Below are positions 1 through 64,000 of a stretch of DNA of 64,000 nt, piece after piece. The position numbers were made by a program, and so were the translations under genes. Numbering within the stretch: position 1 is the stretch's first letter; every line of letters starts with the position of its first letter. The stretch is from positions 1-64,000 of the IMG/VR virus record IMGVR_UViG_3300025009_000050. One strand, given 5' to 3'. The notes beneath the pieces are model-generated. The model made no database searches. It had not been told where the DNA came from and was given only the letters and a program-made list of their open reading frames with translations.

Positions 1-2
1 AA

Positions 3-548
3 AAAGCCATAGAAATATATAAGTCAGTACAAGAAATTGGAACTGGCAATTGTTCAACAATCATTGGAGAATCAATGTCATTGAGGATAGCCAGAATCAG
101 AGATATTCAACTCGTTGAAGCTGGTGTTCCATTAGACTTTGTCTTCTATGGACATGGATCAGGATATTATAAGCATCTTGAGCGTGATACTAATGGCTGG
201 GCTATGAAAACAGCCTATAGTAATGGTGCAGACAGAATGAAACTTAGTATGGATGAAATTAAACAATCAATTCCTGGATTAGTTGACATTACTTTTGATC
301 ACAGTAAGGATAATACAAACCTGATTGTAATTCCACGAGGAAGCTTGCACAAATATAAGGGGTGCGAGTTGTATCAAACTGTATATGAATGGAATCCGAG
401 TATGCATGTGCCTCACATAAAAACATTCGATTGGAATGATACAATGGCACTTGGTAGAATGCAGACTGGAGCTCAGGAGAGTATTATTCTTTCTGATGAA
501 ATTAAAGGTCTCATCAACAACTTCATTGCAAGATATGGAGGTATGTAG
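3..548 (+). CDS. Nicotinamide phosphoribosyltransferase (NAMPT/NadV-like), C-terminal part; gene starts before the window
   Basis: Frame is open from position 3 (KAIEIY...TIIGESM). FYGHGSGYYKHLERDTNGWAMK matches the NAMPT C-terminal FGxGGxL..xRDT..xAMK motif. Sits directly upstream of an NMN adenylyltransferase. Confidence 0.75.
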   Translation, partial: KAIEIYKSVQEIGTGNCSTIIGESMSLRIARIRDIQLVEAGVPLDFVFYGHGSGYYKHLERDTNGWAMKTAYSNGADRMKLSMDEIKQSIPGLVDITFDHSKDNTNLIVIPRGSLHKYKGCELYQTVYEWNPSMHVPHIKTFDWNDTMALGRMQTGAQESIILSDEIKGLINNFIARYGGM

Positions 549-549
549 C

Positions 550-1104
550 ATGGTATCAACTGGTTTCTGTATCGGTAGATTCCAACACTTTCACCTCCTG
601 CATGAGTCACTGGTACGTCCTGGTCTCACTTTATGCGATAAGTTTTTAGTTATTGTGGGATCTGCCGGTATTATACCTAATGAAAGAAATCCATTCCCCA
701 TAAATCTAAGGATTGAACTAATCCAGACGATCTTCAGTAATGAAGTTAGATCCGGTAAGCTGATGATAATGCCGTTAGCTGATCTAACAACTGAAGATGA
801 CATTTCAGAAGCATGGGGTAACTACTTGCTAACTGCAGCTAAATGCTTCCTGGGTGATACTCCTGGTATGTTTATATCAGGTAATGATGAACGCAGAGGC
901 GAATGGTTTAACCAAAATACAATTCCTTATACTCATCAGTTGATTGTGCCTAGACCACCTGGAGTACATGCTTCTGCTACAGATTTAAGGAAGATGTTAA
1001 TTGATAATAATGAATCTGAATGGAGAAAACATACAAATCCAAAGATTCATCATTATTATAATATCTTAAGGAAGGAGGTTCTGAGGTTAAGATTCGCTAG
1101 TTAA
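550..1104 (+). CDS. nadM: Nicotinamide-nucleotide adenylyltransferase (NadM-like, cytidylyltransferase fold)
   Basis: GRFQHFHLLH (GRFQPxHxGH-type HxxH motif), IVGSA, ERNPF, SAT(D)LRK. ATG at 550 directly follows the upstream stop, so the track start at 436 is too early. Confidence 0.85.
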   Translation: MVSTGFCIGRFQHFHLLHESLVRPGLTLCDKFLVIVGSAGIIPNERNPFPINLRIELIQTIFSNEVRSGKLMIMPLADLTTEDDISEAWGNYLLTAAKCFLGDTPGMFISGNDERRGEWFNQNTIPYTHQLIVPRPPGVHASATDLRKMLIDNNESEWRKHTNPKIHHYYNILRKEVLRLRFAS

Positions 1105-1127
1105 AATATTAAAGGGGAGATAGAGAA

Positions 1128-1664
1128 TTGAGCGCTAAGATGTTAATTAATAACTGGAAGGATACAGAGATTAATGCTTTAAAGAATGCATTAAATCTTA
1201 TGCCGACTCATCCAGTCAGTGTTACCTTTGCAAAGAATGTAATCAGTGGTAGGACGAGCCAAAGTATGGTAATGGCTTATCGTAAACACCTGGTCCCATC
1301 CATTATCAAAGGTCTCAAAAGTGCAATATCTGAGTATGGGTGTCCACTACCCGATAGTGTTATTTCAAATCTAGGAATAGAACTTGGGTATTCTTCGATA
1401 AGGATGAAAAAACTTGCCGATCATTACATTAAGAAAGGCATGTTCAAAAGCCTAATTAAGAAGTATACAGATAAGGCTGTAGTTAAGACACAGCTTCAGG
1501 TTGAATCCGATAAGAAAGTTACACAAAGTACTCCTGTATCAAGTAAACCTGTAAAGGCTACCATAACAACTACAATTGGTACTGATCCGGTGTCATTTAG
1601 AGTTGGTGACACTCTCTTCACTATCAAAATGACTAATGATGAAGTGAAGGTAACAGTACAATAG
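1128..1664 (+). CDS. Hypothetical protein
   Basis: 178-aa ORF with an AGGGGAG SD and TTG start; no recognisable motif. Confidence 0.6.
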   Translation: MSAKMLINNWKDTEINALKNALNLMPTHPVSVTFAKNVISGRTSQSMVMAYRKHLVPSIIKGLKSAISEYGCPLPDSVISNLGIELGYSSIRMKKLADHYIKKGMFKSLIKKYTDKAVVKTQLQVESDKKVTQSTPVSSKPVKATITTTIGTDPVSFRVGDTLFTIKMTNDEVKVTVQ

Positions 1665-1686
1665 CAGTCGTTAAGGAGGTGAGGTG

Positions 1687-1839
1687 ATGGGACCGTGGCT
1701 GTTTATTGACTTCTTAATTGCCATACTAGTAATTATATCCTGTATCATAGGTTTAAAGAGATTCTTCGTTAAATTTGGAGGATGGGTTAGTAATCTTTTC
1801 TCCATGCCGGAAGACGAAGATAATAAAAAAGAGGAGTGA
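1687..1839 (+). CDS. Small membrane protein (50 aa)
   Basis: GGAGGTGAGGTG SD; MGPWLFIDFLIAILVIISCIIGLKRFF is a hydrophobic helix; precedes the SPFH gene. Confidence 0.6.
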   Translation: MGPWLFIDFLIAILVIISCIIGLKRFFVKFGGWVSNLFSMPEDEDNKKEE

Positions 1840-1843
1840 TCGT

Positions 1844-2740
1844 ATGCAATTATCAACACATGGTAAGTTTGTGCTTGGAGGTACCATAGGAGGTATATTA
1901 GCATTTGTAATTCTCGTTATTGCCATTATGTGTACAATCAGTATTTCCCCAGGACAAGTAGGTGTCCTGTATGATCGAGCTAAAGGCGGCGTACAAAAAG
2001 ATCCTCTACTTCAAGGCTTCCATGTTATAATGCCTATTAAACAATCAGTTCAAGAATACCCGGTAAGTACGCAAACTTTGGAATTAACTGCTTCTAAAAC
2101 AGAGGGTAGCCCAGAAGACGAATCTTGGTTAATACCCACTAAGGAAAACTTGAATGTGAATATTGACAGTTATTTATCCTATCATATTGAACCAGCTATG
2201 GCTCCCCACGTATACAATAAGTTTAGGGGCCGTGATATCCAGGACATTGCACAGACTTATATCCGTACCAACATGAAAAACATCGCCCAAAACTGCACCG
2301 GAACATACAGTGTACTTGGCATTGCAGGTGATCAGCGTGAAGAAGCTTGTAACTTAATCACAAATAATTTAAAAGAGTTCTTTGGACCGGATGGAATCGT
2401 TGTTGAAAGATTCAACTTCGGTGAAGTCAGATTACCAAGCAGCATTCAAGCTTCCGTAAATGATAAGATTAATTCTGCACAACAGGCTCAACAGGCAGAA
2501 CTTATTCTTAAGAAGAAAGAAATTGAAATTAAACAGGCTGTAGCAGAAGCTCAAGGCCGTGCTCAAGCTATGACAATTGATGCTAAAGCTCAAGCAGATG
2601 CCAACAGAATCATTGCTGAATCATTAACACCGTCCCTTGTACAGTTGAAAGCCATTGAGAAATTCAATGATAAAGTTAATGTTATGATGGTGCCGCCTGG
2701 TATGTCAGTACTCTCAGGTATGCCTGGCTTATTCAAATAA
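1844..2740 (+). CDS. SPFH/band-7 (prohibitin/flotillin-like) membrane protein
   Basis: N-terminal TM helix, ISPGQVGVLYDR..GG, LLQGFHVIMP, VVERFNFGEVRLP, and an AEAQGRAQA coiled-coil tail. GAGGAG SD before ATG 1844. Confidence 0.9.
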   Translation: MQLSTHGKFVLGGTIGGILAFVILVIAIMCTISISPGQVGVLYDRAKGGVQKDPLLQGFHVIMPIKQSVQEYPVSTQTLELTASKTEGSPEDESWLIPTKENLNVNIDSYLSYHIEPAMAPHVYNKFRGRDIQDIAQTYIRTNMKNIAQNCTGTYSVLGIAGDQREEACNLITNNLKEFFGPDGIVVERFNFGEVRLPSSIQASVNDKINSAQQAQQAELILKKKEIEIKQAVAEAQGRAQAMTIDAKAQADANRIIAESLTPSLVQLKAIEKFNDKVNVMMVPPGMSVLSGMPGLFK

Positions 2741-2746
2741 GATATC

Positions 2747-2760
2747 GCCCCTTCGGGGGC
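2747..2760 (+). terminator. GC hairpin with cUUCGg loop after the SPFH gene (terminator or stabilising hairpin)
   Basis: GCCCC-TTCG-GGGGC; no strong U-tract follows. Confidence 0.45.
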
Positions 2761-2764
2761 ATTA

Positions 2765-2815
2765 CGGGCTAGCTAGTGGACTAGTCAAAGTAGGTTCGAT
2801 TCCTACCACGGCCCG
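2765..2815 (+). ncRNA. Anticodon-less tRNA-like element
   Basis: Closing stem CGGGCT/GGCCCG, D-like hairpin CTAG-TGGA-CTAG, canonical T-arm GTAGG-TTCGATT-CCTAC; no anticodon arm. Confidence 0.55.
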
Positions 2816-2835
2816 CCCTGATTAAATCTAAGGAG

Positions 2836-3087
2836 GTGATTGTCATAATAGTAGGTTTTTGTTCTGTAACTAAATATGCATGCAATGTTTATATTCATGA
2901 TGAAGCAATCATAGTGATAGGACTCGTAGGAAGTGAATTTCCACAATTTGATTTTAAACTATTCGATATCAATTATAGGTGCGATATATTCATACCGAGA
3001 AATCCTGATGTGAAGTTTAAAGAATATCAAACTATACCATATGTAAGTGCAGTTCCGATGAAAACCTTATTAATGAACTATGGATAA
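2836..3087 (+). CDS. Hypothetical protein
   Basis: 83-aa ORF with a GGAGGTG SD; the true start may be ATA at 2845. Confidence 0.45.
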   Translation: MIVIIVGFCSVTKYACNVYIHDEAIIVIGLVGSEFPQFDFKLFDINYRCDIFIPRNPDVKFKEYQTIPYVSAVPMKTLLMNYG

Positions 3088-3144
3088 CTTTGCCCAGCTG
3101 TGAGGGCCAATCCAGCACTAATTTACTTATATACATTTAATTCA

Positions 3145-3185
3145 GGAGCGGATGGCAGATGACAAATAAGTCCAATACCGCTCCA
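3145..3185 (+). pseudogene. tRNA remnant (acceptor stem plus start of D-arm only)
   Basis: GGAGCGG/CCGCTCC 7-bp stem followed by A; begins GGAGCGGATGGCAGA like a type-II tRNA; the interior is deleted. Ends 5 nt before the tmRNA. Confidence 0.4.
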
Positions 3186-3190
3186 TTCAT

Positions 3191-3939
3191 GGGCGTACCG
3201 GGTTTCGACGGAGCGTGAGAGTAAAACTTGCCTAGAGGTTGGTTACCATATAACCACAAGGCTTTAAATGCCAAAACTACTCTTCAAGCTGCCTAGTCTC
3301 TAATTAACTTTAGAGCTGGGAGATCAGCCCCAAAACACCGAGCTTATCCCAGCAATCGGATGAGGGTCAAAGAATGGGAGAGTCCTATCGGAAACAGTAG
3401 TTCGGAAGGGCTACAGATAGGCAATAGGTCATAGAAGGCGAAAGCAATCGCTCTTTCCGGTTTAGGACTGACTAGTAAGGTACGTAGGAGAACTATGGGT
3501 CGTTCTCTGAAGACAACCTGGTAGAGTATTAGAAACTGGCCTCGCATACATTAGTGCAACCCTAACCCATTAAGGAGTCGCTAATGATAATATGGTGGTA
3601 GGTGGCCGAAATTCAGTCCATGTAGGGTTAAAATCCCTACTCTATGGCAAATAGTTTCTTGCATCCTAAATGCAAGTGGTGGAGGTTAATAAATATCACT
3701 GGTGGCAAATTGGCAAAGCGACACGTCGGCTCTATATGTAACTAAGTGAGCTTACGGGTGTCCACCCAGAGGTTACACGCTGAAGCGTGGCTGTTATTAC
3801 AGTTTGTAGGTTCGACTCCTACCCAGTGATGAAAGTGAGCAAGCTACTTAGTGCTGCCGTTGACCACGATGGTCTATTCTAGGTAGACGGTTTAGGGTAA
3901 CAGTTCCGGACGGGGGTTCAACTCCCCCTACGTCCACCA
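3191..3939 (+). ncRNA. ssrA: tmRNA (SsrA), 749 nt, interrupted by a ~400-nt insert
   Basis: Acceptor GGGCGTA/TACGTCC with G3-U70 and encoded ACCA; 5' motif GGTTTCGACGG; T-arm GGGGG-TTCAACT-CCCCC; tag ORF 3270-3296 AKTTLQAA* after TTAAAT; helix 2a CGGAGC/GTTCCG; helix 2c TTGCCTAG/CTAGGTAG; pk4-like GACTGACTA at 3466-3474. Confidence 0.92.
3696..3830 (+). ncRNA. Expanded tRNA-like element inside the tmRNA insert
   Basis: Acceptor TCACTGG/CCAGTGA; Leu/Ser-type D-arm TGGCAAATTGGCAAAGC; stem GACAC/GTGTC enclosing 33 nt; 43-nt variable region with two hairpins; T-arm GTAGG-TTCGACT-CCTAC; no CCA. Confidence 0.7.
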
Positions 3940-3968
3940 TAAAACAAATATAAAGGAAGAAGTATAAT

Positions 3969-5527
3969 ATGAAACCAATTACTTCACAAGAATGCCTTGC
4001 AGCTCTTAAGGAAGGTATAACAAAGTTCGGCACCTATGATTACTATGATAAAGGTGTAGACAGTGTAATGTTTATACCTCCATTGCTCGACAGGTTTAAA
4101 CAAATGTCAGCTAAAGATGTTCAGAAGGTATTGCTTGAGGTACTTGAATATGAGCATGGGAAACATTTTGTTGGATTTATACTAATGTGTCTTGAAGAAA
4201 TGCCTGATGCATATTGGGATGAATTAACGAATGATCCTAGTCTAAATAAGCTATTACTTTAATAAAGTAATAGCTTTATGAGGTGATACTATGCAATGGT
4301 GTCTAAGATGTAATACATTAAGGGAAGATCATGAAAAGTATTGCCCAACATGTGTAGCTAAACTTGAAGAAGGCAGACGCATATTATTAGATTCAATTCG
4401 TACAGCTACAGAACTTATCCCACCAGATTGTCTTGTGATCCGAATTTTAAGACAAATCAATATAGACATAATCAGTCTAAAGACTGGTAGACCCTGGAGA
4501 TACATATTGTGAGGTGATTAGTAATGCAAGTACAGATCATATCTTTAGTTGGTACCGATAAAGTTGTCCGTGAAGGATTGTTCACTCTTATTTCTCCTCA
4601 TCTTGAAGAAGCTACGGCTGAAGCAGAAAAGGTTCAGCTTGTTGATCCTTATGCTGGAACAACTAAGATGCCATACCATAGTAGAGAAAGTGTACTCAAA
4701 CTCAATAACATTTATGTAGGTGAGTATAGAGTTGATACAGGTGACCCTCCATATTGCAGTTATTATACAACATGCTTAATTCATGAGTTTATTAGTCAGA
4801 TAATATTTACTAAGGAAGATAAGAAGCATTATCACACTATTGAAGCTGGCGAAGTTCATGAGGAAAAGTATATCTACGTTATTACACCAAAATAGTAGGA
4901 GGTGACGAATTGTTAAGTAACGTCTCCTTAAGTAACTTTATCTTCTGCGTAATTAATGAACCTGAAGCCAGTAACGGGTTTTTTATAATTATTAATACTC
5001 AGAAGTGTTGGAGTAATGATCATATTATTACTGATCATTATACTGACGAAGAATGGGATGTTCTCAGACCAGTTCTTTCAAAATATAACCTTATAGATAC
5101 AATGGAGTCTATTTATGAAAGCAATATGAGATTTACTCCTGATAAAATGACCCAGCTTTTACTTGCTGAAGGCTTGCAGCAGGATAGTTTATTCACTCAA
5201 TGGTGCAAAACAATCCCGTCATTTTATTAGCGCTCCTCTTACAAGAGAATAAGAACATAAGAAGGTGTATCATGCCAGTACTATTCTGGGGTTATATAAT
5301 CACAGTAGTTGTATTGTGGGTATTATGTAATTACTTTTAGGAGGTACTATATGTTAAGAGTAACTACTGATGAGAAAGAATTTACCGGAGTAAGTAGAGT
5401 AATAGTGTGTGATGATGGTTCACATCGTAATCCAAGGACTAATCTTCTTATAGAATTTACTAATAGTAGTGATACTGTTACTTTAACAGTAAATTCTATA
5501 TCAGATATTATAATAGATACGAAATAA
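3969..5527 (+). other. Run of small hypothetical ORFs (3969-4262, 4291-4512, 4524-4895, 4910-5230, ~5351-5527)
   Basis: Tightly packed ORFs with SD sites; 4291-4512 has a CxxC...CxxC motif; no function recognisable. Confidence 0.55.
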
Positions 5528-5558
5528 ATAGAATCTATAAACTCAATGGAGGTACATT

Positions 5559-6782
5559 ATGATTATCAAAGGTAAGCATAATACTGCAGAAGTGTTTACA
5601 GACAATGTTGACGCGCAAACTATATCTCAAATAATTGAATTATGTAATCAGGAATTTACGATTGGTAGTTCAATTAAGATTATGCCGGATTGTCATAAAG
5701 GTGCTGGATGTACCATAGGAACTACAATGACAATAAAGAATAAGATCGTTCCTAACTTAGTTGGTGTGGACATATCCTGCGGCATGCTTGTTGTTGAGTT
5801 AGGTAATATAGATATTGATCTAAAGAATTTCGATGATTATATCACTAATAACATTCCAAGCGGTTATAACATCAATGTCTTATCAAAGTGTGATTTCAAA
5901 GATCAAATTAATAAATTACTTTGTATTAGAGGTATCAGTAAGATCGCCAAAGATTTTAATAAAGCTCTGGGTAGCCTTGGTGGTGGGAATCACTTCATCG
6001 AGATTAATGTGGATAGCCAAGATAATAAATATTTAGTCATACATAGTGGAAGTAGGAACCTTGGTAAGCAAGTAGCAGAATACTACCAGGGCAGTGCTTA
6101 CGGATACCATAGTGGATTCAACGATGATTATGAAGCTATGAAGATTGCTCTAATCAAAGGATACAAAGCAGTTGGTAAGGAACATAAAATACAAAAAGCT
6201 CTGAAGGTTCTTCAGCAAGAGTGCAAGAAAGCCTGTAGTATACCTAAGGATCTGTGTTATCTAGAAGGCACCTTAATGCAAGAATATCTTCATGATGTGG
6301 CCATTATACAGCAATATGCTAGTTTAAATAGAATGACCATGGCTAGAAGAATAGTGGAGGAATGCTTAGGATTAAGATACCGTGAGCTGGATTCCTTTCA
6401 AACAATACATAATTACATTGACCTGGAGCATATGATACTTCGCAAAGGTGCTGTATCTGCTCAGTTAGGAGAAAAATTAATCATTCCCATTAACATGCGT
6501 GATGGCAGCATCATTGCTATAGGTAAGGGAAACCCTGATTGGAATTTCTCAGCTCCTCATGGTGCAGGACGTCTAATGAGTAGGTCCCAAGCTAAAAAGA
6601 ACATTGATATGAATGATTATGTCCTAACCATGAAAGGCATCTATACTTCATCAGTTACTGAATCTACCATAGATGAAGCTCCTATGGCTTATAAGCCCAT
6701 AGAGGAGATCATCGAGAACACAGGTGATACTATAGAAATAGTTAACATCATTAAGCCCATATATAACTTTAAATCAAGCTAG
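5559..6782 (+). CDS. rtcB: RtcB-family RNA ligase
   Basis: MPDCHKGAGCTIG, VGVDISCGM, LGGGNHFIE, IHSGSRNLG, HNY, RKGA, SAPHGAGR, DEAPMAYK. Confidence 0.95.
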   Translation: MIIKGKHNTAEVFTDNVDAQTISQIIELCNQEFTIGSSIKIMPDCHKGAGCTIGTTMTIKNKIVPNLVGVDISCGMLVVELGNIDIDLKNFDDYITNNIPSGYNINVLSKCDFKDQINKLLCIRGISKIAKDFNKALGSLGGGNHFIEINVDSQDNKYLVIHSGSRNLGKQVAEYYQGSAYGYHSGFNDDYEAMKIALIKGYKAVGKEHKIQKALKVLQQECKKACSIPKDLCYLEGTLMQEYLHDVAIIQQYASLNRMTMARRIVEECLGLRYRELDSFQTIHNYIDLEHMILRKGAVSAQLGEKLIIPINMRDGSIIAIGKGNPDWNFSAPHGAGRLMSRSQAKKNIDMNDYVLTMKGIYTSSVTESTIDEAPMAYKPIEEIIENTGDTIEIVNIIKPIYNFKSS

Positions 6783-6885
6783 CATACGTCTAGATACAAT
6801 ACTAGCACTCTAGTAGTGATAGAAGATATAATACTTTAGTTTCAATAAGGCGATAATAAAATTGTTAAAGGGGTCGACATAAATT

Positions 6886-7344
6886 ATGAGTATACCTCAA
6901 AATAATATCACCGCAGTTCCATATGTTAAAGGAATGGAAGATGGCTACTTCTGTTATGAGTTAAACGGTAAATTCATAGGTTATTATAAGAAGAATAGTC
7001 CACTTCCTAAAGTTAATAGGGTTCCAGTCATTGAAACTACCAACGGCTGTATTGAACCCAAAGAAGGACAGTGGATAGTGACTTCTGACAAAGGAAAGAT
7101 AGTCTGTGATCCTCAATATTTGATTGCATTTGAGGAGAAGTATATCTGCTACTCAGACGACAATATTGGTTCAACTTCTCAGGGGAATAATCTTGTAGAG
7201 CTTTGTAAACTTGAAGGCTTGATAAGTTGTGCTATAGAAATGGTGGTAAATGAGGATTTACTTGGTGGCAGGGATTCTGAAGCTAGTCTTTGCCTCAATA
7301 GGGTATTCGATTTTATTAATATCATGAAAAGAAAGGGTAAGTAG
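6886..7344 (+). CDS. Phage protein with a PGDYG-like domain
   Basis: VIETTNG...PKEGQWIVTSDKG...CDPQ...FEEKY resembles the common phage IxTLEG..A..GDWII...G..YPC..D.F...Y family. Confidence 0.4.
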   Translation: MSIPQNNITAVPYVKGMEDGYFCYELNGKFIGYYKKNSPLPKVNRVPVIETTNGCIEPKEGQWIVTSDKGKIVCDPQYLIAFEEKYICYSDDNIGSTSQGNNLVELCKLEGLISCAIEMVVNEDLLGGRDSEASLCLNRVFDFINIMKRKGK

Positions 7345-7458
7345 TCGTCTATGATTAATGACATATGTATGTCAATATTATCTATATCAATGTCTATAAT
7401 GTGTTTATCTTTAGCAGCCGCATGTGTTGGTCTTGTATGGGTAATGTTTAAGAAGTAG

Positions 7459-9590
7459 GTGAATAAACTGAAACCATTATACGTCAAAAGTGAAATTCGT
7501 TTACTTTTCTATCCTGACAGTAATATTTCAGATAGGATAAAGGCAGTAATTAAATCCGCAGAAAGTTTAGTAAGTTCTACAACAGCATTTTGTCCTAAAT
7601 GTGGAAAGATGTTGACGATTGTAGCTATAGACGACACATCTGAAAATTACTACTGTCAGACCTGTGATTATAAATATTAGGAGTTGATATGTTGGTTCTC
7701 TCCTTAACGGATATTAGAGATAAGCTTCCTGAGTGGAATCGGCTCCTTCTGTATAACAGGAAGCAAGAGAATATAAAGAAACACAGATGTGGTGAACTTT
7801 CTAATGGTTGGAATCTCGAATTCGAGATTAAAGTACATAAGGAAGATGCAGTAGACGCTTATTACTTAATCAAATACTCTGATTATTTCTGGGGTAATTT
7901 AGAACCTGAAGTGGTCACTAGTAAATATAGGGTAATAAGAGTATTCGGAAACTAAATGGAGGCTATTATGACCATATATAAGAGCGTTAAGAAGCTCCCA
8001 AGACCTACTGTAAGGCGTCCTAGCGATATTTGATTATTAGGAGGTGATAATATGAATCCTCTAAAAGCACATTTACTTAAAAATACGCAATCATTTCTAA
8101 GAGACGGATGGAGGAATCAGCTTAAAAGAAATGGCAGCTTCCTATGTTTCCGTAAAATTATTGACAACATCCGAATTGAAGTAACAGCCCCTGATGAAAA
8201 TGCCATTATGATTTTTCTCTATGACACTACAAAGTCAAAATGCAGAATTCAGGGAAAAAGGTCTCTGAAAGGGATGCAGGATATAAGTGCTATACTTGCA
8301 GAAGCGAGAAGCGTTCTTAGCTTTTATCTTGAACATTCAAGTAGTAAAGAGGTGATGTAGTGCCACTAACAGATATATTTATATGCGTCCTATTTTCAGT
8401 AACTGCTACTGTACTAGCAATATGGTCAATCTTCTACCTAGACAAGGTAGCACGTAAAGAATATGTAAAGTTAACTGAACCTGGGTATCTAACTGTGAGA
8501 ATGGCTCATTATGATGGCGTAAGACCTCTATACAATTTAACTCCAGAAGAGGTAAGTCAGCTTGATCAAATTCTCTCTCAGAGAGGTGTAAAGATAATCA
8601 CATTATGTGATAAGTCAATGGGATAACATGCTGTTAGAGATTGGAGGCAATGATATGAATAGCTTCGGTGTTGGCGTAATAGGTGGGCTAACTTATCGAG
8701 TTTACAAAGATTTGATAGCTCAGAATATAGATATTGCCGTAGACATGGCTATAGCTCTCTTTAACAAAGAAACAGATGACGACAGAACTCGTTCAAACTG
8801 TATGATTTCAGCATGGTGCTCATAGTTATCAGCGCTAAGGAGGTGATAGATGATGTTTGGATATTTGTTGGTCTGCTAGTCATTCTTGGTATAATTATAA
8901 TTTGTAATTCTGGAGACTCAAGAGGCCGTAAAAGTAGTGGAGGCTGGGACTTTCCCGATATTGGTGGTGATGATTAAATGGAACCTTTAAAGATTGATAC
9001 AACAATTGTTGTAACTTATGATCCTGATCACTTTGCTATACAACGCATATCAGAAAGAATTAAAGAGAAGATAAAGTCTATGAGTGGTACTATAAGAGTA
9101 AGAACTCCTTTTTGTCCTGTATGTGGAAATGAGCTGATTGAGAGGACAAATCAGACTACGCGAATTTATGAATGCCCAAGTCGCGTATGTAATTATAAAT
9201 ATAGAGAGGATCTCTAATGAAAGACTTACAAGTATCAAACTGTATAGAACCTCCTATAGAACTTGATGGCAAGGAGCTATGTCCTGATTGCTGGTGTAAG
9301 TATTAACAGTAAATTTGTAGACCTAGGAGGACATTAGTGTGCAAATCATTGATGAGAGAAGCGAATCTAAGAAGATTCCTAATGTCGGTGATGTAATAGA
9401 GTTAAGTAACGGAACCAAACTACTCGTAGTCAAAGACAGTCGTTGTGCTGAAAATGAGTATAGAGTAGTTAATCTTTTAGAAAGTAGGATATACGCTGAA
9501 TCATTTGTTTCACTGGAAGACTGTGTTAATACAGCTAATATTCGTGCAATCATACCAGGAGAAAAGTTAAGGTTAACAATAAGAGTATAG
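7459..9590 (+). other. Run of small hypothetical ORFs (7459-7680, 7689-7955, 8052-8360, 8360-8626, 8978-9217, 9339-9590 and others)
   Basis: Packed ORFs with GGAGG SDs; 7459 and 8978 end in CPxCG...CxxC zinc ribbons; 8360 has a TM helix. Confidence 0.55.
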
Positions 9591-9603
9591 GGAGGTGATA
9601 GAT

Positions 9604-9756
9604 ATAGATTTAGGTATTTTGGCTATATTTGCTTTATTTATATGCTTCCTTGTAATCGTAGTTTCTTGCTCTAGCTCAAAAGGTGGTCGCAAAAGTAGTG
9701 GTGGTGGATCAAGTTTGGACTTTTTCGATTCTGACGGTGGAGATGGTGGAGATTAA
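9604..9756 (+). CDS. Small membrane protein with Gly/Ser/Asp tail, probable ATA start
   Basis: GGAGGTG SD 6 nt before ATA; IDLGILAIFALFICFLVIVVSCSSSKGGRKSSGGG...GGD*. Confidence 0.5.
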   Translation: MDLGILAIFALFICFLVIVVSCSSSKGGRKSSGGGSSLDFFDSDGGDGGD

Positions 9757-9893
9757 TGTAATTTATTGCAGGTAGCAGATTTTCTTTCTGTTAAGAGAAC
9801 AAAATCTCCTATATGAAACGGGTGTGAGCGGCATCTCACTAACAAGCCCGTCATTGCTTCGAGGAACCTAGAAAAAAGCAAGTTACAAGATGG

Positions 9894-9922
9894 TTGCATG
9901 GAGTATAAGGTAATGGTATAAT
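9894..9922 (+). promoter_or_regulatory. SigmaA-type promoter
   Basis: TTGCAT-17 nt-TATAAT with extended -10 TG. Confidence 0.65.
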
Positions 9923-9962
9923 GGGAATAAGATTACGGCAGTAGTCTTTTTTTCCCTTATAT

Positions 9963-9988
9963 CCTCCCATGTGGAGGAATTTTTTTTG
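9963..9988 (+). terminator. Intrinsic terminator
   Basis: TCCTCC-CATGT-GGAGGA followed by a T8 tract. Confidence 0.7.
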
Positions 9989-10221
9989 AAGGATATAATG
10001 GAGGTTGGGTTATGCCAATTGGGTGGAGTAATTACGATCCTAACGATTATGATAGGCCAATTAGAAAGAGATCTAAAGAAGGTAACTTCGATGTAAAAAT
10101 CTTTACCGTATTATTCTTTATTATAATAGCTTTAGGATTAATCTATAAGAACTTCTAGGTATAAAGATGAGTGCTCATCAAAGTGAATAGTCATATTTAT
10201 ACTACAAAGGTGGTGATATAA

Positions 10222-10587
10222 ATACATAGCTCAAGTTCTACTGTAGCGTTTTTCATTGTATTTTTAACGATATTATTAACATCAATAGCGACGTTCGTAC
10301 TGGTTAAATCAAATACTAAAATAAGACTAGAGGCTGAAGCTAAAAACATAGCTGACAAGGCTTTAGACGAACAAGTTGAACGTAGAAGAAAAGCTTATCT
10401 TGAGGTAGAAAGAGAAATTATTCTTCGTTGTGCAGAAAAACATTTAATATGTCATGATGGTGATTATTTTGTTATCACTATGGATAATGGTGTCAAGTTT
10501 ATGAAATTGTATAACAAAGAAAACATTATTAAAATATCTGTACCATATAACGTTATCAAATTCCTATTTGAACAGGAGGATGAGTAA
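10222..10587 (+). CDS. Membrane-anchored hypothetical protein (121 aa), ATA start, absent from the ORF track
   Basis: AAAGGTGGTG SD; the ATA directly follows an in-frame TAA; N-terminal TM (VAFFIVFLTILLTSIATFVLV); open for 121 codons. Confidence 0.6.
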   Translation: MHSSSSTVAFFIVFLTILLTSIATFVLVKSNTKIRLEAEAKNIADKALDEQVERRRKAYLEVEREIILRCAEKHLICHDGDYFVITMDNGVKFMKLYNKENIIKISVPYNVIKFLFEQEDE

Positions 10588-11092
10588 TTTGGATACATTA
10601 CCTTTAGAGGATTCTGTAATAATAGATAATATTCCGCATCGTAAGTGGAAATGTGGTATATGCGAAACTCATTATTATGTTAATCAGGAAACCTTTAATA
10701 TACTTGAGAAGATAGGCTCATGCGCCGAATGTCAAAAAGAAATGACGTATGAACAAGCTATGGGAGAAGATTTATAACTGTGGATAGCCATGCCTCATGT
10801 AGCGAGTATCTGCTGGGAGGATAAGCTCGAAGACCAGTTCAAGCCCAGACATAGCGTCTTGACGGAAGCTGCCTATGCTGAGGTAGGTGGAGCTGTAATA
10901 CTAACGAGGCTCAGATGCGATGACGAAACAGTTATAGTTTTGTATTAGGAGGTAGTAGCTCTATGTTCACAAGGAAAGAATTAGAGATGCTCGTGTCTTG
11001 GGATACAGGAGGCATGATGTTAATTGGTTTTATTATGATGATTTCTGGATTGTGCTGCGTAGCTACTCTCTGTTCAAGGTAGGAGGTGCTCA

Positions 11093-11425
11093 ATGAGATT
11101 ATTAATATGCCTGCTGCTATTTATTCTACTAACTGGTTGTAACCAGAAATTAGAAGGTGACGTAAGTAAATATGTTGAGCATAAGGAGCAGCTAAACGGT
11201 GTCATAGTTTACGAAAGAGATTATCGATACAAAATTATTCTTGAAGGAATACTTGTAGGAAACGATGGCAAAGTTAAACTTCTTAACAAATGCACAAGTT
11301 GTGCAAATGTGAATAATGGTGACATCGTCGATATAGTCTATTACCCTAAATCTAAGAATGTAATTGAAATCAAGGTTGTAGGTCATACTGATGAAAGACT
11401 TACTTGGGGCTATAAAATAGAGTAG
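11093..11425 (+). CDS. Putative lipoprotein
   Basis: Signal peptide ending in the lipobox LLTGC. Confidence 0.65.
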   Translation: MRLLICLLLFILLTGCNQKLEGDVSKYVEHKEQLNGVIVYERDYRYKIILEGILVGNDGKVKLLNKCTSCANVNNGDIVDIVYYPKSKNVIEIKVVGHTDERLTWGYKIE

Positions 11426-11432
11426 GTGAAAT

Positions 11433-11705
11433 ATGGAACCAATATTAAGAGATAATCCAATTCCCAGTGATAAGCTAGCCAAGGTATTACATCCGTCTGC
11501 TCAATTTAGCTGCAAACACATTGTATATAATCATTGCAATGACGATATATCGTATATCACACTATTAGCAAAAGACGTATCAGAAGTAGATGTATACGTT
11601 ATGTGTATGAAAGATATGTATAACAGATTATGTGATGGGAGGTGTAAATACTATGAGTCTACGTTAATCAATAGGTTACTGAGATTAATTGGGGGAGGAG
11701 AATGA
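11433..11705 (+). CDS. Hypothetical Cys-containing protein
   Basis: 90-aa ORF with SD. Confidence 0.5.
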   Translation: MEPILRDNPIPSDKLAKVLHPSAQFSCKHIVYNHCNDDISYITLLAKDVSEVDVYVMCMKDMYNRLCDGRCKYYESTLINRLLRLIGGGE

Positions 11706-11706
11706 T

Positions 11707-12267
11707 ATGGCAATAATAATGATCATTATAGGACTAATCCTAAACTTCACATCAATGTTTATGGCAATAGATGAGGATAAGCGCTGTTGGCCAGTAGCAA
11801 TAGTTAGTATGATAGCTACTGCCGTAGGATCTTACTACCTTAAAGATTATCCTGATTTATATATGCAAGTACCACTTTTAATAATTAGTATTTATGGATG
11901 GTGGAGATGGTCACATCTTATGCTTGATGGAAGTATACTACAAATCTCACATGAAACTGATAAAGAAACTGGTATCCATACAATAGCTGGTATAGTGTTA
12001 TTTACCATAGCATACATACTTCTTTTGCTGTATACCAATATGCCTTATGTGACGGGATATGCTCTAGCAATAGCGTATGGAATACTTTCTCAATATGTTA
12101 TGGCTGAGAAGAAGGTAGAATGCTGGATATACCTTGGAATAGCAAGCATAGTAGTTGTTATCCTTTCATTAATAAGAGACGAAATTCCTATGGCAATAAT
12201 CAGCGTTATAGTTGCAGGTATTTCAGTAAAAGGTTTTTATACCTGGAAAAGAAGGAGGGGACTATAA
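11707..12267 (+). CDS. pnuC: PnuC-like nicotinamide riboside transporter
   Basis: Multi-TM protein with YPDLYMQ...SIYGWWRW, KKVECW and GFYTW motifs typical of PnuC. Confidence 0.7.
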   Translation: MAIIMIIIGLILNFTSMFMAIDEDKRCWPVAIVSMIATAVGSYYLKDYPDLYMQVPLLIISIYGWWRWSHLMLDGSILQISHETDKETGIHTIAGIVLFTIAYILLLLYTNMPYVTGYALAIAYGILSQYVMAEKKVECWIYLGIASIVVVILSLIRDEIPMAIISVIVAGISVKGFYTWKRRRGL

Positions 12268-12629
12268 TTAAAGGTAAACACGTAGCGATGATTGCAGTTG
12301 CTCTGCTTCTGGTGATCATATTAGCCGTTAGTTGCTCAAGTCACCCACGACCTGTTCCGGTTACGCATAATGTAATACCAAATCCGGTAGTACAAAGTCC
12401 AGCAGTAGTGCATCAGAGTCCTGTAGTTGTTCATACTCCAGTATACGTACCTACACCAGTGTATCATGCACCAGCACCAGTCATAAATAAAACAATCATT
12501 GTTAACAAACAACCAGTTAATACTGCACCATCTACAACAGTAACTAAACCAGCTCCTGTAACTATAAGTAAACCTGCTGTTATAAAACCGACTATGAAAT
12601 CAGGTACTGGTACTGTAACAAGGAAGTGA
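12264..12629 (+). CDS. Pro/Val/Thr-rich exported or lipoprotein, non-ATG start likely
   Basis: Hydrophobic helix ending LAVSC, then low-complexity PVV/TKP repeats; AAGGAGGGG SD before ATA/ATT. Confidence 0.55.
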   Translation: MIKGKHVAMIAVALLLVIILAVSCSSHPRPVPVTHNVIPNPVVQSPAVVHQSPVVVHTPVYVPTPVYHAPAPVINKTIIVNKQPVNTAPSTTVTKPAPVTISKPAVIKPTMKSGTGTVTRK

Positions 12630-12633
12630 GATT

Positions 12634-12840
12634 ATGTATAGAAAAGGTTTTATGATTGTATGTGGTAACTGCGGGGCGAAGGTGGACCTAACGCAGGAAG
12701 ATATTGAGGAACGTAAGAAGAAGTCTGATGATCTGGGTGAAGCATTTAATAACTACCCAGTGAAGAATGGCTGTGATTACACGTATGTTGAATGTCCATC
12801 AGATTGTGGGAATCAGATTATTATTCCAATTCTCACTTAA
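12634..12840 (+). CDS. Zinc-ribbon protein
   Basis: IVCGNCG...VECPSDCG. Confidence 0.55.
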   Translation: MYRKGFMIVCGNCGAKVDLTQEDIEERKKKSDDLGEAFNNYPVKNGCDYTYVECPSDCGNQIIIPILT

Positions 12841-12858
12841 TTAAAAATATATAAGGAG

Positions 12859-13674
12859 TTGTTGAAAATGAAAGGCGAGTTTATCGGTACAGACGTTTTT
12901 GATGCAGGAGAGCAAGTTGAAGAGACACAGCCTATGAATTGTCTCACAACATATAATCCTGACAGTGCTATGGGAGCTCATATGTCAGTATTATTTAATG
13001 GTGTTGATTTTACCGGGCTTAATGCAGCCATTGAGAATATGGCTAGTAGCAGTAGGGACCTCCTTCCCGAAGAAAAGACCATGGCAGTCAGTATTATTGA
13101 CGACTGGCAGAGAGGTGTTGTTAATAGACTCAACGACCATGATAAGTCATTGAAAGAGTTTCTCAACTACTTCACTGGCAATACAACTATCGCTCCTAGT
13201 AACGGCTATAATAACTATTATAAAGCATATGGAGTTACTGAAGAAGCTGTCGAAGAGATTGCTGGCGCTACTGGCAAGATGCATGAATTTGGTGCCTTTA
13301 AGCAAGCAGTAAGCGCAATTGAAGAATTCAGAAAAACTGCACCGACCAGGCCAGAAGAAGACGATGATGTTCCGTATTCTGAGTATGCAGTAGCGCTGAA
13401 ACAATACGAAGTTGAACTAGTCAAATACAACCTGCAGATTAAAAAGCTCGACCGGAATATTAAGAAAGCTGAAGTAGATATGAAAGCGGCCATCATTGTT
13501 CATCCTGATTTTGCTGCGATGGTTAAGAAGATTAAAAAGTACTCCCGGAATGTTACTAAGTATGCTGCTGATTGCAGAAACTTAACCACAGTTGCTAAGA
13601 TGAATGTTACTATCGGCTCGAAAGAAGCAAGAGAATCACTGAGAACCTTGCTAGACTTCGTAGTTAGTTTGTGA
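12859..13674 (+). CDS. Hypothetical coiled-coil protein
   Basis: 271-aa ORF with AAGGAG SD and a helical C-terminal half. Confidence 0.65.
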   Translation: MLKMKGEFIGTDVFDAGEQVEETQPMNCLTTYNPDSAMGAHMSVLFNGVDFTGLNAAIENMASSSRDLLPEEKTMAVSIIDDWQRGVVNRLNDHDKSLKEFLNYFTGNTTIAPSNGYNNYYKAYGVTEEAVEEIAGATGKMHEFGAFKQAVSAIEEFRKTAPTRPEEDDDVPYSEYAVALKQYEVELVKYNLQIKKLDRNIKKAEVDMKAAIIVHPDFAAMVKKIKKYSRNVTKYAADCRNLTTVAKMNVTIGSKEARESLRTLLDFVVSL

Positions 13675-13675
13675 T

Positions 13676-14512
13676 ATGTACAGTGCATATGATATCAACC
13701 CGGTAGAAGAGCTATTTAAATCGATTAAGCTACTCCAAAGTTACGATGAATGTGCTGTGGAAGTTGACCTACTAGTAAAAAAGCTAGTAGGTTACATTAC
13801 CACAGAGAAAAATGGTATCAGAGTGTATGGGAAAGATATTAAGTACTATCCCAATGGTCTATGTACTAGAATACGTGGTACAGGTAGCAATATAAATAGA
13901 GCTGATATCTTACTTCCGGAATGGGAACCTCAGACTGAAACTCCGGAACCAGTTAAAGAAAAATCTAATGATATGAAGAGGATGCTTACTAAGTTAACTG
14001 AATTTAATCTTCTATGGGGGCTACAGATTAAAGAGCATCTTGGTCTTAAATACATAGTCACTAAGGATCGTAAGATTGAAGTGGCTAAATTAGTTGCTAA
14101 GTATGAGGAATTCGATAAAGTTATTCAAGAGACAGGCAATCCTATCCCAGAAATAGTGATGAAAAATTTTATCAAAAGAATCGATACGATTACACATCGC
14201 TTTATCTATTTCCTAAGAAATAACGCAAATATGTATGGTTACAATAGTAATTCCGATTTCTGCTACCTAAAGAAGGAATACCGTGACCTGATATCTGTAT
14301 TAGTACAAACTGAAACTGATACCTACTATCTTCATAGTAAACTTGCTGATATCTTCAAAGGAATCAAGAGAAATCCGCCCATCACCTTTGATAAGATTGA
14401 AATTACTGTACATGATACACAAAGAAATTTAATTATCAATCGTTACAATACTCTTAAATCAATTGAAGATGAAAACCTTAAGAAGGTAATGACCAGGTTA
14501 GGCATTATATAG
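13676..14512 (+). CDS. Hypothetical protein
   Basis: 278-aa ORF coupled to the upstream gene. Confidence 0.6.
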   Translation: MYSAYDINPVEELFKSIKLLQSYDECAVEVDLLVKKLVGYITTEKNGIRVYGKDIKYYPNGLCTRIRGTGSNINRADILLPEWEPQTETPEPVKEKSNDMKRMLTKLTEFNLLWGLQIKEHLGLKYIVTKDRKIEVAKLVAKYEEFDKVIQETGNPIPEIVMKNFIKRIDTITHRFIYFLRNNANMYGYNSNSDFCYLKKEYRDLISVLVQTETDTYYLHSKLADIFKGIKRNPPITFDKIEITVHDTQRNLIINRYNTLKSIEDENLKKVMTRLGII

Positions 14513-14533
14513 GTGCACAATATTGTGCACCTA
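14510..14533. repeat. Perfect 24-bp palindrome
   Basis: TAGGTGCACAAT/ATTGTGCACCTA with no spacer. Confidence 0.9.
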
Positions 14534-14574
14534 AGTATTTATACATATGGTAGGCGTGCTTACTATATTTATGA

Positions 14575-14844
14575 ATGCTGGGAGGCAATATGATGAAGTG
14601 CAATAATTGCCATACTCGTATAAGTGAAAAGTATAATTACTGTCCGAAATGTGGTGTTGAACTACAGCAGAAAGTAGAAGCACCTACGGAAAAAGATCAT
14701 GTGTCTATTCATGTAGGATCTGACATCTTAGCCGCCCATAAAGTTTTAAGTCCAGAAGAAATCATGGAAAAGCTTGTAAGAATATACCCAGAACACAAGT
14801 ATTCTTCGCTTGTAAGAGTTGGTAATAGATACAAAGTTAGGTAA
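14575..14844 (+). CDS. Zinc-ribbon protein (paralog of 32587-32868)
   Basis: MKCNNC...YCPKCG; C-terminal IYP..K.SS...V...Y.VR is shared with the paralog. Confidence 0.6.
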   Translation: MLGGNMMKCNNCHTRISEKYNYCPKCGVELQQKVEAPTEKDHVSIHVGSDILAAHKVLSPEEIMEKLVRIYPEHKYSSLVRVGNRYKVR

Positions 14845-14912
14845 TAATAAATTCCATAGGGTGGTGTTTATCATGTAACAGACATGTAGTACCTCATATT
14901 ATATTTGGAGGA

Positions 14913-15467
14913 GTGTTCTATATGCTGTCTGCTGCTATTATTGGTTCAAGAGAACCAAGTTATGCTCAACGTAAAGTTGCTGAATTATACACCAGTACGC
15001 TAATCCAATTAGGATTTAAGATCCGTACAGGTGGTGCAGTAGGGATTGATGAGATTGCTATGAGAGTAACTAGTCAGATGGGTGGTGAACTAGAAGTAGT
15101 ACTACCATGGGCAAGTTATAATAGTGATTTAATCACTAAGTATAAACCTCAATCAATGCTTGTATTTGATCCTAAGATTCATCAACTATGGGAGCAGACG
15201 GTACATGAGTTTCATCCAAATCCTAAAGCATTAGCTCCTGCGGCTATTAAGTTACATGCCAGGAACTTTCCTATAGTGGGACTTTCCGACATTACAGTTG
15301 CATTGCCAGGAGCTACAGGTGGTGGGACAATGCAGGGGATTAGAATTGCCAGAGGATACAAGCTGCCTCTAATCACATTCCAGCATGTATTACCACTCAG
15401 TGCTATAGAATTAAATGTTCCATCCTTCGTAACAATGGTTAGATATGTGATGGGCAATGCAGCCTAA
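14913..15467 (+). CDS. SLOG-family (DprA/Smf-like) protein
   Basis: AIIGSRE...GFKIRTGGAVGID...ARNFPIV...GGTMQGI. Confidence 0.75.
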   Translation: MFYMLSAAIIGSREPSYAQRKVAELYTSTLIQLGFKIRTGGAVGIDEIAMRVTSQMGGELEVVLPWASYNSDLITKYKPQSMLVFDPKIHQLWEQTVHEFHPNPKALAPAAIKLHARNFPIVGLSDITVALPGATGGGTMQGIRIARGYKLPLITFQHVLPLSAIELNVPSFVTMVRYVMGNAA

Positions 15468-15535
15468 TCACATTCTACATACTTAGGCCAAGAGCCTGCT
15501 AGTGAGTAAATAATAATCTAGAGGAGGAATTTAGA

Positions 15536-16066
15536 ATGGTATTATCAGTAGCTGAAAGGTTAGCACAATTAAGAGAAAGCGCAAAAATTGGGACAGGTAG
15601 TCCTGCACCTACATTGAGATCAATACCTAACCCAACAGGAATAAGACCATCATTTGATGGTAGTTCCTCAGCGGACATGTGGTATCTGTCAGATGATCCA
15701 TCACGTGGGTTGGATAAGGTAACATCCCAACGTGAAAACCCACTACTCGGCATCAATTCAATCCAGTTTGTCGAGGGTAAGAGCGAGAATCAAACCGCCT
15801 ACAATATCCTTGGCAGAGTAACCTTAAGAACGGCGGTTGCTGACATCTTTAATATCACTGTTTTCTACCGTCCACTGGATGATGGCCGCTTCTCACTCAG
15901 TCTTAAAGATCCATCTTATAAGGTGCAAAGGGAAGGGAAGGAAAAGCCTGACTACGTATCTGACATTAAGATAAATGATGCAGTCAAGGCACAAATACTC
16001 CGTCACTTGCATTATGGAATCAAAACTAACCGTGAGTGGGCAGAAGCGCGAGGAATCGAGTATTAA
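15536..16066 (+). CDS. Hypothetical protein, possibly SpoVG-like fold (paralog of 19776-20171)
   Basis: WYL..VTS...N.LLGIN.I and KAQIL are shared with 19776; the beta-strand pattern recalls SpoVG. Confidence 0.45.
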   Translation: MVLSVAERLAQLRESAKIGTGSPAPTLRSIPNPTGIRPSFDGSSSADMWYLSDDPSRGLDKVTSQRENPLLGINSIQFVEGKSENQTAYNILGRVTLRTAVADIFNITVFYRPLDDGRFSLSLKDPSYKVQREGKEKPDYVSDIKINDAVKAQILRHLHYGIKTNREWAEARGIEY

Positions 16067-16075
16067 TATCTTTAA

Positions 16076-16107
16076 GATGCATGTATAGTTCTTGTTATAC
16101 ATGCATC
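16076..16107 (+). terminator. Inverted repeat, probable terminator
   Basis: GATGCATGTATA-GTTCTTGT-TATACATGCATC. Confidence 0.6.
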
Positions 16108-16119
16108 AAACAATAGGAG

Positions 16120-16780
16120 GTGTTCAAGTTAGTAGTATTGAATAAGGAGTATGAAGACAATACACTTTATTCACTTATAAACGGAAGACCAATTAAATGC
16201 GTTAAAGGTGCCGTAAATCTAGGTTTTAAACCTGGTAAGCTGAATCCCGCAGGCTTTATGGTCGTTTTAGGTGAATGCTTAAACAATGCAGGAACTAAGT
16301 CTCTTGAACTTGGCATTCAGAAATGTAATAGCTGTTTACAGGAACAAGAGACTGTTCTTGTGGTAATTAAACGTGGATTGGTATATTGGGCAGATGTTTA
16401 CTGCAAGGATTGTGCAGACTTAACACTGCAATTTACCGAAGGGAATGGGGGGTAACATGGCAGACCAGTTTTTATTTAATAAGTTTTACACCTTAATCAA
16501 TGGCTTTGCTTCTGAAGTAGCTACCACCTATGTTAAGAACCAAGGATACGCACTTGGTGATCGGATAATGTCAGGTGGAGTGTTGGTTGACGGTGAATGT
16601 TTGAATAATATTGGTAAGAAGTCTGCATTCATCAGTGCGGGAGCTTGTGACAAATGCTCAACATATCATAATGAGCGCGTGTTACTTATAACTAAGCTAA
16701 AGAACAACCGCTACCACGCCAATAGATATTGCAGAACATGCATTGAATGTGAGTTAGGAAAGAAAGTAGCTGCTGGCTAA
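16120..16780 (+). other. Tandem paralogous zinc-binding proteins (16120-16455 and ~16457-16780)
   Basis: Both contain GECLNNxGxKS...CxxC...YCxxC. Confidence 0.7.
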
Positions 16781-16804
16781 ATATCCTAAAGGGGGAAGAT
16801 AAAA

Positions 16805-17383
16805 TTGAGATTCTGCTTGTTAACTAAAGGCTACATTAAAGCTGTTCATCTTTATAATCGGAACAAACTGCCCATGCAGAGAGTATGTAAGTGCTGTGGA
16901 AATAAATGGGCACTTATAAGTTCTCATTGGGTCCAAGTTCAGAAACTACTTAAGAACAAAAATAAGGACACAATGGCAAATTATAATTATATCTGCAAAG
17001 AGTGCGATCCCAAAGATGAAGCATATGCTGCGAAACAGACAATGTCATGCAGACAATGCCGTGAGAATCGCACAGCAAGACCTTCATATTACAGCAATGT
17101 ATCAATGGAGGTCAGCCTTGTTACAGGCGGTAATAGATGCACTTCCCCTGGAACGGATGAAACATTGAATATACTTAAGACAACATCAGATTCATGTTGT
17201 GAAGCTGATTGTCCGGTATTCCTGGAGTTAATTGAAGCAAGAAATACCGGAATAATGAAGAGAGGAGTCCTTCTTGATCCTTGTGAAAACTGTACAAGGT
17301 ACTGGAATAAATACCATGAAGAAGGCCCTTGTACTGGTAAATTTGTAGACCAAGGTGAGTGTATCACCTATTATATTAAATAA
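16805..17383 (+). CDS. Cys-rich hypothetical protein
   Basis: Multiple CxxC pairs (CKCC, CKEC, CRQC, CENC). Confidence 0.6.
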   Translation: MRFCLLTKGYIKAVHLYNRNKLPMQRVCKCCGNKWALISSHWVQVQKLLKNKNKDTMANYNYICKECDPKDEAYAAKQTMSCRQCRENRTARPSYYSNVSMEVSLVTGGNRCTSPGTDETLNILKTTSDSCCEADCPVFLELIEARNTGIMKRGVLLDPCENCTRYWNKYHEEGPCTGKFVDQGECITYYIK

Positions 17384-17395
17384 GGAGGAATTACA

Positions 17396-20171
17396 TTGGC
17401 AAAGAGAGAGTTAGTAATTGAAAGTTTTGCAGTAGAGGTCGAAGATGCCAAGGTCACAATCGGGAATATAAAAATCTCGTCTGACATGGATATCGAGGAA
17501 ATGAAAGTTGCAATGGCTGGCAGTAAAGATGCTATGGAGGCCATGATTGGACATATTAAAGTCCTAGTTGATGCTAAAACCAATAGCGGGATTGAAGAAT
17601 TAATGAGTCAGCTAGCTGATATGGGTATGAGCAATGAAGACGAAAAATAATGGTCTTCATCATTGAGTATCGCGATGGAAATGAGATTGCTGTGTTCTTT
17701 GAAGGTGTTACTGATGTAAAAGTATTATTTAATAACACCATGGAAGAGCTACCCATAATGGGTAAAAGAGTAACTTGTTTCCATCAAGGAAGAGTTGCCT
17801 TACTTGAAGAATGTATTGACGTAGAGGTAGAAATGAAATATTATTCTATTTCTACGTCAAAAACCGTAGTTATGCATTCTGCCCTATATCAGGACATTTA
17901 TAATGAACATTGCTCAAACTGTATTTATTTACACAGGATCTGTACTTACTCTCCCATAAATGATAATATAAATGAGTGTACAAATTTTATTAAGTCAAGC
18001 TTTGTAAGATCTTTAGTTAGGAGATTATTTGGAGGAGGTGAATCAACTGTTAGGCATTATTATTATGTCAGTAATCCTAGGAATGATCTTGCCAGTATTC
18101 TCATTTAGATTAACCGGGATGATTGATAATCGCTGGATTAGGTTTCTCATATGCACGTGTTCAGGGATCGTTCTGCCAGTAATCTTTGTTTACTCCATAG
18201 TGTTACAGTTTCCTGGTTTGTTCGGATTGAGGTGAAACTTTGAAACGTAATAAAAATAAGATAACCTATAACCCTATTAAAATACATGGACAACATCAAT
18301 GCCCACATTGTAAGCGCAATGTATTAAAACATACCTTAATCACTCTTGAAGGAATTATAGTATGTTGCACATCATGCTGGCCTGCATGGTACAAAGGATG
18401 AAATTGTTCAAGAAAGAAGAACTCGTAGTCTGTACGTATGCAAATAATGTCCCAAGGCTAACAATAGTAGCACGCAAAGGTGTGTATATCATCGAAGACA
18501 CAAAGTTCTGTCGTGCTAGATGTGAACATAATTATAAAGAAAAGTGTACTGGGCAAATACTTAAAATAAAAACTATTTGGCTTTGCGCTTACGGGTTTAA
18601 AAGACTTATAGGAGGTGAAAACCTTTGAGACAGATCAAGTAGTAATATTTGATGTAGATAATGAACAATTCAGTGAGTTCATTGGCATGCCAGTAATAAT
18701 CACAGGCATACACAAATGTTTAACAATTAATTGTTTAACAGCCATTGAACAGAACTGTCCTAAAATTGCTTTGTCAATTTATGGGCCATCGAAATCAAAT
18801 ATATACAATGGTTCCTTATGCGGATGGACATTTAGACCACCCACTGATGAAGAGTTATTACTACTCAAAACTATAGATCATAGTAAACTTGAAAGGTTCC
18901 CATATGAATAAATTTCAAGTAGATGAGATAGTTGTTCTATCAATTGATTTAAAGGATATAAATAATGATGAAATAGTAGCTAAGAAAAATAGCTATGCAG
19001 TAGTATTGGCAATTTCTAATTGTAATTACGATTGTAAAAGAACTTGTCCACATCAAGAACTAATTCTATATTCTATAGAATCAGAACAACGTATAAAATA
19101 CAGTAGGTGTGGATGGGTCGCAAATAAAATACTAGGAGATGATTAATTTGAGCAAGATAGCAGTTATTCAACAAGGACATTTTACGGTGGCTATTCTTCA
19201 AGGAGTTAAGGACGGAGAAGCTATTACATCAGTCGGGTTCTCAAAGTACAATGCAGATGACGCTAATGGCTTCGTGCGTGATCGTATAACTGGTAAGTAT
19301 AAGCGCAACGAGAAAGGTAAACGGATTCCGATGAACAGGCCGTTTAACCCACAGCTTGGCAAAACAATTGCCGTGAACAGAGCTCTGGACAATCTTAAGA
19401 ATGGTAAGCTTGATTTTACTGTTGAAGAACTTGCCATTGAACTTCCAGCAGAACTTCCGGTGGAAGAAGCACCTATCAGTTTTATAGTATCTGATTCTAA
19501 ACAACAGGATGTCATTGAACTGTGTGACACCAAGCTGGTTGAAGAACTAGCTGTATAATGTATGTAATTGGCGATATAGTAGTTGCTGTAGTGACAAGGG
19601 ATCGTAGATTACTTACAAAAGATAAGATTTATACAGTAAGAGATACATCAGTATGTCGTACTCGTAATACTCACCCACTTTGCTGCAGATGCAAAGGTTG
19701 TTATATAAAAATTACTGGAGTTCCTGAGGACTTCTGTGGCGGTAGATTTGTAAAAATATAAGGGAGGAATTCTTTGTGAAGGAATTAACTGTAAAACTAC
19801 CTGAGGTTAAAAGAAATCCATTTTGGTATCTAGAGCATAAGGATGATCTGGCTGTTGTAACTTCCGAATCATCTAACACTGCCCTTGGCATTAATGATAT
19901 TGTTATTCATCCGCCAAATTCCAGGCAGAAAGAGATTGGTATACTATGCAAGGTTGTTATTTCTACACTTACAGGCACATTGAGCAACATCAGTATTGAA
20001 CAGGCTAATGTTGGCCATAAAGCATTAAGGATTAAGTTGCCAAGTAAAAACATTGCAGCTCCTGGAGAGAGGGCTAAGTTTGTCAATGATTTTATCATCA
20101 ATACTAAATGCAAAGCTCAAATCCTAAGTTACGTTAGCACATTTCTTGAGGAGGTTACTCCTCAAGAATAG
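17396..20171 (+). other. Run of hypothetical ORFs (17396-17650, 17650-18108, 18398-18628, 18615-18911, 18904-19146, 19139-19558, 19558-19761, 19776-20171)
   Basis: Coupled ORFs with SDs; several are short beta-rich, Cys-containing proteins (see findings). Confidence 0.6.
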
Positions 20172-20339
20172 GAGGAGTATGTTTGTATCTTAAATTATTC
20201 CATGTATCATGTGTATTGCTTTTTATTATAGCAGCCGCATTTAATTTTACTATGAATAAGTTTGGTCCTGCTTTTATGTCATTTGCAGTTGGTTTCTATT
20301 ACTTTAACAGAGTGATGTCAAGCGCTAAGGTGGTTAAAG

Positions 20340-20765
20340 ATGAATAACGTAGTCTTTGTCCGTCTACCACACGGATCACTAACTGAACTTTACTTAAAAC
20401 TTGATCTTGCCAAAGAACTAGGTGGCTCTGTAAAATTTATGTTCTACAGAGCCACATGTCGCATGGCAATCATAGTAGATAACAATGAATGCAATGAATT
20501 TGTAAGTGTGATTACTGGATTGGAGGATGATGAAGATTCATTAAGATTCATAGAATTTATAAGAAAACACACACTATCAATCAGCAAAGATCAAATCATA
20601 GGCTTACTTCATCCGAATGAATGGTGTGCACGCAAAGGGGAAAGCGTAGAGAGAGATCTCATAATACTGAATGAGATTTCCACTGAGTTTAGTATACCAA
20701 TAATTCCACTCAGTGATACTAGACGTGAACTCTTGGAGGTGTACCATAATGGTATCCATACGTGA
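20340..20765 (+). CDS. Hypothetical protein
   Basis: 141-aa ORF. Confidence 0.5.
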   Translation: MNNVVFVRLPHGSLTELYLKLDLAKELGGSVKFMFYRATCRMAIIVDNNECNEFVSVITGLEDDEDSLRFIEFIRKHTLSISKDQIIGLLHPNEWCARKGESVERDLIILNEISTEFSIPIIPLSDTRRELLEVYHNGIHT

Positions 20766-21495
20766 TGTAAGCTTTACTATCCCAAATGAACTTAGAATTG
20801 TTATAAATCTTCTTAATCTGTACTCATTGCCAAACGGAGATCCATACTCAATAGTCGGTGGTTACATCAGAGACTTAATTCTTGATGGTAACCCTCGTGA
20901 TATTGATATTTGTTATTATGAACGATCACTTCTAGATAGTTATATAATAAGAAATAATCAAATCCGTTATGAGCAGGTTAGGAATAAAACGATACAATAC
21001 CTTTTATTCCACGGGATTGAAATACCTATTGATTGGGTACCATGTAATACATTACTGCCATACCCACCTAGATTTGACTTTACAATTAATGAGGTGGCTT
21101 TATTCCCTGATGGAAGATTAATAGCCTGCCCTCAAACATGGCTTGATCTTGAAACAAGAATTCTAAGATTAAGGGAGGAAAAAAATCCAACAACCAACAT
21201 AGTGTTAAGGGCTTGTAGATTCATAGTAACCTGTAACTTGAAACCTTGTAATAGTACAGTAAAAGCAATTAAAGAAGCTATGGTTAATAAAAAATTAAAC
21301 CAGATTACTCTTACTAATCAGTTACAAAATGCTGAAAATACTGGTATACTATATGAAGTATTTGAGTTAATGAGATTCTTCAATATCCCTATAAATGGTT
21401 TTAAGAGTGGCATCTCACTCCTTGAATACCTACTAGACAAGGAAAGAAATAGCCATCTTGATATAGGAGATGAAGAGTACAATGAAATATACTAG
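20749..21495 (+). CDS. Class II nucleotidyltransferase (CCA-adding/poly(A) polymerase family), divergent
   Basis: IVGGYIRDLILDGNPRDIDI (motif A), FDFTIN, LRACRF. Confidence 0.8.
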   Translation: MVSIRDVSFTIPNELRIVINLLNLYSLPNGDPYSIVGGYIRDLILDGNPRDIDICYYERSLLDSYIIRNNQIRYEQVRNKTIQYLLFHGIEIPIDWVPCNTLLPYPPRFDFTINEVALFPDGRLIACPQTWLDLETRILRLREEKNPTTNIVLRACRFIVTCNLKPCNSTVKAIKEAMVNKKLNQITLTNQLQNAENTGILYEVFELMRFFNIPINGFKSGISLLEYLLDKERNSHLDIGDEEYNEIY

Positions 21496-21506
21496 GGAGG
21501 GCTGCA

Positions 21507-22091
21507 ATGAAAGTTAAATTTATTTATAAGTCTAAAAAATTTAAACATCCTGAAATCGCTGAAGCGATTAAGGAAGTGTTTGCCCATGTAGCTAGTACTA
21601 AATGGGCTAGATACTTCCCTAAGAAAGTAAAAGTTTTGTTTTTTAAGAATGCATTCTCTCATGATAATAGGTCTCCAGGTATGATGCGAGTAGACTGTTT
21701 CGGGCCTAAATTCTTTTTTGCTGTGGATGTGCTGCATGCAATGCATACTTTAGAGCCATATATTGATGTTGCTATTAATAATGGCAATGTGGTTTATGAT
21801 CATGTTCATGCAGCAAAATTAACTGCAGCACATGAAATTGGACACTGGCTGGTGTTATGTAGCTTAGCTAAATACCCTCAATTTGGAGGACATCCGATGG
21901 CGACTCATATATTAATGTCGGATACTTATTTCAGACATAGTGCTGAAAGTCACATCAATAAGCGAGACATAATGAATACTCAATTATCATATAGGAACGT
22001 ATTTGCTGAACGTTGCTCCGATAGGTTTGCAAGATTTATCGTAGCAAGAATGGGAGGTGCGGGTATTGAGAACACCAAACAGGACACCTAA
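21507..22091 (+). CDS. Putative zinc metallopeptidase
   Basis: AAHEIGHW (HExxH) with downstream ERCSDRFA (ImmA/IrrE-like ExxAxxFA). Confidence 0.6.
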   Translation: MKVKFIYKSKKFKHPEIAEAIKEVFAHVASTKWARYFPKKVKVLFFKNAFSHDNRSPGMMRVDCFGPKFFFAVDVLHAMHTLEPYIDVAINNGNVVYDHVHAAKLTAAHEIGHWLVLCSLAKYPQFGGHPMATHILMSDTYFRHSAESHINKRDIMNTQLSYRNVFAERCSDRFARFIVARMGGAGIENTKQDT

Positions 22092-23092
22092 TACTCCAAA
22101 AGAGGCAAAGCATTTTTTAAACTTTACCAAAAAGAATTTTTATTTTGGGTTAGGTACTGGCGCATTTAATTTATTCATGCTATTAGTCTGGGTACACTTG
22201 ACGTATAAGGCAATGATTGAAGAAAACATAGTGCTGACCATCATAAGCATAGGATTCCTAGCACTAACTATATTCTTTTTCATAATAAATTGTCGCCAAA
22301 TCTCTGAAAAATTTATAATGATTGATGTAGCTAGTGCGGTATTAAAGGCTGTTGAATATAGAACAGCTGAAAAATTCAAAAAACTTGAAAAGAGGTTTAA
22401 AAATGATTAATGGAAGTGAGTACGAAGTAGTAGTAAAGTTGAAGCTTGAAAACTTTGAAACCGAAAATGAGGTTAGAGAAGCTATCGACTCTATAATTAA
22501 GCCAGGCTTAACAACTTACAAGGCATCTTATGGGGATATGATGGGTAAGAATGCGTCAATAACTAATGTAAATATGACACTTTCAGTACCTCCCTTTGAA
22601 GCTCTTAACCAAATGATTGCTGCAAAACTTTTAAGTCACAAGATGACACAAAATGATAGAGCTGAAGGAGCTTACAAAACAAGAGGCAGAATTGCAGGCG
22701 CGTTCTATCTTGTAGAATCAGTATTAACTCCTGTGCTACATCAAGTACATGCTAACAACTATTTTGAGTTTTATCACAAATCTGGCACTAGTCAGTATCT
22801 GATTCGTGATGTACTTGGCAATGTCGTTCATGACTTTACTGAAATACCGGACAAGGTGATGGAACTCTCTCAATTCTTCATGACTCTGGTAAATTACTAC
22901 AAGCTAAATAAAGACCAGCTTAGTGTAATTGAAACCGGAAGAGCCGATATTACGGAGATCGATCCGGATATCATGGATTATACAACTGATGCTGTTATGG
23001 AAAGCAAGTCAAAAGTAATTTTGCAAGCTATTCCTACTGCTGTATCACCTACCAATCCATTTGTAGGTATGTTAACACCAGTGAAAGAATAG
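22057..23092 (+). other. Two-TM membrane protein (~22066-22410) and hypothetical protein (22403-23092)
   Basis: The first has two hydrophobic helices; the second is a 229-aa ORF with SD. Confidence 0.55.
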
Positions 23093-23102
23093 GGGGCTTT
23101 AA

Positions 23103-24323
23103 ATGCAACCCAAGGAGATTAAGAAGGCATATAGAAGATCAATGAACCAAGCTTTAGAAGCAGGCGTTGATCTTCCTGAATGGATTGATATGTCTACAGC
23201 TAAACTTAAAGAAAAGCTGAATGAAGAAATAGCTACTGGATCTATTGATCCAATGGAAGCAATGAACCTCATTATAAGACATGACCAGTTGATGAAAGAA
23301 GTCCTGGGATACGGCAAGGAACATGGACTTAAACCATTGTCTAAAAAGCAAAGATGTATTAAAGCTATTGATGACATAATGCTCGACACTAAATACGGCT
23401 TTAGAGACATAGTATTTGGCCTAAGAAAGAGGTTTGGTAGCAAAGGAGAACTACAAAAAATGATCAACGAACTAAATCCTGACACACTGAAAGATACAAT
23501 GGAAACTAGATGCAAGTATGTTTGCAGCGCTGATATCGCTATGAACATCTACGTAGCGCTTGCCCTTGGTAAGCCATTACTAGTTGAAGGACCACCTGGC
23601 TGTGGTAAAACAGAGTTAGCAAAAGTACTTTCCACAATCTTTAACACAAAGCTTATCCGGCTACAATGTTATGACGGGATCGACGCTACTCATGCACTTT
23701 ATGAGTGGAACTATCAGAAACAGATCCTTGACATACAACGTGGTAAAGGCGATGGGAATATCTTTGGTGAAGATTACTTGCTTGAAAGGCCATTACTCCA
23801 AGCATTGAGAGAAGAACCTACTCCGGTTCTACTTATTGATGAAGTGGATAAAGTCGACCAAGAGTTCGAAGCTCACCTTCTTGAAATACTGTCTGACTTT
23901 CAGGTATCAATACCTGAATATGGAACAGTAATCGCTAAGAAGATTCCGCCAGTTATCCTTACGTCTAATGGGGTAAGAGATCTTGGTGATGCACTTCGTC
24001 GTCGTTGTGTTTACCTTTGGGTCGGGTTTCCGACCATTGATAAGGAAGCAACAATCTTGATGAAAAAAACTGATACTTTGCGACCTAACACTGCTCTACA
24101 GATTGCTAGAATCATGAGTGTTATTCGTAATGAGGTCAACTTGCTCAAACAGCCTAGTGTTTCAGAAAGCCTGGACTTAGCTGCAGCCCTTACAAACATG
24201 GGCATAAGAAAAATTGAATCTCCCTTGCTTGATCAATTGACAACTCTGTTTCTTAAAAACAGAGAAGATCTGGATAAGATGCAAGAGAGAGGTGGAGCGA
24301 AATGGCTGTTGGAGCGGGCGTAA
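23103..24323 (+). CDS. MoxR-family AAA+ ATPase with N-terminal extension
   Basis: LLVEGPPGCGKTELAK, RLQCYDGID...LYEWNY, LLIDEVDK, LTSNG.R.L.DALRRRC. Confidence 0.92.
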   Translation: MQPKEIKKAYRRSMNQALEAGVDLPEWIDMSTAKLKEKLNEEIATGSIDPMEAMNLIIRHDQLMKEVLGYGKEHGLKPLSKKQRCIKAIDDIMLDTKYGFRDIVFGLRKRFGSKGELQKMINELNPDTLKDTMETRCKYVCSADIAMNIYVALALGKPLLVEGPPGCGKTELAKVLSTIFNTKLIRLQCYDGIDATHALYEWNYQKQILDIQRGKGDGNIFGEDYLLERPLLQALREEPTPVLLIDEVDKVDQEFEAHLLEILSDFQVSIPEYGTVIAKKIPPVILTSNGVRDLGDALRRRCVYLWVGFPTIDKEATILMKKTDTLRPNTALQIARIMSVIRNEVNLLKQPSVSESLDLAAALTNMGIRKIESPLLDQLTTLFLKNREDLDKMQERGGAKWLLERA

Positions 24324-25180
24324 GAGACGCCCACCTAGACTTTTGGAACTGGATGACAAATACCAACCAGCAACAGCAGTCGCAGGTACAAAGTAAACCA
24401 GGTGATGAGGATGGGCCGGAAGGCCCACCTGGACAACCTGGGCAACCTGGAGCAGGAAAAAGTGATGGCAATCTTACGAGACCTAATATACATGAAGACG
24501 AGGTACTTAAGGCACGTAGAAATATGCGGAAAATTGCCAGACAGATCATTACAGCAATGTCTCGTCATCGCAAGGAAAGTAAGAAAATGGCTATGATCAA
24601 TTTCCGTAAGACTATAAACAATGCAAAGTCTACTGGTGGTATACCAATTCAGATCAGCTGGAAGGTTAAAAAAATTCATAAGCCTAGACTACTAGTACTT
24701 TTAGATACGTCAGGCTCAATGGATCGACATGCTAAAACATTGACTTTAATTTGTCAGGCAGTCGGTCAGGAGATCTCTAAGTTTGAGCTATTTATATTTT
24801 CAAATAAGCTCGAATATGTAACCAAGGATATTAGGACTGACTGGAGAGAGACATTGACTAATCTCGAAAGAAGACAACAATGGGGCGGTGGAACTGATTT
24901 GCCCAAAGCCCTTAAAAAGCTATTAAAAGATTATCATAATAAATTGTCTCCTCAAACTGTTGTATTTATCATGTCTGACCTCGATACACGTGGTTCAGAA
25001 GAAGCACCTGGACTTGTTGAGGAAGTAAGAAGAAAGAGTAAGAGTCTGTATATATTCAATCCTGATGAATACGAATATAAACATTATGAGAATGCCTATG
25101 AAGGCAAAGCAACCAAAATGTTTCTGACTCCTACACTTGAAGATATGGCAAATGCTGTTAAGCAAGCTTGTCTTAAGTAA
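24302..25180 (+). CDS. VWA-domain protein (CoxE-like MoxR partner)
   Basis: MIDAS motif LLDTSGSM, GGGTD, MSD; coupled to the MoxR gene; short GPPGQPGQPG linker. Confidence 0.88.
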   Translation: MAVGAGVRDAHLDFWNWMTNTNQQQQSQVQSKPGDEDGPEGPPGQPGQPGAGKSDGNLTRPNIHEDEVLKARRNMRKIARQIITAMSRHRKESKKMAMINFRKTINNAKSTGGIPIQISWKVKKIHKPRLLVLLDTSGSMDRHAKTLTLICQAVGQEISKFELFIFSNKLEYVTKDIRTDWRETLTNLERRQQWGGGTDLPKALKKLLKDYHNKLSPQTVVFIMSDLDTRGSEEAPGLVEEVRRKSKSLYIFNPDEYEYKHYENAYEGKATKMFLTPTLEDMANAVKQACLK

Positions 25181-25263
25181 TAAAGCAGAGGTAGGACCGC
25201 AATGGTCGGGATAAAGCTGGAAGGTGGGAACCAGCTAATTTAAAAATTTGGAGGAATGTTTAA

Positions 25264-25644
25264 GTGAGAACAGTTCAGTATGCAGGTAACAATTTGGTAA
25301 TCGAAGATGACACTATGTCCCTGGCTCAAATTAAAGAGTCTATGGCTGAAATTTTTCCGGAGCTGCAAAATGCTACTCCAACCCAAGAAGGCGAGATCAT
25401 CAAATTCGAGGTTAAGGCTGGTACCAAAGGTACTCGTACAGTTCAATACGCAGGCAACAACCTCGTTATTGAGGATGACACAATGACCCTGGCTCAGATC
25501 AAGGAATCCATGGCTGAGATCTTCCCTGAACTTCAAAATGCTACTCCAACCCAAGAAGGCGAGATTGTTAAGTTTGAAGTTAAAGCTGGTACCAAAGGTC
25601 TCTTCTCTCGCTTCTTGCAAGCCATCGCTAAGCTGCGTGGTTAA
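25264..25644 (+). CDS. Tandem di-ubiquitin-like protein (PRTRC protein C-like) with 14-aa C-terminal tail
   Basis: Two 56-aa units (53/56 identical), each ending KAGTKG, with the FPEL.NA motif; tail LFSRFLQAIAKLRG; lies upstream of the E2/JAB/E1 genes. Confidence 0.8.
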   Translation: MRTVQYAGNNLVIEDDTMSLAQIKESMAEIFPELQNATPTQEGEIIKFEVKAGTKGTRTVQYAGNNLVIEDDTMTLAQIKESMAEIFPELQNATPTQEGEIVKFEVKAGTKGLFSRFLQAIAKLRG

Positions 25645-25651
25645 GTCTAGT

Positions 25652-25673
25652 TATGGTGGGCTTTTGCCCACCA
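25652..25673 (+). terminator. Hairpin terminator after the Ubl gene
   Basis: ATGGTGGGC-TTTT-GCCCACCAT. Confidence 0.65.
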
Positions 25674-25705
25674 TTAACAGGTAAATATGTTACGGTGGTG
25701 TTTAT

Positions 25706-25963
25706 ATGTCAACTGAAAACTTAGCTAAAAACTTACTTCATCTGCCCAACTACGATTATTTACCTATTGAGGTAAGGATAGTAGTTGATAAAGTAATTAA
25801 TGCTACAAATGCCAATGATTTAATGAAAGTGCCCTTAGACGACATACTCAAAGCTCATAAAGAAGTAGTAAACCGACAGCCTGTAGTCATAAATCAAATA
25901 TCAGAACTTGTCGAAAAGATCAAAAGAATCCCTGCTATTGTGGCAAGCTCAGACTATATATAG
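25706..25963 (+). CDS. Small helical hypothetical protein
   Basis: 85-aa ORF inside the Ubl locus. Confidence 0.55.
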   Translation: MSTENLAKNLLHLPNYDYLPIEVRIVVDKVINATNANDLMKVPLDDILKAHKEVVNRQPVVINQISELVEKIKRIPAIVASSDYI

Positions 25964-26026
25964 AAAGGAGGAACAGAAATTAATACTTCTGTAGAAATCC
26001 TACGTCGTGCTGACTTCATAGAACTT

Positions 26027-27211
26027 GTGAAAATTGGCAGACAGAAAGGTATTGAGAAGTTTGCTGAGAATATTGAAATTCCAATTGATATCGCAGAATT
26101 CAGTACACTTATCAAAAAGCTAAGTAAGGAATTAATCATATCATTAATACCAGGATGTTATGTCCGTCAAAATGACAATGATTTCTCTATAAGATTTGAA
26201 GGAGAAATCTTTGACATGATTAAGATGTTGGAGGACTCTATTCATATTTATAAGTTCCCATCACCAAGAATTGCACATGTTCTATTGGAGCTAAACATAG
26301 CTATAAGTGGATTCCATGATACAAGAATCCGCAATGGGAAGAGATACATTTATATCCCATTGGACTTAGACTCTATGTATCTTCGTCATCAGCGCGTCTT
26401 ATCCAACTCATTGGCAGGAGTTATGAATATGGGTGTTGTGCTAGACAAACTTAAGCAATGTCATGACGAATTAAGCGGTGACATCCAAGCGTTCATACAA
26501 AAGAAGAAAGATAAGCTTGCTGAATTGCAAAAAATGCAGCGTGAAATAGCTGAACGCAAGAAGACACAAATAGTTGAAGCTGTTAGGATTCAACCTATCC
26601 CGACTCCTGAACCAAAAACGTTGATAAACTCACTTATAGATCAACTTAGCACTAAAACTATGACAATGCAAGAAAGATTGAACCAAGTGTTAGCAAAGAA
26701 TACTGGCAAAACTGCTACAGCAGATACCAGATTATCAACAATCAGGAAATGGGTGCAAATAGGAGACACCGTTAGAATCATAGTAAAAACTGGCCCCAAT
26801 CTAAGGAATAGAGATTATTATATCTATCCTCCTGAAGTAGAGCTTGATATTCCGGCAGGTTATCGTCAACACCTTGGAGTGGATAGGATTGAAATTATAT
26901 TAACCGAGCCTGATCCACGACATGATACTGTTGTAAAAACTAATAGTAAACTCCACTGTAACTTCAACGAAGAACATTGGATGCCACTCAAAAACCTTTA
27001 CGAAAATGAAGTGAAGAACAATGAACCAGGATTTTACTACAAGAAGAACGGGAGCTTTGTAGTAGTTGATGAAAAGAAAAGGGAGTTCCCGTTTAAGAAC
27101 TATGAGTCTGCTGTGGAACTCATAAACATGACTGGATTAGGTTTTGATATAACGAAGGTAATGGTTTATGAAAATCCATCCGTAATAGCAGATGTAGGGG
27201 AGGAAAGCTAA
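26027..27211 (+). CDS. Hypothetical protein with central coiled coil, in the Ubl operon
   Basis: 394-aa ORF whose stop overlaps the E2 start; the true start may be slightly upstream. Confidence 0.65.
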   Translation: MKIGRQKGIEKFAENIEIPIDIAEFSTLIKKLSKELIISLIPGCYVRQNDNDFSIRFEGEIFDMIKMLEDSIHIYKFPSPRIAHVLLELNIAISGFHDTRIRNGKRYIYIPLDLDSMYLRHQRVLSNSLAGVMNMGVVLDKLKQCHDELSGDIQAFIQKKKDKLAELQKMQREIAERKKTQIVEAVRIQPIPTPEPKTLINSLIDQLSTKTMTMQERLNQVLAKNTGKTATADTRLSTIRKWVQIGDTVRIIVKTGPNLRNRDYYIYPPEVELDIPAGYRQHLGVDRIEIILTEPDPRHDTVVKTNSKLHCNFNEEHWMPLKNLYENEVKNNEPGFYYKKNGSFVVVDEKKREFPFKNYESAVELINMTGLGFDITKVMVYENPSVIADVGEES

Positions 27212-27930
27212 TGAAACCACGGGCTGTATTAGAGATTCACGCAGATAGCGTGAGATTAATTGAACATGATGAAAATGGGATTTCTAAAACAAGGCAAATT
27301 TCACCGGATGGCCTTGCTCAAGCAGTTGCCAATGACTTTCGGCATGATACAGGTATCATGCCTTCTCCTCACGGAGTTGTGAGGATGATTAAGAAAAACG
27401 CTAGCACTTTGATAGTATATCAGATACCTGAAACTAGAAGGCGTATTAGTTATCAGGATGAAGGCTCTGTAGGAGTTTACAAGAATGTGCTTGTACCTAG
27501 CTGTGTATTTATATTTATTCTTAATCAACATCAAAATGGAGAATATATGTTAAGATTAAGCCATGTATATGCTGCTAAGGGTCCAATACTCATTACAACA
27601 GATACATTGTGTCGCTTCCCATTCACCAATGTTCAGGACGATGCTAATATATGTTGGGGTGGACATAGCACAGCAAAACAATGGAGGAATCTTGCCGGTA
27701 TATCTGGGTTCGTTGAGCAATTCTTTAGCTCAAATTTTAATGCGCACCTTGAGAACAGTAACTTCTATCCGTTGGCTGTGCAAACACCTAATGGCAGGAC
27801 AGTAAGGGTTGACAGGGTTCATAGCCTAATTAAACATCTTGATGGTGTTGCTACATTCCCGTATGAAATCCTTAAACCGTTAAGGTCTGTAGCAAGCATA
27901 ATTCAAAATTTGGAAGGAGAATTGAGATAA
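27211..27930 (+). CDS. Prokaryotic E2-like protein (Prok-E2 family D / PRTRC B-like)
   Basis: VLVPSCVFIF...LCRFPFTNVQDDANICWGG...FFSSNFN; PFxNV...ICWG signature with Cys. Confidence 0.8.
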   Translation: MKPRAVLEIHADSVRLIEHDENGISKTRQISPDGLAQAVANDFRHDTGIMPSPHGVVRMIKKNASTLIVYQIPETRRRISYQDEGSVGVYKNVLVPSCVFIFILNQHQNGEYMLRLSHVYAAKGPILITTDTLCRFPFTNVQDDANICWGGHSTAKQWRNLAGISGFVEQFFSSNFNAHLENSNFYPLAVQTPNGRTVRVDRVHSLIKHLDGVATFPYEILKPLRSVASIIQNLEGELR

Positions 27931-29357
27931 TGTCATTAAAAGATGAGCTGGAAGCTCAGGTTAGAGAGAAAGAAGCACAAAAGGCTGCAAGTAAGGCTGC
28001 ATTAATCAGACAAGCTGCTGATTATCTTATTGATGTTCCTGCAGAAGGTCTTACCAAGGCTGTTAACTACATCATGACTGCGGATGGTACAAAGATGGTA
28101 CGGCACACTGGAATGGGTGACTTTGTAATGATACCGGAGACTGTTCCCGGCTTACAAAAACTTAAGTTAGGCTTGAATCTGTCCATTCCTAAGATTCCGT
28201 TTCATATGATTTGCCAGATCCTGAACTTCTTTATAGCTGTTCATGAGAAGGACAAAACCGAAGCGTCTGCTCTAATCTTCTGGGATCAGGACACAAAAGA
28301 GCATTTCATTTACATCCCTGAACAGAAAAACTCTGGTGGACTTTCAGAGTTCCATGAAGATCCGGAAGTAAATCGCTTACGCCTTGATAAAGTTCCTGTA
28401 ATGGAAATCCACAGCCATCATACTATGGGAGCTTTCTGGTCTGGTACTGACAATGCCAATGAAAATGCAGCTCAGTGCTACATGGTATTTGGTACTATCA
28501 CTACTAGCCCAACTTACCTCACACGTTATGCGTGTGCTGGTCAGCAAGTTAATATCCCCATATGGGAAATCGTAGAGAAACCTGAGATTGCTATGAATGT
28601 AGCTAACCAAAAGTATTTACTTCAGGTACCTGAGGTAATGGGTATATTCCCGAAAGTTAGCTTCCCGGAAGAGTGGATGACGAAGCTAAAAAAGCCCACA
28701 GTAGTTGGTTGGCAAGGTGGAAGAGATTATCTAACCTATGGTAATAACGGTAAAGTAACTACTTTTGGTGCTGGCGCAACTACTGAAGCCATTCCTCAAA
28801 AAAAATGGTATTTTCACGGGGCCGGGACAGACGCAGAAACAAATTCGGAAAAAAAAACTGACGGAGCAGACGTGCACAGACTGCAAACAAATGTATTGTC
28901 TGGACCCGAACACAGAGCGGATGTGCCCAATCAGAGTCGAGTAAAGAATATCATTGATTTTGTTGTGAAAAACTTTGACGATATATCTCTCTCCCAGTTG
29001 ATATTGACAGCAATGTTCTCTGGGAGAGATGTAGTGAGTCCAGTTGAAAAAGGCATTAAGTATATCAACGAAAATCCGAATATGTTTAAGCCTCAACAAG
29101 ATCTTGAAAATTGTTACACCTGTGAGCTCGCAAGCCTGTGTGAAGTATGCAGCGGTAAGTGTTGCGAATGTGATAGAATTAAAGAATGTCAGCCTATTTT
29201 AGATTTTGCAGCTAAGAAAAATCTTGAGGCTGCAAAAACTGTCGAAAGCTGTGATGGACCGGATTGTCCACATTACACCTTTTGTATGTCATGCACATTA
29301 CAGTATCGTTGTTGCGATTGTACAATCGAAGATTGTAAGAATGTGCACTTAAAATAG
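27930..29357 (+). CDS. JAB/MPN metallo-isopeptidase (PRTRC A-like) with Cys-rich C-terminus
   Basis: EASALIFWD...YIPEQ...EIHSHHTMGAFWSGTD.ANE (E...HSH..S..D); two Cys clusters at the C-terminus. Confidence 0.85.
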   Translation: MSLKDELEAQVREKEAQKAASKAALIRQAADYLIDVPAEGLTKAVNYIMTADGTKMVRHTGMGDFVMIPETVPGLQKLKLGLNLSIPKIPFHMICQILNFFIAVHEKDKTEASALIFWDQDTKEHFIYIPEQKNSGGLSEFHEDPEVNRLRLDKVPVMEIHSHHTMGAFWSGTDNANENAAQCYMVFGTITTSPTYLTRYACAGQQVNIPIWEIVEKPEIAMNVANQKYLLQVPEVMGIFPKVSFPEEWMTKLKKPTVVGWQGGRDYLTYGNNGKVTTFGAGATTEAIPQKKWYFHGAGTDAETNSEKKTDGADVHRLQTNVLSGPEHRADVPNQSRVKNIIDFVVKNFDDISLSQLILTAMFSGRDVVSPVEKGIKYINENPNMFKPQQDLENCYTCELASLCEVCSGKCCECDRIKECQPILDFAAKKNLEAAKTVESCDGPDCPHYTFCMSCTLQYRCCDCTIEDCKNVHLK

Positions 29358-29370
29358 TAAGGAGGTAATT

Positions 29371-30231
29371 ATGTCTATACTTGAAAAGACTTACGCACTT
29401 GATTTTGATGCGGTGACCAATAACGCACCGCATCATTACATAATCATAGGTAATGGTGGCACTGGTGGATTCTTGGTACCCAATCTTGTAAGACAGATTA
29501 GTATTAAGAATTACACCCGTAAGGAAGGCCAAAAGCATATGATAACTCTTGCTGATCCGGATAAAGTTGAGGAGAAAAACTTAACTCGGCAAAACTTCAT
29601 TATGCCAGACCTGAATAAAAGTAAGGCTATGGTGCTTGCTGCCCGTTATTCAAATGCCTTCGGAACACCAATCAACGCTCATGATGCTTATGTAGAGACC
29701 AAAGCAGCATTGAAGATGCTTATGGATCTACATAAGAACTGTTATCCGATAATTATCGGTGCAGTTGATAATAATAAGACCAGGCAGTTGATAGCCGATC
29801 TGTTCTATTCCGGTGAGAGAAATATGGTATATCTTGACAGCGGCAACGAACTTTACAATGGCCAGGTAGTATTGGGAGTAAACCATAAGGGAACACTTCA
29901 GGAAGGTAATAATAAACCACATTCATTCTACATGCCTTGTGTCACTGATGTCTTCCATGATGTTATGAATGATACCAATACGAAGTTTACCACAGAATTA
30001 AGCTGTGCTGAGCGGGCTATTAGCCATCCTCAGTCTATGGCAACTAACTCAACAGCAGCAATGTTGATATTCAACTTCTGCAATGTTTTGCTTAACAACA
30101 AGGAAATGGGTGGATTAAGGGTCAATGCAGTTACATTCAATGTAAAGAACAATGGCTTTGATCCAAAACGCAATACCAAGGATCAGTTGAACTTAAGATA
30201 CATTAAGAAGCAAGCTGCTGCCGCTGGCTAA
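29371..30231 (+). CDS. E1-like ThiF-family activating enzyme (PRTRC ThiF-like)
   Basis: IIGNGGTGG, DPDKVEEKNLTRQNF, KAMVLA.RY, GAVDNNKTR, LDSGN, LSCAE. Confidence 0.92.
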   Translation: MSILEKTYALDFDAVTNNAPHHYIIIGNGGTGGFLVPNLVRQISIKNYTRKEGQKHMITLADPDKVEEKNLTRQNFIMPDLNKSKAMVLAARYSNAFGTPINAHDAYVETKAALKMLMDLHKNCYPIIIGAVDNNKTRQLIADLFYSGERNMVYLDSGNELYNGQVVLGVNHKGTLQEGNNKPHSFYMPCVTDVFHDVMNDTNTKFTTELSCAERAISHPQSMATNSTAAMLIFNFCNVLLNNKEMGGLRVNAVTFNVKNNGFDPKRNTKDQLNLRYIKKQAAAAG

Positions 30232-30286
30232 AAGATTTAGTAACTAATACTGGAAGTAATGAGAAAATTCAATAGGGGATATCTAA

Positions 30287-32590
30287 TTGATACGTGTGAT
30301 GCCAAATGGCAATGTTCTTGAGCTCAGGATTTCTGGGTTATCAGGAAGGATTTTTTATGATATAATTGAAACAGTAAAAGCCATCCCCGGTAGAAAGTAT
30401 CGAGATGGTATATGGCTTGTCCCTGTAAATCAAGCAGGGTTGTTACTCGAAGTCTTTGGAGATGAGCTTACTTGGGAAGTTCCATATGAAGAGATAGTAA
30501 AGGAGCCCAGTAAGCCCGAAACACCTCCAATAAAAATTATTGATGTCAATCTTAAGCTAGCTTTATACCCATTCCAGCTAGTAGGAGCTTCTTTCTTAGT
30601 ACATATTAAGAAAGGTCTCCTAGGCGATGAAATGGGTTTAGGTTCGGTCGGAGCCGTCCTAAGATGAAAGTCTTAGGAGTACTAGAGGCGGAATTAAGCT
30701 GGGAAGCTGAGAATGCTAATCAGAACCGAAGGCGTAAGTGGAAACTTACTTGACTATGGTGACATAGTTAATAGCTCTATACCGAGCTAGTCAGGGGCAA
30801 CGCATAGACAGTGAGATAATCTGTCCACGAGGCCGCCCTACCTAAGTCAGCGAATTAGTTTGTGTCTGTGAATAATGCCACTTTGCAAACTATTGGCAAA
30901 GGATGAATGGAACTGCATTGAGTCCAAGATGCAGCAGTCTCGATGCCATGAGTAACATAGTTAAATATGGCACAATGACGGTATAGACGTAGTGAATCTA
31001 TATGAAAATTAATAAACTATATTGTATCTCCAATATAGCTCCTACCAGATAATGCTGAGGATGAAGCGAGAATAGCAGACACTTAATGATATGGTAAAAA
31101 GTTATGCTGAGCTCCCATGAGTTTACATGGGCTCTGGTGGTAGCCACCAGGAGCGAACAAGAAGCTCCAGAAGTAGAGGATAAAAAGCCACTACGATAAC
31201 AAAACTGAAAACTCCACAATCCATAGGTGCTGCGGATTATCTTATTTGTAATGGTTTAGCCAAGAGAATATTGGTAATTTGCCCTGCATCACTAAAGTAT
31301 CAGTGGGAAGATGAGATTGGAAAGTTTACTAACTATAGTGTTACAGTAATTGATGGAGACCTCGGAGATAGAGTTAAAATCTATAAAGAGAACGATAGCA
31401 TCTTCACAGTAATAAACTATGAGTTAGTGCGTCAGGATATGGACTTAGACAGATTAAGAGCATTAGATGCAGATGTTATAATCCTTGATGAAGCACATAA
31501 GATAAAGAACAAGGATGCGATAACAACTAAACAGATTATGCAGTTGGATGCTAAGTATAAATGGCTACTAACTGGAACACCAATGCAGAACCGTCCTGAT
31601 GAATTGTATAGCTTGTTCTCATTTATGAACCCTGAAATATTAGGAAGTTGGACATCATTCAGAAACAGATATATAGTCATGGGAACGAAATTTGGAAGAC
31701 GTGGCATTATATTGGGATATAAAAACCTCAATGAATTACGTGGAAGGATCTCTCTATATATACTGCGTAGACTTGTTGATGAAGTAGCTCCTGAACTTCC
31801 GTCTGTGTTAATTAATAATTTCACAATCCCTATGACAAAAGAACAAGCAGCCCTACATGAGGATATACGTCTTGTCATACGTGATATCATGGAAGAGATG
31901 AAATCATGGGATAAGGACGAGCCGCATCCTAAAGAAGGTCAGCTACTTGGTATGTTCACAATGCTTACTGAAGTAAGTGATTCTCCACAACTACTGTCTA
32001 TGAGTACATCACGGATGGCGTCTAAATTTGCTATTAAATCCACAAAGTCTCCTAAGCTAGATGAGTTATATGAACTTATGCAACTTAAACTGGAAGATAA
32101 TCCAGATTTAAAAGCCGTCATATTTACTCAATTTGAGCGTATGCAGAGACTTATAGTTGAAAGACTTAGTAAACTAGGTGGGTGTAGGGTACTCAATGGT
32201 AAAATGAAACCATATGAAAGACAAGCTGCTATAGACAGATTTAGGTTTGATAAAGATGTGAAGTTCTTTGTCTCTACTGACGCTGGGAACGCAGGAATTA
32301 ATCTTCAAATAGCATCAGTATTGGTAAATTACGATCTTCCATGGAATCCAGCTACATTGAAGCAAAGAATTGGTAGGATACGTAGAATTGGCTCAGAATT
32401 TAAGACTGTCAATGTAGTTAACCTTATATCACAAGACAGCATAGATGAGCGAATATTACAAGTCCTATATTCTAAGACAGAATTATCAGACCAGATTGTT
32501 GAGAAGACTGATCAAGAGAAAGCCATAATATCTAGTCTTACCGGAAACATTATTGACAAACTCACAAAGCAGAAAAGGAAGAGGAAGTGA
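30287..32590 (+). CDS. SNF2-family helicase, split by a group I intron (exon 1 30287-30643, exon 2 31208-32590)
   Basis: Joining the exons restores Walker A LGDEMGLG|KTPQ; also VICPASLKYQW, IILDEAH, LTGTPMQN, FTQF, STDAGNAGINLQ, QRIGRIRRIG. Confidence 0.92.
30644..31207 (+). mobile_element. Group I self-splicing intron, 564 nt, no homing endonuclease
   Basis: Exon ends in U paired to G30653 in P1; terminal G31207; P2 CCTAAGAT-GAAA-GTCTTAGG; P3 GGCGG/CCGCC; P7 GCATAG/TTATGC; P9 hairpins. Confidence 0.9.
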
Positions 32591-33377
32591 TTCCTCTTCC
32601 CATATATTATAGGAGGTATTATATGGAATGTAATAATTGTAAGAGACCTATAACAATCAATAATATCGACTATAAATTCTGTCCGTATTGTGGGAATGAG
32701 ATACGTAATGTTGTCTATGTCAAAATATGCTTTAATCTGCATGAGTATATATTAGCCATACCAGATAATTGGGATGTTAATAATATCTATGATGAACTTA
32801 TAATGTTCTACCCAGGCTTAAAAAGATCTTCTATAACTAAGGTAAGTTATGGTTATGAAGTGAGGTGATAAACTTGAGAACAGCAGCAAAGATATCTCTT
32901 GAAAGACTAAAAGATATAATCAAAAATCTTGTCGATGACTATGATCTTATTGATATGGGAGATATGATCTATGAGTTAAGAACTCATGGTGTTATCTTCA
33001 ATGTCCAATTTGATGAAGAGCCTGCTACAGCAGGATTTAATCCAGATGATTTTACTAACTCTAATGGTGTCCTAATAGGATATAAGACACTAGATAACGA
33101 ATTGTCCTTCTTAGGATTCATATCCAATGGTGAATATGCTCCAGTATTCTCAATCATATATTATGATGGTGTCAGCCTTAAAGGTTATACGCCGAGATTC
33201 GGTAATATAATTAACCCAGAATCAGATGCCGAGTTAAATGATTATAGTAATGATGATGAGAAATACATCAGAATGTATGGTGTAGAATCTGTAGAAGATA
33301 TTACCCTTGATTATCTTGATTGGGAACTTATCCGATCAGATATTATCCACAACATTAAGGTAAGCAATCATGGATAA
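32587..33377 (+). other. Zinc-ribbon protein (32587-32868) and acidic hypothetical protein (~32871-33377)
   Basis: CNNC...FCPYCG in the first; coupled ORFs. Confidence 0.6.
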
Positions 33378-33543
33378 AGCAACTGTGTTAGTAACGACAA
33401 TACTTCTTTATTGCATAACAATACTACTTGCAGTAGTTGTAACAAAGTCTGGATTGCCATTATTGGCTTTCTTTTTCCTTGACCAAATATTAATAGTAAT
33501 ACCTAGCTTATTAAAAAAAGAAATAGATTAAAGGAGGAAACAC

Positions 33544-34610
33544 ATGTATTTTTCAACTGGCAGCGTAGTCACGGTCATAAGAGTCGAGGGTTATAACTAT
33601 GTTATACCTCATGCCACTGAAGCAGATTTACGTACTATCGTTAAAAAGCTTACAGCCAGTGGTTTCTCAAACTCTGTTCACAAAACAGAAGTAACTGTCA
33701 AGTTTGACATAACAGACAAGCTTGCTCAGTTTGATGCTGTCCCCAAACTACCGGCACAAGGAGTTCTAGCATTGTCTGATAACTTTGTGGCAAGAGAGTC
33801 AAAGGAGCTCTTAGAAATTATAGGAGCTGTTATCAGACTTGAAGCACCAGTATTGGTTAAAGAATTATCTCTTGTATCATTTGATGACGGGATAGTAGCC
33901 GTCGAGAACCCTGGTAGTAATGAGGTAGTTTCTAAAGCTACTGGCTATATCGAAGGCGAAACCTTCGTATGTGAATTCGGCGTATTGCCGTTTAAGGGAG
34001 GTAAGTAATGGCTACAGAACTTCATGCTACAGCGGTTAAGCCTATAACTAAGCTTGCCGTAGCAAAGAAAAACTACGATGTTATAAACTTTGATGACATA
34101 AGTTATATTCTTCCGGCTATTGACCAATCAAATAGTCATCTAATGGCTCCTCTTGTTGCATTTTGCAAAAAAGAGGATATTGAGATGACAATGTTAATCC
34201 AGGGAGTAAGCATCTCTCCATTCATTCCTCCGAGCAATGCTAAAGTTACAGAACACCCAAAGTTTAAGATTGACTCTTTTGTCAGGGTTAATAATAAACA
34301 AATAATTGCTCGTATGTCATCCGAGTTACTTGCTATACTCGGTACTGAAGCAGTTGAAATGATGGCTACTAATATAGAAACACAGTCATCAGGTGAAAGT
34401 AAGACAAAGATCATTAAGGACGCAAATGGAAAACTCATCGCAGTCCAAGAAGACCCAAATATCGAAATGGCAATCGTATGGGATAATACAGAGTTTATTG
34501 CTACTAAAGATGCTAAGGGCTACACAGAAGAACAGTATGGAGGATCTGCTAAAGGCAGATTAGTAAATGGGATGTTCGAGTGTAGATATGGGCTGTTAAA
34601 AGTAAAATAA
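33544..34610 (+). other. Two paralogous hypothetical proteins (33544-34008, 34008-34610)
   Basis: Shared V..xxY.Y..P start, ARxS.xLL core, and AxG....xF.C.xG.L..K end. Confidence 0.65.
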
Positions 34611-34620
34611 GGAGGACTTT

Positions 34621-35277
34621 ATGCCTGAAAATTTTGAAGATGCAATCGAAAACTTGTTTAAGCCGAAACCAGTCCATGAGAATGAGCTAAAAGCCGAGAG
34701 CATCAAGGAAGTAGTAGGTATTGACAAGTTGTTTGTCAATACCGAGAAAAAACCTGATGCGCCAAGTGAATCCTACATTCGCTGGATGGGATGTGACGGC
34801 AACTGCAATGATAAATGCAAATGTGACCGCACACTTAGCACAATAAGAGAGAAACTTAGTCCAATAAGAAGAATTATTGTAGATTCAATGGACGGAGTAT
34901 TGTCAATTAACTTGATACAGCTAAATCATATGCATGTGCCCCAAGAACTTATTGATAACATCATAGGTAGCTATGGAAAGCTATACTGTAATAATATCCT
35001 GTATCTTCTGGATTTAACAGTTGGTATTTATATTCCGAAAGAAAACTATCCACAAGAGTTATTGGATATCATGGCCAAGGCAGAACCTGATAATCAACTT
35101 TCACAACAGATCAAAATAATCATGTCAGAACTTTATGCAAGATTTATTGAATGTATCAGAAAAGAACTTGGGCCACTTCCATCAATGGTACTTGATGCTC
35201 CGATGAAGGCATCATTTCACACGGCTAATCTATTCTTAGAGCCTCTGATATCGTTTTGCAAAAGTGAAAAGGGATAG
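34621..35277 (+). CDS. Hypothetical protein
   Basis: 218-aa ORF with AAGGAGG SD. Confidence 0.6.
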   Translation: MPENFEDAIENLFKPKPVHENELKAESIKEVVGIDKLFVNTEKKPDAPSESYIRWMGCDGNCNDKCKCDRTLSTIREKLSPIRRIIVDSMDGVLSINLIQLNHMHVPQELIDNIIGSYGKLYCNNILYLLDLTVGIYIPKENYPQELLDIMAKAEPDNQLSQQIKIIMSELYARFIECIRKELGPLPSMVLDAPMKASFHTANLFLEPLISFCKSEKG

Positions 35278-35979
35278 ATGTACACTATCTCCCGTGAAAT
35301 GGCTTATGATCTTATCCGTATGTATGTTGAACGTCTACATGTTGGCGAAGTAAAACATGGAATGCCGGGAAAGAAGTTGGAGAAGTGGACTGTAGCCAAA
35401 GATGGGCTTACAAGTCTACTTGTCCAAATAAAACTTAATGGCGATGATCCTGACAAAATACTCAATGACATAAAGGAAGAACTTGGTATCCGTTTCTCTC
35501 ACAAAGAATTAATTATAAGAATAGATGGTGCTGCCAGAGGAAATGATAATCCAGATATAGACAATAAGTCTGCACTTGCTTTTATCATTTACGGTGATGG
35601 AAATGAGATAACAAGGTATGCGGAATATATTGGCTCACACATCATTATCCCGAAGAGTGGAATTGACGACGCATCTGTAGCGCGAGCTACTAGTAATGTG
35701 GCTGAATATATGTCCTTGATTAGCTCTCTTGAATACCTGATTGAGAAGGAGATCACTGCTCCTAATATTATATTCTTAAGTGACAGTAATGTAGTTGTCC
35801 AGCAAATTAATGGCACTAATGCTACTAGGGCACCTCATCTTGTAAAGCTTAGGAATAGGGCAAGATTATTATCAAAGCGACTTCCTAACTTTACCATAAG
35901 GCATGTACCTAGAGAAGAGAACGCTGAGGTGGACCTATTGGTGAATAAAATATTAGATGAGCAGGAAACAAATGCTTGA
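35278..35979 (+). CDS. rnhA: Ribonuclease HI-like protein with N-terminal extension
   Basis: IRIDGAARGN, TSNVAEY, SDSNVVVQQING, HVPREENAEVD.L.N. Confidence 0.88.
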   Translation: MYTISREMAYDLIRMYVERLHVGEVKHGMPGKKLEKWTVAKDGLTSLLVQIKLNGDDPDKILNDIKEELGIRFSHKELIIRIDGAARGNDNPDIDNKSALAFIIYGDGNEITRYAEYIGSHIIIPKSGIDDASVARATSNVAEYMSLISSLEYLIEKEITAPNIIFLSDSNVVVQQINGTNATRAPHLVKLRNRARLLSKRLPNFTIRHVPREENAEVDLLVNKILDEQETNA

Positions 35980-36004
35980 AAGATACGTGATTGCATGTTA
36001 TAAT
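35976..36004 (+). promoter_or_regulatory. SigmaA-type promoter
   Basis: TTGAAA-17 nt-TATAAT with TG extension. Confidence 0.7.
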
Positions 36005-36077
36005 ATATATGTAATTTACATCTACTCTAATACTAGGAGAGGCTACGGCCTCTCTTAATTAGTAGAAAGGTGGATAT

Positions 36078-36572
36078 ATGAACTCAAATGGAAAGTTGAT
36101 CCTACTCATTCTATTACTGTTAGTCTCCTTTATTATATCTCTCGTTATTCTTATTAATGATACGACCAGAATAAAAGAAGAATTGTCTATAACAAAACAA
36201 AAACTCGAAGAGGTGAATAGAAGACTGAGAGATACTCAGTCTCAGCTTCAGAAAGCTAGAGAATCTCGTACTCTTAAAGCTCAGCCTTCCAGAGGCAACT
36301 CAAGTTTTATAGCCACTGCCTATACATGGACAGGACAAAAAACTAAAACTGGCACTTGGCCTAAAGTCAATAGAACAGTTGCTGTTGATCCTAAAGTAAT
36401 TCCGTTAGGATCTAAATTGAAAATAGTTTCTGACTATCCAGGTATATCCGGAACATACATAGCTGAAGATACAGGCGGGCTCATACGTGGTTCCAGAATA
36501 GATATTTTTGTAGAAGAAAGTATTGCAAATGACTTTGGCAGAAGGCCAGTCAAATTGAAAGTAGCTAACTAA
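36078..36572 (+). CDS. Membrane-anchored 3D-domain (MltA-like) cell-wall protein
   Basis: TM helix and coiled coil, then ATAYT, TVAVDPKVIPLGS, AEDTGG.I.G.RIDIF. Confidence 0.9.
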   Translation: MNSNGKLILLILLLLVSFIISLVILINDTTRIKEELSITKQKLEEVNRRLRDTQSQLQKARESRTLKAQPSRGNSSFIATAYTWTGQKTKTGTWPKVNRTVAVDPKVIPLGSKLKIVSDYPGISGTYIAEDTGGLIRGSRIDIFVEESIANDFGRRPVKLKVAN

Positions 36573-36591
36573 TGAAGGAAGGAATGACCTA

Positions 36592-37002
36592 ATGGTTGAT
36601 TCAAAAATCATTGAACAATTAAAGCCATGGGTTACTGCATTCAGTGCAGCCGTACCACTTAAGTTTAAGCATGGTGACGAAGTGTGTGTAGGCGGAGAGA
36701 TTGTAGAAATTCAGAATTGGCAGTCTTTCTTTGGAGGAAATACCTTTGGGGAAGGCAAAGATGAAACAAGGTGCGTTGTGAATATCATATTAGATGATGC
36801 TGTAGGACAAACGGAATTAATGTTTATCGATCAAATATATGACATCTATAATGAGAAACACAAGTTTGAGAAGGGTATGGTCGTAATCGCCAAAGGTCGT
36901 GTCTATGTATCCAAGAATAAGAAAGAAAAAATTGGAAACTATAGTAACACGATAGCATGTGGAGAAATCTATCCTCTTGTAAACTGTACTGCAACAGAAT
37001 AA
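36592..37002 (+). CDS. Stand-alone OB-fold protein resembling the DnaE OB domain
   Basis: VCVGGEIVEI...ILDDAVGQTEL..F..Y...KGMVVIAKGRV. Confidence 0.65.
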   Translation: MVDSKIIEQLKPWVTAFSAAVPLKFKHGDEVCVGGEIVEIQNWQSFFGGNTFGEGKDETRCVVNIILDDAVGQTELMFIDQIYDIYNEKHKFEKGMVVIAKGRVYVSKNKKEKIGNYSNTIACGEIYPLVNCTATE

Positions 37003-37025
37003 ACTTAAATAAGGAATGAGGCCAA

Positions 37026-40000
37026 ATGGCATTTGTACATCTTCATGTACACACCTGTTATAGTCTACTTGATGGACTAGGAAGACCCAAGAAACTTGCA
37101 AGAAGAGCTAGTGAAATGGGTCAAACTGCTATAGCCATCACTGATCATGGAGTGATGTATGGGACAATAGAGCATTACAAAGCCTGCCAAGAAATTGGCA
37201 TTAAACCAATTATCGGCTGTGAAATGTATGTTACTAAAGATCATACAGTCAAGGATAAAGCATTATTATCCGAACTCCCTTATGATAATTGTCACTTGGT
37301 ATTACTAGCTATGAACGACGAAGGACATGAAAACCTTCGTCGTTTGGTGTCTCTAAGTATGTTAAAGGGTTTTTACTATAAACCCAGAGTAGATTTTAAT
37401 CTACTACAACAATATAGTAGTGGAATTATAGCTCTATCTGGATGTCTTGCTGGCGAAGTGCCACAGTTACTATTACGTGGAGAGTATGAAGAAGCAAAGG
37501 AACTTGCATTTGGGTATAGAGATACATTCAATGGATACTTTCTTGAGATACAAGCAAATAACATACCTGAGCAAGCCATAGTAAATGAACTACTTAAACA
37601 GCTTAGTGAAGAAACTAAAATTCCATTAGTAGCCACCTGTGATACCCACTTCGTACTTCAAGAAGATGGTAAAATACATAAGAACTTTACTATACTAGGA
37701 AGTGCAAAGAGCAAAGGAGAAGATAGATGGGAGTCAATATACGCTCATGCATGGCTTAAATCAGAAGAAGAAATGCTATCAATGGGAATGCCTCAAGAGG
37801 CGTTAGACAACACACAAGCAATAGCTGAAATGTGTAATATAACAATTCCCATGGGTACTTTCCACATGCCTGAGTTTATTGTTCCAGAAGGCTATACATT
37901 AAACACTTATCTATCTAAACTTTGTCAAGATGGATTGTTTCAAAGGGCTATGGAAACAAATATAGATGTTACCGATATTTGCTTTTACTCTGAGAGACTT
38001 GAGTATGAATTAAGTGTAATTAATGGTAAGGATCTATCAGGTTATTTCTTAATTGTTCAGGATTTCGTTAATGAAGCTAAAAGTAGAGGTATTTATGTAG
38101 GTCCAGGTAGGGGAAGTGCTGCTGGCTCTTTAGTGTCTTATGTATTAAAAATAACTAATGTTGATCCATTAGCTCATGGCCTTCTGTTCGAAAGATTCAT
38201 TAATCCAGATCGCCCATCTATGCCAGATATTGATGTAGATATCATGGATGAACGTAGAGAAGAGATAATTCAGTACTTATCGGACAAGTATGGTACTAAT
38301 AACGTATGCCAAATCATTACTTTTGGCAGTATGTTAAGTAGAATGGTACTCAAAGATGCTGGTAGAATATTAGATATTGACTTTGATATAATCAATGCCT
38401 TAACTAAATCAATACCAGTCATTGAGGGTAAACCATATACTATTGATCAGGCTGTACATGAGATACATGAGATAGCCGAAGCAGAGATAGCATATCCAGA
38501 ACTATTTGAATTAGCAAGAGAACTTGAAGGATTACCAAGACAAGCCGGTACTCATGCTGCTGGAGTTGTAGTTACACCAGATGAATTAGTAAAATACTTT
38601 CCACTAGCTAGAGGTAAAGAAGGTGAAGCCCTAAGTCAATTCGATAAGAATACTATCGAAGATTTAGGTTGCCTGAAAATAGATCTTCTTGGACTCAAGA
38701 CATTAACTATTATGAAGATAGCTATTGACCTGATAAATGAGAGGTATGGCTATAGACTTGATCTTGATAATTTACCTCTGAGAGATAAGAAGACCTTAGA
38801 TTTAATATCTAGTGGGAAGACTGTTGGTGTGTTCCAGCTTGAGTCAGAAGGAATGCAACATATTTTCAAAGAGTTGAATAATGTAACCTTTGGAGCATTA
38901 GTAGCTGGAATAAGCCTCTACCGTCCTGGACCGTTAAAGCTGATTCCTACTTACATATCTGGTTATAACGGATATCGCAATGTAGAGTATCTAACACCTG
39001 AATTAGAACCTATTCTAGATGAGACCTATGGCGTTATTCTTTACCAAGAGCAAACCATGAAAATAGCTACTGATCTAGCTGGCTATACTCCAGGTCAATC
39101 CGATATGTTACGTAAATCAATCGGTAAGAAAAGTCCTGAGATTATGGCTAGAGAGTTAGACAAATTAGTTAATGGTAGCGCTGAAGAAGGTATACCAGGT
39201 ATGATTGCCAATGGCATACCACTAGCTATTGCGGAACAAATAGCTATCCTGATAGAAAGATTTGCTTCTTATGGGTTCAATAAAAGTCATGGTACTGGAT
39301 ATGCATTACTCGCCTATCAAACAGCTTATCTTAAAGCTCATTTCCCATTAGAGTTTATGTGTGCATTGCTTACTGTGGCATCTGATAACTCAGATAAAAC
39401 TAAAAAATATATTCATGAAGCTAAGAGAATGGGAATTAAGATATTGGTTCCAGATATCAATAAATCAGATATCAAATTTACAATTGATGGTGATGCTATA
39501 AGATTTGCACTATCAGCTGTTATGAATGTTGGACCTAATGTAGCTACCTATATTACAAAAACACAACCATTTGATAGTCTGGAAAATCTAGTAAGTAGTC
39601 TACCTAAACGTCAACTTAATAAAAAGACAATCACATCGCTAGCTTTATCCGGTGCCTTAGATCAGTTCGGAAATAACCGTATGGCCATACTTCAAGAGGC
39701 TTTAAGATATCGTGATGAAAAAATTGATATGACGGAAGAGGTAAGTAAGTTCGATGAAAGAGCAAAACTTGGATATGAAAACTCATTGCTAGGTTCATTT
39801 ATTTCTGGTCATCCATTACAGAGTGTGGCCAAACCAGTCAATTGGGATGTCATTGAGGAAAGAAAGCCATTCGATGTATTTGGAATGATAATGGAGATTA
39901 AACAAGTCAACACCAAGAAAGGCGATCCTATGGCGTTTGTAGAGATAGAAACGCTTGAAGGAAAGAAACTAATAACGATATTCACCAAGGTTTATGCTAC

Positions 40001-40115
40001 ATGCAGGGGAGAGATCGCTCCAGGCTTAATCGCAAAGATTAAGCTGGTAAAGGATAAGGCAGGTCTTGTAGTGAGAGAAATATATATCCCTAAGAGGGTC
40101 AACAAGATGGCATAG
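37026..40115 (+). CDS. dnaE: DNA polymerase III alpha subunit
   Basis: FVHLHVHT.YSLLDG (PHP), GRGSAAGS, MPDIDVD, HAAGVV, KIDLLGL, FNKSH, C-terminal OB fold; no intein. Confidence 0.97.
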   Translation: MAFVHLHVHTCYSLLDGLGRPKKLARRASEMGQTAIAITDHGVMYGTIEHYKACQEIGIKPIIGCEMYVTKDHTVKDKALLSELPYDNCHLVLLAMNDEGHENLRRLVSLSMLKGFYYKPRVDFNLLQQYSSGIIALSGCLAGEVPQLLLRGEYEEAKELAFGYRDTFNGYFLEIQANNIPEQAIVNELLKQLSEETKIPLVATCDTHFVLQEDGKIHKNFTILGSAKSKGEDRWESIYAHAWLKSEEEMLSMGMPQEALDNTQAIAEMCNITIPMGTFHMPEFIVPEGYTLNTYLSKLCQDGLFQRAMETNIDVTDICFYSERLEYELSVINGKDLSGYFLIVQDFVNEAKSRGIYVGPGRGSAAGSLVSYVLKITNVDPLAHGLLFERFINPDRPSMPDIDVDIMDERREEIIQYLSDKYGTNNVCQIITFGSMLSRMVLKDAGRILDIDFDIINALTKSIPVIEGKPYTIDQAVHEIHEIAEAEIAYPELFELARELEGLPRQAGTHAAGVVVTPDELVKYFPLARGKEGEALSQFDKNTIEDLGCLKIDLLGLKTLTIMKIAIDLINERYGYRLDLDNLPLRDKKTLDLISSGKTVGVFQLESEGMQHIFKELNNVTFGALVAGISLYRPGPLKLIPTYISGYNGYRNVEYLTPELEPILDETYGVILYQEQTMKIATDLAGYTPGQSDMLRKSIGKKSPEIMARELDKLVNGSAEEGIPGMIANGIPLAIAEQIAILIERFASYGFNKSHGTGYALLAYQTAYLKAHFPLEFMCALLTVASDNSDKTKKYIHEAKRMGIKILVPDINKSDIKFTIDGDAIRFALSAVMNVGPNVATYITKTQPFDSLENLVSSLPKRQLNKKTITSLALSGALDQFGNNRMAILQEALRYRDEKIDMTEEVSKFDERAKLGYENSLLGSFISGHPLQSVAKPVNWDVIEERKPFDVFGMIMEIKQVNTKKGDPMAFVEIETLEGKKLITIFTKVYATCRGEIAPGLIAKIKLVKDKAGLVVREIYIPKRVNKMA

Positions 40116-40130
40116 CCAAGGAGTGATACA

Positions 40131-42224
40131 GTGTATCCAAATAGTATAACTAAAAGGGATGGACGTAATCGGACATTCAACTCTAGTAAAATTCTAAATG
40201 GAATACTCTCAGCAATGCAAGATACTGAGAGTATCAACGAAGACTTAGCTCAATCCATGACAAATGAAATCATTGAAGAAGCTAAGTTGATTCCTGATAT
40301 TAAGGCAATTGATCTATATGATCTGACAGTGAAGAAGCTAATAGACAATAAGATGTATGATGTTGTTGCTTCTTATATCAACTTCCGCAATGAAAGAGAT
40401 GAAATAAGAGATGTCGAATCAGATTTGATGAAGACTATATCTAAGATCACTAAGGAAACAACACGTGACAATGCGAATATAGGTAATAGTCCTTCGTCAA
40501 AGATGCTTCAAATCGGTTCAGCAGCTAGTAAGAAGCACAACCTCTCTAAGATGCCTAAACACATAGCTAAAGCTCATGCATCAGGTGCTATCCATATACA
40601 TGACCTAGATTATCTGGAGAAAACAATCAACTGTCTCCAGATTGATTTAGGTGAAGTTCTTAAGAAGGGATTTGATGCTGGACGTGGTTACATTAGGCCA
40701 CCCAAAAGAATTGGGTCTGCTGCCGCATTAGCTGCTATCATATTACAGTGTAACCAGAATGACATGTACGGTGGTCAATCATTTGACCAGTTCGATACGT
40801 ACATGGCTCCGCATGTTCCTGAAGGTTATGCAAGTGTTGCAAGAATTAAGCCTCCTATGTATACGATGGGAAATTCTATGGAAGTTTACGAACATAGGCA
40901 AGCAAGACGTGAAGAAATAAGAAATGAAGTTTACCAGGCTATGGAAGGCTTTGTATATAACCTTAACAGCATGCATAGTAGGGCAGGGAATCAATGTCCC
41001 TTCAGTTCAATAAACTTTGGTTGTGATACGACGCCTGAAGGTAGGTTAGTGTCTGAAATGTTACTTAAGGCATTCAAAGCTGGACTAGGACGTGGTGAAA
41101 TCCCATTATTCCCAAATCTTATTTTCAGACTGAAGGAAGGCATTAACATGTCGCCTGGAGATCGTAATTATGATTTGTTCAAGTTAGCATGTGAAGTAGC
41201 TGCTAAGAGAATGAATCCTACATTCAGCTTCATGGATATGACCATAAATAAGCCTTATGGGATAATGCCAAGCTATATGGGATGTCGCTCAAGAGTTCAA
41301 GCTAACGTGAATGGTGAAGCAATAGCACACACACGCGGTAATATTGGCTTCGTAACTATGAATCTTCCTAGGCTAGCGATTGAGGCTAAAGGCAACTGGA
41401 AGAAGTTCTATAAACTTTTAGATAAATTAATCGCCCTATGCGAAGAACAACTACTCCATAGATATGAAGTGACTAGTAAGCTGAGAGTTAAAGATCTCCC
41501 ATTCCTGATGGGTCAACACCTATATATGGGTAGCGAGAACCTAAAGGATGAAGATACCATTGAAGAAGCCACAAAGCATGGGACATTAGCTATCGGATAT
41601 ATTGGTATAGCTGAAGTTTTACAGTTACTTAATGGTAAACATCATGGTGAAGATGAGCAATCACACGCTGATGCTTTAAATCTAGCAGAGTATATAGCGC
41701 TTAAGGTTAAGGAAATGACTCAGAGACACCATCTTAATTTTACTACTATAGCTACTCCAGCTGAAGGATTGTCGGGTAGGTTCATATCAATTGATAAAGA
41801 GAAATACGGAGATATACCTGGTGTGACAGATAAAGGATATTACGTAAACTCATATCACATACCACCTGATTATGGAATCAGTATGTTTAATAAGCTTAAG
41901 CTCGAAGGACCATTCCATAAATTTTGTGATGCAGGTCACATAAGTTATGTAGAGCTTGAGTCTGCTCCAACTCATAATCCTGAAGCCATAATGCAGTTAG
42001 TGCTGCATGCTGCCAGTTGCGACATGGGCTACATGGGAATCAACTTTCCAATTGATCATTGTGGTACCTGTGGATACGATGATGTAATTGATGAGAGAGA
42101 ATGCCCGAAGTGTGGCAGTTCTGATATTAAACGTATTAGGCGCGTAACTGGATACCTCAGTTCTGTAGATAAGTTCGGAGACGGGAAAACAGCCGAATTA
42201 AAGGCAAGAATAATTCATAATTAA
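40131..42224 (+). CDS. nrdD: Anaerobic ribonucleoside-triphosphate reductase with ATP cone
   Basis: ITKRDGR ATP cone, IHIHDLD, QNDMYGGQS, YMGCR, TPAEG, CxxC...CxxC, RRVTGY glycyl-radical motif. Confidence 0.96.
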   Translation: MYPNSITKRDGRNRTFNSSKILNGILSAMQDTESINEDLAQSMTNEIIEEAKLIPDIKAIDLYDLTVKKLIDNKMYDVVASYINFRNERDEIRDVESDLMKTISKITKETTRDNANIGNSPSSKMLQIGSAASKKHNLSKMPKHIAKAHASGAIHIHDLDYLEKTINCLQIDLGEVLKKGFDAGRGYIRPPKRIGSAAALAAIILQCNQNDMYGGQSFDQFDTYMAPHVPEGYASVARIKPPMYTMGNSMEVYEHRQARREEIRNEVYQAMEGFVYNLNSMHSRAGNQCPFSSINFGCDTTPEGRLVSEMLLKAFKAGLGRGEIPLFPNLIFRLKEGINMSPGDRNYDLFKLACEVAAKRMNPTFSFMDMTINKPYGIMPSYMGCRSRVQANVNGEAIAHTRGNIGFVTMNLPRLAIEAKGNWKKFYKLLDKLIALCEEQLLHRYEVTSKLRVKDLPFLMGQHLYMGSENLKDEDTIEEATKHGTLAIGYIGIAEVLQLLNGKHHGEDEQSHADALNLAEYIALKVKEMTQRHHLNFTTIATPAEGLSGRFISIDKEKYGDIPGVTDKGYYVNSYHIPPDYGISMFNKLKLEGPFHKFCDAGHISYVELESAPTHNPEAIMQLVLHAASCDMGYMGINFPIDHCGTCGYDDVIDERECPKCGSSDIKRIRRVTGYLSSVDKFGDGKTAELKARIIHN

Positions 42225-42366
42225 CAACTCTAGGGTGGATGACCACCCTGTACATATTAAACTATAGAGAAAGAAGTACGTAATGATGGATTGCAAATTG
42301 AGATTGAGGATAAATATGACATTGTAGGTATTACACAGATCCTTGAGTTTATTAATTCAAAGCTAG

Positions 42367-44256
42367 GTGGTGAATAATGTAGAAGACATATTATTCAAGG
42401 TGGTGTGCATTGCACCACCATTACATGACTATAAACTGACTGTGGACAAAATCTATGATGCGAAGTGTGTATATCAGAGTGGGTCTTATAATTCATATGT
42501 GTTAAATGATGCTGGAAAATATGAATTATTTAACATCTCACATAGCGATCTGGCACTTGGATCGCAGAATTACAGGACTATGCTACTCCTTCTTAGTCAA
42601 GAAAATTGTCCTAATAGGCCGATGATATGTGATAAAATGGAGGGTATCTATGACTACTGAAGAACAAAATAGGATTATGAGAGAGGCTCTGGAAAAACTT
42701 GAAGCTTATGCTGTCGAAAGAGCTATGTGTTCTGTATATCTTGACATTATAGCAGAGAATATAAGACATGTGTTAGCGAGCTTGGAGTGAATAGACATGG
42801 ACTACTGTAATAATAGGTGCTGTTTAAAATTAAGAACTTGTAAAAACCACATTGTTAATGCAAAACCTAATGGAACTTATAATGTGAGAGATTACAATAA
42901 TAGCACAGACACTTGTGATCTATATGAATCTATAACTTGTAGCAAATGTAGAAAAAATCAAAACATATACGCTAGAGGTTTGTGTAAAAGCTGTTATTAT
43001 AGAGAACATCCTTATCCAAAGAAAGATAAGCATACTGAACCAAAGGAAAGAGTTAAAAGAGAAATAAGTCCAGAAAATATAGCACGAAAAGCTTTAATAA
43101 ACAGCCTAAGGCAAGAAGGCAAAACATTCGAAGAAATAGGGATACTCTTAGGCTTGTCAAAGCAAAGAGTATCTATGATTCATAACAAAGACTAACTTGT
43201 ATTACTTGAAGATTGAGGTGAGATGATGACACCGGATGAATTATTAAATAAGCTTAAGGACGAGAAGCTCTGTCCAAGTAAACTTGGATTACATGATTAC
43301 GGTATGCCAGAATGTGCAAATGCCGATGAAGATAATTATCTATTTTATAGCTGTGACTATTGTAGAGAATTAGCTACATCTGACCTAAGGAGATGAAATG
43401 ATTAAAGAAGGAGACATACTGGTTGCTATTAAAGACGACAACTACGAAGGATTTAGGTTTCAAAGAGACAAATGTTATGCTGTATCCGTAGCTTATCAAT
43501 GCAGTCATCATAATAATCCTGAAGGATGTATACATCCTCATGCCTGGGAAAAATGTAGTAAACATCAGGTTAGTTTGGAAGGCATGAAGATAGCCGGAAT
43601 GTGTTCATATAGATTCATTAAGATTAGTGAGGGTCGATGATGAAATTTTTATGCATAAAAGAATATGGATATCTGGACACAAATGTTCTTACGATGGATA
43701 GAATATATGATGCTATCCTTGCTGATAACATGAACGATTCTTATTATGTCGTATGTGATGATGGTTATCCCATAATTGTATCAGTAAATAAGGGATACAT
43801 CTTTGACTCTTACTTCATAGCTGTAGATATATAAATGATATTTCTGTTGAGGTAAGCCAAGAGCAATGTTATTTAGGAGGCTACACAATGATAATGAAAC
43901 ATTATTGTAGACAACATGATCACTTTAAAACAGATCAACTAGTAATGGTATGTTTCTGGCTATATAACATAGCTAAATGGAGACTTGCTGTTGTCAAGCA
44001 TATAGGTAACGCGGATAGTGAAACATGTGTGGTAGCTAGGTATCTTGAAGAATGTAGAGAAGCTGACGTGTTTGTCAATTATAACTCACAATACATATTG
44101 AACCTTGATGAATACGAGCATATGAATAAGTTAGATGCCAAACTCTATCACTATAAGACTTGGCATGGAAGTAATCCAAGTTGTGTGTTAGATGTTGTAG
44201 CAGCAGAATTTGGTACGATAATATTTAAAGATAATACTTATATTGAGGTGAACTAA
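42367..44256 (+). other. Run of small hypothetical ORFs (42367-42660, 42797-43195, 43398-43640, 43637-43834, 43888-44256)
   Basis: 42797 is Cys-rich with a C-terminal HTH (TFEEIGILLGLSKQRVS); others carry the DKIY motif. Confidence 0.55.
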
Positions 44257-44718
44257 GTGATACCAAAGAGAAAGATTGAAATAATAGAGTTTTGGAAGAC
44301 TAGTGAACCTTATGGGTTCCTAAGTAACTTCTGGTATGCTACAATAATGATTAGTGGGAAAATATACTTAACCACTGAACATTACTTTCAGTCACAAAAG
44401 TTCGTAGGAACTGAACACGAGTATGTAATAATTAATCAACTAACTGCTTACGAAGCAGCCAAAGAAGGACGTAAGAAACACCGCCCATTACGTGCTGACT
44501 GGAACCTGATTAAGGAAGAAATTATGCTTACAGCCTTGCGTGCTAAGTTTACTCAGCATAAACATTTAAGAGATATGTTACTAGCCACAGGAGATGCCTA
44601 TCTGGTTGAATCAAGCCCAGTGGACTCGTACTGGGGTACAGGTCCAGATGGTACTGGTAAGAATAAACTTGGAATATTACTAATGCAAGTTAGGGAGGAA
44701 TTAAGGTATGTTAATTAA
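44257..44718 (+). CDS. NADAR (YbiA-like) family protein
   Basis: GFLSNF, TTEHYFQSQKF, M..ALRAKF.QH..L...LLATG...LVE.SP.D.YWG.G...G.N.LG.LLMQVR. Confidence 0.92.
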   Translation: MIPKRKIEIIEFWKTSEPYGFLSNFWYATIMISGKIYLTTEHYFQSQKFVGTEHEYVIINQLTAYEAAKEGRKKHRPLRADWNLIKEEIMLTALRAKFTQHKHLRDMLLATGDAYLVESSPVDSYWGTGPDGTGKNKLGILLMQVREELRYVN

Positions 44719-45034
44719 TATTACTGATTCTGATTTAGCGTTATCTAACGATGAACTAGTCAGAATGATAAGAAAAAAACAGGAAGAAAAATTAGTTGAT
44801 GAAACTTATGCAAAATCAATTAATGACTTAAAAAGAAATATCAGAGACTCTATGATGATTGTAGATCAAAAGATAAGAGATAAATATTCCTCTAAGCCTA
44901 GTTCTACTAGATATGATTATATATCGGAGCTTGTTGATCAACTAATGGAAGTATTGCCAAGTATAAAACAAGAACATATAGTACTTACAGCAACCATAAG
45001 TGATTATATGGCTCTTACAGGTAAGAGGATATAA
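44708..45034 (+). CDS. Hypothetical protein
   Basis: 108-aa coupled ORF. Confidence 0.5.
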   Translation: MLINITDSDLALSNDELVRMIRKKQEEKLVDETYAKSINDLKRNIRDSMMIVDQKIRDKYSSKPSSTRYDYISELVDQLMEVLPSIKQEHIVLTATISDYMALTGKRI

Positions 45035-45239
45035 TTGTTCAATTTCTTAATCTTAATGATGATGCTAAACAAGCTTTGTCATCAAACCTAAAAATGTACA
45101 ATATGGAAGATTAAACGAAATTCTTCCTGAACATATATTACAGAAAATAGACGAAAAAGCTGAGAGGAAGAGATTATGTTATAAAGTACGATAAATATTG
45201 TGTACCAATTCTTAAATCTAAGTACGGAGAAGTGATCAA

Positions 45240-45488
45240 ATGGCTAGACTAGTAATACGCGGAAACACGTATCTGTTCTATTGTCCAGGATGTGGAAAAC
45301 TACACTGTGTGGATAATACATGGGATTTTAATGGTAATGTTAATTATCCTACATTGAATCCATCAGTGCTTTACTTAGAACATCCAAGATGCCATAGTTT
45401 TATAACAAATGGCGTTATTGAATATATGACAGATTGTGATCATTGGCTATCAGGAAGGAAAGCTATGCTTCCTGAAATTGATCTTTGA
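45240..45488 (+). CDS. Small Cys/His zinc-binding protein (DUF6527-like)
   Basis: FYCPGCG..H...WDFNG...PTL.PS...CHSFI..G.I...DC.H. Confidence 0.65.
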   Translation: MARLVIRGNTYLFYCPGCGKLHCVDNTWDFNGNVNYPTLNPSVLYLEHPRCHSFITNGVIEYMTDCDHWLSGRKAMLPEIDL

Positions 45489-45497
45489 GGTGGTAAT

Positions 45498-45887
45498 ATG
45501 AATTTAACAGCTTATAATCAACTAAATGAAACACTTAATAAGCTATCTGATACTCTTACAGGAACTAGAAATAGCACAAGAGGTAGAAATGAGCCTTTAC
45601 CAACTAACACTAGGACATTAGGACAAACATTAGCAGATCAACAAGCTGATAGACCAATTGCTAATCCTCGTAGGAGACATGAACCAGTTAATGTCTATGA
45701 TGTTATCATGAATAATCGGCGTAATAAGATAAATGAGATTAAAGCTAGTGGAGAATCGCATCTTGATCTTCCTAATGGTGATTTCGTTGTGATTTACTTT
45801 GTCCCTAATGCTGATAGACTAGCTATCGTATATGACAATGCAGGAAGTACTAAATGTGTATCACTGCACCATAACAATGGATATTAG
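45498..45887 (+). CDS. Hypothetical protein
   Basis: 129-aa ORF with GAGGTGG SD. Confidence 0.5.
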   Translation: MNLTAYNQLNETLNKLSDTLTGTRNSTRGRNEPLPTNTRTLGQTLADQQADRPIANPRRRHEPVNVYDVIMNNRRNKINEIKASGESHLDLPNGDFVVIYFVPNADRLAIVYDNAGSTKCVSLHHNNGY

Positions 45888-46446
45888 GATAGCTGGTATA
45901 ACCAATGAATCAGTAGTGGATGGTCCAGGAATAAGGATTACAATCTTCACTCAAGGATGTCCACATCATTGCCCAGGATGTCATAATCCAGATACTTGGG
46001 ACCCTAATGGTGGAAGACTCATGAAAGTTAATGAAGTTAAGAGAATGATTAACAGAGCACACTTGACATCAAGAAGTATCTCTGGAATTACACTATCAGG
46101 TGGTGAGCCATTATTACAAGCTGAACCATTAATAGAGATAGTGAGGTGGTATAAGAGGTTCTACCCAGGCACAGTAATTTTATATACTGGTTATGTACTG
46201 GAAGATATATTACGGAATGTACAGCCATCCTCTCCAATACTTACTCTAGTAAATGAGGTGTCATTACTAATTGATGGACCATATCAATTACATAATAGAT
46301 ATCCTATCACACCATGGAAAGGAAGTAATAACCAGAGGATAATAAACATACAGGATTCCGTGTTAACTAAATATGGAAGATTGATAACCGTGGAGTACAG
46401 TAGTTCCAACAATTCATATACTGAGGCAAAACCCTTAATATACTGA
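45877..46446 (+). CDS. nrdG: Anaerobic RNR activating enzyme (radical SAM)
   Basis: SVVDGPGIR.TIFTQGCPHHCPGCHNP.TW, GITLSGGEP, LIDG.Y, GS.NQRII. Confidence 0.95.
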   Translation: MDIRIAGITNESVVDGPGIRITIFTQGCPHHCPGCHNPDTWDPNGGRLMKVNEVKRMINRAHLTSRSISGITLSGGEPLLQAEPLIEIVRWYKRFYPGTVILYTGYVLEDILRNVQPSSPILTLVNEVSLLIDGPYQLHNRYPITPWKGSNNQRIINIQDSVLTKYGRLITVEYSSSNNSYTEAKPLIY

Positions 46447-46538
46447 AAAATACCAAATTTTTTTATAGGGCCTAAGGGTCGTCAATATGTTTTCTGGTTT
46501 TTCTCGGTGAATACTAAATCTATTTTTGGAGTGATGTT

Positions 46539-47344
46539 ATGATTGTAATGAAAGAAGGAGAATTTATTAATGTACTAAACATTAATCAATACTTCTACGC
46601 TGTTCCAGTAAAAGCTATGGGCGTAGAAGAACTTAGGAACAAAATAACTAACATGAGATCTACATCGATTGCGTATGAAAACGTTAAAATTACAGGCTAT
46701 CTAGAACAAGGCGCAGCATCCTTATATAGAAACCATGAAGAATATCCGGTTGAAGATATATTACAAATGACTTCTGGATCGATAGCAAGAATGTCTGACA
46801 AACTCTATCGTCAGCTTGGAATCTTGCCTGGATATCCACCTATGCCATTTTAAGAAAGGAATGATTCTATGATAATTGGAGACAGAATTAAAGTAGTGAG
46901 GATAGATGGATATACTTACGCAGTTCCATTAGGAACTGATATAGGTAAGATAGACGGTAAAGGGAAACTAGTCACAACACTATATCCACATGCTACTATA
47001 ATAGCTATTGACAATAGGAATAAGAATGCTTTTCACTATAATGAAAACTATCCTATTGATCATATAGTAGATATAGAACAAGACTTTGTCGTTAGAATAT
47101 CTAAGAAACTACTTAGATCTTTGATGCAGGGAGTTGTTGTATGATATACATTGTTATAGCTATTCTTTCCCTCATTCTTATCCATGTAATGTGGTATATG
47201 AAAGAGGATAAACCTGAAGACATGAGAGAATATTCGTTTGCATTATCTACGGCTATGATATTAGCATCATTAGCATGGCCATTAGTGATCATAGCGGTAA
47301 TGACACATGAGATCGTAATGTTAGTTAAGAAAGCTAGAAGCTAA
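46539..47344 (+). other. Two paralogs of the 33544/34008 family (46539-46853, 46869-47144) and a two-TM protein (47141-47344)
   Basis: Y.YAVP...YP.....R.S.KL.R.L in both paralogs. Confidence 0.6.
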
Positions 47345-47373
47345 CTTTCCTGCGCCTGGCAGGTGAAATACAA

Positions 47374-47402
47374 TTGAAATATTACTACTTTTGTAGTATA
47401 AT
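47374..47402 (+). promoter_or_regulatory. SigmaA-type promoter of the ssb-recA region, with an inverted repeat in the spacer
   Basis: TTGAAA-17 nt-TATAAT; TACTAC-TTTT-GTAGTA overlaps the spacer and -10. Confidence 0.7.
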
Positions 47403-47435
47403 ATGCTATATAGCGTCGAGGAGGAAAAATTTAAT

Positions 47436-47798
47436 ATGTTTGCTAGATTTGAAGCGATTGGAAGACTGGTTAAGGACCCTAGTGAGGGCCTAAGACGTGT
47501 AACGATCAACGGTGAGGAAGTTTCAGTATGTACATTCACAATTGCATGTGATGGTGAATTCAAGGATGCACCTTCAGACTTTTATGATTGTGTAGCTTGG
47601 CGTAAGACAGCAGATAATCTCTGCAACTTTATGGACAAAGGTAAATTGATCTTTATAGCTGGTCGTCCTCATACAAAGACTTGGGAACAAGACGGTGTGA
47701 AGAAGTACAGAACAGAATATAAGATTGATAATATCAAGTTCCTTGAACGTGGCAAGGGTGCTGGTGCAGTTGCCAACTCTGATGACACACCGTTTTAG
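47436..47798 (+). CDS. ssb: Single-stranded DNA-binding protein
   Basis: GRLVKDP, FTIACD, DFYDCVAW..TA...KG.LI...GR, acidic DDTPF tail. Confidence 0.93.
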   Translation: MFARFEAIGRLVKDPSEGLRRVTINGEEVSVCTFTIACDGEFKDAPSDFYDCVAWRKTADNLCNFMDKGKLIFIAGRPHTKTWEQDGVKKYRTEYKIDNIKFLERGKGAGAVANSDDTPF

Positions 47799-47811
47799 AA
47801 GGTGAGATAAG

Positions 47812-48102
47812 ATGACTCCTAGTCATGAGACACTGATAAATGGACTTCATCAATATTCAATGCATTTGTATAACCTATATATCAAAGGTGGCTTTAGTGA
47901 AACCCAGGCTAAAGCTAAAGTAGCTAAGATACTATGGGAAGAATATATGCAGTTCAATCCTGAAGCTACAACAGTATGTAAAGCAGATGATAAGACTACT
48001 CTCTCACTCTTGAAAGAAAAGTTAGAGAGAGTAGTAGACGAGTCAGAACGCTTTAGGATTATGAATAGGATCGAAGAACTACAAACACTTGCAAAGAGCT
48101 AA
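47812..48102 (+). CDS. Hypothetical protein
   Basis: 96-aa ORF between ssb and recA. Confidence 0.55.
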   Translation: MTPSHETLINGLHQYSMHLYNLYIKGGFSETQAKAKVAKILWEEYMQFNPEATTVCKADDKTTLSLLKEKLERVVDESERFRIMNRIEELQTLAKS

Positions 48103-48103
48103 A

Positions 48104-49135
48104 ATGGAGGAATCAAATTTGGCATATGCCGATGTGGACAAAGCACTAACACTTCTTAATAAGAAGTTTGGCGCTGGTTCAGTCCAAAGATTGGGCGATA
48201 ACTTTACCAATTATGATATCAAGGTTGAGTCAACAGGTTCTCTGTTACTTGACCTTGCGTTAGGTAAAGGAGGATTACCTACTGGTAGAATAGTAGAGCT
48301 ATACGGAGCGCAAGCTTCAGGCAAGACTACTCTTGCTCTACTACACATAGCTGAAGTACAGAAGTCAGGTAGACTAGCTGCATTCGTTGACGTAGAACAT
48401 GCATTAGACCCTAATTTAGCACAAGAGTATGGAGTAAACATAGACGACTTGATTATTAACCAACCATCCACTGGTGAGGAAGCACTAGAAGTAGCTGAAT
48501 CCTTAGCCAGAACAGGTGAATTTGGTGTGATAGTTATTGACTCAGTGAGTGCTCTACTCCCTTCTGCTGAATCAGAAGCAGAGATGGAACAAAACTCTAT
48601 AGGTCTACAAGCTAGGCTTATGAGCAAGGCTCTACGTAAAATGACACCGGTCACATCAGAAGGTAATTGTACTATAATCTTCATCAACCAAATTCGTGAA
48701 AAGGTTGGTGTCCTTTATGGCAATCCGGAGGTTACCAGTGGTGGAAGAGCGCTCGCGTTCTATGCATCAATTAGGATAGCTGTCAGTCAGAATGGTGGTA
48801 ACAGTGGCCAGATTAAAGACACTGCTGGTGTAATCATTGGACATCAAATTAAATGTAGGATAGTTAAAAATAAGATAGCTACACCATACAAAGAAGCTAT
48901 CTTTAATCTACAGTACGGAATAGGTGTAGATAGACAAGCAGAAGTGGCTGACGTAGCCATAACAGCCGGTATAATTAAACAAGGCGGGGCATGGTTTACA
49001 TACGGAGAAGAAGGTAGTCCAGACTACTTTAAGATCCAAGGTAGAGACAATGTCAGAGCCTATGTTAAGGAAAACCAAGAATTCTGTAATATGTTAGAAC
49101 AAATGTTACGTGGAGGGCAAATGCCGAATGAGTAG
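48104..49135 (+). CDS. recA: RecA recombinase
   Basis: STGSL.LDLALG.GGLP.GRIVELYG..ASGKTT, VIDSV, GLQARLMSKALRK, IFINQIREKVG..YGNPE.TSGG.AL.FYAS. Confidence 0.97.
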   Translation: MEESNLAYADVDKALTLLNKKFGAGSVQRLGDNFTNYDIKVESTGSLLLDLALGKGGLPTGRIVELYGAQASGKTTLALLHIAEVQKSGRLAAFVDVEHALDPNLAQEYGVNIDDLIINQPSTGEEALEVAESLARTGEFGVIVIDSVSALLPSAESEAEMEQNSIGLQARLMSKALRKMTPVTSEGNCTIIFINQIREKVGVLYGNPEVTSGGRALAFYASIRIAVSQNGGNSGQIKDTAGVIIGHQIKCRIVKNKIATPYKEAIFNLQYGIGVDRQAEVADVAITAGIIKQGGAWFTYGEEGSPDYFKIQGRDNVRAYVKENQEFCNMLEQMLRGGQMPNE

Positions 49136-49282
49136 AATAGCCTTTAGAAAGAAGGTTAACCTCTGCGCATTAATCGAGGACATGCTAGGTATGCAAATAC
49201 CTAGCCTCGATAGAATGCAGACTAAGGATGTAGAAGCATTATATCATGCTCTCGAATCTAAGTTAAGAGAGGTTAACATGGT

Positions 49283-50053
49283 ATGAATGTAACTTTATTA
49301 TCAAAACCGGAAGAAACAATAAATATTCTGTATACTGCTTGTCGCACTTGCTATTCATCAGACACTCCAATGGAGATATGGGAGAAAGCATACAACATAC
49401 CTATTGAGCAGAAAGTGACACTTATTAACGATATTATATCTTCCGGGCATCATAGCATTCTAGAGCACACAAGCTTTACTTTTGCTATCTCAGGAATTAG
49501 TAGAGTAACTAGTCATCAATTAGTTAGGCACCGTCTTATATCTCCATCACAGCAGTCTCAAAGATATGTGCAAACAACTAAGGATACTTTCTCCTATGCT
49601 ATACCTGAAGAAATTAAAGAGCTAGGACTTGAGGACCTGTATAGAGAGTGTATGATTGATTCTTTACTTGACTACCAAGACTTAATCAAGATGGGTGTTA
49701 AGAAAGAGAATGCAAGAATGCTGATGCCTGAAGGCAGTACTACTAACATGGTCATTACTATGAACCTTAGAGAATTAATCCATATCTGTAATGTTAGACT
49801 ATGTAAGAGAGCTCAGGAGGAGATTACTGAGCTTACAAGAAGGATAGCAGAACAGATAAGAACCGTGTACCCAATGTTTTCTAAGTATTTGGTACCTAAA
49901 TGTAGGGTGTTAGGATACTGTTCTGAGAATAGAAACAGAACTTGCGGAGAGTTTCCACTTAAAGAAGAAGTGTTGGAAGCTTATCGTCAAGTATCATGTG
50001 CACGGGAGAATGCTAATGAAAATTCTACAAGAACTGAACAAGGCACAGAGTAA
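49283..50053 (+). CDS. thyX: Flavin-dependent thymidylate synthase
   Basis: GHHSILEH, ISRVTSHQLVRHR..S.SQQSQRYV, ENARMLMP, R...RAQ.EI. Confidence 0.95.
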   Translation: MNVTLLSKPEETINILYTACRTCYSSDTPMEIWEKAYNIPIEQKVTLINDIISSGHHSILEHTSFTFAISGISRVTSHQLVRHRLISPSQQSQRYVQTTKDTFSYAIPEEIKELGLEDLYRECMIDSLLDYQDLIKMGVKKENARMLMPEGSTTNMVITMNLRELIHICNVRLCKRAQEEITELTRRIAEQIRTVYPMFSKYLVPKCRVLGYCSENRNRTCGEFPLKEEVLEAYRQVSCARENANENSTRTEQGTE

Positions 50054-51935
50054 AGCTGCATTAAGTGAAAGTAAAAATATTCTTGTATTAGCTGGTGCGG
50101 GTTCTGGAAAGACTCGCACCTTAGCTTACAGAATAGCACACAAGATATATAATGGAGTTGACCCCTCTAGAGTATTAGCTGTGACTTTCACAAATAAAGC
50201 TGCTAATGAAATGAGATCTAGATTATCTAATCTCGTTGGTAATTCCGTAAGATACAGCTGGATAGGAACTTTCCATGGTATAGGTGTTAGAATGTTGTCT
50301 AAATTTGGTGCATCTGTTGGAGTACAATCAGGATTCACTATATTAGACAGCAAAGATCAACTTAAGCTTATCAAACAGGCTATGAAACAGGTAGGAATAG
50401 AAGATGGATATAAGCCGGAGTTTGTAGCTGATATGATAAGTAAAGCAAAGAACAACATGGTTACTCAGCAGGAATTAATGGAGAAAGCCATTAAGAAGGC
50501 CGAGAAAGACGTATCTAATGCCTATCATAGGTACCAAGAACTACTAGCTGAGAATAACAGTCTTGACTTTGATGATCTAATTATGAAGCCTGTGCAACTA
50601 CTACAGAGTAATAAAAATATCAGAGGAACCTTTCAGAACAAATTTGAACACATTCTGGTTGACGAATTTCAAGATGTTAATAGCTCACAAAATGATCTTC
50701 TACAGCTGTTACATACAGAGAATAATAATTTATTCGTAGTAGGAGACATTTCACAAAGCATATATAGTTTTAGAGGTTCTGATATCTCACACATATTAAG
50801 CCTTGGTGAGCATGAAGATACTGAAATAGTCAAGCTGGAGCAAAACTATCGTTCTACTTCTACAATTATCAGAGCAGCTAATGCAGTTATATCTAACAAT
50901 AAAGAGCAGATTACTAAAGAACTTTGGACTGAGAATAGCGCTGGAGTTCCAATAGTATTCCATCATGCAGAAGATGAGACTGATGAAGCTAGACTGATAG
51001 CAGCATTAATTAAAAGGACTATGAAAGTAGAAGAGAGAAATTATGGTGACTTCTCTATCCTCTATAGAACTAATACACAGTCAAGAGCGATAGAGGAAGC
51101 CTTAATCCAGAACCAAATCCCTTATCAGATCGTTGGAGGATTAGCGTTTTACGACCGTAAAGAGATCAAAGATATGATTGCTTATCTCAGAATATTAACC
51201 AATGAATTTGATTCCCTTGCTTTAAGGAGAATAATCAATGTTCCTAAGAGAGGAATTGGAGACACTACAATCAAGAAGATAGAGCAGTTTGCTCGTGATG
51301 CAGGGATATCATTCCCTGATGCTCTGGAAAGATTTGATGAAGTACCCAAGCTATCAAAGGGAACTAGAGATAAATTATCTGGATTCCTTGATTTGATTAA
51401 AGACTTACGTGAATACTCTAATAATCAAGAGAACAAGTTAACTGATATAATCACTAAAATATGGCATGATACTCAATACGTAGCTATTCTTATTGAAGAT
51501 GGCTCTGAAGAATCATTGGTAAGGATTGATAATCTTAATGAATTATTAATAGTAGCTGAAAGATATCAATCAGAGAGTGCTAGTCCAACCATGACATCCT
51601 TCTTATCTGGTATTAGTCTACTTTCAGACCAAGACCAAATTAAAGACGATAAGGATATGGTAAAGTTAATGACCGTACATACTGCTAAGGGACTTGAATT
51701 TCCTATAGTATTTACTGTTGGTATAGAAGAAGGTATCTTTCCTCATGCAAGATCATTTAGTAACCCTAAAGACATGCAAGAGGAGAGACGTTTATTCTAT
51801 GTAGCAGTTACAAGAGCTAAGGACAAACTTTATCTATCAGGCAGTAGATTAAGAATGATTGCGGGAATGACAATGGAACAGAAAATCTCTAGGTTCATCA
51901 ATGAGATTCCAGAGGGTCTCATAAGAAGAGTATAA
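50016..51935 (+). CDS. UvrD/PcrA-family helicase
   Basis: LAGAGSGKTR, VTFTNKAA.EM, LVDEFQD, VVGD..QSIYSFRG, LEQNYRS, LMTVHTAKGLEF, EERRLFYVAVTRA. Confidence 0.96.
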   Translation: MKILQELNKAQSKAALSESKNILVLAGAGSGKTRTLAYRIAHKIYNGVDPSRVLAVTFTNKAANEMRSRLSNLVGNSVRYSWIGTFHGIGVRMLSKFGASVGVQSGFTILDSKDQLKLIKQAMKQVGIEDGYKPEFVADMISKAKNNMVTQQELMEKAIKKAEKDVSNAYHRYQELLAENNSLDFDDLIMKPVQLLQSNKNIRGTFQNKFEHILVDEFQDVNSSQNDLLQLLHTENNNLFVVGDISQSIYSFRGSDISHILSLGEHEDTEIVKLEQNYRSTSTIIRAANAVISNNKEQITKELWTENSAGVPIVFHHAEDETDEARLIAALIKRTMKVEERNYGDFSILYRTNTQSRAIEEALIQNQIPYQIVGGLAFYDRKEIKDMIAYLRILTNEFDSLALRRIINVPKRGIGDTTIKKIEQFARDAGISFPDALERFDEVPKLSKGTRDKLSGFLDLIKDLREYSNNQENKLTDIITKIWHDTQYVAILIEDGSEESLVRIDNLNELLIVAERYQSESASPTMTSFLSGISLLSDQDQIKDDKDMVKLMTVHTAKGLEFPIVFTVGIEEGIFPHARSFSNPKDMQEERRLFYVAVTRAKDKLYLSGSRLRMIAGMTMEQKISRFINEIPEGLIRRV

Positions 51936-51954
51936 TTCTAAAAGGAGTTTTGAT

Positions 51955-52687
51955 ATGAAGAATGTATCATTAGATGTAAAAGAAGGAGAAAAACTTTACA
52001 AATTCATCATACAGGTTAATGGTTCTATAAGTAATGAAGCTCCATTCCATAGAATATTAACAAAACAAACTGTTGATGGAAGAATTGAAGCTGTAGTCGT
52101 ATATGAGTATCCTGATAGGAAAAATCATGCCTATTTTGAGTGCGGTTCTTCAGAACAGTTTGAGAGTAGTATAGACACTCTAATCGAACAGCTATCCAAA
52201 GCCTACGAGCACATATTCGGTATTCCTTCTGAATATGAAGTGATTGACTTCTCTAATTGTGAAACTATAGAGGAGCAACTGTCAATCATACAGGAAAGAC
52301 CAGACTTATTTAATTCATGGGATTATAAGAAAGATGGGACTAGACGTCCAACAAGGATGGATAATAAATTCTTATTGGACAATGATGTTCCAAAAAATAA
52401 ATACTAAGGAGAAGTTAATGGAAAGTTTTGAAATTGGTATGGATCTATTGAAGATCCTACCTAAATTTAATATGGCATTAGCTGGCGACATTGGACCACA
52501 AGATATTAAAGACACGGCACCAATCGGAATTGAATTGTTGAATTTAATTAAGACTAAAAATATAAATCCTGGGCAGTTGATGTTCCTATTGTCAACTCTT
52601 TTAATAAGTGTTATAAAAGATGCAGCAACTGATGACACACCGGAACCTACTCCAGAGAAGTTCTCATTAAATGATTTCAAATTTTAA
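51955..52687 (+). other. Two hypothetical ORFs (51955-52407, ~52418-52687)
   Basis: AAAGGAG and AAGGAG SDs. Confidence 0.55.
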
Positions 52688-52701
52688 TTGGAGGATGCTA
52701 C

Positions 52702-53169
52702 ATGGCAAAGAAAGACAATGAGGTTCAATACAGTAAAACCATTGATGTTGACGTGATGTTAACTGGTGGCAAAGTTCCAGAATACATGACTGAAAATGCC
52801 GCTTGCGCTGATATGTACGCAAGCCTTGCAGAAAGCATGACGATATATCCTGGCTTTCGTGCACTAGTACCATTAGGTTTTGTCACATCATTTCCTAGCG
52901 ACTATATTGGTTTAGTAGTGCCTAGGAGTGGTAGAGCAATGAACGAAGGACTTACTATTCTTAATGCTCCTGGAACTATTGATTCAGACTTTCGTGGTGA
53001 ATGGAAAGCAATAGTTATTAACCATGGTAACATGCCTGTAACTATTGAACCTAACGAAAGAATTGCTCAAGTTGTCTTCATTCAGAAGGTAAGAGCTAAC
53101 TTTAACTTGAAGAAAGAACTCGATGACACTGAACGTGGGCAAGGAGGCTTTGGTTCAACTGGAAACTAA
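52702..53169 (+). CDS. dut: Trimeric dUTPase
   Basis: ACADM, VPRSG, NAPGTIDSDFRGE, RIAQ, RGQGGFGSTG. Confidence 0.96.
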   Translation: MAKKDNEVQYSKTIDVDVMLTGGKVPEYMTENAACADMYASLAESMTIYPGFRALVPLGFVTSFPSDYIGLVVPRSGRAMNEGLTILNAPGTIDSDFRGEWKAIVINHGNMPVTIEPNERIAQVVFIQKVRANFNLKKELDDTERGQGGFGSTGN

Positions 53170-53370
53170 TCTTGTATGGAAGTGTATGGGGTGTGGTAAC
53201 ACAGAGAGGTTCTGTGCAGATGCAAACTTCTCAGATGGATCAGTAATTGTAGACGGCAACGAACAATTTCTCGAACTAGATTCTAATCCAACCATAGAAA
53301 ACATTCATAGACCAAATAGCTGCTATGAATGTGGTAGCAGCAATATCAAACAAGTAAAGAGGTAACAATT

Positions 53371-54564
53371 ATGTTTTATCCACGTGAATTCCTTGATGAA
53401 TTGAAAACGAAAGTTGACATACTTGACTTAGCAAAACTATATGGGATTCATGTTATTAAGAGCGGGGGTATCTACCAAGCTAAGTGCATACATCCTGGCG
53501 ATGATACTCCCAGTCTTACCTTTTATCCTAAGACAAATAGCTTCCATTGCTTTGGATGTGGAGCATCAGGTGACACAATAAACTTTGTTGCCTTCATTCA
53601 TGATATAGAATTTGACGAAGCCGTACAAAAGTTAGCTGATCACGCTGGTATATCATTGAGTATGTTTTCTAGTGGACAAAGTAAAGTGTTCAGTAGACAA
53701 TATGATTCAATGATAAGTTATAACCGTACATACTGGAAAGAATTACAAGATAATAAGGAAGCTATAGATTATTTACTATCAAGATTCATAACTGAGAAAG
53801 ATATAGGTGATTGGAGAATCGGTCTAGTCCCAGAAAGATACAACAAGCCTTATACAGGACGCATAGCGTTTGCTATAATGGATGAACAAGGTAGAACAGC
53901 AGGGTTTGGATATAGGTCAGTTGATGGATCTAAACCTAAGTATATAAATAGTCCTGACTCACTCATATTTAAGAAAAGTTCATTATTGTATGGGTTACAT
54001 AACATTAAGAAGTTGATTCGAGATAAGGACTATGTTATATTAGTAGAAGGATACACTGACGTAATACAATTACAGAAGTATAATGAGCCAGCAGCTGGAC
54101 TAATGGGAACCGCACTCTCTCAAGAACAGGTAGAGTTGATTAAAAAACATACAAATAATGCGATACTGTTCTTGGATGGAGATGCAGCTGGTGCACTATC
54201 TACTAATAGAATAGCACAGATACTCAAGGATAATGGAATCCAAGTAATGGCCATCATAACTGATAAAGATCCCGATATACTAGCTATAGAGCTTAAAGAT
54301 AATATTAGTGACTATATAAAGGAAAATGCAGTTCTCATACCTGGATTCAATATTAATCGACTATTATCTGATGTTCAAACTAAGCTTGATGCAGTTATAT
54401 TATCTAGTCTGAGACAAGCTCTTCCATTATTAGCACAGATGCCTGATGCTGTTGAACTGGAACACTATGTATCAAGGGTATCATTAGTTCTAGGAATAAA
54501 TAAGAATGAGATTTATAACATGCTCACCAAGGGAGGTTATTATGGTAACAAAGGAAGAAGTTGA
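53371..54564 (+). CDS. dnaG: DNA primase (DnaG-type)
   Basis: CIHPGDDTPS...FHCFGCG zinc finger, KYINSP, VEGYTDV, LFLDGD.AG, DPD. Confidence 0.95.
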   Translation: MFYPREFLDELKTKVDILDLAKLYGIHVIKSGGIYQAKCIHPGDDTPSLTFYPKTNSFHCFGCGASGDTINFVAFIHDIEFDEAVQKLADHAGISLSMFSSGQSKVFSRQYDSMISYNRTYWKELQDNKEAIDYLLSRFITEKDIGDWRIGLVPERYNKPYTGRIAFAIMDEQGRTAGFGYRSVDGSKPKYINSPDSLIFKKSSLLYGLHNIKKLIRDKDYVILVEGYTDVIQLQKYNEPAAGLMGTALSQEQVELIKKHTNNAILFLDGDAAGALSTNRIAQILKDNGIQVMAIITDKDPDILAIELKDNISDYIKENAVLIPGFNINRLLSDVQTKLDAVILSSLRQALPLLAQMPDAVELEHYVSRVSLVLGINKNEIYNMLTKGGYYGNKGRS

Positions 54565-55240
54565 TTTGATTAGATCTATATCAGGACACATGGTACAAGG
54601 TCAAGATCCTAAAGTTTTAGTTGAATGTGCTAAGAAGCTTCAGGAACTAATACAACTAAGATCCAATCCTCCAACACTTGATGAGAGAATCGCTAGTTGT
54701 AAAGCATGTAAACTAATTGATAGCTGTACTAATAAAGTTCCTGGAGAAGGTCCGATGCCTGCGAATATTATGTGCGTCGGGGAAGCTCCTGGTCAGATAG
54801 AAGATGAAATGGGTAGACCATTTGTTGGACCAGCAGGTAAATTACTTAATAATATTATTGGAGCTATCAAATGGAAGCGCGAAGACATATTCATCTGTAA
54901 CATCGTAAAGTGTAGACCACCTAATAATCGTACACCAGAGATATCTGAGGTAGTAATGTGTAAAAGATTTCTGGACGAACAGATAGAATTAGTCCAACCT
55001 AAGTTAATTATATGTTGGGGATCACCTTCTGCTAACACAGTAATCCATCCTAACTTCTCAATTACTAAGGAACATGGAGTGGTTTTCTCATTACCAAATA
55101 AAACAAAGGCAATGGCTATATTTCACCCTGCATATATATTGAGGTTAGAATCAGTAGATAAGGATAAATGGATGGAGGCTAAGAAAGCTGTATGGGAAGA
55201 TATCCAGAAGGCTGATAAGCTTTTGAAAGGTGAGATCTAG
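54542..55240 (+). CDS. Uracil-DNA glycosylase family 4
   Basis: CKAC.L..C, VGEAPG..ED..GRPFVGPAG.LL, NIVKCRPP.NR.P, HPAYILR. Confidence 0.93.
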   Translation: MVTKEEVDLIRSISGHMVQGQDPKVLVECAKKLQELIQLRSNPPTLDERIASCKACKLIDSCTNKVPGEGPMPANIMCVGEAPGQIEDEMGRPFVGPAGKLLNNIIGAIKWKREDIFICNIVKCRPPNNRTPEISEVVMCKRFLDEQIELVQPKLIICWGSPSANTVIHPNFSITKEHGVVFSLPNKTKAMAIFHPAYILRLESVDKDKWMEAKKAVWEDIQKADKLLKGEI

Positions 55241-55412
55241 TGTTTAATGGTTACGATGAATCAGGTAAATGTATCACAACGCCTGAATATGCATGTCGTG
55301 ACTGTGGTATTTGCTTCTATACAGAAGAAGAAAAAACATATAGACATCTTGAACTACTAATGAGTTTCATAAACCTAATTGTAAAGGACTTGGAAGAAGG
55401 TATAAATAAGAT

Positions 55413-55868
55413 ATGAAGATAAGAACTGACTTTGTAACTAACAGTAGTAGTTCCTCATTCATTATAGCTATGCTAGGTAAACCAGAGAGCGTCAAAGCCC
55501 TTAGGTACTCGTTATTTGGCAATAACGAAAAAGTATACCATCGATACACTAATGATATACTTCCGACAGATTTTATTGCTGAAATAATATTTAATGATAT
55601 GCAAAATGAAGATACTATCATAACCAAAGAACATGTAATGAAAAGAATATCTTCAGATTTGCATGAATGGCCTGATGGAATGAGCTGGAATGAATTTGAA
55701 GCAATGATTGTAAATGAACCACATGAGGATGCTGTAAAGTTCATAGCAGAGAACGAGAATTCTATCTTTTATGAACTTGAATATTCTGACGAAACTCAAA
55801 CAGGTTCTATGATAGAGCATGGAGACATATTTAATAATGTCCCACACTTTAGAGTAAGTCATCATTAG
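55413..55868 (+). CDS. Hypothetical protein (MKIRxDFVTNSSSSSF family)
   Basis: Recognisable N-terminal motif of an uncharacterised family. Confidence 0.6.
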   Translation: MKIRTDFVTNSSSSSFIIAMLGKPESVKALRYSLFGNNEKVYHRYTNDILPTDFIAEIIFNDMQNEDTIITKEHVMKRISSDLHEWPDGMSWNEFEAMIVNEPHEDAVKFIAENENSIFYELEYSDETQTGSMIEHGDIFNNVPHFRVSHH

Positions 55869-56152
55869 GAGGAGACATTGAACATACCTACACAATTTAA
55901 AGCCTTCTTCTCTAAGGATGCACTAGAGCTAGCTATATGGGCATACGAGGAGAAGGATAGAGAGAAACAGATACGTATAGCACGTATAGCCGATAAGATA
56001 GAAATAAAATCAAGACAACTATATGGTGGTCTAAATGGAATAAGAAGAGGACAACACATGATAGAGTATCCTTCTATGCTGTTACCAAAGATAATGAGGT
56101 CTCCACCTCCACCACCAAAACCACCACCGTGTAGAATAAGTTGATATTAGTA

Positions 56153-56181
56153 TTGACGGAATAATATTCCTATAGTATAAT
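56153..56181 (+). promoter_or_regulatory. SigmaA-type promoter
   Basis: TTGACG-17 nt-TATAAT; GGAAT-AAT-ATTCC palindrome in the spacer. Confidence 0.75.
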
Positions 56182-56207
56182 ATACATAAATAATGGAGGC
56201 GATATGA

Positions 56208-56768
56208 ATGAAGCTTGCAGAAGCTATACTCGTAAGAGATGACTTCATAAAAGATGTCAGAGTATGGACTGAAAGAAGATTCGAAGGTAGATATTCATCC
56301 TGGAAAAAGGGAGAAATCGGAGAGAAGGTTCCAGTCTTAATCCCCGAATATTCAGTTGATGAATGTGATGCCATAATAACTAAGCTTAACTCAGACATCC
56401 GTAAGATTCGTCAGCTAATCTCATTAGCTAATGCATCTAATACGATTAACTGGCTTATTGATGACAAACAAATCACATTAGCTGAAGCAATAATCTTAAT
56501 AGAGCAAATGAGAGTTGAGAAAGGTAACTACGATGCCTTAGCCAGCTGTAAAACACACTCACGCGTTAACTCTATGAGTGGTAATAGATTCGGTAATGGC
56601 GCAAACGACTTCTCATTCCAAGAGAACTTTGAGGTTACTTATGACACTAAGAAATATCGTAATGAAACTGATAAGTTATCTAAAGCTATTACTAAGTTAC
56701 AATCTGCGATTCAGCAGGCTAATTGGATTATAGATATAGAATGGGAGGAGACTACGATTGGGGCCTAA
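56208..56768 (+). CDS. DIP1984-like helical protein
   Basis: MKLAEAI..R...TLAEAI....LQSAIQQANW, characteristic of the family. Confidence 0.65.
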   Translation: MKLAEAILVRDDFIKDVRVWTERRFEGRYSSWKKGEIGEKVPVLIPEYSVDECDAIITKLNSDIRKIRQLISLANASNTINWLIDDKQITLAEAIILIEQMRVEKGNYDALASCKTHSRVNSMSGNRFGNGANDFSFQENFEVTYDTKKYRNETDKLSKAITKLQSAIQQANWIIDIEWEETTIGA

Positions 56769-56873
56769 ATGTCCGGGTTGTCCAGGTGGGCCTGGTTGTC
56801 CTTAACAACCAATAAAATACGAATTTCATGGAGGTGGTTTTGCCTCCTGAAGCAAACTTTTTAACACACACAA

Positions 56874-56905
56874 GCAGAGGCTCACCTGGCCTCTGCATTT
56901 ATTTT
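56874..56905 (+). terminator. Terminator-like hairpin
   Basis: GCAGAGG-CTCACCTGG-CCTCTGC followed by ATTTTATTTT. Confidence 0.6.
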
Positions 56906-57151
56906 AAGGAGGAGGAATATGGTTAAGGAAGGGATGAGTATAGTATATAAGTCAAACAAGCTCTTATATCTTACTAGAGATAAAATATATAAGGTAAAGT
57001 TTGCTAAACATCGTAAGGATATGAGTTGCTTAGCTATATTTTTAACTAAAAGCTCCTTCTATATTGTAGCTAGTATAAATGGGAAACCATTCAATGGAGA
57101 GGAAGCATTCGAAAGAGACTTTGTAATATTAGATAAGTGGGAGGGATAACG

Positions 57152-57733
57152 TTGAACAAGGAACTAATATATCTTAAAGGGTTTGCTAAGGGCCATAGCC
57201 TATTTGAATTACTGAAGGCAATTAACGCAGCAACTAAATTGCATGAAGGACAGATCAGAAATAATGGTGAGCCATTTATTATTCATCCTACTAGAGTTAC
57301 TTCTCACTTGGTATCTCTCGGGATACATGATGATATTATGTTAGCCTCTGCTATACTACATGATGTGGTTGAAGATTGTGGAGTAACAATCCAGACGCTA
57401 ATGCTTGATTACGGGATAGATCCTGCTACAATTGCAGTAGTTAAACTATTAACTAAATACGACGCAATATCGGATGAACATTATTACCAGGAGATAAGTA
57501 AAGACCAGAGAGCACTGCTTATAAAGATAAGTGATAGATGCAATAACGTTTCAACAATGGTTGGAGCATTCACTAATCTAAAAGTAGTTGATTATATAAA
57601 GGAAACTGAGAGCCACATAGTTCCGTTATGTAAACATGGAACGAGATTCTATCCTGAGTATAGCGATAAGATATTTGTTATGAAGTATCACATTGAGTCT
57701 GTGATGAATGCAGTTAAACTGCTAATAGCGTAG
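57152..57733 (+). CDS. HD-domain small alarmone hydrolase (RelA/SpoT HD, Mesh1-like)
   Basis: HEGQIRNNGEPFIIHP, AILHDVVED, IKISDRCNN. Confidence 0.85.
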   Translation: MNKELIYLKGFAKGHSLFELLKAINAATKLHEGQIRNNGEPFIIHPTRVTSHLVSLGIHDDIMLASAILHDVVEDCGVTIQTLMLDYGIDPATIAVVKLLTKYDAISDEHYYQEISKDQRALLIKISDRCNNVSTMVGAFTNLKVVDYIKETESHIVPLCKHGTRFYPEYSDKIFVMKYHIESVMNAVKLLIA

Positions 57734-58495
57734 GTGAGATATGTTAAAAGCTATATGTCTTAACAATAACTTTAACTATGCACTTTATAGCCACAACTAT
57801 GATACAGATGGTATATATAATTACGAGTACGATGATGAGCATAATATGATCACTATACGTACTAAATTTGATATAGGATTTGTATTCTCACCTGGCTCTT
57901 GGGCACTTAATCATTTCCTGATTATCAATATGGAGGATTTATGAAGATTGTTTGTAAACGAGATTTAAGAGCAGCAAACATTCTGGATCTATTCATTAAA
58001 GATAAGATATATGGAACTAATGAGGTAAATGAAAGATATTTAGTAGTTAGATGCGAACAAGATTATAATATAAGAGTAACGCTAGGTACAAATCATAATG
58101 GTATTTTTTTCAATAGATACTTTATATCATTGGAGGTGCAACATGATACCAGAACCATTCTATAAGGATCAGATAGTAATTAACACTAAGGATGTTTGTG
58201 TTCATCCACGTAGTTATGTGCCAGAAGGATCGGCAATGATAGTTAAGAGTACACGCTTTTGTAATTCAGTGCTTTATGAGGCAGAAGGTTTTGATAAATG
58301 TGGCTTAATAACATGCTTTGGTGATAAATGCATTGGACAAATTATTAGAGTACTCGTTCCTAATGGTATTTCAGAAATATGTTGGTGTCATTTTAGAAAG
58401 GTTAATACAGGAGAACTAATAGAGTTCAAGAAAACCATCAAATGATTAAAGCTAGAAAGGATATTTGATGGTTTTCTAATACTATATTATAACAT

Positions 58496-58570
58496 CGGGA
58501 TGTAGCTCAGTGGAGGAGCGCCTGCTTTGGGAGCAGGAGGTCGAAGGATCGTTCCCTTCCATCCCGACCA
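58496..58570 (+). tRNA. tRNA-Pro(TGG) with atypical T-loop
   Basis: Acceptor CGGGATG/CATCCCG plus ACCA; anticodon arm CCTGC-TT TGG GA-GCAGG; T-loop ATCGTTC. Confidence 0.9.
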
Positions 58571-59056
58571 TTAAAACTTTAGTGAGGACATTATGGAATT
58601 TGTTTGCAAGCAAGAAATGAGAGATTATGATGGTATTACACTATTCATAGTAGATAAGATATATCATGCTCATATTAATGAGCATTGTAATATCCTCTTT
58701 GTCATTAATGAGAGAGACAAAAGATTCTATATATGTGGCATACAAAATAATAGGATGATAAACGGCTATGATCATTATTTTAAATACATAGGAGATGAAT
58801 ATGAATCCTAATTTCAGATTCATTAAAAACTATAAAGCTGTATGTTACAAGGCCCATTATACTAGTACTGGTAGGCCCATATATCTTCAGGATAAGATAT
58901 ATGATCTGTACCAATACAATGATTCAAAGAGTATCATGATAGGAGAAACTGAGCTTGGTATTTCTGCCGTACTAGGATCTAAGAGACAAGACGGACTTAC
59001 AGTGCCTGGACCAGTTAATAAACAGTACTTGACTATAATATATGTAGGTGATATAT

Positions 59057-59371
59057 ATGATTAATATATATCTTGACGACGTAAGACCATGTCCAGAAGG
59101 TTTCGTACTAGCCAAAACACCAGAAGAATGCATGAATCTACTACGTGATAATGAGGTTAATATACTTTCACTGGATCATGATATTGACTTTAATTTATCA
59201 AGAAAAACTGGTTATGATGTAGCTATGTATATAATTCATAAGAATAAGTATCCAGATATCATTTATCTTCATACTAGTAATCCCGTAGGTAGAGATAACA
59301 TGTACAGATTACTCAAAGTAAACGCTCCATTACATATTGAAATATATCCATGGGCTATGAGGTTAAAATGA
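59057..59371 (+). CDS. Cyclic-phosphate-processing receiver-like domain protein
   Basis: IYLDDVRPCP, LSLDHDI, TGYDVA, IYLHTSNPVGR.NM. Confidence 0.75.
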   Translation: MINIYLDDVRPCPEGFVLAKTPEECMNLLRDNEVNILSLDHDIDFNLSRKTGYDVAMYIIHKNKYPDIIYLHTSNPVGRDNMYRLLKVNAPLHIEIYPWAMRLK

Positions 59372-59939
59372 TTATTGAAAACTATATAAAAACTGATACT
59401 AAACTCATATGTACTGATGATTTTATTTCATCTCGTATAACTGGATGTAAAAAGTTATTTACCAGGGATAAAATGTACGATGTCTACAGGCATGAATATA
59501 ACAACTCGCTTTATACACAGGATGATACTGGATATATAGCACTACTTACGTTTGGATACTCACATGAATATGCATATCGTGGTTTTGTAGTGAAGCATTT
59601 TATACTTGTACATAACATAAATATCTTAGATGAGGTAATAGAATGTATCAGATAGATCAACTTGTTATAATCAAAGATAATGGCGAAAGGTATCCTTACC
59701 ACCATACTTTAGCTGGAGAATTAGGTTATCCGAATGCAGTGATAGATTTCTATGACCATACTGTTAATGACAAGGATACTAATATTCCTAATGGAACAGT
59801 CTGTTATGTATTAGCTAAAGGAATGAAGAAGGAGCATCCTTGTAAAATATGTTATATAGTTTGCTCTCCGAAATTAGATAGAACGATATTGATCGGAGGG
59901 AAAGGTTTGCGCCATATACTTGATGATGAAATAAATTTA

Positions 59940-60042
59940 TGATGTTGCTGGTAGCATAGTAACGGTTCGAATCCGTTAACCGAGAGATAAAATCTAAAGG
60001 TGGCTGGTGCCAAATCTTAGAGGTTCGATTCCTTAGACGTCA
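59940..60042 (+). ncRNA. Tandem anticodon-less tRNA-elbow modules
   Basis: TGATGTT/GACGTCA closing stem; two GG-containing mini-hairpins, each followed by a T-arm (AACGG-TTCGAAT-CCGTT and GAGG-TTCGATT-CCTT). Confidence 0.5.
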
Positions 60043-60121
60043 TAATAAATTGGTGAAGTTGGGTTAGTGTAGGCTATAGACTACCTATCCTTCCTTCACC
60101 TCCGAAAATTAAATAGGGGAG

Positions 60122-60667
60122 ATGATAGTTTTGTTTGGTTTATTAGCATGGTGGAGGAATAGAAGGATTAAGTCTCATACAGAGACAATCATTAGGGATT
60201 TGAATGAGGATCTCAGGGATTTTGATCGTAAGGTTGAGAACCAACTGAATATCTTCAAGCGCATTGTCACTAAGATTAATAAAATCAACAGCAAGATTGA
60301 TAGCAGAATTGTAGTTGCTAGGTCTCAGATTACTGATCTTAATGATCTGGTAGTTAATCTTGAAAGTTCTAGGGCTGCTAACGAGAAAGTTAAGACTAGG
60401 TTCGAAGAGATGGTAATGTAAATGAACTTTGGTATTGACGATTTGGTTCCTAAGTGGATCTTATACCCATTAGCTTATATCTTCGGCATAATATTACTTC
60501 CGATTGGCATAGTATTAGTGCTAGTATACGGAAGAGGCAGAAGTACTACACTATGGACAGACCTACTATATCCAGGAACTTTAGTAGCTTGTGTAACATC
60601 AACGTTAATATTGTGTTTGGTATATCCAATATTCAAGCTAAAGAATATAATTACTAAAAACACTTGA
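60122..60667 (+). other. Coiled-coil membrane-anchored protein (60122-60421) and two-TM protein (60422-60667)
   Basis: Hydrophobic segments; coupled ORFs. Confidence 0.55.
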
Positions 60668-60692
60668 AATTGAATCATAAATGTGGTAAAAT
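60664..60692 (+). promoter_or_regulatory. SigmaA-type promoter
   Basis: TTGAAA-17 nt-TAAAAT with TG extension. Confidence 0.65.
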
Positions 60693-60979
60693 ATCTTTGT
60701 TAGGGATGCATAGTGTGAGCGGTTCAACCTGGCGAACAGAGGACAGGTGTAGTGGATCAAACACGAATCAATTTGATACGTAATACACATTAAATTAATA
60801 GGAACAACATGGTTCTTACAAGAAGAAAACTTATTATCTAAACAAAGTATAAGTTATACTTCACTGTTCCTTAGTTACACTTACTTATTCATACTGAGCA
60901 TACATCACACTTCAAATACTGTAGTACATTCTTTGTACAAAAATAAATTGCTCCGTGTGCAAACTTAACATAAAATATA

Positions 60980-61483
60980 ATGCTTCCGACAAAGTATTAT
61001 CACGAATGCCCTGACATAATGTCAGGGCATTATGAATATGGAGGTTCTATAGTGGAAATGGAATGGGAAAATGAACTACCTCATTTCGAATGGTTCGATA
61101 AAGATATGCATTGTATTATACATAGAAATCCTAGAATGAAAAATCTTAATGGTTATGTAGGAGTTAAGCCCAATCATCCACTACATAGAGTTTCTCATAT
61201 TGATGATTACAGTAAAACTGATAGTCTTCAATGTCATGGTGGCATTACATATTCAGAGGAAGGGCCACACATAGAAGGTATGCTTAAGGGCTACTGGTAC
61301 TTTGGTTTTGATACAGCTCATTCCTTTGATTACGTACCAGGTCTTATTGAAATCGCTAATAAAGTATCAGAGAGATTTCCAATGATTCCTTTACCAATAG
61401 AAGATGAAAAAGTATACAGAAACTTTGAATATGTGATGGATGAAGTTAAACAACTTGCTAAACAGCTTAAGGAAATTAAATAA
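60980..61483 (+). CDS. Conserved phage hypothetical protein
   Basis: NGYVGV...HP...CHGGITYS...W.FGFDTAH..D, a motif of a common phage family. Confidence 0.65.
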   Translation: MLPTKYYHECPDIMSGHYEYGGSIVEMEWENELPHFEWFDKDMHCIIHRNPRMKNLNGYVGVKPNHPLHRVSHIDDYSKTDSLQCHGGITYSEEGPHIEGMLKGYWYFGFDTAHSFDYVPGLIEIANKVSERFPMIPLPIEDEKVYRNFEYVMDEVKQLAKQLKEIK

Positions 61484-61496
61484 GGAGAGTTGCTAA

Positions 61497-62162
61497 TTGG
61501 ATTTAGTAGATGCTTATAATGCGTCAGTAGGTGGGAGAACCCACATTGTTTATGTACTAGACCAGAGTGGTTCAATGAAACCCGTAGAAGAACAAACTAT
61601 ATCAGGATTCAACGAGCAGGTTCAGATGCTCAAAAGTGAGCAAGCTAATAATAATGTCAGTGTTTCGCTCATAAAGTTTAACCATACAGTTAATCCAGTA
61701 TTCCTTAGTGAATCATTAGATTCATTACAAGAGCTTACAAGCGAATCCTATAAGCCTAATGGTGGAACAGCAATGTATGATGCTGTAGGATATGCAATTG
61801 AGCATATCAAGAGTTTATCTGGTAATGAGAACGATTCTATACTGGTTACTATCATTAGTGATGGGGAAGAAAATTCTTCAAAAGAATATACCCAGAACCG
61901 TCTTGCAGAACTAATACAACAATGTAACAGTTCGAATAAGTGGACATTTGCTTATATGGGTGCTAACCAAGACCTATCTAAGATTTCAGAGAATCTAAAC
62001 ATCAAGATTGGTAATATGGCCTCATATACTAATGATGTATTAGGTACAAAAGATGCATTCACTACTATGTCTTGTGCTACCAAAGGTTATATGAGGGGTA
62101 GAGCTGATGGACAGTCTGCTACATTATCATTCTATGATCCTGATTCTGCAACTGATGAATAG
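61497..62162 (+). CDS. VWA-domain protein
   Basis: YVLDQSGSM, P.GGTAMYDAVG, IISDGEEN.S, YMGANQD. Confidence 0.88.
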   Translation: MDLVDAYNASVGGRTHIVYVLDQSGSMKPVEEQTISGFNEQVQMLKSEQANNNVSVSLIKFNHTVNPVFLSESLDSLQELTSESYKPNGGTAMYDAVGYAIEHIKSLSGNENDSILVTIISDGEENSSKEYTQNRLAELIQQCNSSNKWTFAYMGANQDLSKISENLNIKIGNMASYTNDVLGTKDAFTTMSCATKGYMRGRADGQSATLSFYDPDSATDE

Positions 62163-62217
62163 TTAGAGGAGTGAAGCGGATGCAAGAAAGGATGCGACGT
62201 AACACCTTCTAAGGGAG

Positions 62218-63512
62218 GTGGTCATAGTGTCAAGAAGTTATAGACACAATCCATGTGTGGGTGATAGTGGCCCACACTACAGAAAGTATGCTAAGAGATT
62301 AGCTAATAAGAAAGTACGCAAGTTACATGATGTACCGTATGGTAAGGTATATAAAAAATACTTCTGTAGTTATGATATAGTAGATTATAAAAGCTACTGT
62401 ACATTAGGTGAATGGTTATTTCTAGCCAATAGATATGTACCTCATTATGCTTATCGTTATGACGAAAATAATGAGACATGGATAAAGGTAGTAAACGAAT
62501 GTAGTGAAGCTTGGGTTAAACGTAACCAAGAATACTACACAGAAGTTAATTGGAGGAAGTGTTACTACTGGAAGTGATATCACGGTAAAGTACATTTATA
62601 TCGATTATAATCTTCGATTGGCAATCGAAGATGAAGTCTCTTCTGACATCAAAAAAAATCTATACTGGGGAAATCTTGACGAATGTGATTATTATATAAG
62701 GTTAGAACGTAAGAAAGAATCTTGCATCTTTGAATGCTGGCACGAACTAACTTACAAATTCGTTACCTATGAACCAGGAATAGACCTAAGAGAAATAGCT
62801 ATGGATCTCTATAGATCCTATATCAAGTCTAATAGGGTGGAAAAGACATTAGCTCAGAAGAAAAGAGACACGTTACTAGCCATTGATGATGATTTTTAAG
62901 ATGTGATCAAAGTCAGGAGGTGTTATAGTTGGAGGTATACTTACTCTTTGGTTTCGTACCTAATAAACGAGGTAGAGCATATAAGAGGCATCAAAGAATG
63001 CGCATAATAAACTACCGTAGAAATAGAAGGATGGAAGGCCAAAGATCTTGGCGTAATATGCGAAATTATTCTGATAGATATATTGAACAGCCAGGTAGAC
63101 TTGCTAAACATAATACCTCCTGTAGCTGTTGGATGTGTAAATGGGAGAAGAAGAATAGTATTCTTAAACCCAAAGAAAGGCAATCATTAAGGATATATCA
63201 AAGTTATGTTAGATATAAAAGATGTTATGATATTTAATGATACCGCAAAGGTAGTGATTCAATATGAAGATAAGGATGTACTACACACTAGAAGGAATGA
63301 TAGAAGCAGAGGTAAGAAATCCATATGACTATGGACATCTAGTTGAGGTATTAGATGAGATAAGTGATCGAGACCTTTTATCAGGGCTACATAGAGAAAC
63401 ATTTGATGGAAGACTATCTAATGTTGAACTTGTTTCTGCTGAATCAGAACCAGATGGTAAAGGTTTCGTTGTATTCTATTATCCGAAGATTGATGACATT
63501 CAGAACCAGTAA
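62218..63512 (+). other. Run of hypothetical ORFs (~62227-62577, ~62570-62899, 62929-63237, 63264-63512)
   Basis: Basic phage-type proteins; 62929 has R..RRHQ..R and CSCWMC. Confidence 0.55.
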
Positions 63513-63734
63513 AGGGGAATCATTCAATTGATTTAAAAACCGCCATTAGAAACATTTACCCATTGAAAACTAAATATGGTGATGTAGTTCATACCATTAA
63601 GAAAGACAATGGTTACTGGCTACAGATCAAAGGTGGATATTTAATAGAAGTACCGGAAGAAAACTTTACTAAGATTAGTAATGATCTTAGAGAATTTATT
63701 GCTAAGCAATTATAGGCGGTTATACCGCCTACAT

Positions 63735-63808
63735 GTGGTAGTAGTTCAACGGTAGAACAACGGCTTCCAACACCGTAGATTTGGGTCCAATTCCTAACTA
63801 CCATGCCA
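63735..63808 (+). tRNA. tRNA-Trp(CCA) with atypical T-loop and anticodon-stem mismatch
   Basis: Acceptor GTGGTAG/CTACCAT plus G73 CCA; D-arm TAGTTCAACGGTAGAAC; ACGGC-TT CCA AC-ACCGT; T-loop TCCAATT. Confidence 0.8.
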
Positions 63809-64000
63809 ATATAAACTAGGAGCAGTGATCATGATTACCTATGAAGTAGATGGATACTTTAAAACTCAGCTTATCACTCATGAGAAAGAATTTGATATTG
63901 AATCACTTAGATATATGTACCAAGAAGCTCTTAATTACATAGAGTACAAGCATGGGAGTATCACAGAAGTAGCTGATATACTATGTGGAATGTTTGGTTT

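What the first reader, a model, noticed from the sequence alone, without database searches (positions are those of the whole stretch)
2765..2815. Anticodon-less mini-tRNA (D-like loop plus T-arm plus acceptor-like stem)
Seen: a 51-nt element keeps the GG of a D-like loop, a perfect T-arm and a closing stem but has no anticodon arm. It follows a cUUCGg hairpin. The same design recurs at ~3596-3647 and twice at 59940-60042. Inference: repeated retention of just the elbow argues for selection rather than random decay. Possible roles are RNase P/Z punctuation signals or decoys for elbow-binding host proteins.
Basis: partly seen in the sequence, partly recalled or inferred. Interest (0 to 1): 0.6.

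Follow-up and report, generated by a model that had tools for sequence, protein, structure and literature searches.

The report
Anticodon-less tRNA stump in jumbo phage
A 51-base leftover of a tRNA gene, with a T arm, one small hairpin and a short closing stem but no anticodon, sits where a tRNA would sit in a 244-kb groundwater phage rich in other tRNA-shaped RNAs. It may still serve as an RNA-cutting signal, but nothing yet shows it is more than a relic.

Summary
Element A (2765-2815) is real and far beyond chance. It has a fully canonical T arm, a 5-bp hairpin with a UGGA loop and a 6-bp closing stem, and it lies 4 nt after a cUUCGg hairpin.

It is tRNA-derived. Its 3' half matches the 3' end of a T5-like phage tRNA-Asn and one of the phage's own Y-RNA-like genes. 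It occupies the same "leader hairpin + 3-4 nt" slot as three genuine tRNAs.

It cannot decode. It also lacks the U(-1) found in 15 of the 16 genuine tRNA-type genes of this phage and the encoded N-CCA found in all 16.

The claimed recurrences are not the same design:
- 3596-3647 is a weak look-alike inside a previously uncalled 749-nt tmRNA gene (3191-3939).
- 59940-60042 is one 104-nt unit closed by a single 8-bp stem, not two closed minis.

No relatives and no RNA data exist, so selection versus decay cannot be settled. My best guess (0.45) is a tRNA stump that still works as a tRNA-shaped processing signal. An inert relic is nearly as likely (0.35).

The surroundings are more interesting than the element itself: the giant tmRNA, Ro60 with four YrlA-type RNAs, RtcB, and a covarying family of long tRNA-framed RNAs shared with Streptomyces phages.

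The parts
1775..2740 (+). SPFH/Band-7 (prohibitin-like) gene directly upstream of the element
   Evidence: Pfam Band_7, E 2.8e-25. Gene calls on identical contigs agree.
2747..2760 (+). c(UUCG)g leader hairpin: 5 G-C pairs, ending 4 nt before element A
   Evidence: It is one of four GC-rich hairpins that end 3-4 nt before a tRNA-type 5' end; about 0.06 are expected by chance.
2765..2815 (+). Element A, an anticodon-less tRNA-derived three-way junction. Closing stem 2765-2770/2810-2815, UGGA-loop hairpin 2772-2785, canonical T arm 2790-2806.
   Evidence: Fold. Descriptor statistics. Only the T arm scores with the Rfam tRNA model, at 12.8 bits. ARAGORN finds nothing even when relaxed. The 3' half resembles a T5-like tRNA-Asn 3' end and the phage's own YrlA-like gene.
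2830..3087 (+). Shine-Dalgarno sequence (2830-2836) and an 83-aa ORFan gene directly downstream
   Evidence: Codon-usage score is +0.245 in frame and -0.97/-0.69 out of frame, like real genes. No homologue among 5.8 billion proteins.
3191..3939 (+). 749-nt tmRNA gene: G3:U70 acceptor stem, tag frame 3270-3296 (AKTTLQAA*), encoded ACCA
   Evidence: Rfam tmRNA partial hit on the 3' domain, 29.6 bits, E 9.5e-10. In 253 internal-deletion constructs of at most 420 nt, ARAGORN calls the same ends and tag. The centroid fold closes the tRNA-like domain.
3596..3647 (+).
   Evidence: (z -1.2).
3696..3829 (+). Domain C: a closed tRNA-framed domain (perfect 7-bp acceptor-like stem directly next to a canonical T arm, no CCA) nested inside the tmRNA gene
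5559..6782 (+). RtcB RNA ligase gene
   Evidence: phrog_1075, E 1.7e-133. PF01139 on the identical contig.
59939..60043 (+). One RNA-like unit closed by an 8-bp stem. In order it holds a UGG-loop hairpin, T arm 1 (59960-59978, 6 bp), a weak hairpin, a second UGG-loop hairpin (60002-60011) and T arm 2 (60019-60035, one A.A mismatch). No CCA.
   Evidence: (z -2.2). No Rfam hit. No similar DNA in 50,697 phage records. It begins on the TGA stop of ORF 59643-59942.
63713..63808 (+). Comparison module: an 8-bp leader hairpin (63713-63731), 3 nt, then genuine tRNA-Trp (63735-63808) between two ORFs

Best explanation
Element A is the stump of a tRNA gene that once occupied, and still occupies, a tRNA slot in a long co-directional transcription unit: gene stop, leader hairpin, 4 nt, tRNA-shaped RNA, Shine-Dalgarno of the next gene. 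It lost its decoding part. It kept the T arm, the first four pairs of the acceptor stem (lengthened by a -1/73 pair and a G-U) and one short UGG-loop hairpin.

It cannot decode and is very unlikely to be charged. If it still works, the most likely way is in cis. The stacked closing stem and T arm (11 bp against 12 in a tRNA) would present a tRNA-like helix to the host's tRNA end-processing enzymes, RNase P on the 5' side and perhaps RNase Z or exonucleases on the 3' side. The polycistronic RNA would then be cut between the SPFH gene and the downstream ORF/tmRNA block, leaving the upstream mRNA capped by the UUCG hairpin.

Shown: the structure, the tRNA ancestry and the slot. Inferred: any cleavage and any benefit.
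For: Structure and significance.

tRNA ancestry:
- About 29 of 31 bases (93.5%; T arm, following strand and discriminator) match a T5-like phage tRNA-Asn 3' end. The differences include one extra C after the T stem and CCC in place of CCA.
- 22 of 24 bases match the T arm and acceptor-like strand of the phage's own YrlA-like gene at genome 67223.

Slot:
- GC-rich hairpins end 3-4 nt before A, tRNA-Trp, tRNA-Asn and tRNA-Met. That is 4 of 20 tRNA-type starts, against about 0.06 expected from 133 such hairpins in 244 kb.
- The same arrangement precedes the E-type RNA in Streptomyces phage Moab.
- tRNA-Trp sits between two ORFs exactly as A does.

Integrity: all 16 pairs in the three helices and the whole T loop are intact, despite several length changes relative to a tRNA.

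Context:
- The flanking ORFs are real and tightly spaced.
- The phage demonstrably reuses the tRNA frame for non-decoding RNAs.

Precedent: plant mitochondrial t-elements carry the same GGTTCRANYCC motif and direct RNase P/Z cuts at mRNA ends (PMC1920247).
Against: - 15 of the phage's 16 genuine tRNA-type genes (14 tRNAs, the tmRNA and E) have U at -1, and all 16 encode N-CCA. A has A (or C) at -1 and CCC/CCU at the 3' side.
- The closing stem is 5-6 bp, not 7, and three unpaired bases separate it from the T stem.
- Thermodynamic support is modest: z about -1.8, with 9-11 of 200 shuffles folding as well.
- The nearest relatives by the SPFH protein (57-59% identity) have only a plain hairpin or nothing after that gene.
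- No second locus has the complete design.
- No RNA data exist.
- Two of the three genuine leader hairpins lie between tRNAs, not after an ORF. The idea that the hairpin caps an mRNA 3' end is therefore an inference.
Confidence: 0.45

Rival explanations
1. Inert relic. A is a decaying tRNA pseudogene that has not yet been deleted. Its hairpin, position and closing stem are inherited from the tRNA that used to be there, and it does nothing today.
For: - Several lesions relative to a tRNA: loss of the decoding part, a shortened 5' acceptor strand, an extra base after the T stem, and CCA turned into CCC.
- No U(-1) and no CCA, unlike the genuine genes.
- Four of the closing pairs are simply ancestral acceptor pairs 1-72 to 4-69.
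- Absent after the SPFH gene in the nearest relatives found.
- The genome holds other odd tRNA derivatives, such as a tRNA with a 6-nt anticodon loop.
- tRNA gene fragments are common in prokaryotes (PMC9897764, listed).
Against: - After three or more length changes one would expect point changes as well. Yet all 16 pairs and all 7 T-loop bases are intact.
- The phage genome is compact, and A fills the whole gap between two real genes.
- A second anticodon-less arrangement (D) is closed by a clean 8-bp stem.
Confidence: 0.35
2. Trans-acting elbow module. A (and D) are released as small stable RNAs that present a tRNA elbow or T arm to a protein. They could act as a decoy for a host tRNA-binding or tRNA-cleaving factor, or as a free version of the tRNA-like effector module of the phage's YrlA-type Y RNAs.
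For: - The phage encodes Ro60 (TROVE 117 bits plus vWA_Ro60) with four YrlA-type RNAs, and RtcB.
- A's T arm and next strand are 22/24 identical to one YrlA-like gene.
- A equals a YrlA tRNA-like module opened at the acceptor-like loop and closed where the Ro60-binding stem would start.
- YrlA modules are substrates of tRNA enzymes (PMC4201824).
Against: - No YrlA model hit at A or D even at E<=10.
- The order of arms differs: hairpin then T arm, not T arm - acceptor-like hairpin - D arm.
- A is 64 kb from Ro60, whereas known Y RNAs lie within 2 kb of it.
- With a 4-nt loop the GG can hardly reach the T loop, so a true elbow is doubtful (inference).
- No processing hallmarks.
Confidence: 0.1
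3. Cis-regulatory leader. The structure controls translation or stability of the downstream 83-aa ORF, or folding of the tmRNA precursor, rather than acting as a cleavage signal.
For: - A ends 14 nt before a strong Shine-Dalgarno sequence.
- The bases after the T arm can pair weakly with the Shine-Dalgarno region (5 of 7, by eye).
- The tmRNA gene starts 376 nt downstream.
Against: - The pairing with the Shine-Dalgarno has two central mismatches.
- There is no anti-Shine-Dalgarno run in A.
- There are no conserved relatives to test with.
- No riboswitch or leader family matches.
Confidence: 0.06
4. Chance resemblance with no tRNA ancestry.
For: None beyond the modest folding z-score.
Against: - 0.13 strict T arms are expected per shuffled genome.
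- The full descriptor never appears in 30 shuffles.
- There is sequence similarity to real tRNA 3' ends.
Confidence: 0.01

Closest known systems
t-elements of plant mitochondria (tRNA-like processing signals; Forner et al. 2007, PMC1920247)
   Same: - Non-canonical, non-decoding tRNA-like folds recognised by the GGTTCRANYCC T-arm motif.
- Located next to protein genes in polycistronic RNA.
- Proposed, and partly shown, to direct RNase P/Z cuts that create mRNA ends.
   Different: - They are organellar, not phage.
- Their ends were mapped experimentally, whereas here nothing is mapped.
- A is smaller and has a 3-nt spacer between the T stem and the closing stem.
tRNA gene fragments / pseudo-tRNAs in prokaryotic and phage genomes (PMC9897764, listed)
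   Same: Partial tRNA sequence with a recognisable T arm and acceptor strand, not callable as a tRNA.
   Different: Typical fragments are 3' or 5' halves left by integration or recombination. A keeps both ends, pairs them, and has lost only the middle.
YrlA-type bacterial and phage Y RNAs (Rfam RF02553; Chen et al. 2014, PMC4201824)
   Same: - A non-decoding tRNA mimic built from a T arm, a D-like arm and an acceptor-like stem.
- Present in this very phage next to Ro60.
- Shares 22/24 bases with A's T arm region.
   Different: - YrlA has the order T arm - closed acceptor-like hairpin - D arm inside a long Ro60-binding stem, and lies within 2 kb of Ro60.
- A has the opposite topology and no Ro60-binding stem.
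- A has no model hit and lies 64 kb away.
MALAT1/mascRNA-type 3'-end module (from memory, not tested here)
   Same: A stabilising structure directly upstream of a tRNA-like element. RNase P cleavage at that element would create the protected 3' end of the upstream RNA.
   Different: - Eukaryotic.
- mascRNA keeps a cloverleaf with a reduced anticodon arm and receives CCA.
- The stabiliser is a triple helix, not a UUCG hairpin.
Armless mitochondrial tRNAs of nematodes and mites (from memory)
   Same: Similar size (42-55 nt) and loss of one canonical arm.
   Different: They always keep a 7-nt anticodon loop and decode. A has a 4-nt loop.

Membership tests
canonical tRNA (Rfam RF00005) | Model score at or above 29 bits, or an ARAGORN call | tested here: not met
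   Only the T arm aligns, at 12.8 bits. ARAGORN finds nothing, even with relaxed score and introns allowed.
canonical tRNA (Rfam RF00005) | Anticodon arm with a 7-nt loop | tested here: not met
   The only hairpin between the closing stem and the T arm has a 4-nt loop, UGGA.
canonical tRNA (Rfam RF00005) | T arm: 5 bp with G53:C61 and a UUCRANY loop | tested here: met
   2790-2806.
canonical tRNA (Rfam RF00005) | 7-bp acceptor stem stacked directly on the T stem, then discriminator and CCA (encoded in all tRNAs of this phage) | tested here: not met
   5-6 bp, three unpaired bases before it, and CCC/CCU in place of CCA.
YrlA Y RNA-like (Rfam RF02553) | Covariance-model match; arm order T arm - acceptor-like hairpin - D arm within a long outer stem | tested here: not met
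   No hit at E<=10 over 2600-4200 or 59700-60300. The same search finds two copies next to Ro60, at 39 and 42.9 bits.
YrlA Y RNA-like (Rfam RF02553) | Encoded close to (within about 2 kb of) a Ro60/TROVE gene | tested here: not met
   Ro60 is at genome 67425-69041 and A is at 2765. The criterion comes from PMC4201824.
tmRNA tRNA-like domain | G3:U70 acceptor pair, encoded or added CCA, tag reading frame | tested here: not met
   A has none of these. The neighbouring gene 3191-3939 has all three.
t-element-type tRNA-like processing signal | GGTTCRANYCC motif within a non-canonical tRNA-like fold that has an acceptor-like stem | tested here: met
   Definition from PMC1920247.
t-element-type tRNA-like processing signal | Transcript ends coincide with the borders of the element; cleavage by RNase P/Z | not testable with these tools
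   No listed RNA run holds the stretch: three tiny SOLiD metatranscriptomes with share 0.00.
tRNA gene fragment / pseudogene | Sequence similarity to part of a real tRNA, with disabling lesions | tested here: met
   3' half against a T5-like tRNA-Asn, with one inserted base and CCA changed to CCC. Decoding part missing.
tRNA gene fragment / pseudogene | No function (neutral decay) | not testable with these tools
   Identical contigs from other samples show no difference across this region; the only mismatch in 5.7 kb is at window position 3. No moderately diverged relative exists.

The most novel reading that the evidence does not exclude
A and D are selected, released 'elbow-only' RNAs. They would form a phage-specific class of anticodon-less tRNA mimics that either punctuate polycistronic RNA or titrate a host factor that reads the T arm or elbow. 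They would be part of a wider tRNA-mimic toolkit in this phage: giant tmRNA, Ro60/YrlA, RtcB and E-type RNAs.
Probability: 0.12. Interest if true: 0.7.

Novelty: new variant of a known kind. Interest (0 to 1): 0.4.

Why it matters
If A is cut by RNase P, phages would use stripped-down tRNA shapes as punctuation in the way plant mitochondria use t-elements. Tools that look for whole cloverleaves would then be missing a class of processing signals.

If A is inert, it is a clean snapshot of how phage tRNA slots decay.

Either way, the check exposed a phage with an unusually rich set of tRNA mimics that standard annotation missed. That set is the more valuable lead.

Tried and rejected
Searches for relatives, all without a usable result:
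- blastn of 2400-4400 against 50,697 phage records found nothing.
- Exact or degenerate patterns of A and of the tmRNA 3' end found nothing in IMG/VR.
- The tmRNA 3' end found nothing in 185k cellular genomes (one search failed because the machine was busy).
- A locus search with the SPFH protein found nothing.
- DNA polymerase relatives reach only 34% identity.
- SPFH homologues at 57-59% identity sit on short contigs without the element and without synteny downstream.
- The ORFs flanking A and D are ORFans.
- Identical contigs from other samples carry no variation.

RNA evidence: only three tiny metatranscriptomes from the same study were listed, and none holds the stretch.

Ideas rejected:
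- A long-range 7-bp partner (GGCCGTG at 2555 or 2228) for the 7 bases after A's T arm. It lies inside the SPFH coding sequence with no D arm after it, so I take it as chance.
- Intron-containing tRNA readings of C and E. ARAGORN's intron mode gives inconsistent anticodons (Ile versus Thr) and intron sites.
- A, or the hairpin before it, as an intrinsic terminator. There is no U tract on the + strand.
- Promoter scans, which were at or below shuffle level.

MAFFT alignment of A to whole tRNAs is ambiguous about whether the small hairpin is D-arm or anticodon-arm derived.

I did not build a covariance model of A, D1 and D2. With three short sequences dominated by the T arm it would mainly re-find tRNAs.

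Full report
WHERE WE ARE. The window is the first 64 kb of a 244,052-bp virus record with 37.4% G+C, rated complete. It comes from groundwater metagenomes. Near-identical contigs occur in several samples.

It is a jumbo phage. It has a family-B-type DNA polymerase, helicases, a primase, a UvsX-like recombinase, NrdD and ThyX. No close relative exists in any collection searched. ARAGORN finds 14 tRNAs, two of them in the window.

THE ELEMENT.
- A closing stem of five Watson-Crick pairs plus one G-U (2765-2770 with 2810-2815).
- One unpaired base.
- A 5-bp hairpin with loop UGGA (2772-2785).
- A 4-nt linker.
- A T arm that is canonical in every position: five Watson-Crick pairs ending in G53:C61, loop UUCGAUU (2790-2806).
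- Three unpaired bases, then the 3' strand of the closing stem.

A c(UUCG)g hairpin with five G-C pairs lies at 2747-2760. The element fills the gap between the stop of an SPFH/Band-7 gene and the Shine-Dalgarno of an 83-aa ORF. That ORF has gene-like codon usage but no homologue anywhere.

Chance is excluded. Shuffled genomes give 0.13 strict T arms against 17 observed, and they never give the full three-helix descriptor, which the real genome shows once, at A. The thermodynamic z-score alone is modest, at -1.8 to -1.9.

IT IS tRNA-DERIVED. Three lines of evidence point the same way.
- The last 31 bases of A are 93.5% identical to the 3' end of the tRNA-Asn of T5-like phages: end of the variable region, T arm, 3' acceptor strand and discriminator G. 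Among the differences, A has one extra C after the T stem and CCC where the tRNA has CCA.
- The T arm plus the next seven bases are 22/24 identical to one of the phage's own YrlA-type genes.
- The 5' part resembles the 5' end and D arm of the phage's tRNA-Pro. A whole-length alignment is ambiguous, however, and the small hairpin could equally be a shrunken anticodon arm: 5-bp stem, 4-nt 'variable' linker.

On the tRNA-Asn reading, four of the six closing pairs are simply ancestral acceptor pairs 1-72 to 4-69. Retention of a 'closing stem' therefore needs no special explanation.

IT SITS IN A tRNA SLOT. The genome has 133 perfect GC-rich hairpins. Four of them end 3-4 nt before a tRNA-type 5' end: A, tRNA-Trp, tRNA-Asn and tRNA-Met. 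About 0.06 would be expected for the 20 starts examined.

tRNA-Trp (63735-63808) lies between two ORFs behind such a hairpin, exactly as A does. The same arrangement (a UUCG hairpin, 3 nt, then a tRNA-framed RNA) is seen in Streptomyces phage Moab. The slot is equally well explained by inheritance from a former tRNA and by retained use.

WHAT A LACKS. Of the 16 genuine tRNA-type genes of the phage (14 tRNAs, the tmRNA and RNA E), 15 have U at position -1 and all 16 encode N-CCA. A has neither. C and D also lack CCA, and D's -1 depends on which register is taken. A's closing stem is shorter than seven pairs and is separated from the T stem by three bases.

These points count against an optimised RNase P substrate. 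The two helices still add up to 11 bp, close to the 12 bp that RNase P measures. Counting 12 would put the cut after U2763. That last step is inference only.

THE CLAIMED RECURRENCES. They do not show one repeated design.

(i) 3596-3647 (B) can be drawn as a three-way junction. Its T-like loop is UUAAAAU, and its fold is matched by 28 of 200 shuffles. It also lies inside a tmRNA gene that no tool had called.
- The 5' end at 3191 pairs with the 3' end at 3939 through a 7-bp stem with the G3:U70 alanine mark.
- Next comes the usual UUCGACGG-type stretch and a resume site.
- The tag frame at 3270-3296 encodes AKTTLQAA-stop.
- A helix covers the stop codon.
- The 3' domain, with encoded ACCA, matches the Rfam tmRNA model (29.6 bits, E 9.5e-10).
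- In 253 internal-deletion constructs of at most 420 nt, ARAGORN calls the same ends and tag. It was missed only because the gene is 749 nt long.
- Inside it lies a second, much cleaner tRNA-framed domain, C (3696-3829): a perfect 7-bp stem directly next to a canonical T arm.

(ii) 59940-60042 (D) does contain two [UGG-loop hairpin, 3-6 nt, T arm] pairs. Neither is closed on its own. One 8-bp stem (59939-59946 with 60036-60043) closes a single 104-nt unit, stacked on a second T stem that carries an A.A mismatch. D starts on the stop codon of the upstream ORF, has no CCA, and has no Rfam match and no relative.

So the motif 'short UGG-loop hairpin next to a T arm' occurs three times outside real tRNAs. 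The complete design occurs once.

THE WIDER PICTURE. The phage reuses the tRNA frame on a large scale.
- It encodes Ro60 (TROVE 117 bits plus the Ro60 vWA domain).
- Directly upstream of Ro60 lie three YrlA-type RNAs, and a fourth look-alike lies at 237 kb. Two hit Rfam YrlA at 39 and 42.9 bits, below the gathering score but at E about 1e-7. The other two show the same architecture on folding: outer stem, T arm, closed acceptor-like hairpin, D arm.
- RtcB lies in the window.
- Several long RNAs are framed by a 7-bp acceptor-like stem next to a T(-like) arm: C, E (genome 64769-64934, with a canonical D arm and ACCA), F, G and H.
- E has homologues in Streptomyces phages Comrade, Moab and Alone3. 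Nineteen of 36 predicted pairs covary. It is in no Rfam family, and its core pattern is absent from 185k cellular genomes.

Non-decoding tRNA-shaped RNAs under selection therefore exist in this genome. That raises the prior that A and D are used. It does not show that they are.

WEIGHING.
- For function: perfect helices and T loop despite several length changes, a compact genome, the slot, and the phage's habit of reusing the frame.
- For relic: the lesions themselves, the missing -1 U and CCA, the non-canonical junction, absence in the only (distant) relatives of the locus, and a single complete instance.
- No covariation or expression data can be had.

My estimates are as follows:

| Explanation | Probability |
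|---|---|
| tRNA stump that still acts in cis as a tRNA-shaped processing signal | about 0.45 |
| Inert relic | 0.35 |
| Released elbow or decoy module, possibly linked to the Ro60/YrlA system | 0.10 |
| Leader for the downstream ORF | 0.06 |
| Chance | about 0.01 |

COMPARISON WITH KNOWN SYSTEMS. In mode of action the closest are the t-elements of plant mitochondria (PMC1920247) and, from memory, the MALAT1/mascRNA 3'-end module. In origin it is a tRNA gene fragment.

It is not a tRNA, not a YrlA RNA and not a tmRNA domain, because defining features of each were tested and not met (see the membership table). An anticodon-less, both-ends-paired mini element in a phage is, to my knowledge, not described. 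I therefore rate it a new variant of a known kind, of moderate interest. The by-products rank higher.

No alternative genetic code was used.

Noticed in passing
window 3191-3939: A 749-nt tmRNA gene, about twice the usual length, missed by ARAGORN and Rfam only because of its size. Tag is AKTTLQAA*, with a G3:U70 pair and encoded ACCA. It contains a closed tRNA-framed domain (3696-3829). The phage has no SmpB. Whether it stays in one piece or is cut at the internal tRNA-like domain into a non-permuted two-piece tmRNA is open.
   Followed up: partly
genome 66745-69041 (L012 2745-5041) and genome ~237020-237130 (L013): A Ro60/TROVE+vWA gene (genome 67425-69041) preceded by three YrlA-type Y RNAs (about 66.75, 67.05 and 67.2 kb), with a fourth look-alike at 237 kb. 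Two hit RF02553 at 39-43 bits, below the gathering score of 69. This is a known kind (mycobacteriophages), here in a groundwater jumbo phage that also carries RtcB (window 5559-6782).
   Followed up: partly
genome 64769-64934 (L012 769-934); L014 1498-1652; L016 198-387; L017 195-349; also L019 7535-7613: 'E-type' RNA: 155-190 nt, with a tRNA acceptor stem, D arm and T arm around a roughly 80-110-nt structured insert with a conserved AAAACGGA loop. It is shared with Streptomyces phages, unannotated in those records, and absent from Rfam. 19 of 36 pairs covary. The core pattern is absent from 185k cellular genomes. It looks like an undescribed phage RNA family.
   Followed up: partly
genome 65446-65651, ~65833-66024, ~66036-66236 (L012 1446-2236): Three more ~190-206-nt RNAs, each closed by a 7-bp acceptor-like stem next to a T-like hairpin with an off-consensus loop (UGCAAAU, UUUGAAU, UACAAAU). 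They lie between genuine tRNAs, and one ends in G-CCA.
   Followed up: no
genome 72712-72784 (L012 8712-8784): An otherwise perfect tRNA with encoded CCA but a 6-nt anticodon loop. ARAGORN calls it tRNA-?(Val|Cys)(ac).
   Followed up: no
window 2747-2760, 63713-63731; genome 70344-70368, 70612-70634: GC-rich leader hairpins end 3-4 nt before tRNA-type 5' ends far more often than chance (4 observed, about 0.06 expected). In addition, 15 of 16 tRNA-type genes have U at -1, mostly as AU.
   Followed up: yes
window 60690-61050: About 360 nt without an ORF, behind a promoter-like site (60664-60692, 10/12 with TG) and ending in a 12-bp hairpin (61005-61031). Possibly another non-coding RNA.
   Followed up: no
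window 1-1104 and upstream on the identical contig (L003 1-2261): An NAD-related cluster just upstream: a Macro domain, a NAPRTase-like protein and a cytidylyltransferase-like protein. Separately, ORF 20713-21495 has a weak nucleotidyltransferase (PolyA_pol head) match at 21 bits, below the cut-off. It might be a CCA-adding-type enzyme.
   Followed up: no

What the first reader, a model, noticed from the sequence alone, without database searches (positions are those of the whole stretch)
3191..3939. Phage tmRNA of double length, split by a ~400-nt insert that contains tRNA-like modules
Seen in the sequence: all tmRNA landmarks are intact (G3-U70 acceptor, CCA, tag AKTTLQAA, pk2-pk4-like elements ending GACTGACTA at 3474, helix-2 3' strand from 3879), yet the gene is 749 nt. 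CTAG flanks both sides of the extra segment (3472-3475 and 3879-3882). Removing 3476-3882 gives 342 nt and restores helix 2c (TTGCCTAG/CTAGGTAG). A 9-nt direct repeat, CGGTTTAGG, also occurs at 3458-3466 and 3888-3896. The insert lacks recognisable group I or group II cores but holds a full tRNA-like fold (3696-3830) and a degenerate one (~3596-3647). Established knowledge: one-piece tmRNAs are about 350-380 nt, and the described departures are circular permutation into two pieces and group I introns. Inference: this may be a new interrupted-tmRNA type. It could be cut by tRNA-processing enzymes into a non-permuted multi-piece tmRNA, excised and re-ligated (RtcB is encoded 1.6 kb downstream, but it needs cyclic-phosphate/5'-OH ends, not RNase P/Z ends), or functional as one giant RNA.
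Basis: partly seen in the sequence, partly recalled or inferred. Interest (0 to 1): 0.9.

Follow-up and report, generated by a model that had tools for sequence, protein, structure and literature searches.

The report
Phage tmRNA gene with 407-nt insert
An uncultured 244-kb groundwater phage carries an otherwise intact tmRNA (ribosome-rescue RNA) gene with a unique 407-base non-coding insert holding a tRNA-shaped domain, at a site and of a kind not described for tmRNA genes; whether the RNA is cut in two, left whole or dead cannot be settled from sequence.

Summary
Window 3191-3939 has every tmRNA landmark: a 7-bp acceptor stem with G3-U70, ACCA, a canonical T arm, the 5' GGGUUUCGAC element and the tag AKTTLQAA*. 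The two halves lie 749 nt apart, so ARAGORN and Rfam miss the gene. Deleting 3476-3882 in silico gives a 342-nt tmRNA. The same sequence was assembled in at least four samples.

The insert sits between the conserved GACUnA and GUAGA elements, at the joint between the last pseudoknot and the 3' strand of helix 2. It is not a recognisable group I or II intron: there is no Rfam hit, while a real T-loop tmRNA intron scores 35.5 bits in the same search mode. Its folding z-score is -0.55, against -5.7 for that intron. The -1U/omegaG rule cannot be met. It is single-copy, non-coding and has no homologue anywhere searched.

Only one part looks structured: a 138-nt tRNA-like domain (3694-3831), a 9-bp stem stacked on a canonical T arm.

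Best guess (about 0.38): tRNA-processing enzymes cut at the tRNA-like domain, giving a two-piece tmRNA from a non-permuted gene. Rivals are a giant one-piece RNA, splicing, or a freshly inactivated gene. No relatives exist, so covariation cannot be tested.

The parts
3145..3184 (+). 7-bp hairpin (GGAGCGG/CCGCTCC) in the 5' leader, 6 nt before the tmRNA 5' end
   Evidence: Read directly from the sequence. Its function was not tested.
3191..3216 (+). tmRNA 5' tRNA-like domain: acceptor 5' strand GGGCGTA, then CC-GGGTTTCGACGG
   Evidence: ARAGORN on the excised sequence places the 5' tRNA domain at 1-26. The 21-nt motif is shared with ordinary bacterial tmRNAs from metagenomes.
3228..3235 (+). 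Helix 2c/d 5' strand, TTGCCTAG
   Evidence: It is complementary to 3879-3886 (8 bp, of which 2 are G-U), read directly from the sequence. Its position matches CAUGC in the Rfam tmRNA consensus.
3270..3296 (+). Tag reading frame GCC...GCC TAG, encoding AKTTLQAA*
   Evidence: ARAGORN.
3297..3475 (+). Helix 5 and the pseudoknot-rich region (PK2-PK4-like), ending GACTGACTAG
   Evidence: Pairings were worked out by hand, e.g. PK2 as CTGGGA 3316-3321 / TCCCAG 3347-3352 crossing CCGA 3338-3341 / TCGG 3356-3359. The joined exons fold with z = -3.6. The pseudoknots were not tested by covariation.
3476..3882 (+). The 407-nt insert (equivalently 3472-3878, because CTAG is duplicated)
   Evidence: It has no ORF of more than 33 aa on the + strand and no Rfam family. 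Folding z = -0.55. It is single-copy.
3618..3647 (+). Hairpin with a T-arm-like top (GTAGGG-TTAAAAT-CCCTAC)
   Evidence: Pair probabilities 0.65-0.95. It is not a tRNA-like fold. It overlaps a weak wcaG RNA match.
3694..3831 (+). tRNA-like domain: a 9-bp closing stem (3694-3702 / 3823-3831) directly abutting a canonical T arm (3806-3822, loop TTCGACT). Three further hairpins stand in place of the anticodon and variable arms.
   Evidence: Pair probabilities 0.77-0.97. Folding z = -2.1. It forms in the full-length MFE and centroid structures. ARAGORN calls it only at relaxed settings.
3879..3911 (+). Helix 2 3' strand (CTAGG-TAG-ACGGTTTAGGG...GTTCCGGAC)
   Evidence: It aligns to the conserved GCAUG-UAG-a... 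part of the Rfam consensus and to bacterial GTAGACGG. Duplex with the 5' strand: -28.9 kcal/mol.
3912..3939 (+). tmRNA T arm (3912-3928), acceptor 3' strand (3929-3935), then ACCA
   Evidence: RF00023 match 3882-3939, E 7e-10. ARAGORN.

Best explanation
This is a genuine phage ssrA (tmRNA) gene with a lineage-specific 407-nt non-coding insert. The insert lies in the joint between the last pseudoknot and the 3' strand of helix 2.

Shown:
- Both exons are intact.
- Both strands of helix 2 are contiguous in the genome, so the primary transcript can adopt the normal tmRNA fold with the insert looped out.
- The insert is not a recognisable self-splicing intron.
- Its only structured part is a tRNA-like domain with an acceptor-like stem stacked on a canonical T arm.

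Inferred:
- Host tRNA-processing enzymes cut at that domain: RNase P at about 3695/3696, and RNase Z or RNase E plus exonucleases at about 3830/3831.
- The flanking unstructured tail of the 5' piece is trimmed back.
- The result is a two-piece tmRNA. The coding piece starts at 3191 and the acceptor piece ends at 3939. Helix 2 and the acceptor stem hold them together.
- This is the same topology as the two-piece tmRNAs made from circularly permuted genes, reached here from a gene in standard order.
For: - tmRNA identity.
- Helix 2: the 3' strand 3879-3886 is contiguous and complementary to 3228-3235.
- Insertion point: it maps between the conserved GACUnA and GUAGA elements.
- Same place as the natural break: two-piece tmRNAs consist of a coding piece ending after the pseudoknots and a separate acceptor piece, and RNase P and tRNase Z are thought to process them (PMC3985003; PMC11915505). 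PK2-PK4 are dispensable in vitro. One permuted tmRNA with a tRNA gene in its intervening sequence is on record.
- tRNA-like domain: a 9-bp stem abuts the T arm GUAGG-UUCGACU-CCUAC, with pair probabilities 0.77-0.97 and z = -2.1. It folds in the full-length context.
- T-arm motif: GGTTCRANTCC occurs 5 times in the window against 0.16 expected. All are in non-coding islands: one is the tmRNA's own T arm, one is in the insert, three are in intergenic islands. This suggests the phage uses such modules elsewhere.
- Rest of the insert: it looks unstructured (z about -0.6), as expected for a spacer that is discarded.
- Against an intron: no RF00028 or group II hit at E<=10, while a real tmRNA intron scores 35.5 bits with z = -5.7.
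- RNA-end enzymes: the phage encodes RtcB and a tRNA nucleotidyltransferase-like protein.
Against: - There is no RNA evidence of any kind.
- No homologue exists, so neither conservation nor covariation of the tRNA-like domain can be shown.
- ARAGORN at default settings and the Rfam tRNA model do not recognise the domain. Its D arm is rudimentary and there is no CCA.
- Cutting there would leave about 220 nt on the coding piece and about 50 nt on the acceptor piece.
- Thermodynamic folding of the full transcript pairs the helix-2 5' strand with insert 3641-3650 rather than with 3879-3886. Nested folding also fails to reproduce canonical tmRNA for the excised form.
Confidence: 0.38

Rival explanations
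1. Giant one-piece tmRNA. The insert stays in the mature RNA as an expansion domain hanging off the outer end of helix 2 beside the pseudoknot ring, and the 749-nt RNA works as such.
For: - Both strands of helix 2 and all of the tRNA-like domain of the tmRNA are intact without any processing.
- The acceptor stem forms at p = 0.93 in the full-length ensemble.
- The pseudoknot region is the most variable part of tmRNA and is dispensable in vitro (PMC3985003).
Against: - An exposed acceptor/T-arm minihelix is the classic substrate of RNase P and RNase Z and would probably be cut.
- 269 nt of the insert look unstructured and would be open to nucleases.
- The predicted competing pairing of the insert with the helix-2 5' strand could misfold the RNA.
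- The longest tmRNA genes on record (1152 and 1116 bp) are of the permuted and intron forms (PMC11915505).
Confidence: 0.22
2. Recently inactivated gene. A fragment carrying one of the phage's tRNA-like modules was inserted at CTAG by illegitimate recombination or an unknown transposition. The tmRNA no longer works and has not yet decayed.
For: - Only this one genome carries it, with no homologue to show retention.
- Most of the insert has no detectable structure.
- A 4-nt duplication flanks it.
- The T arm is 17/18 identical to that of the intergenic module at 2790-2806, which suggests local duplication.
- The insert is predicted to interfere with helix 2.
Against: - Every functional element of both exons is intact, and the joined exons fold with z = -3.6.
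- The site is the one place where natural tmRNAs are discontinuous.
- The genome is tightly packed, and this is its largest non-coding block in 64 kb.
Confidence: 0.25
3. True splicing. The insert is removed and the exons are joined, either by a new or very divergent self-splicing ribozyme, or by an endonuclease followed by the phage RtcB ligase.
For: - Its size (407 nt) is typical of ORF-less group I introns in tmRNA genes (average 293-414 bp, PMC11915505), and those authors say sites outside the T loop may have been missed.
- RtcB lies 1.6 kb downstream.
- Insert 3844-3852 is complementary over 9 bp to the ligated junction.
Against: - There is no RF00028 or group II hit at E<=10, while the control intron scores 35.5 bits.
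- Folding z = -0.55 against -5.7 for the control.
- No register of the CTAG repeat gives both -1 U and a terminal G (sequence).
- The 9-bp complementarity arises in 5.6% of shuffles and lies at the wrong end for an internal guide sequence.
- There is no bulge-helix-bulge motif and no self-cleaving ribozyme hit.
- RtcB sits in many phages next to tRNA arrays with no tmRNA nearby.
Confidence: 0.12
4. Assembly or chimera artefact.
For: None found.
Against: The block is identical in at least four independent assemblies, including two contigs of about 244 kb.
Confidence: 0.01

Closest known systems
Intron-form tmRNA genes (group I intron in the T-psi-C loop; Williams 2002; PMC11915505)
   Same: A tmRNA gene interrupted by a non-coding block of about 300-400 nt, so standard detectors miss it.
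   Different: - The site is the PK4/helix-2 joint, not the T loop, which is intact at 3917-3923.
- There is no group I core (no Rfam hit, against 35.5 bits for a control).
- The boundary rule is not met.
- The insert is not compactly folded.
Two-piece tmRNA from circularly permuted genes (alpha-, beta-proteobacteria, cyanobacteria; Keiler 2000; Sharkady & Williams 2004)
   Same: - The discontinuity would lie in the same place, after the pseudoknots and before the helix-2 3' strand.
- The proposed cutting is by tRNA-processing enzymes.
- One known case has a tRNA gene in its intervening sequence.
   Different: - The gene order here is standard, not permuted.
- The break would arise from excision of an internal segment, not from the transcript ends.
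- The RF04321 score is only 22 bits, against a threshold of 47.
Intervening sequences of bacterial rRNA genes (fragmented 23S/16S rRNA)
   Same: Extra sequence in a stable RNA gene that is cut out without re-ligation, leaving a functional RNA held together by base pairing.
   Different: Those are closed by a long RNase III duplex. Here no strong closing stem is predicted, and the likely handle is a tRNA-like domain.
tRNA-like processing signals (mitochondrial tRNA punctuation; MALAT1 mascRNA)
   Same: An internal acceptor/T-arm mimic that would direct RNase P and RNase Z to cut a longer transcript.
   Different: These systems are eukaryotic or organellar. The mascRNA model match here is negligible (13.6 bits, at the other hairpin).
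Bacterial Y RNAs (YrlA) with a tRNA-like module, encoded beside rtcB
   Same: A tRNA-like domain lacking a normal anticodon arm, in a genome region that also encodes RtcB.
   Different: No Ro-binding stem, no Rsr gene nearby and no Rfam hit were seen. This was recalled from memory and is a lead only.

Membership tests
tmRNA (RF00023, standard one-piece form) | 7-bp acceptor stem with G3-U70, discriminator A and a CCA end | tested here: met
   3191-3197 / 3929-3935, then ACCA 3936-3939. ARAGORN. RF00023 3' match, E 7e-10.
tmRNA (RF00023, standard one-piece form) | T arm with a consensus T loop, and the 5' GGnUUCGAC element | tested here: met
   T arm 3912-3928. The 5' motif is shared with bacterial tmRNAs.
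tmRNA (RF00023, standard one-piece form) | Tag reading frame starting at an Ala resume codon and ending ...AA-stop | tested here: met
   3270-3296, AKTTLQAA*.
tmRNA (RF00023, standard one-piece form) | Contiguous gene of about 230-450 nt, detected at the curated threshold | tested here: not met
   The gene is 749 nt. There is no ARAGORN call and no Rfam gathering-level hit on the native sequence.
tmRNA (RF00023, standard one-piece form) | Pseudoknots PK1-PK4 | tested here: inconclusive
   Plausible pairings were found by hand in 3228-3475. No homologues are available for covariation.
Intron-form tmRNA (group I intron) | Intron located in the T-psi-C loop | tested here: not met
   The T loop TTCAACT at 3917-3923 is uninterrupted.
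Intron-form tmRNA (group I intron) | Group I catalytic core (P3-P9) recognisable by a covariance model | tested here: not met
   No RF00028 match at E<=10 in 1.2-kb and 0.45-kb searches. The control tmRNA intron L142:4107-4394 scores 35.5 bits, E 3e-7. The subtype-specific models (GISSD, tmRNA_intron) were not available.
Intron-form tmRNA (group I intron) | -1 U in the 5' exon and a terminal G in the intron, at boundaries that rebuild the mature RNA | tested here: not met
   The five equivalent registers give A/T, C/C, T/T, A/A and G/G.
Group II intron | 5' GUGYG, 3' AY, and domains V/VI | tested here: not met
   The ends read TAAGG...TCTAG. No group II family matches at E<=10. 407 nt is too short.
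Permuted two-piece tmRNA (RF04321) | Acceptor piece encoded upstream of the coding piece | tested here: not met
   The order is standard: 5' domain at 3191, tag at 3270, 3' domain at 3912. RF04321 scores 22 bits against a threshold of 47.
Permuted two-piece tmRNA (RF04321) | Mature RNA in two base-paired pieces | not testable with these tools
   This needs RNA end-mapping.
tRNA gene | Cloverleaf recognised by ARAGORN or RF00005 | tested here: not met
   No call for 3694-3831 at default settings and no RF00005 match at E<=10. Only the acceptor-like stem and T arm are canonical.
IS element / MITE | Terminal inverted repeats and several copies | tested here: not met
   There are no terminal inverted repeats. 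No second copy is found in the window, nor in all of IMG/VR including the full 244-kb contig. The only supporting feature is the 4-nt CTAG duplication.

The most novel reading that the evidence does not exclude
This is a fourth tmRNA gene form: a gene in standard order whose transcript is split at an internal tRNA-like punctuation domain. The result is a functional two-piece tmRNA that converges on the architecture so far known only from circularly permuted genes.
Probability: 0.33. Interest if true: 0.8.

Novelty: new variant of a known kind. Interest (0 to 1): 0.6.

Why it matters
Only three tmRNA gene forms are recognised among about 97,000 curated sequences: standard, T-loop group I intron, and permuted. 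The curators themselves suspect that interruptions at other sites have been missed.

This gene shows that such cases exist and that ARAGORN and Rfam miss them, so tmRNA may be under-called in phage and metagenome annotation.

If the RNA is cut at the tRNA-like domain, it would show a second evolutionary route to two-piece tmRNA. It would also show tRNA-like punctuation operating inside a bacterial-type stable RNA.

The phage also holds other uncalled tRNA-like modules, an RtcB ligase and a CCA-adding-like enzyme. Together these hint at a wider phage toolkit built around tRNA mimics.

If the gene is dead, the finding is a curiosity.

Tried and rejected
Searches for relatives, all negative apart from the same phage:
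- GenBank phages by blastn: whole gene, insert only, and 5' exon only.
- IMG/VR by flanking proteins: RtcB, Band_7 and the downstream 97-aa ORF.
- IMG/VR by four exact DNA patterns from the gene and the insert.
- IMG/VR by an architecture pattern, a T arm 80-110 nt before a tmRNA 3' end. This returned only tRNA arrays and permuted tmRNAs.
- The 5.8-billion-protein collection. The nearest Band_7 relatives are 59% identical, and their contigs show no synteny and no tmRNA. The 97-aa ORF has no homologue.
- GTDB genomes by the 3' domain and by the back-translated tag. These gave nothing, or coding-sequence chance hits.
- JGI metagenomes by the 5' domain. This returned the same phage plus ordinary bacterial tmRNAs with GGGGGCG acceptors.

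Ideas considered and rejected:
- Group I intron: no model hit, end rule not met, poor folding z-score.
- Group II intron: wrong ends and too short.
- Bulge-helix-bulge intron: no convincing motif when drawn by hand.
- Hammerhead or other self-cleaving ribozymes: no Rfam hit, and a CUGAAGA...GAAA pair cannot form stem II.
- IS5-type MITE: no terminal inverted repeats.
- IS200/IS605-like element: subterminal hairpins and CTAG ends fit loosely, but it is single-copy and the idea is not testable here.
- Genomic-island att remnant based on the 9-nt repeat: the repeat is at chance level, and deleting between its copies would remove the conserved GACUnA...GUAGA element.
- Decayed tmRNA duplicate: insert-versus-exon alignment scores no better than shuffles.
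- Internal promoter or terminator giving two separate transcripts: none convincing.

Method note: a MAFFT alignment with ten bacterial tmRNAs scattered the gap and could not fix the boundary on its own. The conserved GACUnA and GUAGA motifs could.
Full report
**Source.** The window is the first 64 kb of IMG/VR contig UViG_3300025009_000050 (244,052 bp). The same phage was assembled as a 244,136-bp contig in JGI sample 3300001242, and in Logan assemblies of SRR1658472 and SRR1658469. A related contig record names project PRJNA268031, a groundwater metagenome, for the neighbouring run SRR1658471. The window's own runs are assigned to that project by inference from their adjacent accession numbers. 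The 881-nt non-coding block 3088-3968 is 100% identical in all of these assemblies, so the structure is not an assembly artefact. The genome is 37% G+C. It encodes DnaE, NrdD, RecA, ThyX, UvrD, DnaG and NAD-salvage genes. Only two ordinary tRNAs lie in the window.

**The observation.**
- The acceptor stem pairs 3191-3197 with 3929-3935, including G3-U70, and is followed by ACCA.
- The T arm is 3912-3928.
- The 5' element GGGCGTA-CC-GGGTTTCGACGG is nearly identical to the 5' ends of ordinary bacterial tmRNAs recovered from metagenomes.
- The tag frame 3270-3296 reads AKTTLQAA-stop.
- On the native sequence ARAGORN finds nothing. Rfam at curated thresholds finds nothing. In permissive mode only the 3' end 3882-3939 matches the tmRNA model (29.6 bits, E 7e-10).
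- After in-silico removal of 3476-3882, ARAGORN calls a 342-nt tmRNA with that tag.
- The joined exons fold much better than shuffled sequence (z = -3.6).

**Where the insert sits.** The Rfam tmRNA consensus near the 3' strand of helix 2 reads GACUAA-GCAUG-UAG-a..., with GCAUG pairing to CAUGC of the 5' strand. The bacterial tmRNAs aligned here read GAC-UACACUC-GUAGACGG. The phage reads GACUGA-CUAG[insert...CUAG]G-UAG-ACGG. So the extra sequence lies at the joint between the last pseudoknot and the helix-2 3' strand, between two conserved elements. Because CTAG is duplicated, the 3' strand CTAGGTAG (3879-3886) is contiguous in the genome and pairs with TTGCCTAG (3228-3235) without any excision. 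Restoration of the helix is therefore no argument for precise splicing. The insert can equally be written as 3472-3878, sitting in the single-stranded linker. The 9-nt repeat is at chance level: 67% of shuffles have at least one such repeat.

**What the insert is not.**
- *Not a group I or group II intron by Rfam.* Neither intron type matches at E<=10, in a 1.2-kb or a 0.45-kb search.
- *Positive control.* Three metagenome contigs found by chance (L130, L141, L142) carry tmRNA genes with a 286-nt intron in the T loop. In the same search mode the L142 intron scores 35.5 bits (E 3e-7) and its exons 147 bits. That intron folds with z = -5.7, while the phage insert gives z = -0.55.
- *End rule.* No register allowed by the CTAG repeat gives a 5' exon ending in U together with an intron ending in G.
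- *No coding capacity.* The insert has no ORF above 33 aa on the gene strand.
- *Not a typical mobile element.* It has no terminal inverted repeats. There is no other copy in the window or anywhere in IMG/VR, including the rest of the 244-kb contig.
- *No detectable relatives.* It has no similarity to the tmRNA exons beyond chance and no match in GenBank phages except chance T-arm hits.
- *Junction complementarity.* A 9-bp complementarity of 3844-3852 to the joined junction arises in 5.6% of shuffles.

**What the insert is.**
- *Helices.* Base-pair probabilities single out a few local hairpins and one large domain, 3694-3831.
- *The tRNA-like domain.* A 9-bp stem (3694-3702 / 3823-3831) runs directly into a canonical T arm, GUAGG-UUCGACU-CCUAC (3806-3822). 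This is the coaxial acceptor/T-arm arrangement of a tRNA. Before it lies a rudimentary D region containing UUGG. Three hairpins stand where the anticodon and variable arms would be. The domain has z = -2.1 and forms in the full-length MFE and centroid structures. ARAGORN reports it only at relaxed settings, as a tRNA with a 55-nt 'intron'.
- *The rest of the insert.* The other 269 nt are indistinguishable from shuffled sequence (z = -0.66). The second 'degenerate tRNA-like' element is just a hairpin with a T-loop-like loop (3618-3647).
- *G+C content.* The insert is 45% G+C, above the 99th percentile for this genome, but much of that comes from the tRNA-like domain.
- *Similar modules elsewhere.* The T-arm motif GGTTCRANTCC occurs five times in the window against 0.16 expected. 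One is the tmRNA's own T arm and one is in the insert. One is in a tRNA-like minihelix just upstream at 2765-2815, whose T arm is 17/18 identical to the insert's. Two are in a single 116-nt element at 59943-60050. None of these is called by ARAGORN or Rfam. The phage therefore has a small family of tRNA mimics in intergenic positions, and the insert carries one of them.

**Relatives.** None could be found, so conservation and covariation cannot be tested. The searches were:
- flanking proteins against IMG/VR;
- flanking proteins against 5.8 billion proteins;
- contigs of the nearest Band_7 relatives, which are 48-59% identical and show no synteny and no tmRNA;
- exact and degenerate DNA patterns against IMG/VR, GTDB genomes and JGI metagenomes.
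The tag and the acceptor sequence were not found in any bacterial genome searched, so no host tmRNA is available for comparison either.

**Mechanism.** The literature held here recognises three gene forms (PMC11915505). Introns are reported only at four subsites of the T loop, and the authors say other sites may have been missed. Two-piece tmRNAs consist of a coding piece that ends after the pseudoknots and an acceptor piece that supplies the helix-2 3' strand, T arm and CCA end. They are thought to be made by RNase P and tRNase Z. PK2-PK4 are dispensable in vitro (PMC3985003). The phage insert sits exactly at that natural discontinuity and offers those enzymes a textbook handle.

I therefore rank the hypotheses as follows.
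1. The tRNA-like domain is cut out and the unstructured tail trimmed, leaving a two-piece tmRNA from a non-permuted gene (0.38).
2. A freshly inactivated gene (0.25).
3. A giant one-piece RNA (0.22).
4. True splicing by an unknown ribozyme, or by an endonuclease plus RtcB (0.12).

RtcB (5559-6782) and a tRNA nucleotidyltransferase-like protein (20713-21492) fit a general RNA-end repair kit. In other phages RtcB sits beside tRNA arrays with no tmRNA, so its proximity carries little weight. One caution applies to all the functional models. Nested thermodynamic folding of the 749-nt RNA pairs the helix-2 5' strand with insert 3641-3650 rather than with its native partner. Such folding also fails to reproduce canonical tmRNA for the excised form.

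**Verdict.** The feature is real and reproducibly assembled, and the site and kind of interruption are new for a tmRNA gene. It is a single genome with no RNA data and no relatives, so function is unproven. It is a new variant of a known kind. Interest is moderate to high (0.6). It would be high if the two-piece outcome is confirmed.

Noticed in passing
window 2741-2822: An intergenic tRNA-like minihelix lies right after the Band_7 gene. It consists of a GC hairpin at 2747-2760, then a 6-bp stem (CGGGCU/GGCCCG) enclosing a small hairpin and a canonical T arm, GTAGGTTCGATTCCTAC. That T arm is 17/18 identical to the one in the tmRNA insert. ARAGORN and Rfam do not call it.
   Followed up: partly
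window 59943-60050: A 116-nt intergenic element has a 7-bp acceptor-like stem (UGAUGUU/GACGUCA) enclosing two D-arm-like plus T-arm-like units, with T loops at 59964 and 60022. Folding z = -2.6. It shares a 57-nt similarity with insert 3763-3820. No detector calls it at default settings.
   Followed up: partly
window 3614-3690: A weak match to the phage-associated wcaG RNA motif (RF01761) scores 22 bits against a gathering score of 42. The conserved GUUUCUUGC...GCAAGUGG flanks of the motif's second hairpin are present.
   Followed up: no
window 20713-21492: A 260-aa protein resembles tRNA nucleotidyltransferase, the CCA-adding enzyme (PHROG 2244, E 1.6e-9; Pfam PolyA_pol head domain below threshold). 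With RtcB at 5559-6782 it suggests a phage kit for repairing or maturing RNA ends.
   Followed up: partly
window 3228-3236 with 3641-3650: The 5' strand of helix 2 (UUGCCUAGA) is complementary over 9 Watson-Crick pairs, with one bulge, to insert sequence UCUAUGGCAA. In the full-length ensemble this pairing (p about 0.5) displaces the native helix. It may be chance or a competing fold.
   Followed up: partly
L142:3776-4419 (also L130, L141): These metagenome contigs carry tmRNA genes with a 286-nt group I intron in the T loop. A close relative without the intron (L123, L134) has the tag ADDAQLALAA. This is the known intron form and was used here as a positive control.
   Followed up: yes
L099:9853-9972, L102:4105-4224, L110:6996-7115; also L100, L101, L108, L109: In several IMG/VR phage contigs a GGACG-plus-T-arm element lies about 100 nt after a tRNA-Leu and is not called by ARAGORN. 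It may be a tmRNA-like domain without a tag.
   Followed up: no
L092:9682-9717 and L094:1763-1798: The abiF RNA (RF03085) matches above its curated threshold (43.8 bits) next to two tRNAs, in phage-like contigs that carry a distant Band_7 homologue.
   Followed up: no
window 3191-3211: Relative to bacterial tmRNAs that begin GGGGGCG-UACC-GGGUUUCGAC, the phage gene begins GGGCGUA-CC-GGGUUUCGAC. The acceptor register is shifted by 2 nt and the linker to the D-loop analogue is 2 nt shorter.
   Followed up: no

What the first reader, a model, noticed from the sequence alone, without database searches (positions are those of the whole stretch)
3696..3886. tRNA-like element with a swollen anticodon arm that could toggle tmRNA helix 2
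Seen: the embedded element has perfect acceptor, D and T arms, but 33 nt replace the anticodon loop and the variable region is 43 nt. Its loop sequence ACTAAGT(G)AGCTT (3741-3753) is complementary over 12 bp, with one bulge, to AAGCTACTTAGT (3841-3852). The overlapping CTACTTAG (3844-3851) can instead pair over 8 bp with CTAGGTAG (3879-3886), which is the strand tmRNA needs for helix 2c. AAGTGAGC is repeated at 3744 and 3833. Inference: mutually exclusive pairings could form a switch in which integrity or folding of the tRNA-like loop decides whether the tmRNA closes, for example as a sensor or decoy for host anticodon nucleases.
Basis: partly seen in the sequence, partly recalled or inferred. 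Interest (0 to 1): 0.7.

Follow-up and report, generated by a model that had tools for sequence, protein, structure and literature searches.

The report
tRNA-shaped module inside giant phage tmRNA
A 244-kb groundwater phage carries a ribosome-rescue RNA gene (tmRNA) twice the normal length, with a tRNA-shaped module near its 3' end; the module most likely marks a cutting site for tRNA-processing enzymes, and the proposed molecular switch has no support.

Summary
Window 3191-3939 is a 749-nt tmRNA gene in standard order. It has a 7-bp acceptor stem with G3:U70 and an encoded ACCA, a canonical T arm, helix 2, and the tag AKTTLQAA*. It lies in a 244-kb phage.

Embedded at 3696-3830 is a tRNA-shaped module. 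Its 7-bp acceptor stem and 5-bp T arm with loop UUCGACU are perfect. Its D arm is only 2 bp, so it is not "perfect". Its "33-nt loop" folds into a further 5-bp stem, leaving a 15-nt apical loop.

The loop-flank helix (12 bp) and the competing 8-bp helix exist. They are only modestly above chance (P from 0.001 to 0.16, depending on the search space, and 0.04). They are not favoured thermodynamically. They cannot be tested by covariation, because no homolog was found.

Best explanation (confidence about 0.4): the module is a cutting site for RNase P and RNase Z that splits the transcript into a two-piece tmRNA. The break would fall at the same topological site as in permuted tmRNA genes.

The architecture is rare. 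It matches none of the three described tmRNA gene forms.

The parts
3191..3939 (+). Whole tmRNA gene, standard (non-permuted) order, 749 nt
   Evidence: The 5' and 3' halves were identified by reading. Rfam tmRNA gives a local hit on the 3' end (29.6 bits, E = 5e-10). The only partner for the 5' acceptor strand is at 3929-3935. MFE z-score is -2.3.
3191..3197 (+). tmRNA acceptor 5' strand GGGCGUA. It pairs with 3929-3935 UACGUCC and includes the G3:U70 pair.
   Evidence: All 7 pairs have P = 0.78-0.93. ACCA is encoded at 3936-3939.
3198..3214 (+). D-loop analogue CCGGGUUUCGAC plus the helix 2a 5' strand. G3207-A3208 face G3909-A3910, and 3209-3214 pairs with 3903-3908.
   Evidence: Matches the Rfam consensus GGaUUCGACgg / ucGGAC. 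Pairs were read.
3222..3236 (+). Helix 2b-d 5' strand. 3222-3225 pairs with 3891-3894, and 3228-3236 pairs with 3878-3886 (9 bp, two of them G-U).
   Evidence: RNAduplex gives -28 to -32 kcal/mol for 3205-3262 against 3830-3911.
3270..3296 (+). Tag reading frame: resume codon GCC, peptide AKTTLQAA, stop UAG
   Evidence: Translated. A hairpin follows at about 3298-3316.
3297..3695 (+). Oversized structured body occupying the place of PK2-PK3. Not resolved.
   Evidence: About 400 nt lie where standard tmRNAs of 334-424 nt in the same scans have far less. There is no group I intron or other Rfam family at E <= 10, except a weak wcaG-like hit at 3614-3690.
3696..3830 (+). Embedded tRNA-shaped module. 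It comprises acceptor 3696-3702/3823-3829, D region 3703-3719, long arm 3720-3762, hairpins 3776-3789 and 3791-3802, T arm 3806-3822, and discriminator U3830. No CCA is encoded.
   Evidence: ARAGORN calls it only with introns allowed and a lowered threshold (tRNA-Phe with a 55-nt 'intron'). The Rfam tRNA model does not match it.
3720..3762 (+). Extended anticodon-like arm. It has an outer stem 3720-3724/3758-3762, an internal loop, an inner stem 3728-3732/3748-3752, and a 15-nt apical loop 3733-3747.
   Evidence: Pair probabilities are 0.73-0.98. The MFE and centroid structures agree.
3741..3753 (+).
   Evidence: It overlaps the 3' strand of the inner stem.
3831..3877 (+). Linker between the module and helix 2. 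It holds the AAGUGAGC repeat (3833-3840), the anti-loop segment (3841-3852), and hairpin GACCA-CGA-UGGUC (3862-3874).
3878..3910 (+). 3' strand of helix 2 (3878-3894 and 3903-3908). GGAC (3908-3911) begins inside this span.
   Evidence: The Rfam permuted-tmRNA model aligns its acceptor piece from 3877 onward (E = 0.13).
3912..3939 (+). tmRNA T arm GGGGG-UUCAACU-CCCCC, acceptor 3' strand, and ACCA
   Evidence: P about 0.95. Rfam alignment.
5559..6782 (+). RtcB RNA ligase gene, 1.6 kb downstream (context only; no link is shown)
   Evidence: phrog_1075, E = 1.7e-133. Nearest homologs are Clostridia, 66-68% identity.

Best explanation
Window 3191-3939 is a phage tmRNA gene in the normal 5'-to-3' order that has acquired, and kept, a tRNA-shaped module at 3696-3830. 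The module sits between the pseudoknot-rich body and the strand that closes helix 2.

The module keeps exactly the parts that tRNA-processing enzymes read. These are a 7-bp acceptor stem stacked flush on a 5-bp T stem, a canonical T loop, U8, and a GG in the D region. It has lost everything needed for decoding.

I propose that host RNase P cuts at 3695/3696, and that RNase Z (or an equivalent 3' processing activity) cuts after U3830. That would release a 135-nt tRNA-like RNA and leave a coding piece (3191-3695) and an acceptor piece (3831-3939). The two pieces would stay together through helix 2 and the acceptor stem. This would make a two-piece tmRNA from a gene that is not permuted.

Shown: the anatomy, the tmRNA identity, and the rarity. 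Inferred: the cleavages, the association of the pieces, and activity in trans-translation. The loop-flank complementarity may be a tertiary contact or a trace of a duplication. I do not assign it a regulatory role.
For: 1. The acceptor and T arm are perfect and form a 12-bp stack, with every pair at P > 0.97. The anticodon and variable regions are replaced by 33 and 43 nt that hold three hairpins. That is the pattern expected if selection acts only on the processing determinants.
2. No CCA is encoded after the module (U-GAAAG). By contrast, all 12 ARAGORN-called tRNAs whose T arm met the motif search, plus the 64769 tRNA-like, encode CCA. In Bacillota, CCA-less precursors are the RNase Z substrates (established knowledge). 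The phage's RtcB points to a Clostridia-like host.
3. Precedent: the tRNA-like module of Mycobacterium smegmatis YrlA is cut by RNase P in vivo and in vitro, and both halves co-precipitate with Rsr. The authors attribute the cleavage to its 7-bp acceptor stem, because YrlAs without such a stem are not cut (PMC4201824).
4. The break would fall between the coding body and the 3' strand of helix 2, where the two pieces of a permuted-gene tmRNA are also discontinuous. The Rfam permuted model aligns its acceptor piece from 3877. Permuted transcripts are cut by tRNA-processing enzymes (PMC11915505).
5. Helix 2 (about -28 to -32 kcal/mol) plus the 7-bp acceptor stem could hold the pieces together.
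6. tRNAs or degenerate tRNA-like elements do lie directly 5' of acceptor pieces in some phage permuted genes, with spacers of 54-76 nt against 77 nt here.
Against: - There is no RNA evidence. The only RNA runs from these samples lay nothing on the region.
- No homolog was found, so conservation of the module cannot be shown.
- In an unbiased sample of 70 permuted viral tmRNA genes, only 3 have a tRNA within 100 nt upstream. Most have a promoter-like sequence there instead. The tRNA-then-acceptor-piece arrangement is therefore an exception, and my first count was biased by the search pattern.
- The D arm is weak (2 bp), which could impair the tRNA elbow.
- Positions -1 and +1 are A and U, not the U and G that bacterial RNase P prefers (established knowledge).
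- The one looser analogue (L058) has a stem of about 14 bp. That length does not fit the RNase P measuring rule.
Confidence: 0.4

Rival explanations
1. The module stays in a one-piece giant tmRNA as a structural domain. It would take the place of pseudoknot 4. It might stabilise the RNA against nucleases, or recruit tRNA-binding proteins such as T-loop modification enzymes acting as chaperones. The 3741-3753/3841-3852 pairing would act as a pseudoknot-like staple.
For: The module occupies the position of PK4, just 5' of the helix 2 3' strand. Loop-to-downstream pairing is the ordinary way tmRNA pseudoknots form. The 12-bp helix is unusual if only these two segments are considered (P = 0.0013). 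With helix 2 formed, co-folding of the arm and flank prefers the intermolecular duplex by 3.7 kcal/mol. Chen et al. suggested that the stable tRNA fold may protect Y RNAs from nucleases (PMC4201824).
Against: An exposed 7 + 5 bp acceptor/T stack in a bacterial transcript is expected to be cut by RNase P (precedent). The co-fold gain is matched by 26% of shuffled flanks. A 12-bp helix occurs somewhere in 16% of shuffled 749-nt RNAs.
Confidence: 0.25
2. The module is an evolutionary relic with no present function. It could be a tRNA gene captured by recombination, or by re-permutation of a permuted tmRNA locus, and now decaying. The tmRNA itself might be impaired.
For: The D arm has decayed, and the anticodon and variable regions are heavily altered. 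The AAGTGAGC repeat and the inverted copy next to it look like traces of a local duplication. The phage holds other odd tRNA-like pieces at 2765-2816, 59961 and 64769-64934. No SmpB gene was found in the phage.
Against: The acceptor and T arm are flawless although the rest has diverged greatly. That pattern argues for selection. The tmRNA keeps G3:U70, ACCA, helix 2 and a clean tag frame ending in AA-stop. The sequence is identical in assemblies from several samples.
Confidence: 0.15
3. The excised, or nested, 135-nt tRNA-like RNA is itself the functional product. It might be a decoy for tRNA-targeting defence nucleases, or a partner of the phage's Ro60/Y-RNA and RtcB RNA-repair machinery. The tmRNA gene would serve only as its transcription host.
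For: The phage encodes Rsr (TROVE) with tandem YrlA-like RNAs, plus RtcB. The module's T arm matches the T arm of one YrlA-like RNA at 17 of 18 positions. The phage's own tRNA set includes Lys, Asn and Tyr, which are typical nuclease targets (established knowledge).
Against: Similarity to the Y RNAs is confined to the T arm. There is no YrlA hit on the module at E <= 10. There is no normal anticodon loop for a nuclease to recognise. rsr lies 64 kb away.
Confidence: 0.1
4. Three mutually exclusive pairings (loop with flank, flank with the helix 2 3' strand, and helix 2 itself) form a switch. The integrity of the tRNA-like loop would decide whether the tmRNA closes, for example as a sensor of anticodon nucleases.
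For: All three pairings exist and overlap the same 12 nt. The flank/helix-2 hairpin appears in the MFE structure. The flank is transcribed just before the helix 2 3' strand, so a transient kinetic trap is conceivable (inference). RtcB lies nearby.
Against: Ensemble probability of the blocking hairpin is 0.08. Helix 2 is far more stable than it. The chance tests are weak. Five of the twelve loop-flank positions are already held in a P = 0.98 local stem. There is no anticodon-like loop, and there are no homologs for covariation.
Confidence: 0.05

Closest known systems
Standard one-piece tmRNA (Rfam RF00023)
   Same: Gene order. Acceptor stem with G3:U70 and an encoded ACCA. The UUCGAC motif and GGAC. 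T arm with loop UUCAACU. A long helix 2. A tag frame that starts with an Ala codon and ends in AA-stop.
   Different: It is 749 nt, against 334-424 nt for the standard tmRNAs seen in the same scans. A tRNA-shaped module is embedded where PK4 should be. The full Rfam model scores below its gathering threshold (29.6 against 47 bits).
Two-piece tmRNA from circularly permuted genes (RF04321; alpha-proteobacteria, cyanobacteria, many phages)
   Same: The predicted break lies at the same topological place, between the coding body and the 3' strand of helix 2. tRNA-processing enzymes are thought to do the cutting. A few phage permuted genes have a tRNA or tRNA-like element directly 5' of the acceptor piece (L046, L088, L054 and others).
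   Different: The gene is not permuted: no 5' half lies downstream of 3939. Only 3 of 70 unbiased permuted viral genes have such a tRNA. Two-piece status here is an inference.
tRNA-Ala inside the intervening sequence of one permuted tmRNA (GCA-2688965 sp002688965.2; Nawrocki, Petrov and Williams 2025, PMC11915505)
   Same: A tRNA-shaped unit nested inside a tmRNA gene, in a segment that need not be part of the mature RNA.
   Different: [quoted passage not shown] This one is a non-decoding mimic in a standard-order gene.
Mycobacterium smegmatis YrlA (Y RNA with a tRNA-like module cut by RNase P)
   Same: A tRNA-like module with a 7-bp acceptor stem inside a larger non-coding RNA. Cleavage there gives two halves that stay associated.
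   Different: In YrlA the module is circularly permuted and the RNA binds Ro60. There is no sequence or Rfam relationship to the module here beyond a generic T arm.
L058/L086: a 595-nt standard-order phage tmRNA with an internal T-arm module (IMG/VR 3300020050_010647 and 3300020037_001483)
   Same: An oversized standard-order tmRNA, with tag ending ...ANALVAA*. It has a canonical T hairpin (GUGGG-UUCAAAU-CCCAC) stacked on a long closing stem about 57 nt before GGAC.
   Different: Its closing stem is about 14 bp with a bulge. It has no D-arm-like region. It shows no sequence similarity to the window's module, so it is an analogue and not a demonstrated homolog.

Membership tests
tmRNA (standard form) | The 5' and 3' ends form a 7-bp acceptor stem with G3:U70, discriminator A and CCA | tested here: met
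   GGGCGUA 3191-3197 pairs with UACGUCC 3929-3935, and ACCA is at 3936-3939. Pair probabilities are 0.78-0.93.
tmRNA (standard form) | T arm with a canonical T loop preceded by GGAC; a 5' GGNUUCGAC D-loop analogue | tested here: met
   Rfam alignment of 3882-3939 (E = 5e-10). GGGUUUCGAC is at 3200-3209.
tmRNA (standard form) | Long-range helix 2 joining the 5' and 3' regions | tested here: met
   3209-3236 pairs with 3878-3908. RNAduplex gives -28 to -32 kcal/mol.
tmRNA (standard form) | Tag reading frame with an Ala resume codon and a C-terminal AA before the stop | tested here: met
   3270-3296 translates to AKTTLQAA*.
tmRNA (standard form) | Score at or above the Rfam gathering threshold; four pseudoknots | tested here: not met
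   29.6 bits against GA 47, and a local match only. ARAGORN at default settings does not call it. The pseudoknots were not resolved.
tmRNA (standard form) | Alanylation, SmpB binding and trans-translation | not testable with these tools
   No SmpB gene was found in the phage, so a host SmpB would be needed.
tRNA (RF00005) | 7-bp acceptor stem flush on a 5-bp T stem with a TPsiC-type loop | tested here: met
   3696-3702/3823-3829 and 3806-3822, P > 0.97.
tRNA (RF00005) | D stem of 3-4 bp, 7-nt anticodon loop, variable region of at most about 21 nt, and a model score | tested here: not met
   The D stem is 2 bp. The anticodon loop is replaced by 33 nt and the variable region is 43 nt. There is no Rfam tRNA hit at E <= 10. 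ARAGORN calls it only with a forced 55-nt 'intron' and a mismatched stem.
Permuted (two-piece) tmRNA gene | The acceptor piece is encoded upstream of the coding piece | tested here: not met
   The only 5' half is 746 nt upstream of the 3' half, and none lies downstream (row L304). An ORF starts at 3969.
Permuted (two-piece) tmRNA gene | The mature RNA consists of two base-paired pieces | not testable with these tools
   No RNA reads are available.
Intron-form tmRNA (group I intron in the T loop) | A group I intron interrupts the T loop | tested here: not met
   The tmRNA T loop is intact. No group I hit at E <= 10 over 3100-4000.
YrlA / bacterial Y RNA (RF02553) | A permuted tRNA-like domain closed by a Ro-binding stem; a model match | tested here: not met
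   No hit on 3696-3830 at E <= 10. The order of arms is that of a normal tRNA. True YrlA-like RNAs lie at 67.0-67.3 kb.
Theta / minimal HDV-like ribozyme 3' of phage tRNAs | A nested double pseudoknot (P1, P2, P3, P1.1) that starts at the tRNA 3' end | tested here: not met
   A descriptor search of 3815-3960 found no candidate. No Rfam ribozyme hit.
RNA conformational switch | Mutually exclusive helices that are each conserved and supported by covariation | tested here: inconclusive
   The helices exist. The chance tests are weak. No homologs are available for covariation.

The most novel reading that the evidence does not exclude
This would be a fourth tmRNA gene form: a standard-order gene whose transcript is split into a two-piece tmRNA by an internal tRNA mimic. 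Maturation would be conditional. The long arm of the mimic (3723-3755) and the leader of the acceptor piece (3835-3860) compete with helix 2. Assembly of an active tmRNA would then be gated by the state of tRNA processing or tRNA damage in the infected cell, possibly together with the phage's RtcB and Ro60/Y-RNA repair set.
Probability: 0.07. Interest if true: 0.85.

Novelty: new variant of a known kind. Interest (0 to 1): 0.55.

Why it matters
tmRNA genes are known in three forms: standard, interrupted by a group I intron in the T loop, and circularly permuted (PMC11915505). A standard-order gene carrying an internal tRNA mimic would be a further form.

If the mimic is cut out, it shows a second and much simpler evolutionary route to two-piece tmRNA: insert a processing signal instead of permuting the gene.

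It also matters for annotation. ARAGORN and the Rfam gathering threshold both miss this gene, so similar oversized tmRNAs in phage metagenomes are probably under-counted.

Finally, one 244-kb phage brings together a tmRNA, RtcB, Ro60, several Y RNAs and other tRNA mimics. That makes it a compact natural system for studying how phages handle RNA damage and ribosome rescue.

Tried and rejected
- **Group I or other intron as the cause of the extra length.** No Rfam hit at E <= 10.
- **A bulge-helix-bulge intron spliced with RtcB.** The phage has no splicing endonuclease. ARAGORN's "introns" need mismatched anticodon stems.
- **A self-cleaving theta/HDV-like ribozyme after the module.** This idea came from bioRxiv 10.1101/2023.06.13.544163. 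The descriptor search found none.
- **Duplication of the tmRNA 3' end by island or prophage integration.** This explains L267, L294 and L302. It does not explain this locus, because the internal T arm differs from the tmRNA T arm.
- **A Y-RNA module.** Similarity is confined to the T arm.
- **Relationship to the other insert-bearing tRNA-like at 64769.** No similarity.
- **Searches for homologs.** All failed:
  - phage GenBank records by blastn;
  - IMG/VR through flanking proteins and exact motifs;
  - RtcB neighbours, which proved to be bacterial;
  - 401 Clostridia genomes, where only the generic 3' end matches;
  - pattern scans of IMG/VR, JGI metagenomes and GTDB genomes.
- **Reads.** DNA runs show only the same phage with no variants. 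RNA runs lay nothing on the region.
- **RNAduplex energy as a chance test.** Uninformative, because shuffled sequences score as low as the real ones. I replaced it with helix-length tests.
- **My early argument that tRNAs commonly precede acceptor pieces**. This was an ascertainment artefact, and one search corrected it.
Full report
**Where the window comes from.** The window is the first 64 kb of a 244,052-bp IMG/VR virus record rated complete. It was assembled from groundwater metagenomes. The same sequence is present without variants in several runs. A second assembly of 244,136 bp joins the record's two ends, so the genome is circular or circularly permuted. G+C is 37%. RtcB, encoded at 5559-6782, is closest to Clostridia proteins (66-68% identity, bacterial contexts). 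That hints at a Bacillota host.

**The observation.**
- The acceptor stem (3696-3702/3823-3829) and the T arm (3806-3822, loop UUCGACU) are perfect. Each pair has probability above 0.97 in a partition-function fold of the whole RNA.
- Two statements need correcting. First, the D arm is not perfect. Region 3703-3719 contains a direct repeat (UGGCAAA twice) and at most two G-C pairs. Second, the "33-nt loop" is not open. GGCUC 3728-3732 pairs with GAGCU 3748-3752 at P about 0.98, giving a long arm with a 15-nt apical loop.
- The 43-nt variable region holds two stable hairpins, at 3776-3789 and 3791-3802.

**The host RNA is a tmRNA.**
- Its 5' end GGGCGUA pairs with UACGUCC at 3929-3935. This includes the G3:U70 pair, and ACCA follows.
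- It has the GGGUUUCGAC motif, the GGAC-plus-T-arm 3' half that the Rfam tmRNA model recognises (E = 5e-10), and a long helix 2 (3209-3236 with 3878-3908, -28 to -32 kcal/mol).
- Its tag frame is GCC...UAG, encoding AKTTLQAA* (3270-3296).
- At 749 nt it is about twice the usual size. Consequently ARAGORN at default settings and the Rfam gathering threshold both miss it.
- No group I intron or other Rfam family explains the extra length.
- The gene is in standard order: there is no 5' half downstream of the 3' half.

**Are the proposed pairings more than chance?**
- The 12-bp loop-flank helix occurs in 0.13% of dinucleotide shuffles if only those two segments are considered. It occurs in 2% within the 216-nt neighbourhood, and in 16% anywhere in the 749-nt RNA.
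- The 8-bp helix that would block helix 2 occurs in 4% of shuffles.
The gain of 3.7 kcal/mol is matched by 26% of shuffled flanks.
- In the nested ensemble the blocking hairpin has P = 0.08, and helix 2 is far more stable than it.
- So nothing indicates bistability. A transient co-transcriptional trap cannot be excluded.

**Search for relatives.** No homolog of the module or of the tmRNA body was found in any of these sources:
- GenBank phages;
- IMG/VR, through flanking proteins, the polymerase or exact motifs;
- 401 Clostridia genomes.

I then scanned IMG/VR, JGI metagenomes and GTDB species genomes for any T loop 65-95 nt upstream of a tmRNA 3' half. The hits resolve into five kinds:
- tandem tRNAs;
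- permuted tmRNA genes preceded by a tRNA;
- CDS-less mini-tmRNAs next to tRNAs;
- tmRNAs followed by integration-site duplicates of their 3' end;
- chance matches inside PK4.

Apart from this phage itself (L304), only one other sequence is a standard-order tmRNA with an internal T-arm module. It is L058, identical to L086, and is 595 nt long. Its closing stem is about 14 bp and it has no D region, so it is an analogue at best. The architecture is therefore rare. Covariation cannot be tested. No RNA reads cover the locus.

**Mechanism.** The module keeps what RNase P and RNase Z read: a 12-bp acceptor/T stack, the T loop, U8, and a GG for the elbow. It has lost what decoding needs. It also lacks an encoded CCA. 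By contrast, the ARAGORN-called tRNAs of the phage whose T arms were captured (12 genes) all encode CCA.

A close precedent exists. The tRNA-like module of Mycobacterium smegmatis YrlA is cut by RNase P in vivo and in vitro, and both halves are recovered with Rsr. The authors attribute the cleavage to its 7-bp acceptor stem, because YrlAs lacking such a stem are not cut (PMC4201824).

Cutting here would break the tmRNA between its coding body and the 3' strand of helix 2. That is the same topological place where permuted-gene tmRNAs are discontinuous. Those transcripts are described as being processed by tRNA enzymes (PMC11915505).

I therefore favour processing into a two-piece tmRNA plus a free 135-nt tRNA-like RNA (confidence 0.4).

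I first thought that tRNAs commonly precede the acceptor pieces of phage permuted genes. An unbiased sample shows only 3 of 70 do, and most have a promoter-like sequence instead. That line is therefore weak support.

**Rivals.**
- A retained structural domain replacing PK4 (0.25).
- A decaying relic (0.15).
- A nested functional small RNA, perhaps tied to the phage's Ro60/Y-RNA/RtcB set (0.10).

**Things excluded.**
- A theta/HDV-like ribozyme after the module.
- A bulge-helix-bulge intron with a phage splicing endonuclease.
- A Y-RNA module.
- An integration duplicate, because the T arms differ.

**Context worth recording.** The phage encodes a Ro60 (TROVE) protein preceded by tandem YrlA-like RNAs. 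It also holds a tRNA-like with an 86-nt insert, a miniature tRNA-like 376 nt upstream of the tmRNA, and 14 ordinary tRNAs. It has no SmpB.

**Novelty and score.** The described tmRNA gene forms are standard, T-loop intron and permuted. The nearest report is a single intact tRNA-Ala inside the intervening sequence of a permuted gene (PMC11915505). A standard-order gene with an internal tRNA mimic is a new variant of a known kind. Interest: 0.55.

Noticed in passing
L036:8560-9310 and L037/L038 (genome 66.56-69.1 kb, outside the window): A Ro60/Rsr (TROVE) ORF of 539 aa is preceded by tandem YrlA-like Y RNAs. Rfam RF02553 gives 39 and 42.9 bits, both below GA 69. The motif RGUGUAG...GAGUUACUUC recurs about five times. 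This is a known kind of phage Ro/Y-RNA locus (PMC4201824), here with unusually many copies.
   Followed up: partly
L036:6770-6935 (genome 64769-64934): A tRNA-like RNA with perfect acceptor, D and T arms and an encoded CCA, but about 86 nt inserted in place of a normal anticodon and variable region. The insert includes a GGUUGCAGAG direct repeat. ARAGORN calls it tRNA-Ile(UAU) only with an 'intron' allowed. It has no similarity to the tmRNA-embedded module.
   Followed up: partly
window 2746-2816: A terminator-like hairpin (GCCCCTTCGGGGGC) lies right after the SPFH gene. A miniature tRNA-like follows: a 6-bp closing stem, a D-like hairpin, and a T arm GTAGG-TTCGATT-CCTAC that matches the tmRNA module's T arm at 17 of 18 positions. 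It has no anticodon arm. It lies 376 nt upstream of the tmRNA.
   Followed up: partly
window 59961-59977; genome 66781, 67081 and 237063: Further perfect T-arm motifs on the + strand, outside any ARAGORN tRNA. The ones at 66781 and 67081 belong to the Y-RNA array. The ones at 59961 and 237063 are unexplained.
   Followed up: no
window 3614-3690: A weak wcaG-RNA-like match (22 bits, E = 0.11, below GA 42) made of two hairpins inside the tmRNA body. Probably chance.
   Followed up: no
window 5559-6782: The RtcB RNA ligase gene. Its nearest relatives are chromosomal genes of Clostridia (66-68% identity), which suggests both the host lineage and the source of the gene.
   Followed up: yes
window 75-1104 and 1775-2740: NAD-salvage-like genes (a NAMPT-like fragment and a cytidylyl/NMN adenylyltransferase-like gene) and an SPFH/Band 7 protein lie upstream of the tmRNA.
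   Followed up: no
window 1 and genome end (L304): An independent 244,136-bp assembly runs from window position 4707 back through position 1 into the record's last 9.5 kb. The ends therefore join. The only difference is at window position 3.
   Followed up: yes
L046/L090/L256 (IMG/VR 3300028393_000792 and copies): A permuted phage tmRNA gene is preceded by an 88-nt tRNA-Met-like gene. That gene's 5' acceptor strand (GGGCCUG, and its first 9 nt) is identical to the start of the tmRNA coding piece. One 5' strand could therefore pair with either 3' strand (CAGGCCC or CAGGUCC).
   Followed up: no
L088/L288:1700-1880: A permuted phage tmRNA whose acceptor piece is preceded by a degenerate tRNA-like that ARAGORN does not call. 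The tRNA-like has a 7-bp acceptor (AUCCGGU/ACCGGAU), a D arm and a decayed T arm.
   Followed up: partly
L109, L110, L072, L108, L114 and about 20 metagenome loci (class B): CDS-less mini-tmRNAs of about 80 nt (tRNA-like domain only) lie directly after ordinary tRNA genes in viral and metagenomic contigs. These resemble the form already reported for mycobacteriophage DS6A.
   Followed up: no

What the first reader, a model, noticed from the sequence alone, without database searches (positions are those of the whole stretch)
25264..30231. Complete phage-encoded ubiquitin-like conjugation module (Ubl, E2, JAB, E1)
Seen: a co-oriented, largely coupled gene set of Ubl-Ubl, a small ORF, a 394-aa unknown, an E2-like protein with Cys in ICWG, a JAB with intact E/HSH/S/D and a ThiF E1 with a candidate catalytic Cys in LSCAE. 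Established knowledge: this matches the PRTRC-type prokaryotic Ub-like cassette, whose substrates are not established. Bacterial E1/E2/JAB systems with known function (CBASS Cap2/Cap3, Bil) act against phages. Inference: here the phage carries the machinery, placed between a MoxR/VWA chaperone pair and a SNF2 helicase. It may modify host or phage proteins during infection or jam host Ubl-based immunity. No ParB partner is visible in this window.
Basis: partly seen in the sequence, partly recalled or inferred. Interest (0 to 1): 0.85.

Follow-up and report, generated by a model that had tools for sequence, protein, structure and literature searches.

The report
Phage polyubiquitin-like conjugation gene cassette
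A jumbo phage carries a complete, apparently working set of ubiquitin-like tagging genes, fed by a tandem "polyubiquitin-style" precursor; the same six-gene set is conserved in a whole clade of Bacillus-type jumbo phages, including the lab-tractable prophage pBtic235, but what it tags is unknown.

Summary
Window 25264-30231 encodes six co-oriented genes. They are a di-Ubl precursor, a small acidic protein, a large orphan protein, a Prok-E2_D E2, a JAB peptidase and a ThiF-type E1. All four Pfam hits pass the gathering thresholds and the catalytic residues are conserved. The window is the first 64 kb of a 244-kb IMG/VR jumbo-phage contig.

The same ordered cassette is in Bacillus phages vB_BceM_WH1, Edson and KLEB27-3. 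It is also in several UViGs and metagenome contigs, in the inducible jumbo prophage-plasmid pBtic235, and in B. velezensis pAD3. The precursor holds 2-9 head-to-tail units. Each unit ends in AG[TV]KG, and a short variable cap follows the last one. Units within a genome are nearly identical in protein but random at synonymous sites.

The core is related to the uncharacterised PRTRC / "6D" family. It scores below all four NCBIfam cut-offs and lacks ParB and proteins E and F.

Most likely mechanism: JAB cuts the precursor, E1 and E2 pass the Ubl through thioesters, and the Ubl is joined to unknown targets during lytic growth. The MoxR/VWA and SNF2 neighbours are not conserved. I rate it a new variant of a known but unstudied kind, and it is experimentally tractable.

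The parts
25264..25644 (+). Poly-Ubl precursor. Unit 1 is 25264-25431 and unit 2 is 25432-25599 (56 aa each, both ending AGTKG). A 14-aa cap runs 25600-25641, followed by the stop codon.
   Evidence: Pfam Prok_Ub 32.8 bits and TIGR03738 E 1.1e-8. hhalign to canonical PRTRC_C gives E 1.1e-5 with the AG[TA]KG C-termini in register. Between the two units, 4 of 128.7 nonsynonymous sites differ against 27 of 36.3 synonymous sites. AF2 predicts each unit as beta-beta-alpha-(alpha)-beta-beta at mean pLDDT 65.
25647..25680 (+). GC-rich stem-loop directly after the Ubl stop codon; a likely terminator or attenuator.
   Evidence: RNAfold gives -22.7 kcal/mol for the 64-nt spacer. A comparable strong hairpin, several with U-tracts, follows the polyUbl gene in 9 of 9 genomes. 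The simple terminator scan did not flag it because this copy has no T-run.
25706..25963 (+). Small acidic accessory protein (85 aa) with an invariant C-terminal D-[FY]-I.
   Evidence: Positional homologues sit in every cassette. Only the terminal D and I are invariant. No Pfam, NCBIfam, PHROG or PADLOC hit. No similarity to PRTRC protein E.
25979..27211 (+). Large orphan accessory protein: 410 aa from ATT 25979, or 394 aa from GTG 26027.
   Evidence: The start is inferred from the Shine-Dalgarno site and the alignment to L016. The family has only 54 representatives at E<=1e-3 among 1.84 billion proteins. Only G43 and P268 are invariant, with no conserved Cys, His or acidic residue. AF2 pLDDT 63: N-terminal alpha/beta domain, 65-residue helix, C-terminal beta-rich domain. 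Foldseek and the ESM Atlas found nothing. No similarity to PRTRC protein F.
27211..27930 (+). E2-like conjugating enzyme (239 aa), candidate catalytic Cys148.
   Evidence: Prok-E2_D 55.3 bits and TIGR03737 E 7.6e-13. P137, N140, C148 and G150 are invariant in 12 sequences including canonical PRTRC_B. The Asn lies 8 residues before the Cys; that this matches the HPN...C spacing of classical UBC enzymes is from my own knowledge, not a tool result.
27930..29357 (+). JAB/JAMM metallopeptidase (475 aa). It has an N-terminal alpha+beta region, the JAMM core (about 28170-28554), a low-complexity linker and a Cys-rich C-terminal module (about 29112-29354).
   Evidence: Prok-JAB 29.9 bits and TIGR03735 E 1.1e-10. 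E111, H161, H163, S171 and D174 are conserved. The Cys-rich module is a separate 144-aa ORF in L016 and has no Pfam match.
29371..30231 (+). ThiF-type E1 adenylating enzyme (286 aa, single domain), candidate catalytic Cys212.
   Evidence: ThiF 45.9 bits and TIGR03736 106.9 bits. The nucleotide-binding and Mg motifs are invariant; C212 is kept in 10 of 11 aligned sequences, and the eleventh has SC one position away. 40-44% identical to the ThiF of WH1, KLEB27-3 and pBtic235.

Best explanation
This is a functional, phage-encoded ubiquitin-like protein-conjugation pathway. It is a diverged, ParB-less relative of the PRTRC / '6D' operon type.

Proposed steps:
1. The Ubl gene is made as a polyubiquitin-style precursor: two units here and up to nine in relatives, followed by a short C-terminal cap. 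A hairpin after the gene probably keeps its expression above that of the enzymes.
2. The JAB metallopeptidase cuts after each ...AGTKG. This releases 56-residue monomers with a free C-terminal glycine.
3. The single-domain ThiF-type E1, presumably a homodimer, adenylates that glycine and takes it onto Cys212.
4. The E2 accepts it on Cys148, with Asn140 acting as the oxyanion-hole residue.
5. The Ubl is joined to target lysines. No E3 is recognisable. The fast-evolving E2, together with the small D-[FY]-I-tailed protein and the large non-enzymatic protein, most likely supplies target choice. Alternatively these accessory proteins are themselves the targets.
6. JAB may also reverse the modification.

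The pathway is part of the phage's lytic programme and is inherited vertically with the replication-gene backbone.

Shown here: gene content, family matches, conserved catalytic residues, precursor architecture, purifying selection, clade-wide synteny, and induction of the pBtic235 JAB and E1 genes.

Inferred: every biochemical step and the target class. My leaning is virion-associated phage proteins (about 0.35), host proteins (about 0.3) or competing phages (about 0.15).
For: Family matches and catalytic residues.

Precursor architecture:
- Every unit in 9 genomes ends AG[TV]KG, as does single-copy canonical PRTRC_C, which ends AAGAKG plus 5 residues.
- The residue after the Gly is variable.
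- Caps range from 1 residue (N) to 18 residues. Copy number is 2, 2, 2, 4, 4, 4, 5, 6 and 9.

Each unit is under strong purifying selection. Within-genome dN is mostly 0-0.09, up to about 0.25 for pAD3 and the first WH1 unit. Synonymous sites are saturated, and same-codon frequency equals the random expectation. All units are therefore used, and the repeat is not an assembly artefact or a recent duplication.

The six-gene order is conserved at 20-50% protein identity across WH1, KLEB27-3, the UViGs L005 and L007, L016, L021, pBtic235 and pAD3. It sits in the same backbone: a tRNA nucleotidyltransferase-like gene upstream in KLEB27-3 and L016, and an RVT_3 gene and DnaE downstream in pBtic235 and pAD3. 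E1 and DnaE diverge in parallel (window versus WH1: 44% and 45%).

In pBtic235 the JAB and ThiF genes rise about 16-fold (log2FC about 4) 30 min after mitomycin C, together with the neighbouring replication genes (PMC9700832 supplement).

A hairpin follows the Ubl gene in 9 of 9 genomes.

The large protein has no conserved catalytic-type residue. E2, small and large proteins diverge fastest.
Against: - No biochemical datum exists for this family or for PRTRC / 6D in the literature I could search.
- The fold test of the Ubl was inconclusive. The AF2 model has only moderate confidence. Foldseek found no ubiquitin-like structure in the PDB. Its one significant viral hit is a 299-aa entry, 50% identical, probably the WH1 homologue.
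- No solved relative of the E2 or the Ubl exists by sequence.
- The Ubl ends in KG, not GG.
- No E3 and no target were identified.
- The related Bub / 6E pathway shows that such systems can use unexpected chemistry (PMC11601596).
- Nearly all pBtic235 genes respond to mitomycin C, so the induction is not specific to the cassette.
Confidence: 0.65

Rival explanations
1. The cassette is an anti-phage or superinfection-exclusion system that the phage merely carries. It would work like Bil, tagging proteins of competing phages, and be paid for by protecting the lysogen or the infected cell.
For: All bacterial E1/E2/JAB systems with a known role are antiviral (PMC11601596). pBtic235 is temperate and shares its host with phage GIL01 (PMC9700832). 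A preprint reports a PRTRC protein B in a Phocaeicola prophage as one of two recurrent mutational hotspots and links it to a DGR, which suggests a variable, conflict-type target. E2 and the accessory proteins evolve fast.
Against: The cassette sits at a fixed place in the replication backbone across very deep divergence, not in a variable island. It is present in phages isolated as free virions (WH1, Edson, KLEB27-3). It rises with lytic genes on induction rather than being a lysogeny-expressed gene. PADLOC gives only weak E1-E2 hits to the ThiF domain.
Confidence: 0.12
2. The tandem Ubl is not cut into monomers. It would act as one multi-domain modifier, as in ISG15, BilA or BubA, with only the last unit activated after the cap is removed.
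For: Bub / 6E Ubls have 1-3 beta-grasp domains and are used whole. Iyer et al. described 2-3-domain polyUbls in 6e operons.
Against: Every internal unit keeps the exact AG[TV]KG end and is near-identical to its neighbours under strong purifying selection. Unit number varies from 2 to 9 among related phages. Linkers between units range from 0 to 5 residues. Dosage-type repeats fit a cleaved precursor better than a fixed architecture.
Confidence: 0.1
3. The ThiF-like enzyme and the Ubl form a sulfur-carrier or small-molecule / peptide adenylation pathway (ThiS/MoaD- or MccB-like), not a protein-tagging pathway.
For: The E1 also matches ThiF/MoeB models weakly. Single-domain E1s of this size are typical of sulfur transfer.
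Against: A conserved E2 with an invariant Cys and Asn, a JAB peptidase and a multi-unit precursor have no role in sulfur transfer. No thiazole or molybdopterin synthase gene is nearby.
Confidence: 0.03

Closest known systems
PRTRC cassette (TIGR03734-03742), the '6d' operon type of Iyer, Burroughs & Aravind 2006 (PMC1779556)
   Same: It has separate genes for a small Ubl ending AG[AT]KG, a Prok-E2_D E2, a JAB and a single-domain ThiF E1. These lie in the same order (C ... B, A, ThiF), with two extra proteins around the Ubl gene. The best HMM hits of all four core proteins are to this family. Like this cassette, it is carried on mobile DNA, and I found no report of its function.
   Different: All four proteins score below the NCBIfam cut-offs. 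There is no ParB. The small and large accessory proteins show no similarity to proteins E and F. The Ubl is a 2-9-unit precursor rather than a single copy. The small protein follows rather than precedes the Ubl gene. The His said to follow the catalytic Cys in 6d E2s is not conserved. The carrier is a jumbo phage rather than a conjugative plasmid or ICE.
Eukaryotic polyubiquitin genes (such as yeast UBI4)
   Same: Head-to-tail identical modifier units each end in Gly. A short non-ubiquitin cap follows the last unit (one Asn in L021). Unit number is variable. Selection on the protein is strong while synonymous sites differ. The comparison with UBI4 rests on my own knowledge.
   Different: The unit is a 56-residue Prok_Ub-type domain ending KG. 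Processing would be by a JAB enzyme encoded in the same operon. The architecture probably arose independently.
Bil (BilABCD) antiviral ubiquitination system
   Same: It has a Ubl, an E2, a JAB peptidase and an E1 without an E3, and the E2 is thought to pick the target. Bil tags a phage tail protein.
   Different: [quoted passage not shown] Bil belongs to the host and acts against phages. There is no PADLOC Bil hit.
Type II CBASS Cap2/Cap3
   Same: It combines E1 and E2 chemistry with a JAB peptidase that reverses it. The weak PADLOC 'E1-E2' hits fall on the ThiF domain.
   Different: Cap2 is an E2-E1 fusion that conjugates the cyclase itself. There is no free Ubl there, and no cyclase or effector here.
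Bub / 6E operons (PMC11601596)
   Same: It is a bacterial Ubl pathway whose Ubl has multiple beta-grasp domains, and a JAB processes a precursor.
   Different: Bub lacks catalytic cysteines (it uses Tyr and Ser oxyesters), fuses its enzymes and has the DUF6527 protease. Here both cysteines are conserved and DUF6527 is absent.
Lambda / T1 tail-assembly Ubl (gpI) and JAB (gpK) (PMC1779556)
   Same: It is a phage-encoded Ubl-like domain plus a JAB peptidase tied to virion assembly.
   Different: It has no E1 or E2, it lies in the tail module, and there is no sequence relation to this cassette.

Membership tests
PRTRC system (NCBIfam definition) | ThiF protein reaches the TIGR03736 cut-off (144.75 bits) | tested here: not met
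   106.9 bits.
PRTRC system (NCBIfam definition) | Proteins A, B and C reach the cut-offs of TIGR03735, TIGR03737 and TIGR03738 | tested here: not met
   A scores 41.4 against 101.8. B scores 48.3 against 131.45. C scores 35.1 against 45.95.
PRTRC system (NCBIfam definition) | Associated ParB-family protein | tested here: not met
   tblastn with the Cupriavidus PRTRC ParB found nothing in the window or in 8 related loci at E<=10. The other 180 kb of the contig were not examined.
PRTRC system (NCBIfam definition) | Proteins E and F | tested here: not met
   No NCBIfam hit. hhalign of the phage small and large protein profiles against PRTRC E and F gave probabilities of 0.04% and 0.2%. Proteins of similar size do occupy similar positions.
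6d operon type (Iyer et al. 2006) | Separate Ubl, JAB, E1 and E2 genes in one operon, with an E2 of the Prok-E2_D type that has a conserved Cys | tested here: met
   Pfam Prok-E2_D 55.3 bits (above the gathering score of 25). C148 is invariant.
6d operon type (Iyer et al. 2006) | Absolutely conserved His C-terminal to the catalytic Cys of the E2 | tested here: not met
   The positions after C148-x-G hold H, E, Q, S or N in different phages, and no column is invariant.
6d operon type (Iyer et al. 2006) | Extra fast-evolving alpha-helical protein with conserved charged residues | tested here: inconclusive
   The large protein is fast-evolving and partly helical, including a 65-residue helix. Its only invariant residues are Gly and Pro, with R47 and R56 nearly invariant.
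Pfam Prok_Ub / Prok-JAB / ThiF | Score at or above the gathering threshold | tested here: met
   32.8 against 25, 29.9 against 25, and 45.9 against 28.1.
Ubiquitin-like beta-grasp fold | Predicted 3D structure matches solved ubiquitin-like folds | tested here: inconclusive
   The AF2 secondary-structure order is compatible with a beta-grasp at pLDDT 65. Foldseek against the PDB gave no hit at E<=0.001. Against BFVD, the only significant hit was a 299-aa entry, 50% identical, probably the WH1 homologue.
Polyubiquitin-type precursor | Head-to-tail near-identical units each ending in the activatable Gly, plus a C-terminal cap | tested here: met
Polyubiquitin-type precursor | Proteolytic release of monomers | not testable with these tools
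   This needs a JAB cleavage assay or MS.
Bil system | [quoted passage not shown] | tested here: not met
   The E1 is a single 286-aa ThiF domain. PADLOC gave no Bil hit.
Type II CBASS | E2-E1 fusion (Cap2) with a CD-NTase and an effector | tested here: not met
   E2 and E1 are separate genes. No cyclase was found among the ORFs I scanned around the cassette.
Bub / 6E | No catalytic Cys in E1 or E2, and a DUF6527 protease | tested here: not met
   Both cysteines are conserved. There is no DUF6527 hit.

The most novel reading that the evidence does not exclude
A whole clade of jumbo phages and phage-plasmids of Bacillales runs its own ubiquitin-like tagging pathway, fed by an independently evolved polyubiquitin-style gene. 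It would use this pathway on virion-associated proteins. The Ubl would either be a covalent decoration or cement of the particle, or the Ubl and enzymes would be packed into the virion and delivered into the next host. That would be the mirror image of the host's Bil defence and the first ubiquitination-like system known to work for a bacterial virus.
Probability: 0.2. Interest if true: 0.85.

Novelty: new variant of a known kind. Interest (0 to 1): 0.68.

Why it matters
Bacterial E1/E2/JAB systems have recently become a major theme (CBASS Cap2/Cap3, Bil, Bub). The fourth predicted type, 6D / PRTRC, has no reported function or structure in the literature and PDB copies I could search.

This cassette is a phage-owned version of that type, and its carriers can be grown and induced. 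pBtic235 is an inducible, plaque-forming prophage of B. thuringiensis israelensis. WH1, Edson and KLEB27-3 are cultured phages. The open question "what do 6D / PRTRC systems tag?" therefore becomes directly testable.

It also shows that viruses of bacteria, not only their hosts, can own a full Ubl pathway. The polyubiquitin gene architecture (many identical units plus a cap, processed by a dedicated peptidase) has an apparent counterpart outside eukaryotes.

Tried and rejected
- Near-identical DNA in GenBank phages: none found.
- PHROGs and PADLOC: nothing specific for any cassette protein. The PHROG 'hits' to the WH1 polyUbl have zero significant stretches each and are probably repeat artefacts.
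- Word-index protein search for E2 and the large protein: only the query's own cluster plus one relative.
- Structure route for the large protein: AF2 pLDDT 63, and Foldseek against the PDB and the ESM Atlas gave nothing meaningful.
- Structure route for the di-Ubl: no ubiquitin-like hit, probably because the two-domain, medium-confidence model is a poor query.
- PDB sequence search: nothing for the Ubl or E2, and only a weak ThiF-fold hit (9egb) for E1.
- Homology of the small and large proteins to PRTRC E and F: rejected.
- Selection for codon scrambling between repeat units: considered and dropped. Same-codon frequency equals random expectation in 7 of 8 genomes (only WH1 is lower, z = -3.4). 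Old duplications under purifying selection explain the data.
- MoxR/VWA and SNF2 as parts of the system: rejected, because they are not conserved next to the cassette.
- Rfam search of the SNF2 insert: no intron family matched.
- Pfam search of the Cys-rich module: nothing.
The E1 alignment found only four Bacillales contigs, and these belong to a different single-Ubl variant.
- Literature: no paper in the library links phages WH1 or KLEB27-3, or Pfam Prok_Ub / Prok-E2_D, to this topic. The jumbo-phage comparative review does not mention Ubl systems.

Full report
**What the window is.** All long ORFs lie on the + strand and GC is about 37%. The window encodes a DnaE-type polymerase, NrdD, a UvsX-like recombinase, a primase, a helicase, RtcB and two tRNAs. 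It is bases 1-64000 of IMGVR_UViG_3300025009_000050, a 244,052-bp viral contig. It has no near-identical DNA in GenBank phages. Its polymerase is closest (40-45% identity) to the Bacillus jumbo phages vB_BceM_WH1, Edson and vB_BauM_KLEB27-3.

**The observation.** The six ORFs are present as described.
- Four have family matches above the Pfam gathering scores: Prok_Ub, Prok-E2_D, Prok-JAB and ThiF. In NCBIfam, their best hits are PRTRC proteins C, B, A and the PRTRC ThiF.
- The Ubl ORF is two 56-codon units, both ending AGTKG, plus a 14-residue tail.
- I aligned 10-12 homologues, including a canonical PRTRC set from a Cupriavidus plasmid. The named residues are conserved:
  - E2: P137, N140, C148 and G150.
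  - JAB: E111, H161, H163, S171 and D174.
  - E1: glycine loop, D64, R73/Q74, K85, D133, R138 and C212.
- The E2 Asn lies eight residues before the Cys. From my own knowledge, this matches the HPN...C spacing of classical UBC enzymes.
- The large ORF most likely begins at ATT 25979 rather than GTG 26027. A perfect AGGAGG lies 7 nt upstream, and the 16 extra residues align with the closest homologue from its first residue.

**Conservation.** The cassette order is polyUbl, small protein, large protein, E2, JAB, E1. That order is conserved in the following:
- WH1 and KLEB27-3. Edson gives tblastn matches to the Ubl, E2 and E1, though I did not inspect its gene order.
- IMG/VR jumbo contigs of 251 and 264 kb.
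- A closer metagenomic relative, L016, and an ENA contig, L021.
- The 235-kb plasmid pBTHD789-2, which is pBtic235 of B. thuringiensis israelensis, and B. velezensis pAD3.

pBtic235 is a proven inducible, plaque-forming temperate jumbo myophage that replicates as a plasmid (PMC9700832 and PMC8026635). Only three of 50,697 GenBank phage records carry the Ubl and E2 at tblastn level. The large protein family has just 54 representatives among 1.84 billion proteins. The cassette is therefore rare but is a hallmark of this clade.

Its position is also conserved. A tRNA-nucleotidyltransferase-like gene lies upstream in KLEB27-3 and L016. An RVT_3 (RNase H-like) gene and DnaE lie downstream in pBtic235 and pAD3. 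E1 and DnaE diverge to a similar extent. Both points suggest vertical inheritance.

The MoxR/VWA pair upstream is shared only with L016. The SNF2 gene downstream is shared with none of the cassette-bearing relatives.

**The precursor.**
- Unit number is 2 (window, L016, L005), 4 (KLEB27-3, pBtic235, pAD3), 5 (WH1), 6 (L007) and 9 (L021).
- Every unit ends AG[TV]KG. The next residue is variable, and linkers are 0-5 residues long.
- Canonical single-copy PRTRC_C ends AAGAKG plus five residues. It aligns with a phage unit end to end.
- Units are 93-100% identical in protein within most genomes, and less so in pAD3 and the first WH1 unit. Between genomes they are only 25-73% identical.
- Their synonymous sites are saturated: 27 of 36 in the window. 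Codon sharing equals what independent draws from local codon usage would give.
- My reading is that each unit is kept by strong purifying selection, with slow birth-and-death turnover and no DNA-level homogenisation. This is what is described for eukaryotic polyubiquitin (my own knowledge).
- A strong hairpin follows the precursor gene in all nine genomes, and three are clear intrinsic terminators. This would set Ubl mRNA above that of the enzymes.

**The accessory proteins.**
- The small protein is poorly conserved except for an invariant C-terminal D-[FY]-I.
- The large protein has an N-terminal alpha/beta domain, a long helix and a beta-rich C-terminal domain at moderate confidence. It has no invariant Cys, His or acidic residue and no detectable relative in Pfam, NCBIfam, PHROGs, the PDB or the ESM Atlas.
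- Neither protein resembles PRTRC protein E or F, although they occupy comparable positions.
- I read them as specificity factors or substrates. This is inference.
- The window's JAB carries a Cys-rich C-terminal module that is a separate ORF in L016. It matches no known family.

**Function.** The gene set, the conserved nucleophiles and the cleavable-looking precursor point to protein conjugation rather than sulfur transfer.
- In pBtic235 the JAB and ThiF genes rise about 16-fold 30 min after mitomycin C, along with the adjacent replication genes. The cassette therefore belongs to the lytic programme. Nearly the whole prophage responds, so this is not specific.
- Two annotation leads suggest a link to virions:
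  - WH1's polyUbl (gp211) is labelled 'virion structural protein'. In that record the label is applied selectively, and neither gp211 nor the similarly labelled gp208 has any Pfam or PHROG basis for it.
  - In Salmonella phage Arash, a more distant E2-JAB-ThiF cassette has its E2-like and ThiF proteins labelled 'structural protein'.
  - I could not establish where these labels came from.
- A preprint reports a PRTRC protein B of a Phocaeicola prophage as one of two recurrent mutational hotspots, and links it to a diversity-generating retroelement. That fits an E2 that recognises variable targets.
- The target class remains open.

**Comparison with known systems.**
- The core is closest to the PRTRC / 6d type defined bioinformatically in 2006. 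I found no functional or structural study of it.
- The cassette fails the NCBIfam membership cut-offs and lacks ParB, E and F. The 6d-specific His after the catalytic Cys is not conserved. It is therefore a diverged relative.
- It differs from Bil in E1 architecture. It differs from Cap2/Cap3 in having no fusion and no cyclase. It differs from Bub / 6E in keeping both cysteines and lacking DUF6527.
- Other variants exist. Bacillales megaplasmid-size contigs have a single Ubl between E2 and JAB. A 15-kb viral contig has a single capped Ubl. Vibrio phages D69, D148 and D181 have E2-JAB-ThiF.

**Verdict.** The PRTRC label is only approximate, and the flanking genes are incidental. The most notable features are the polyubiquitin-style precursor and the clade-wide conservation in cultivable jumbo phages. 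I rate it a new variant of a known but unstudied kind, with interest 0.68.

Noticed in passing
window 30287-32590 (insert 30644-31207): The SNF2 helicase gene is split in one reading frame between GLG and KT of motif I by a 564-nt stop-rich insert with no ORF. A U precedes the 5' junction and a G ends the insert, as in group I introns. No Rfam family matches at E<1. The spliced protein would be 579 aa.
   Followed up: partly
window 25979-26027: The large cassette ORF probably uses a non-canonical ATT start with a perfect Shine-Dalgarno site. ORF callers limited to ATG/GTG/TTG truncate it by 16 residues.
   Followed up: yes
window 25264-25599, and polyUbl genes in L001, L002, L005, L007, L012, L013, L016, L021: Repeat units are near-identical in protein but as different at synonymous sites as random codon choice would make them (WH1 is even more different, z = -3.4). 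There is no DNA-level repeat for recombination to act on.
   Followed up: yes
window 29112-29354; L016 11832-12266: A Cys-rich module (two C-x2-C ... CC-x-C clusters) is fused to the JAB C-terminus in the window. It is a free-standing 144-aa ORF between JAB and E1 in the closest relative. No family match; possibly metal-binding.
   Followed up: partly
window 23103-25180: A MoxR-type AAA+ ATPase (best NCBIfam hit MadB, 226 bits) overlaps a CoxE-type VWA protein by 22 nt. This pair sits directly upstream of the cassette here and in L016 only.
   Followed up: partly
window 21507-22091: A 194-aa ORF contains an HEIGH (HExxH) metallopeptidase-like motif but has no Pfam hit. It has a homologue in L016.
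   Followed up: no
L028 (Salmonella phage Arash, OQ632216) 1340-4539; L029 (Vibrio phage D69) 2896-5939: Large phages of Gammaproteobacteria carry a distant E2-like / JAB / ThiF cassette. In Arash, the E2-like and ThiF proteins are annotated 'structural protein'. Small ORFs just upstream end in SFV (Arash) and DYV (D69), reminiscent of the D-[FY]-I tail.
   Followed up: partly
L001 (WH1) 3823-4722: The five-unit polyUbl of phage WH1 is annotated 'virion structural protein' with no homology basis I could find. The label may come from virion proteomics.
   Followed up: partly
L024-L027 (Brevibacillus, Anaerobacillus, Robertmurraya, Bacillus yapensis contigs; two are about 222 kb): This is another Bacillales variant. 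It has a longer E2-domain protein, then a single Ubl (ending GGAKG or GTSKG+AALL) between E2 and JAB, then E1.
   Followed up: partly
L014 (Cupriavidus plasmid) 1-1699; L010 3300-5921: An SNF2-type or related helicase gene also lies near the canonical PRTRC cassette and near a JAB-E1 pair in a 47-kb viral contig, as it does in the window. This may be coincidence.
   Followed up: no
window 35278-35979: An RVT_3 (RNase H-like) gene is homologous to the gene that directly follows ThiF in pBtic235 and pAD3. In the window, about 5 kb (SNF2 plus small ORFs) has been inserted between them.
   Followed up: yes
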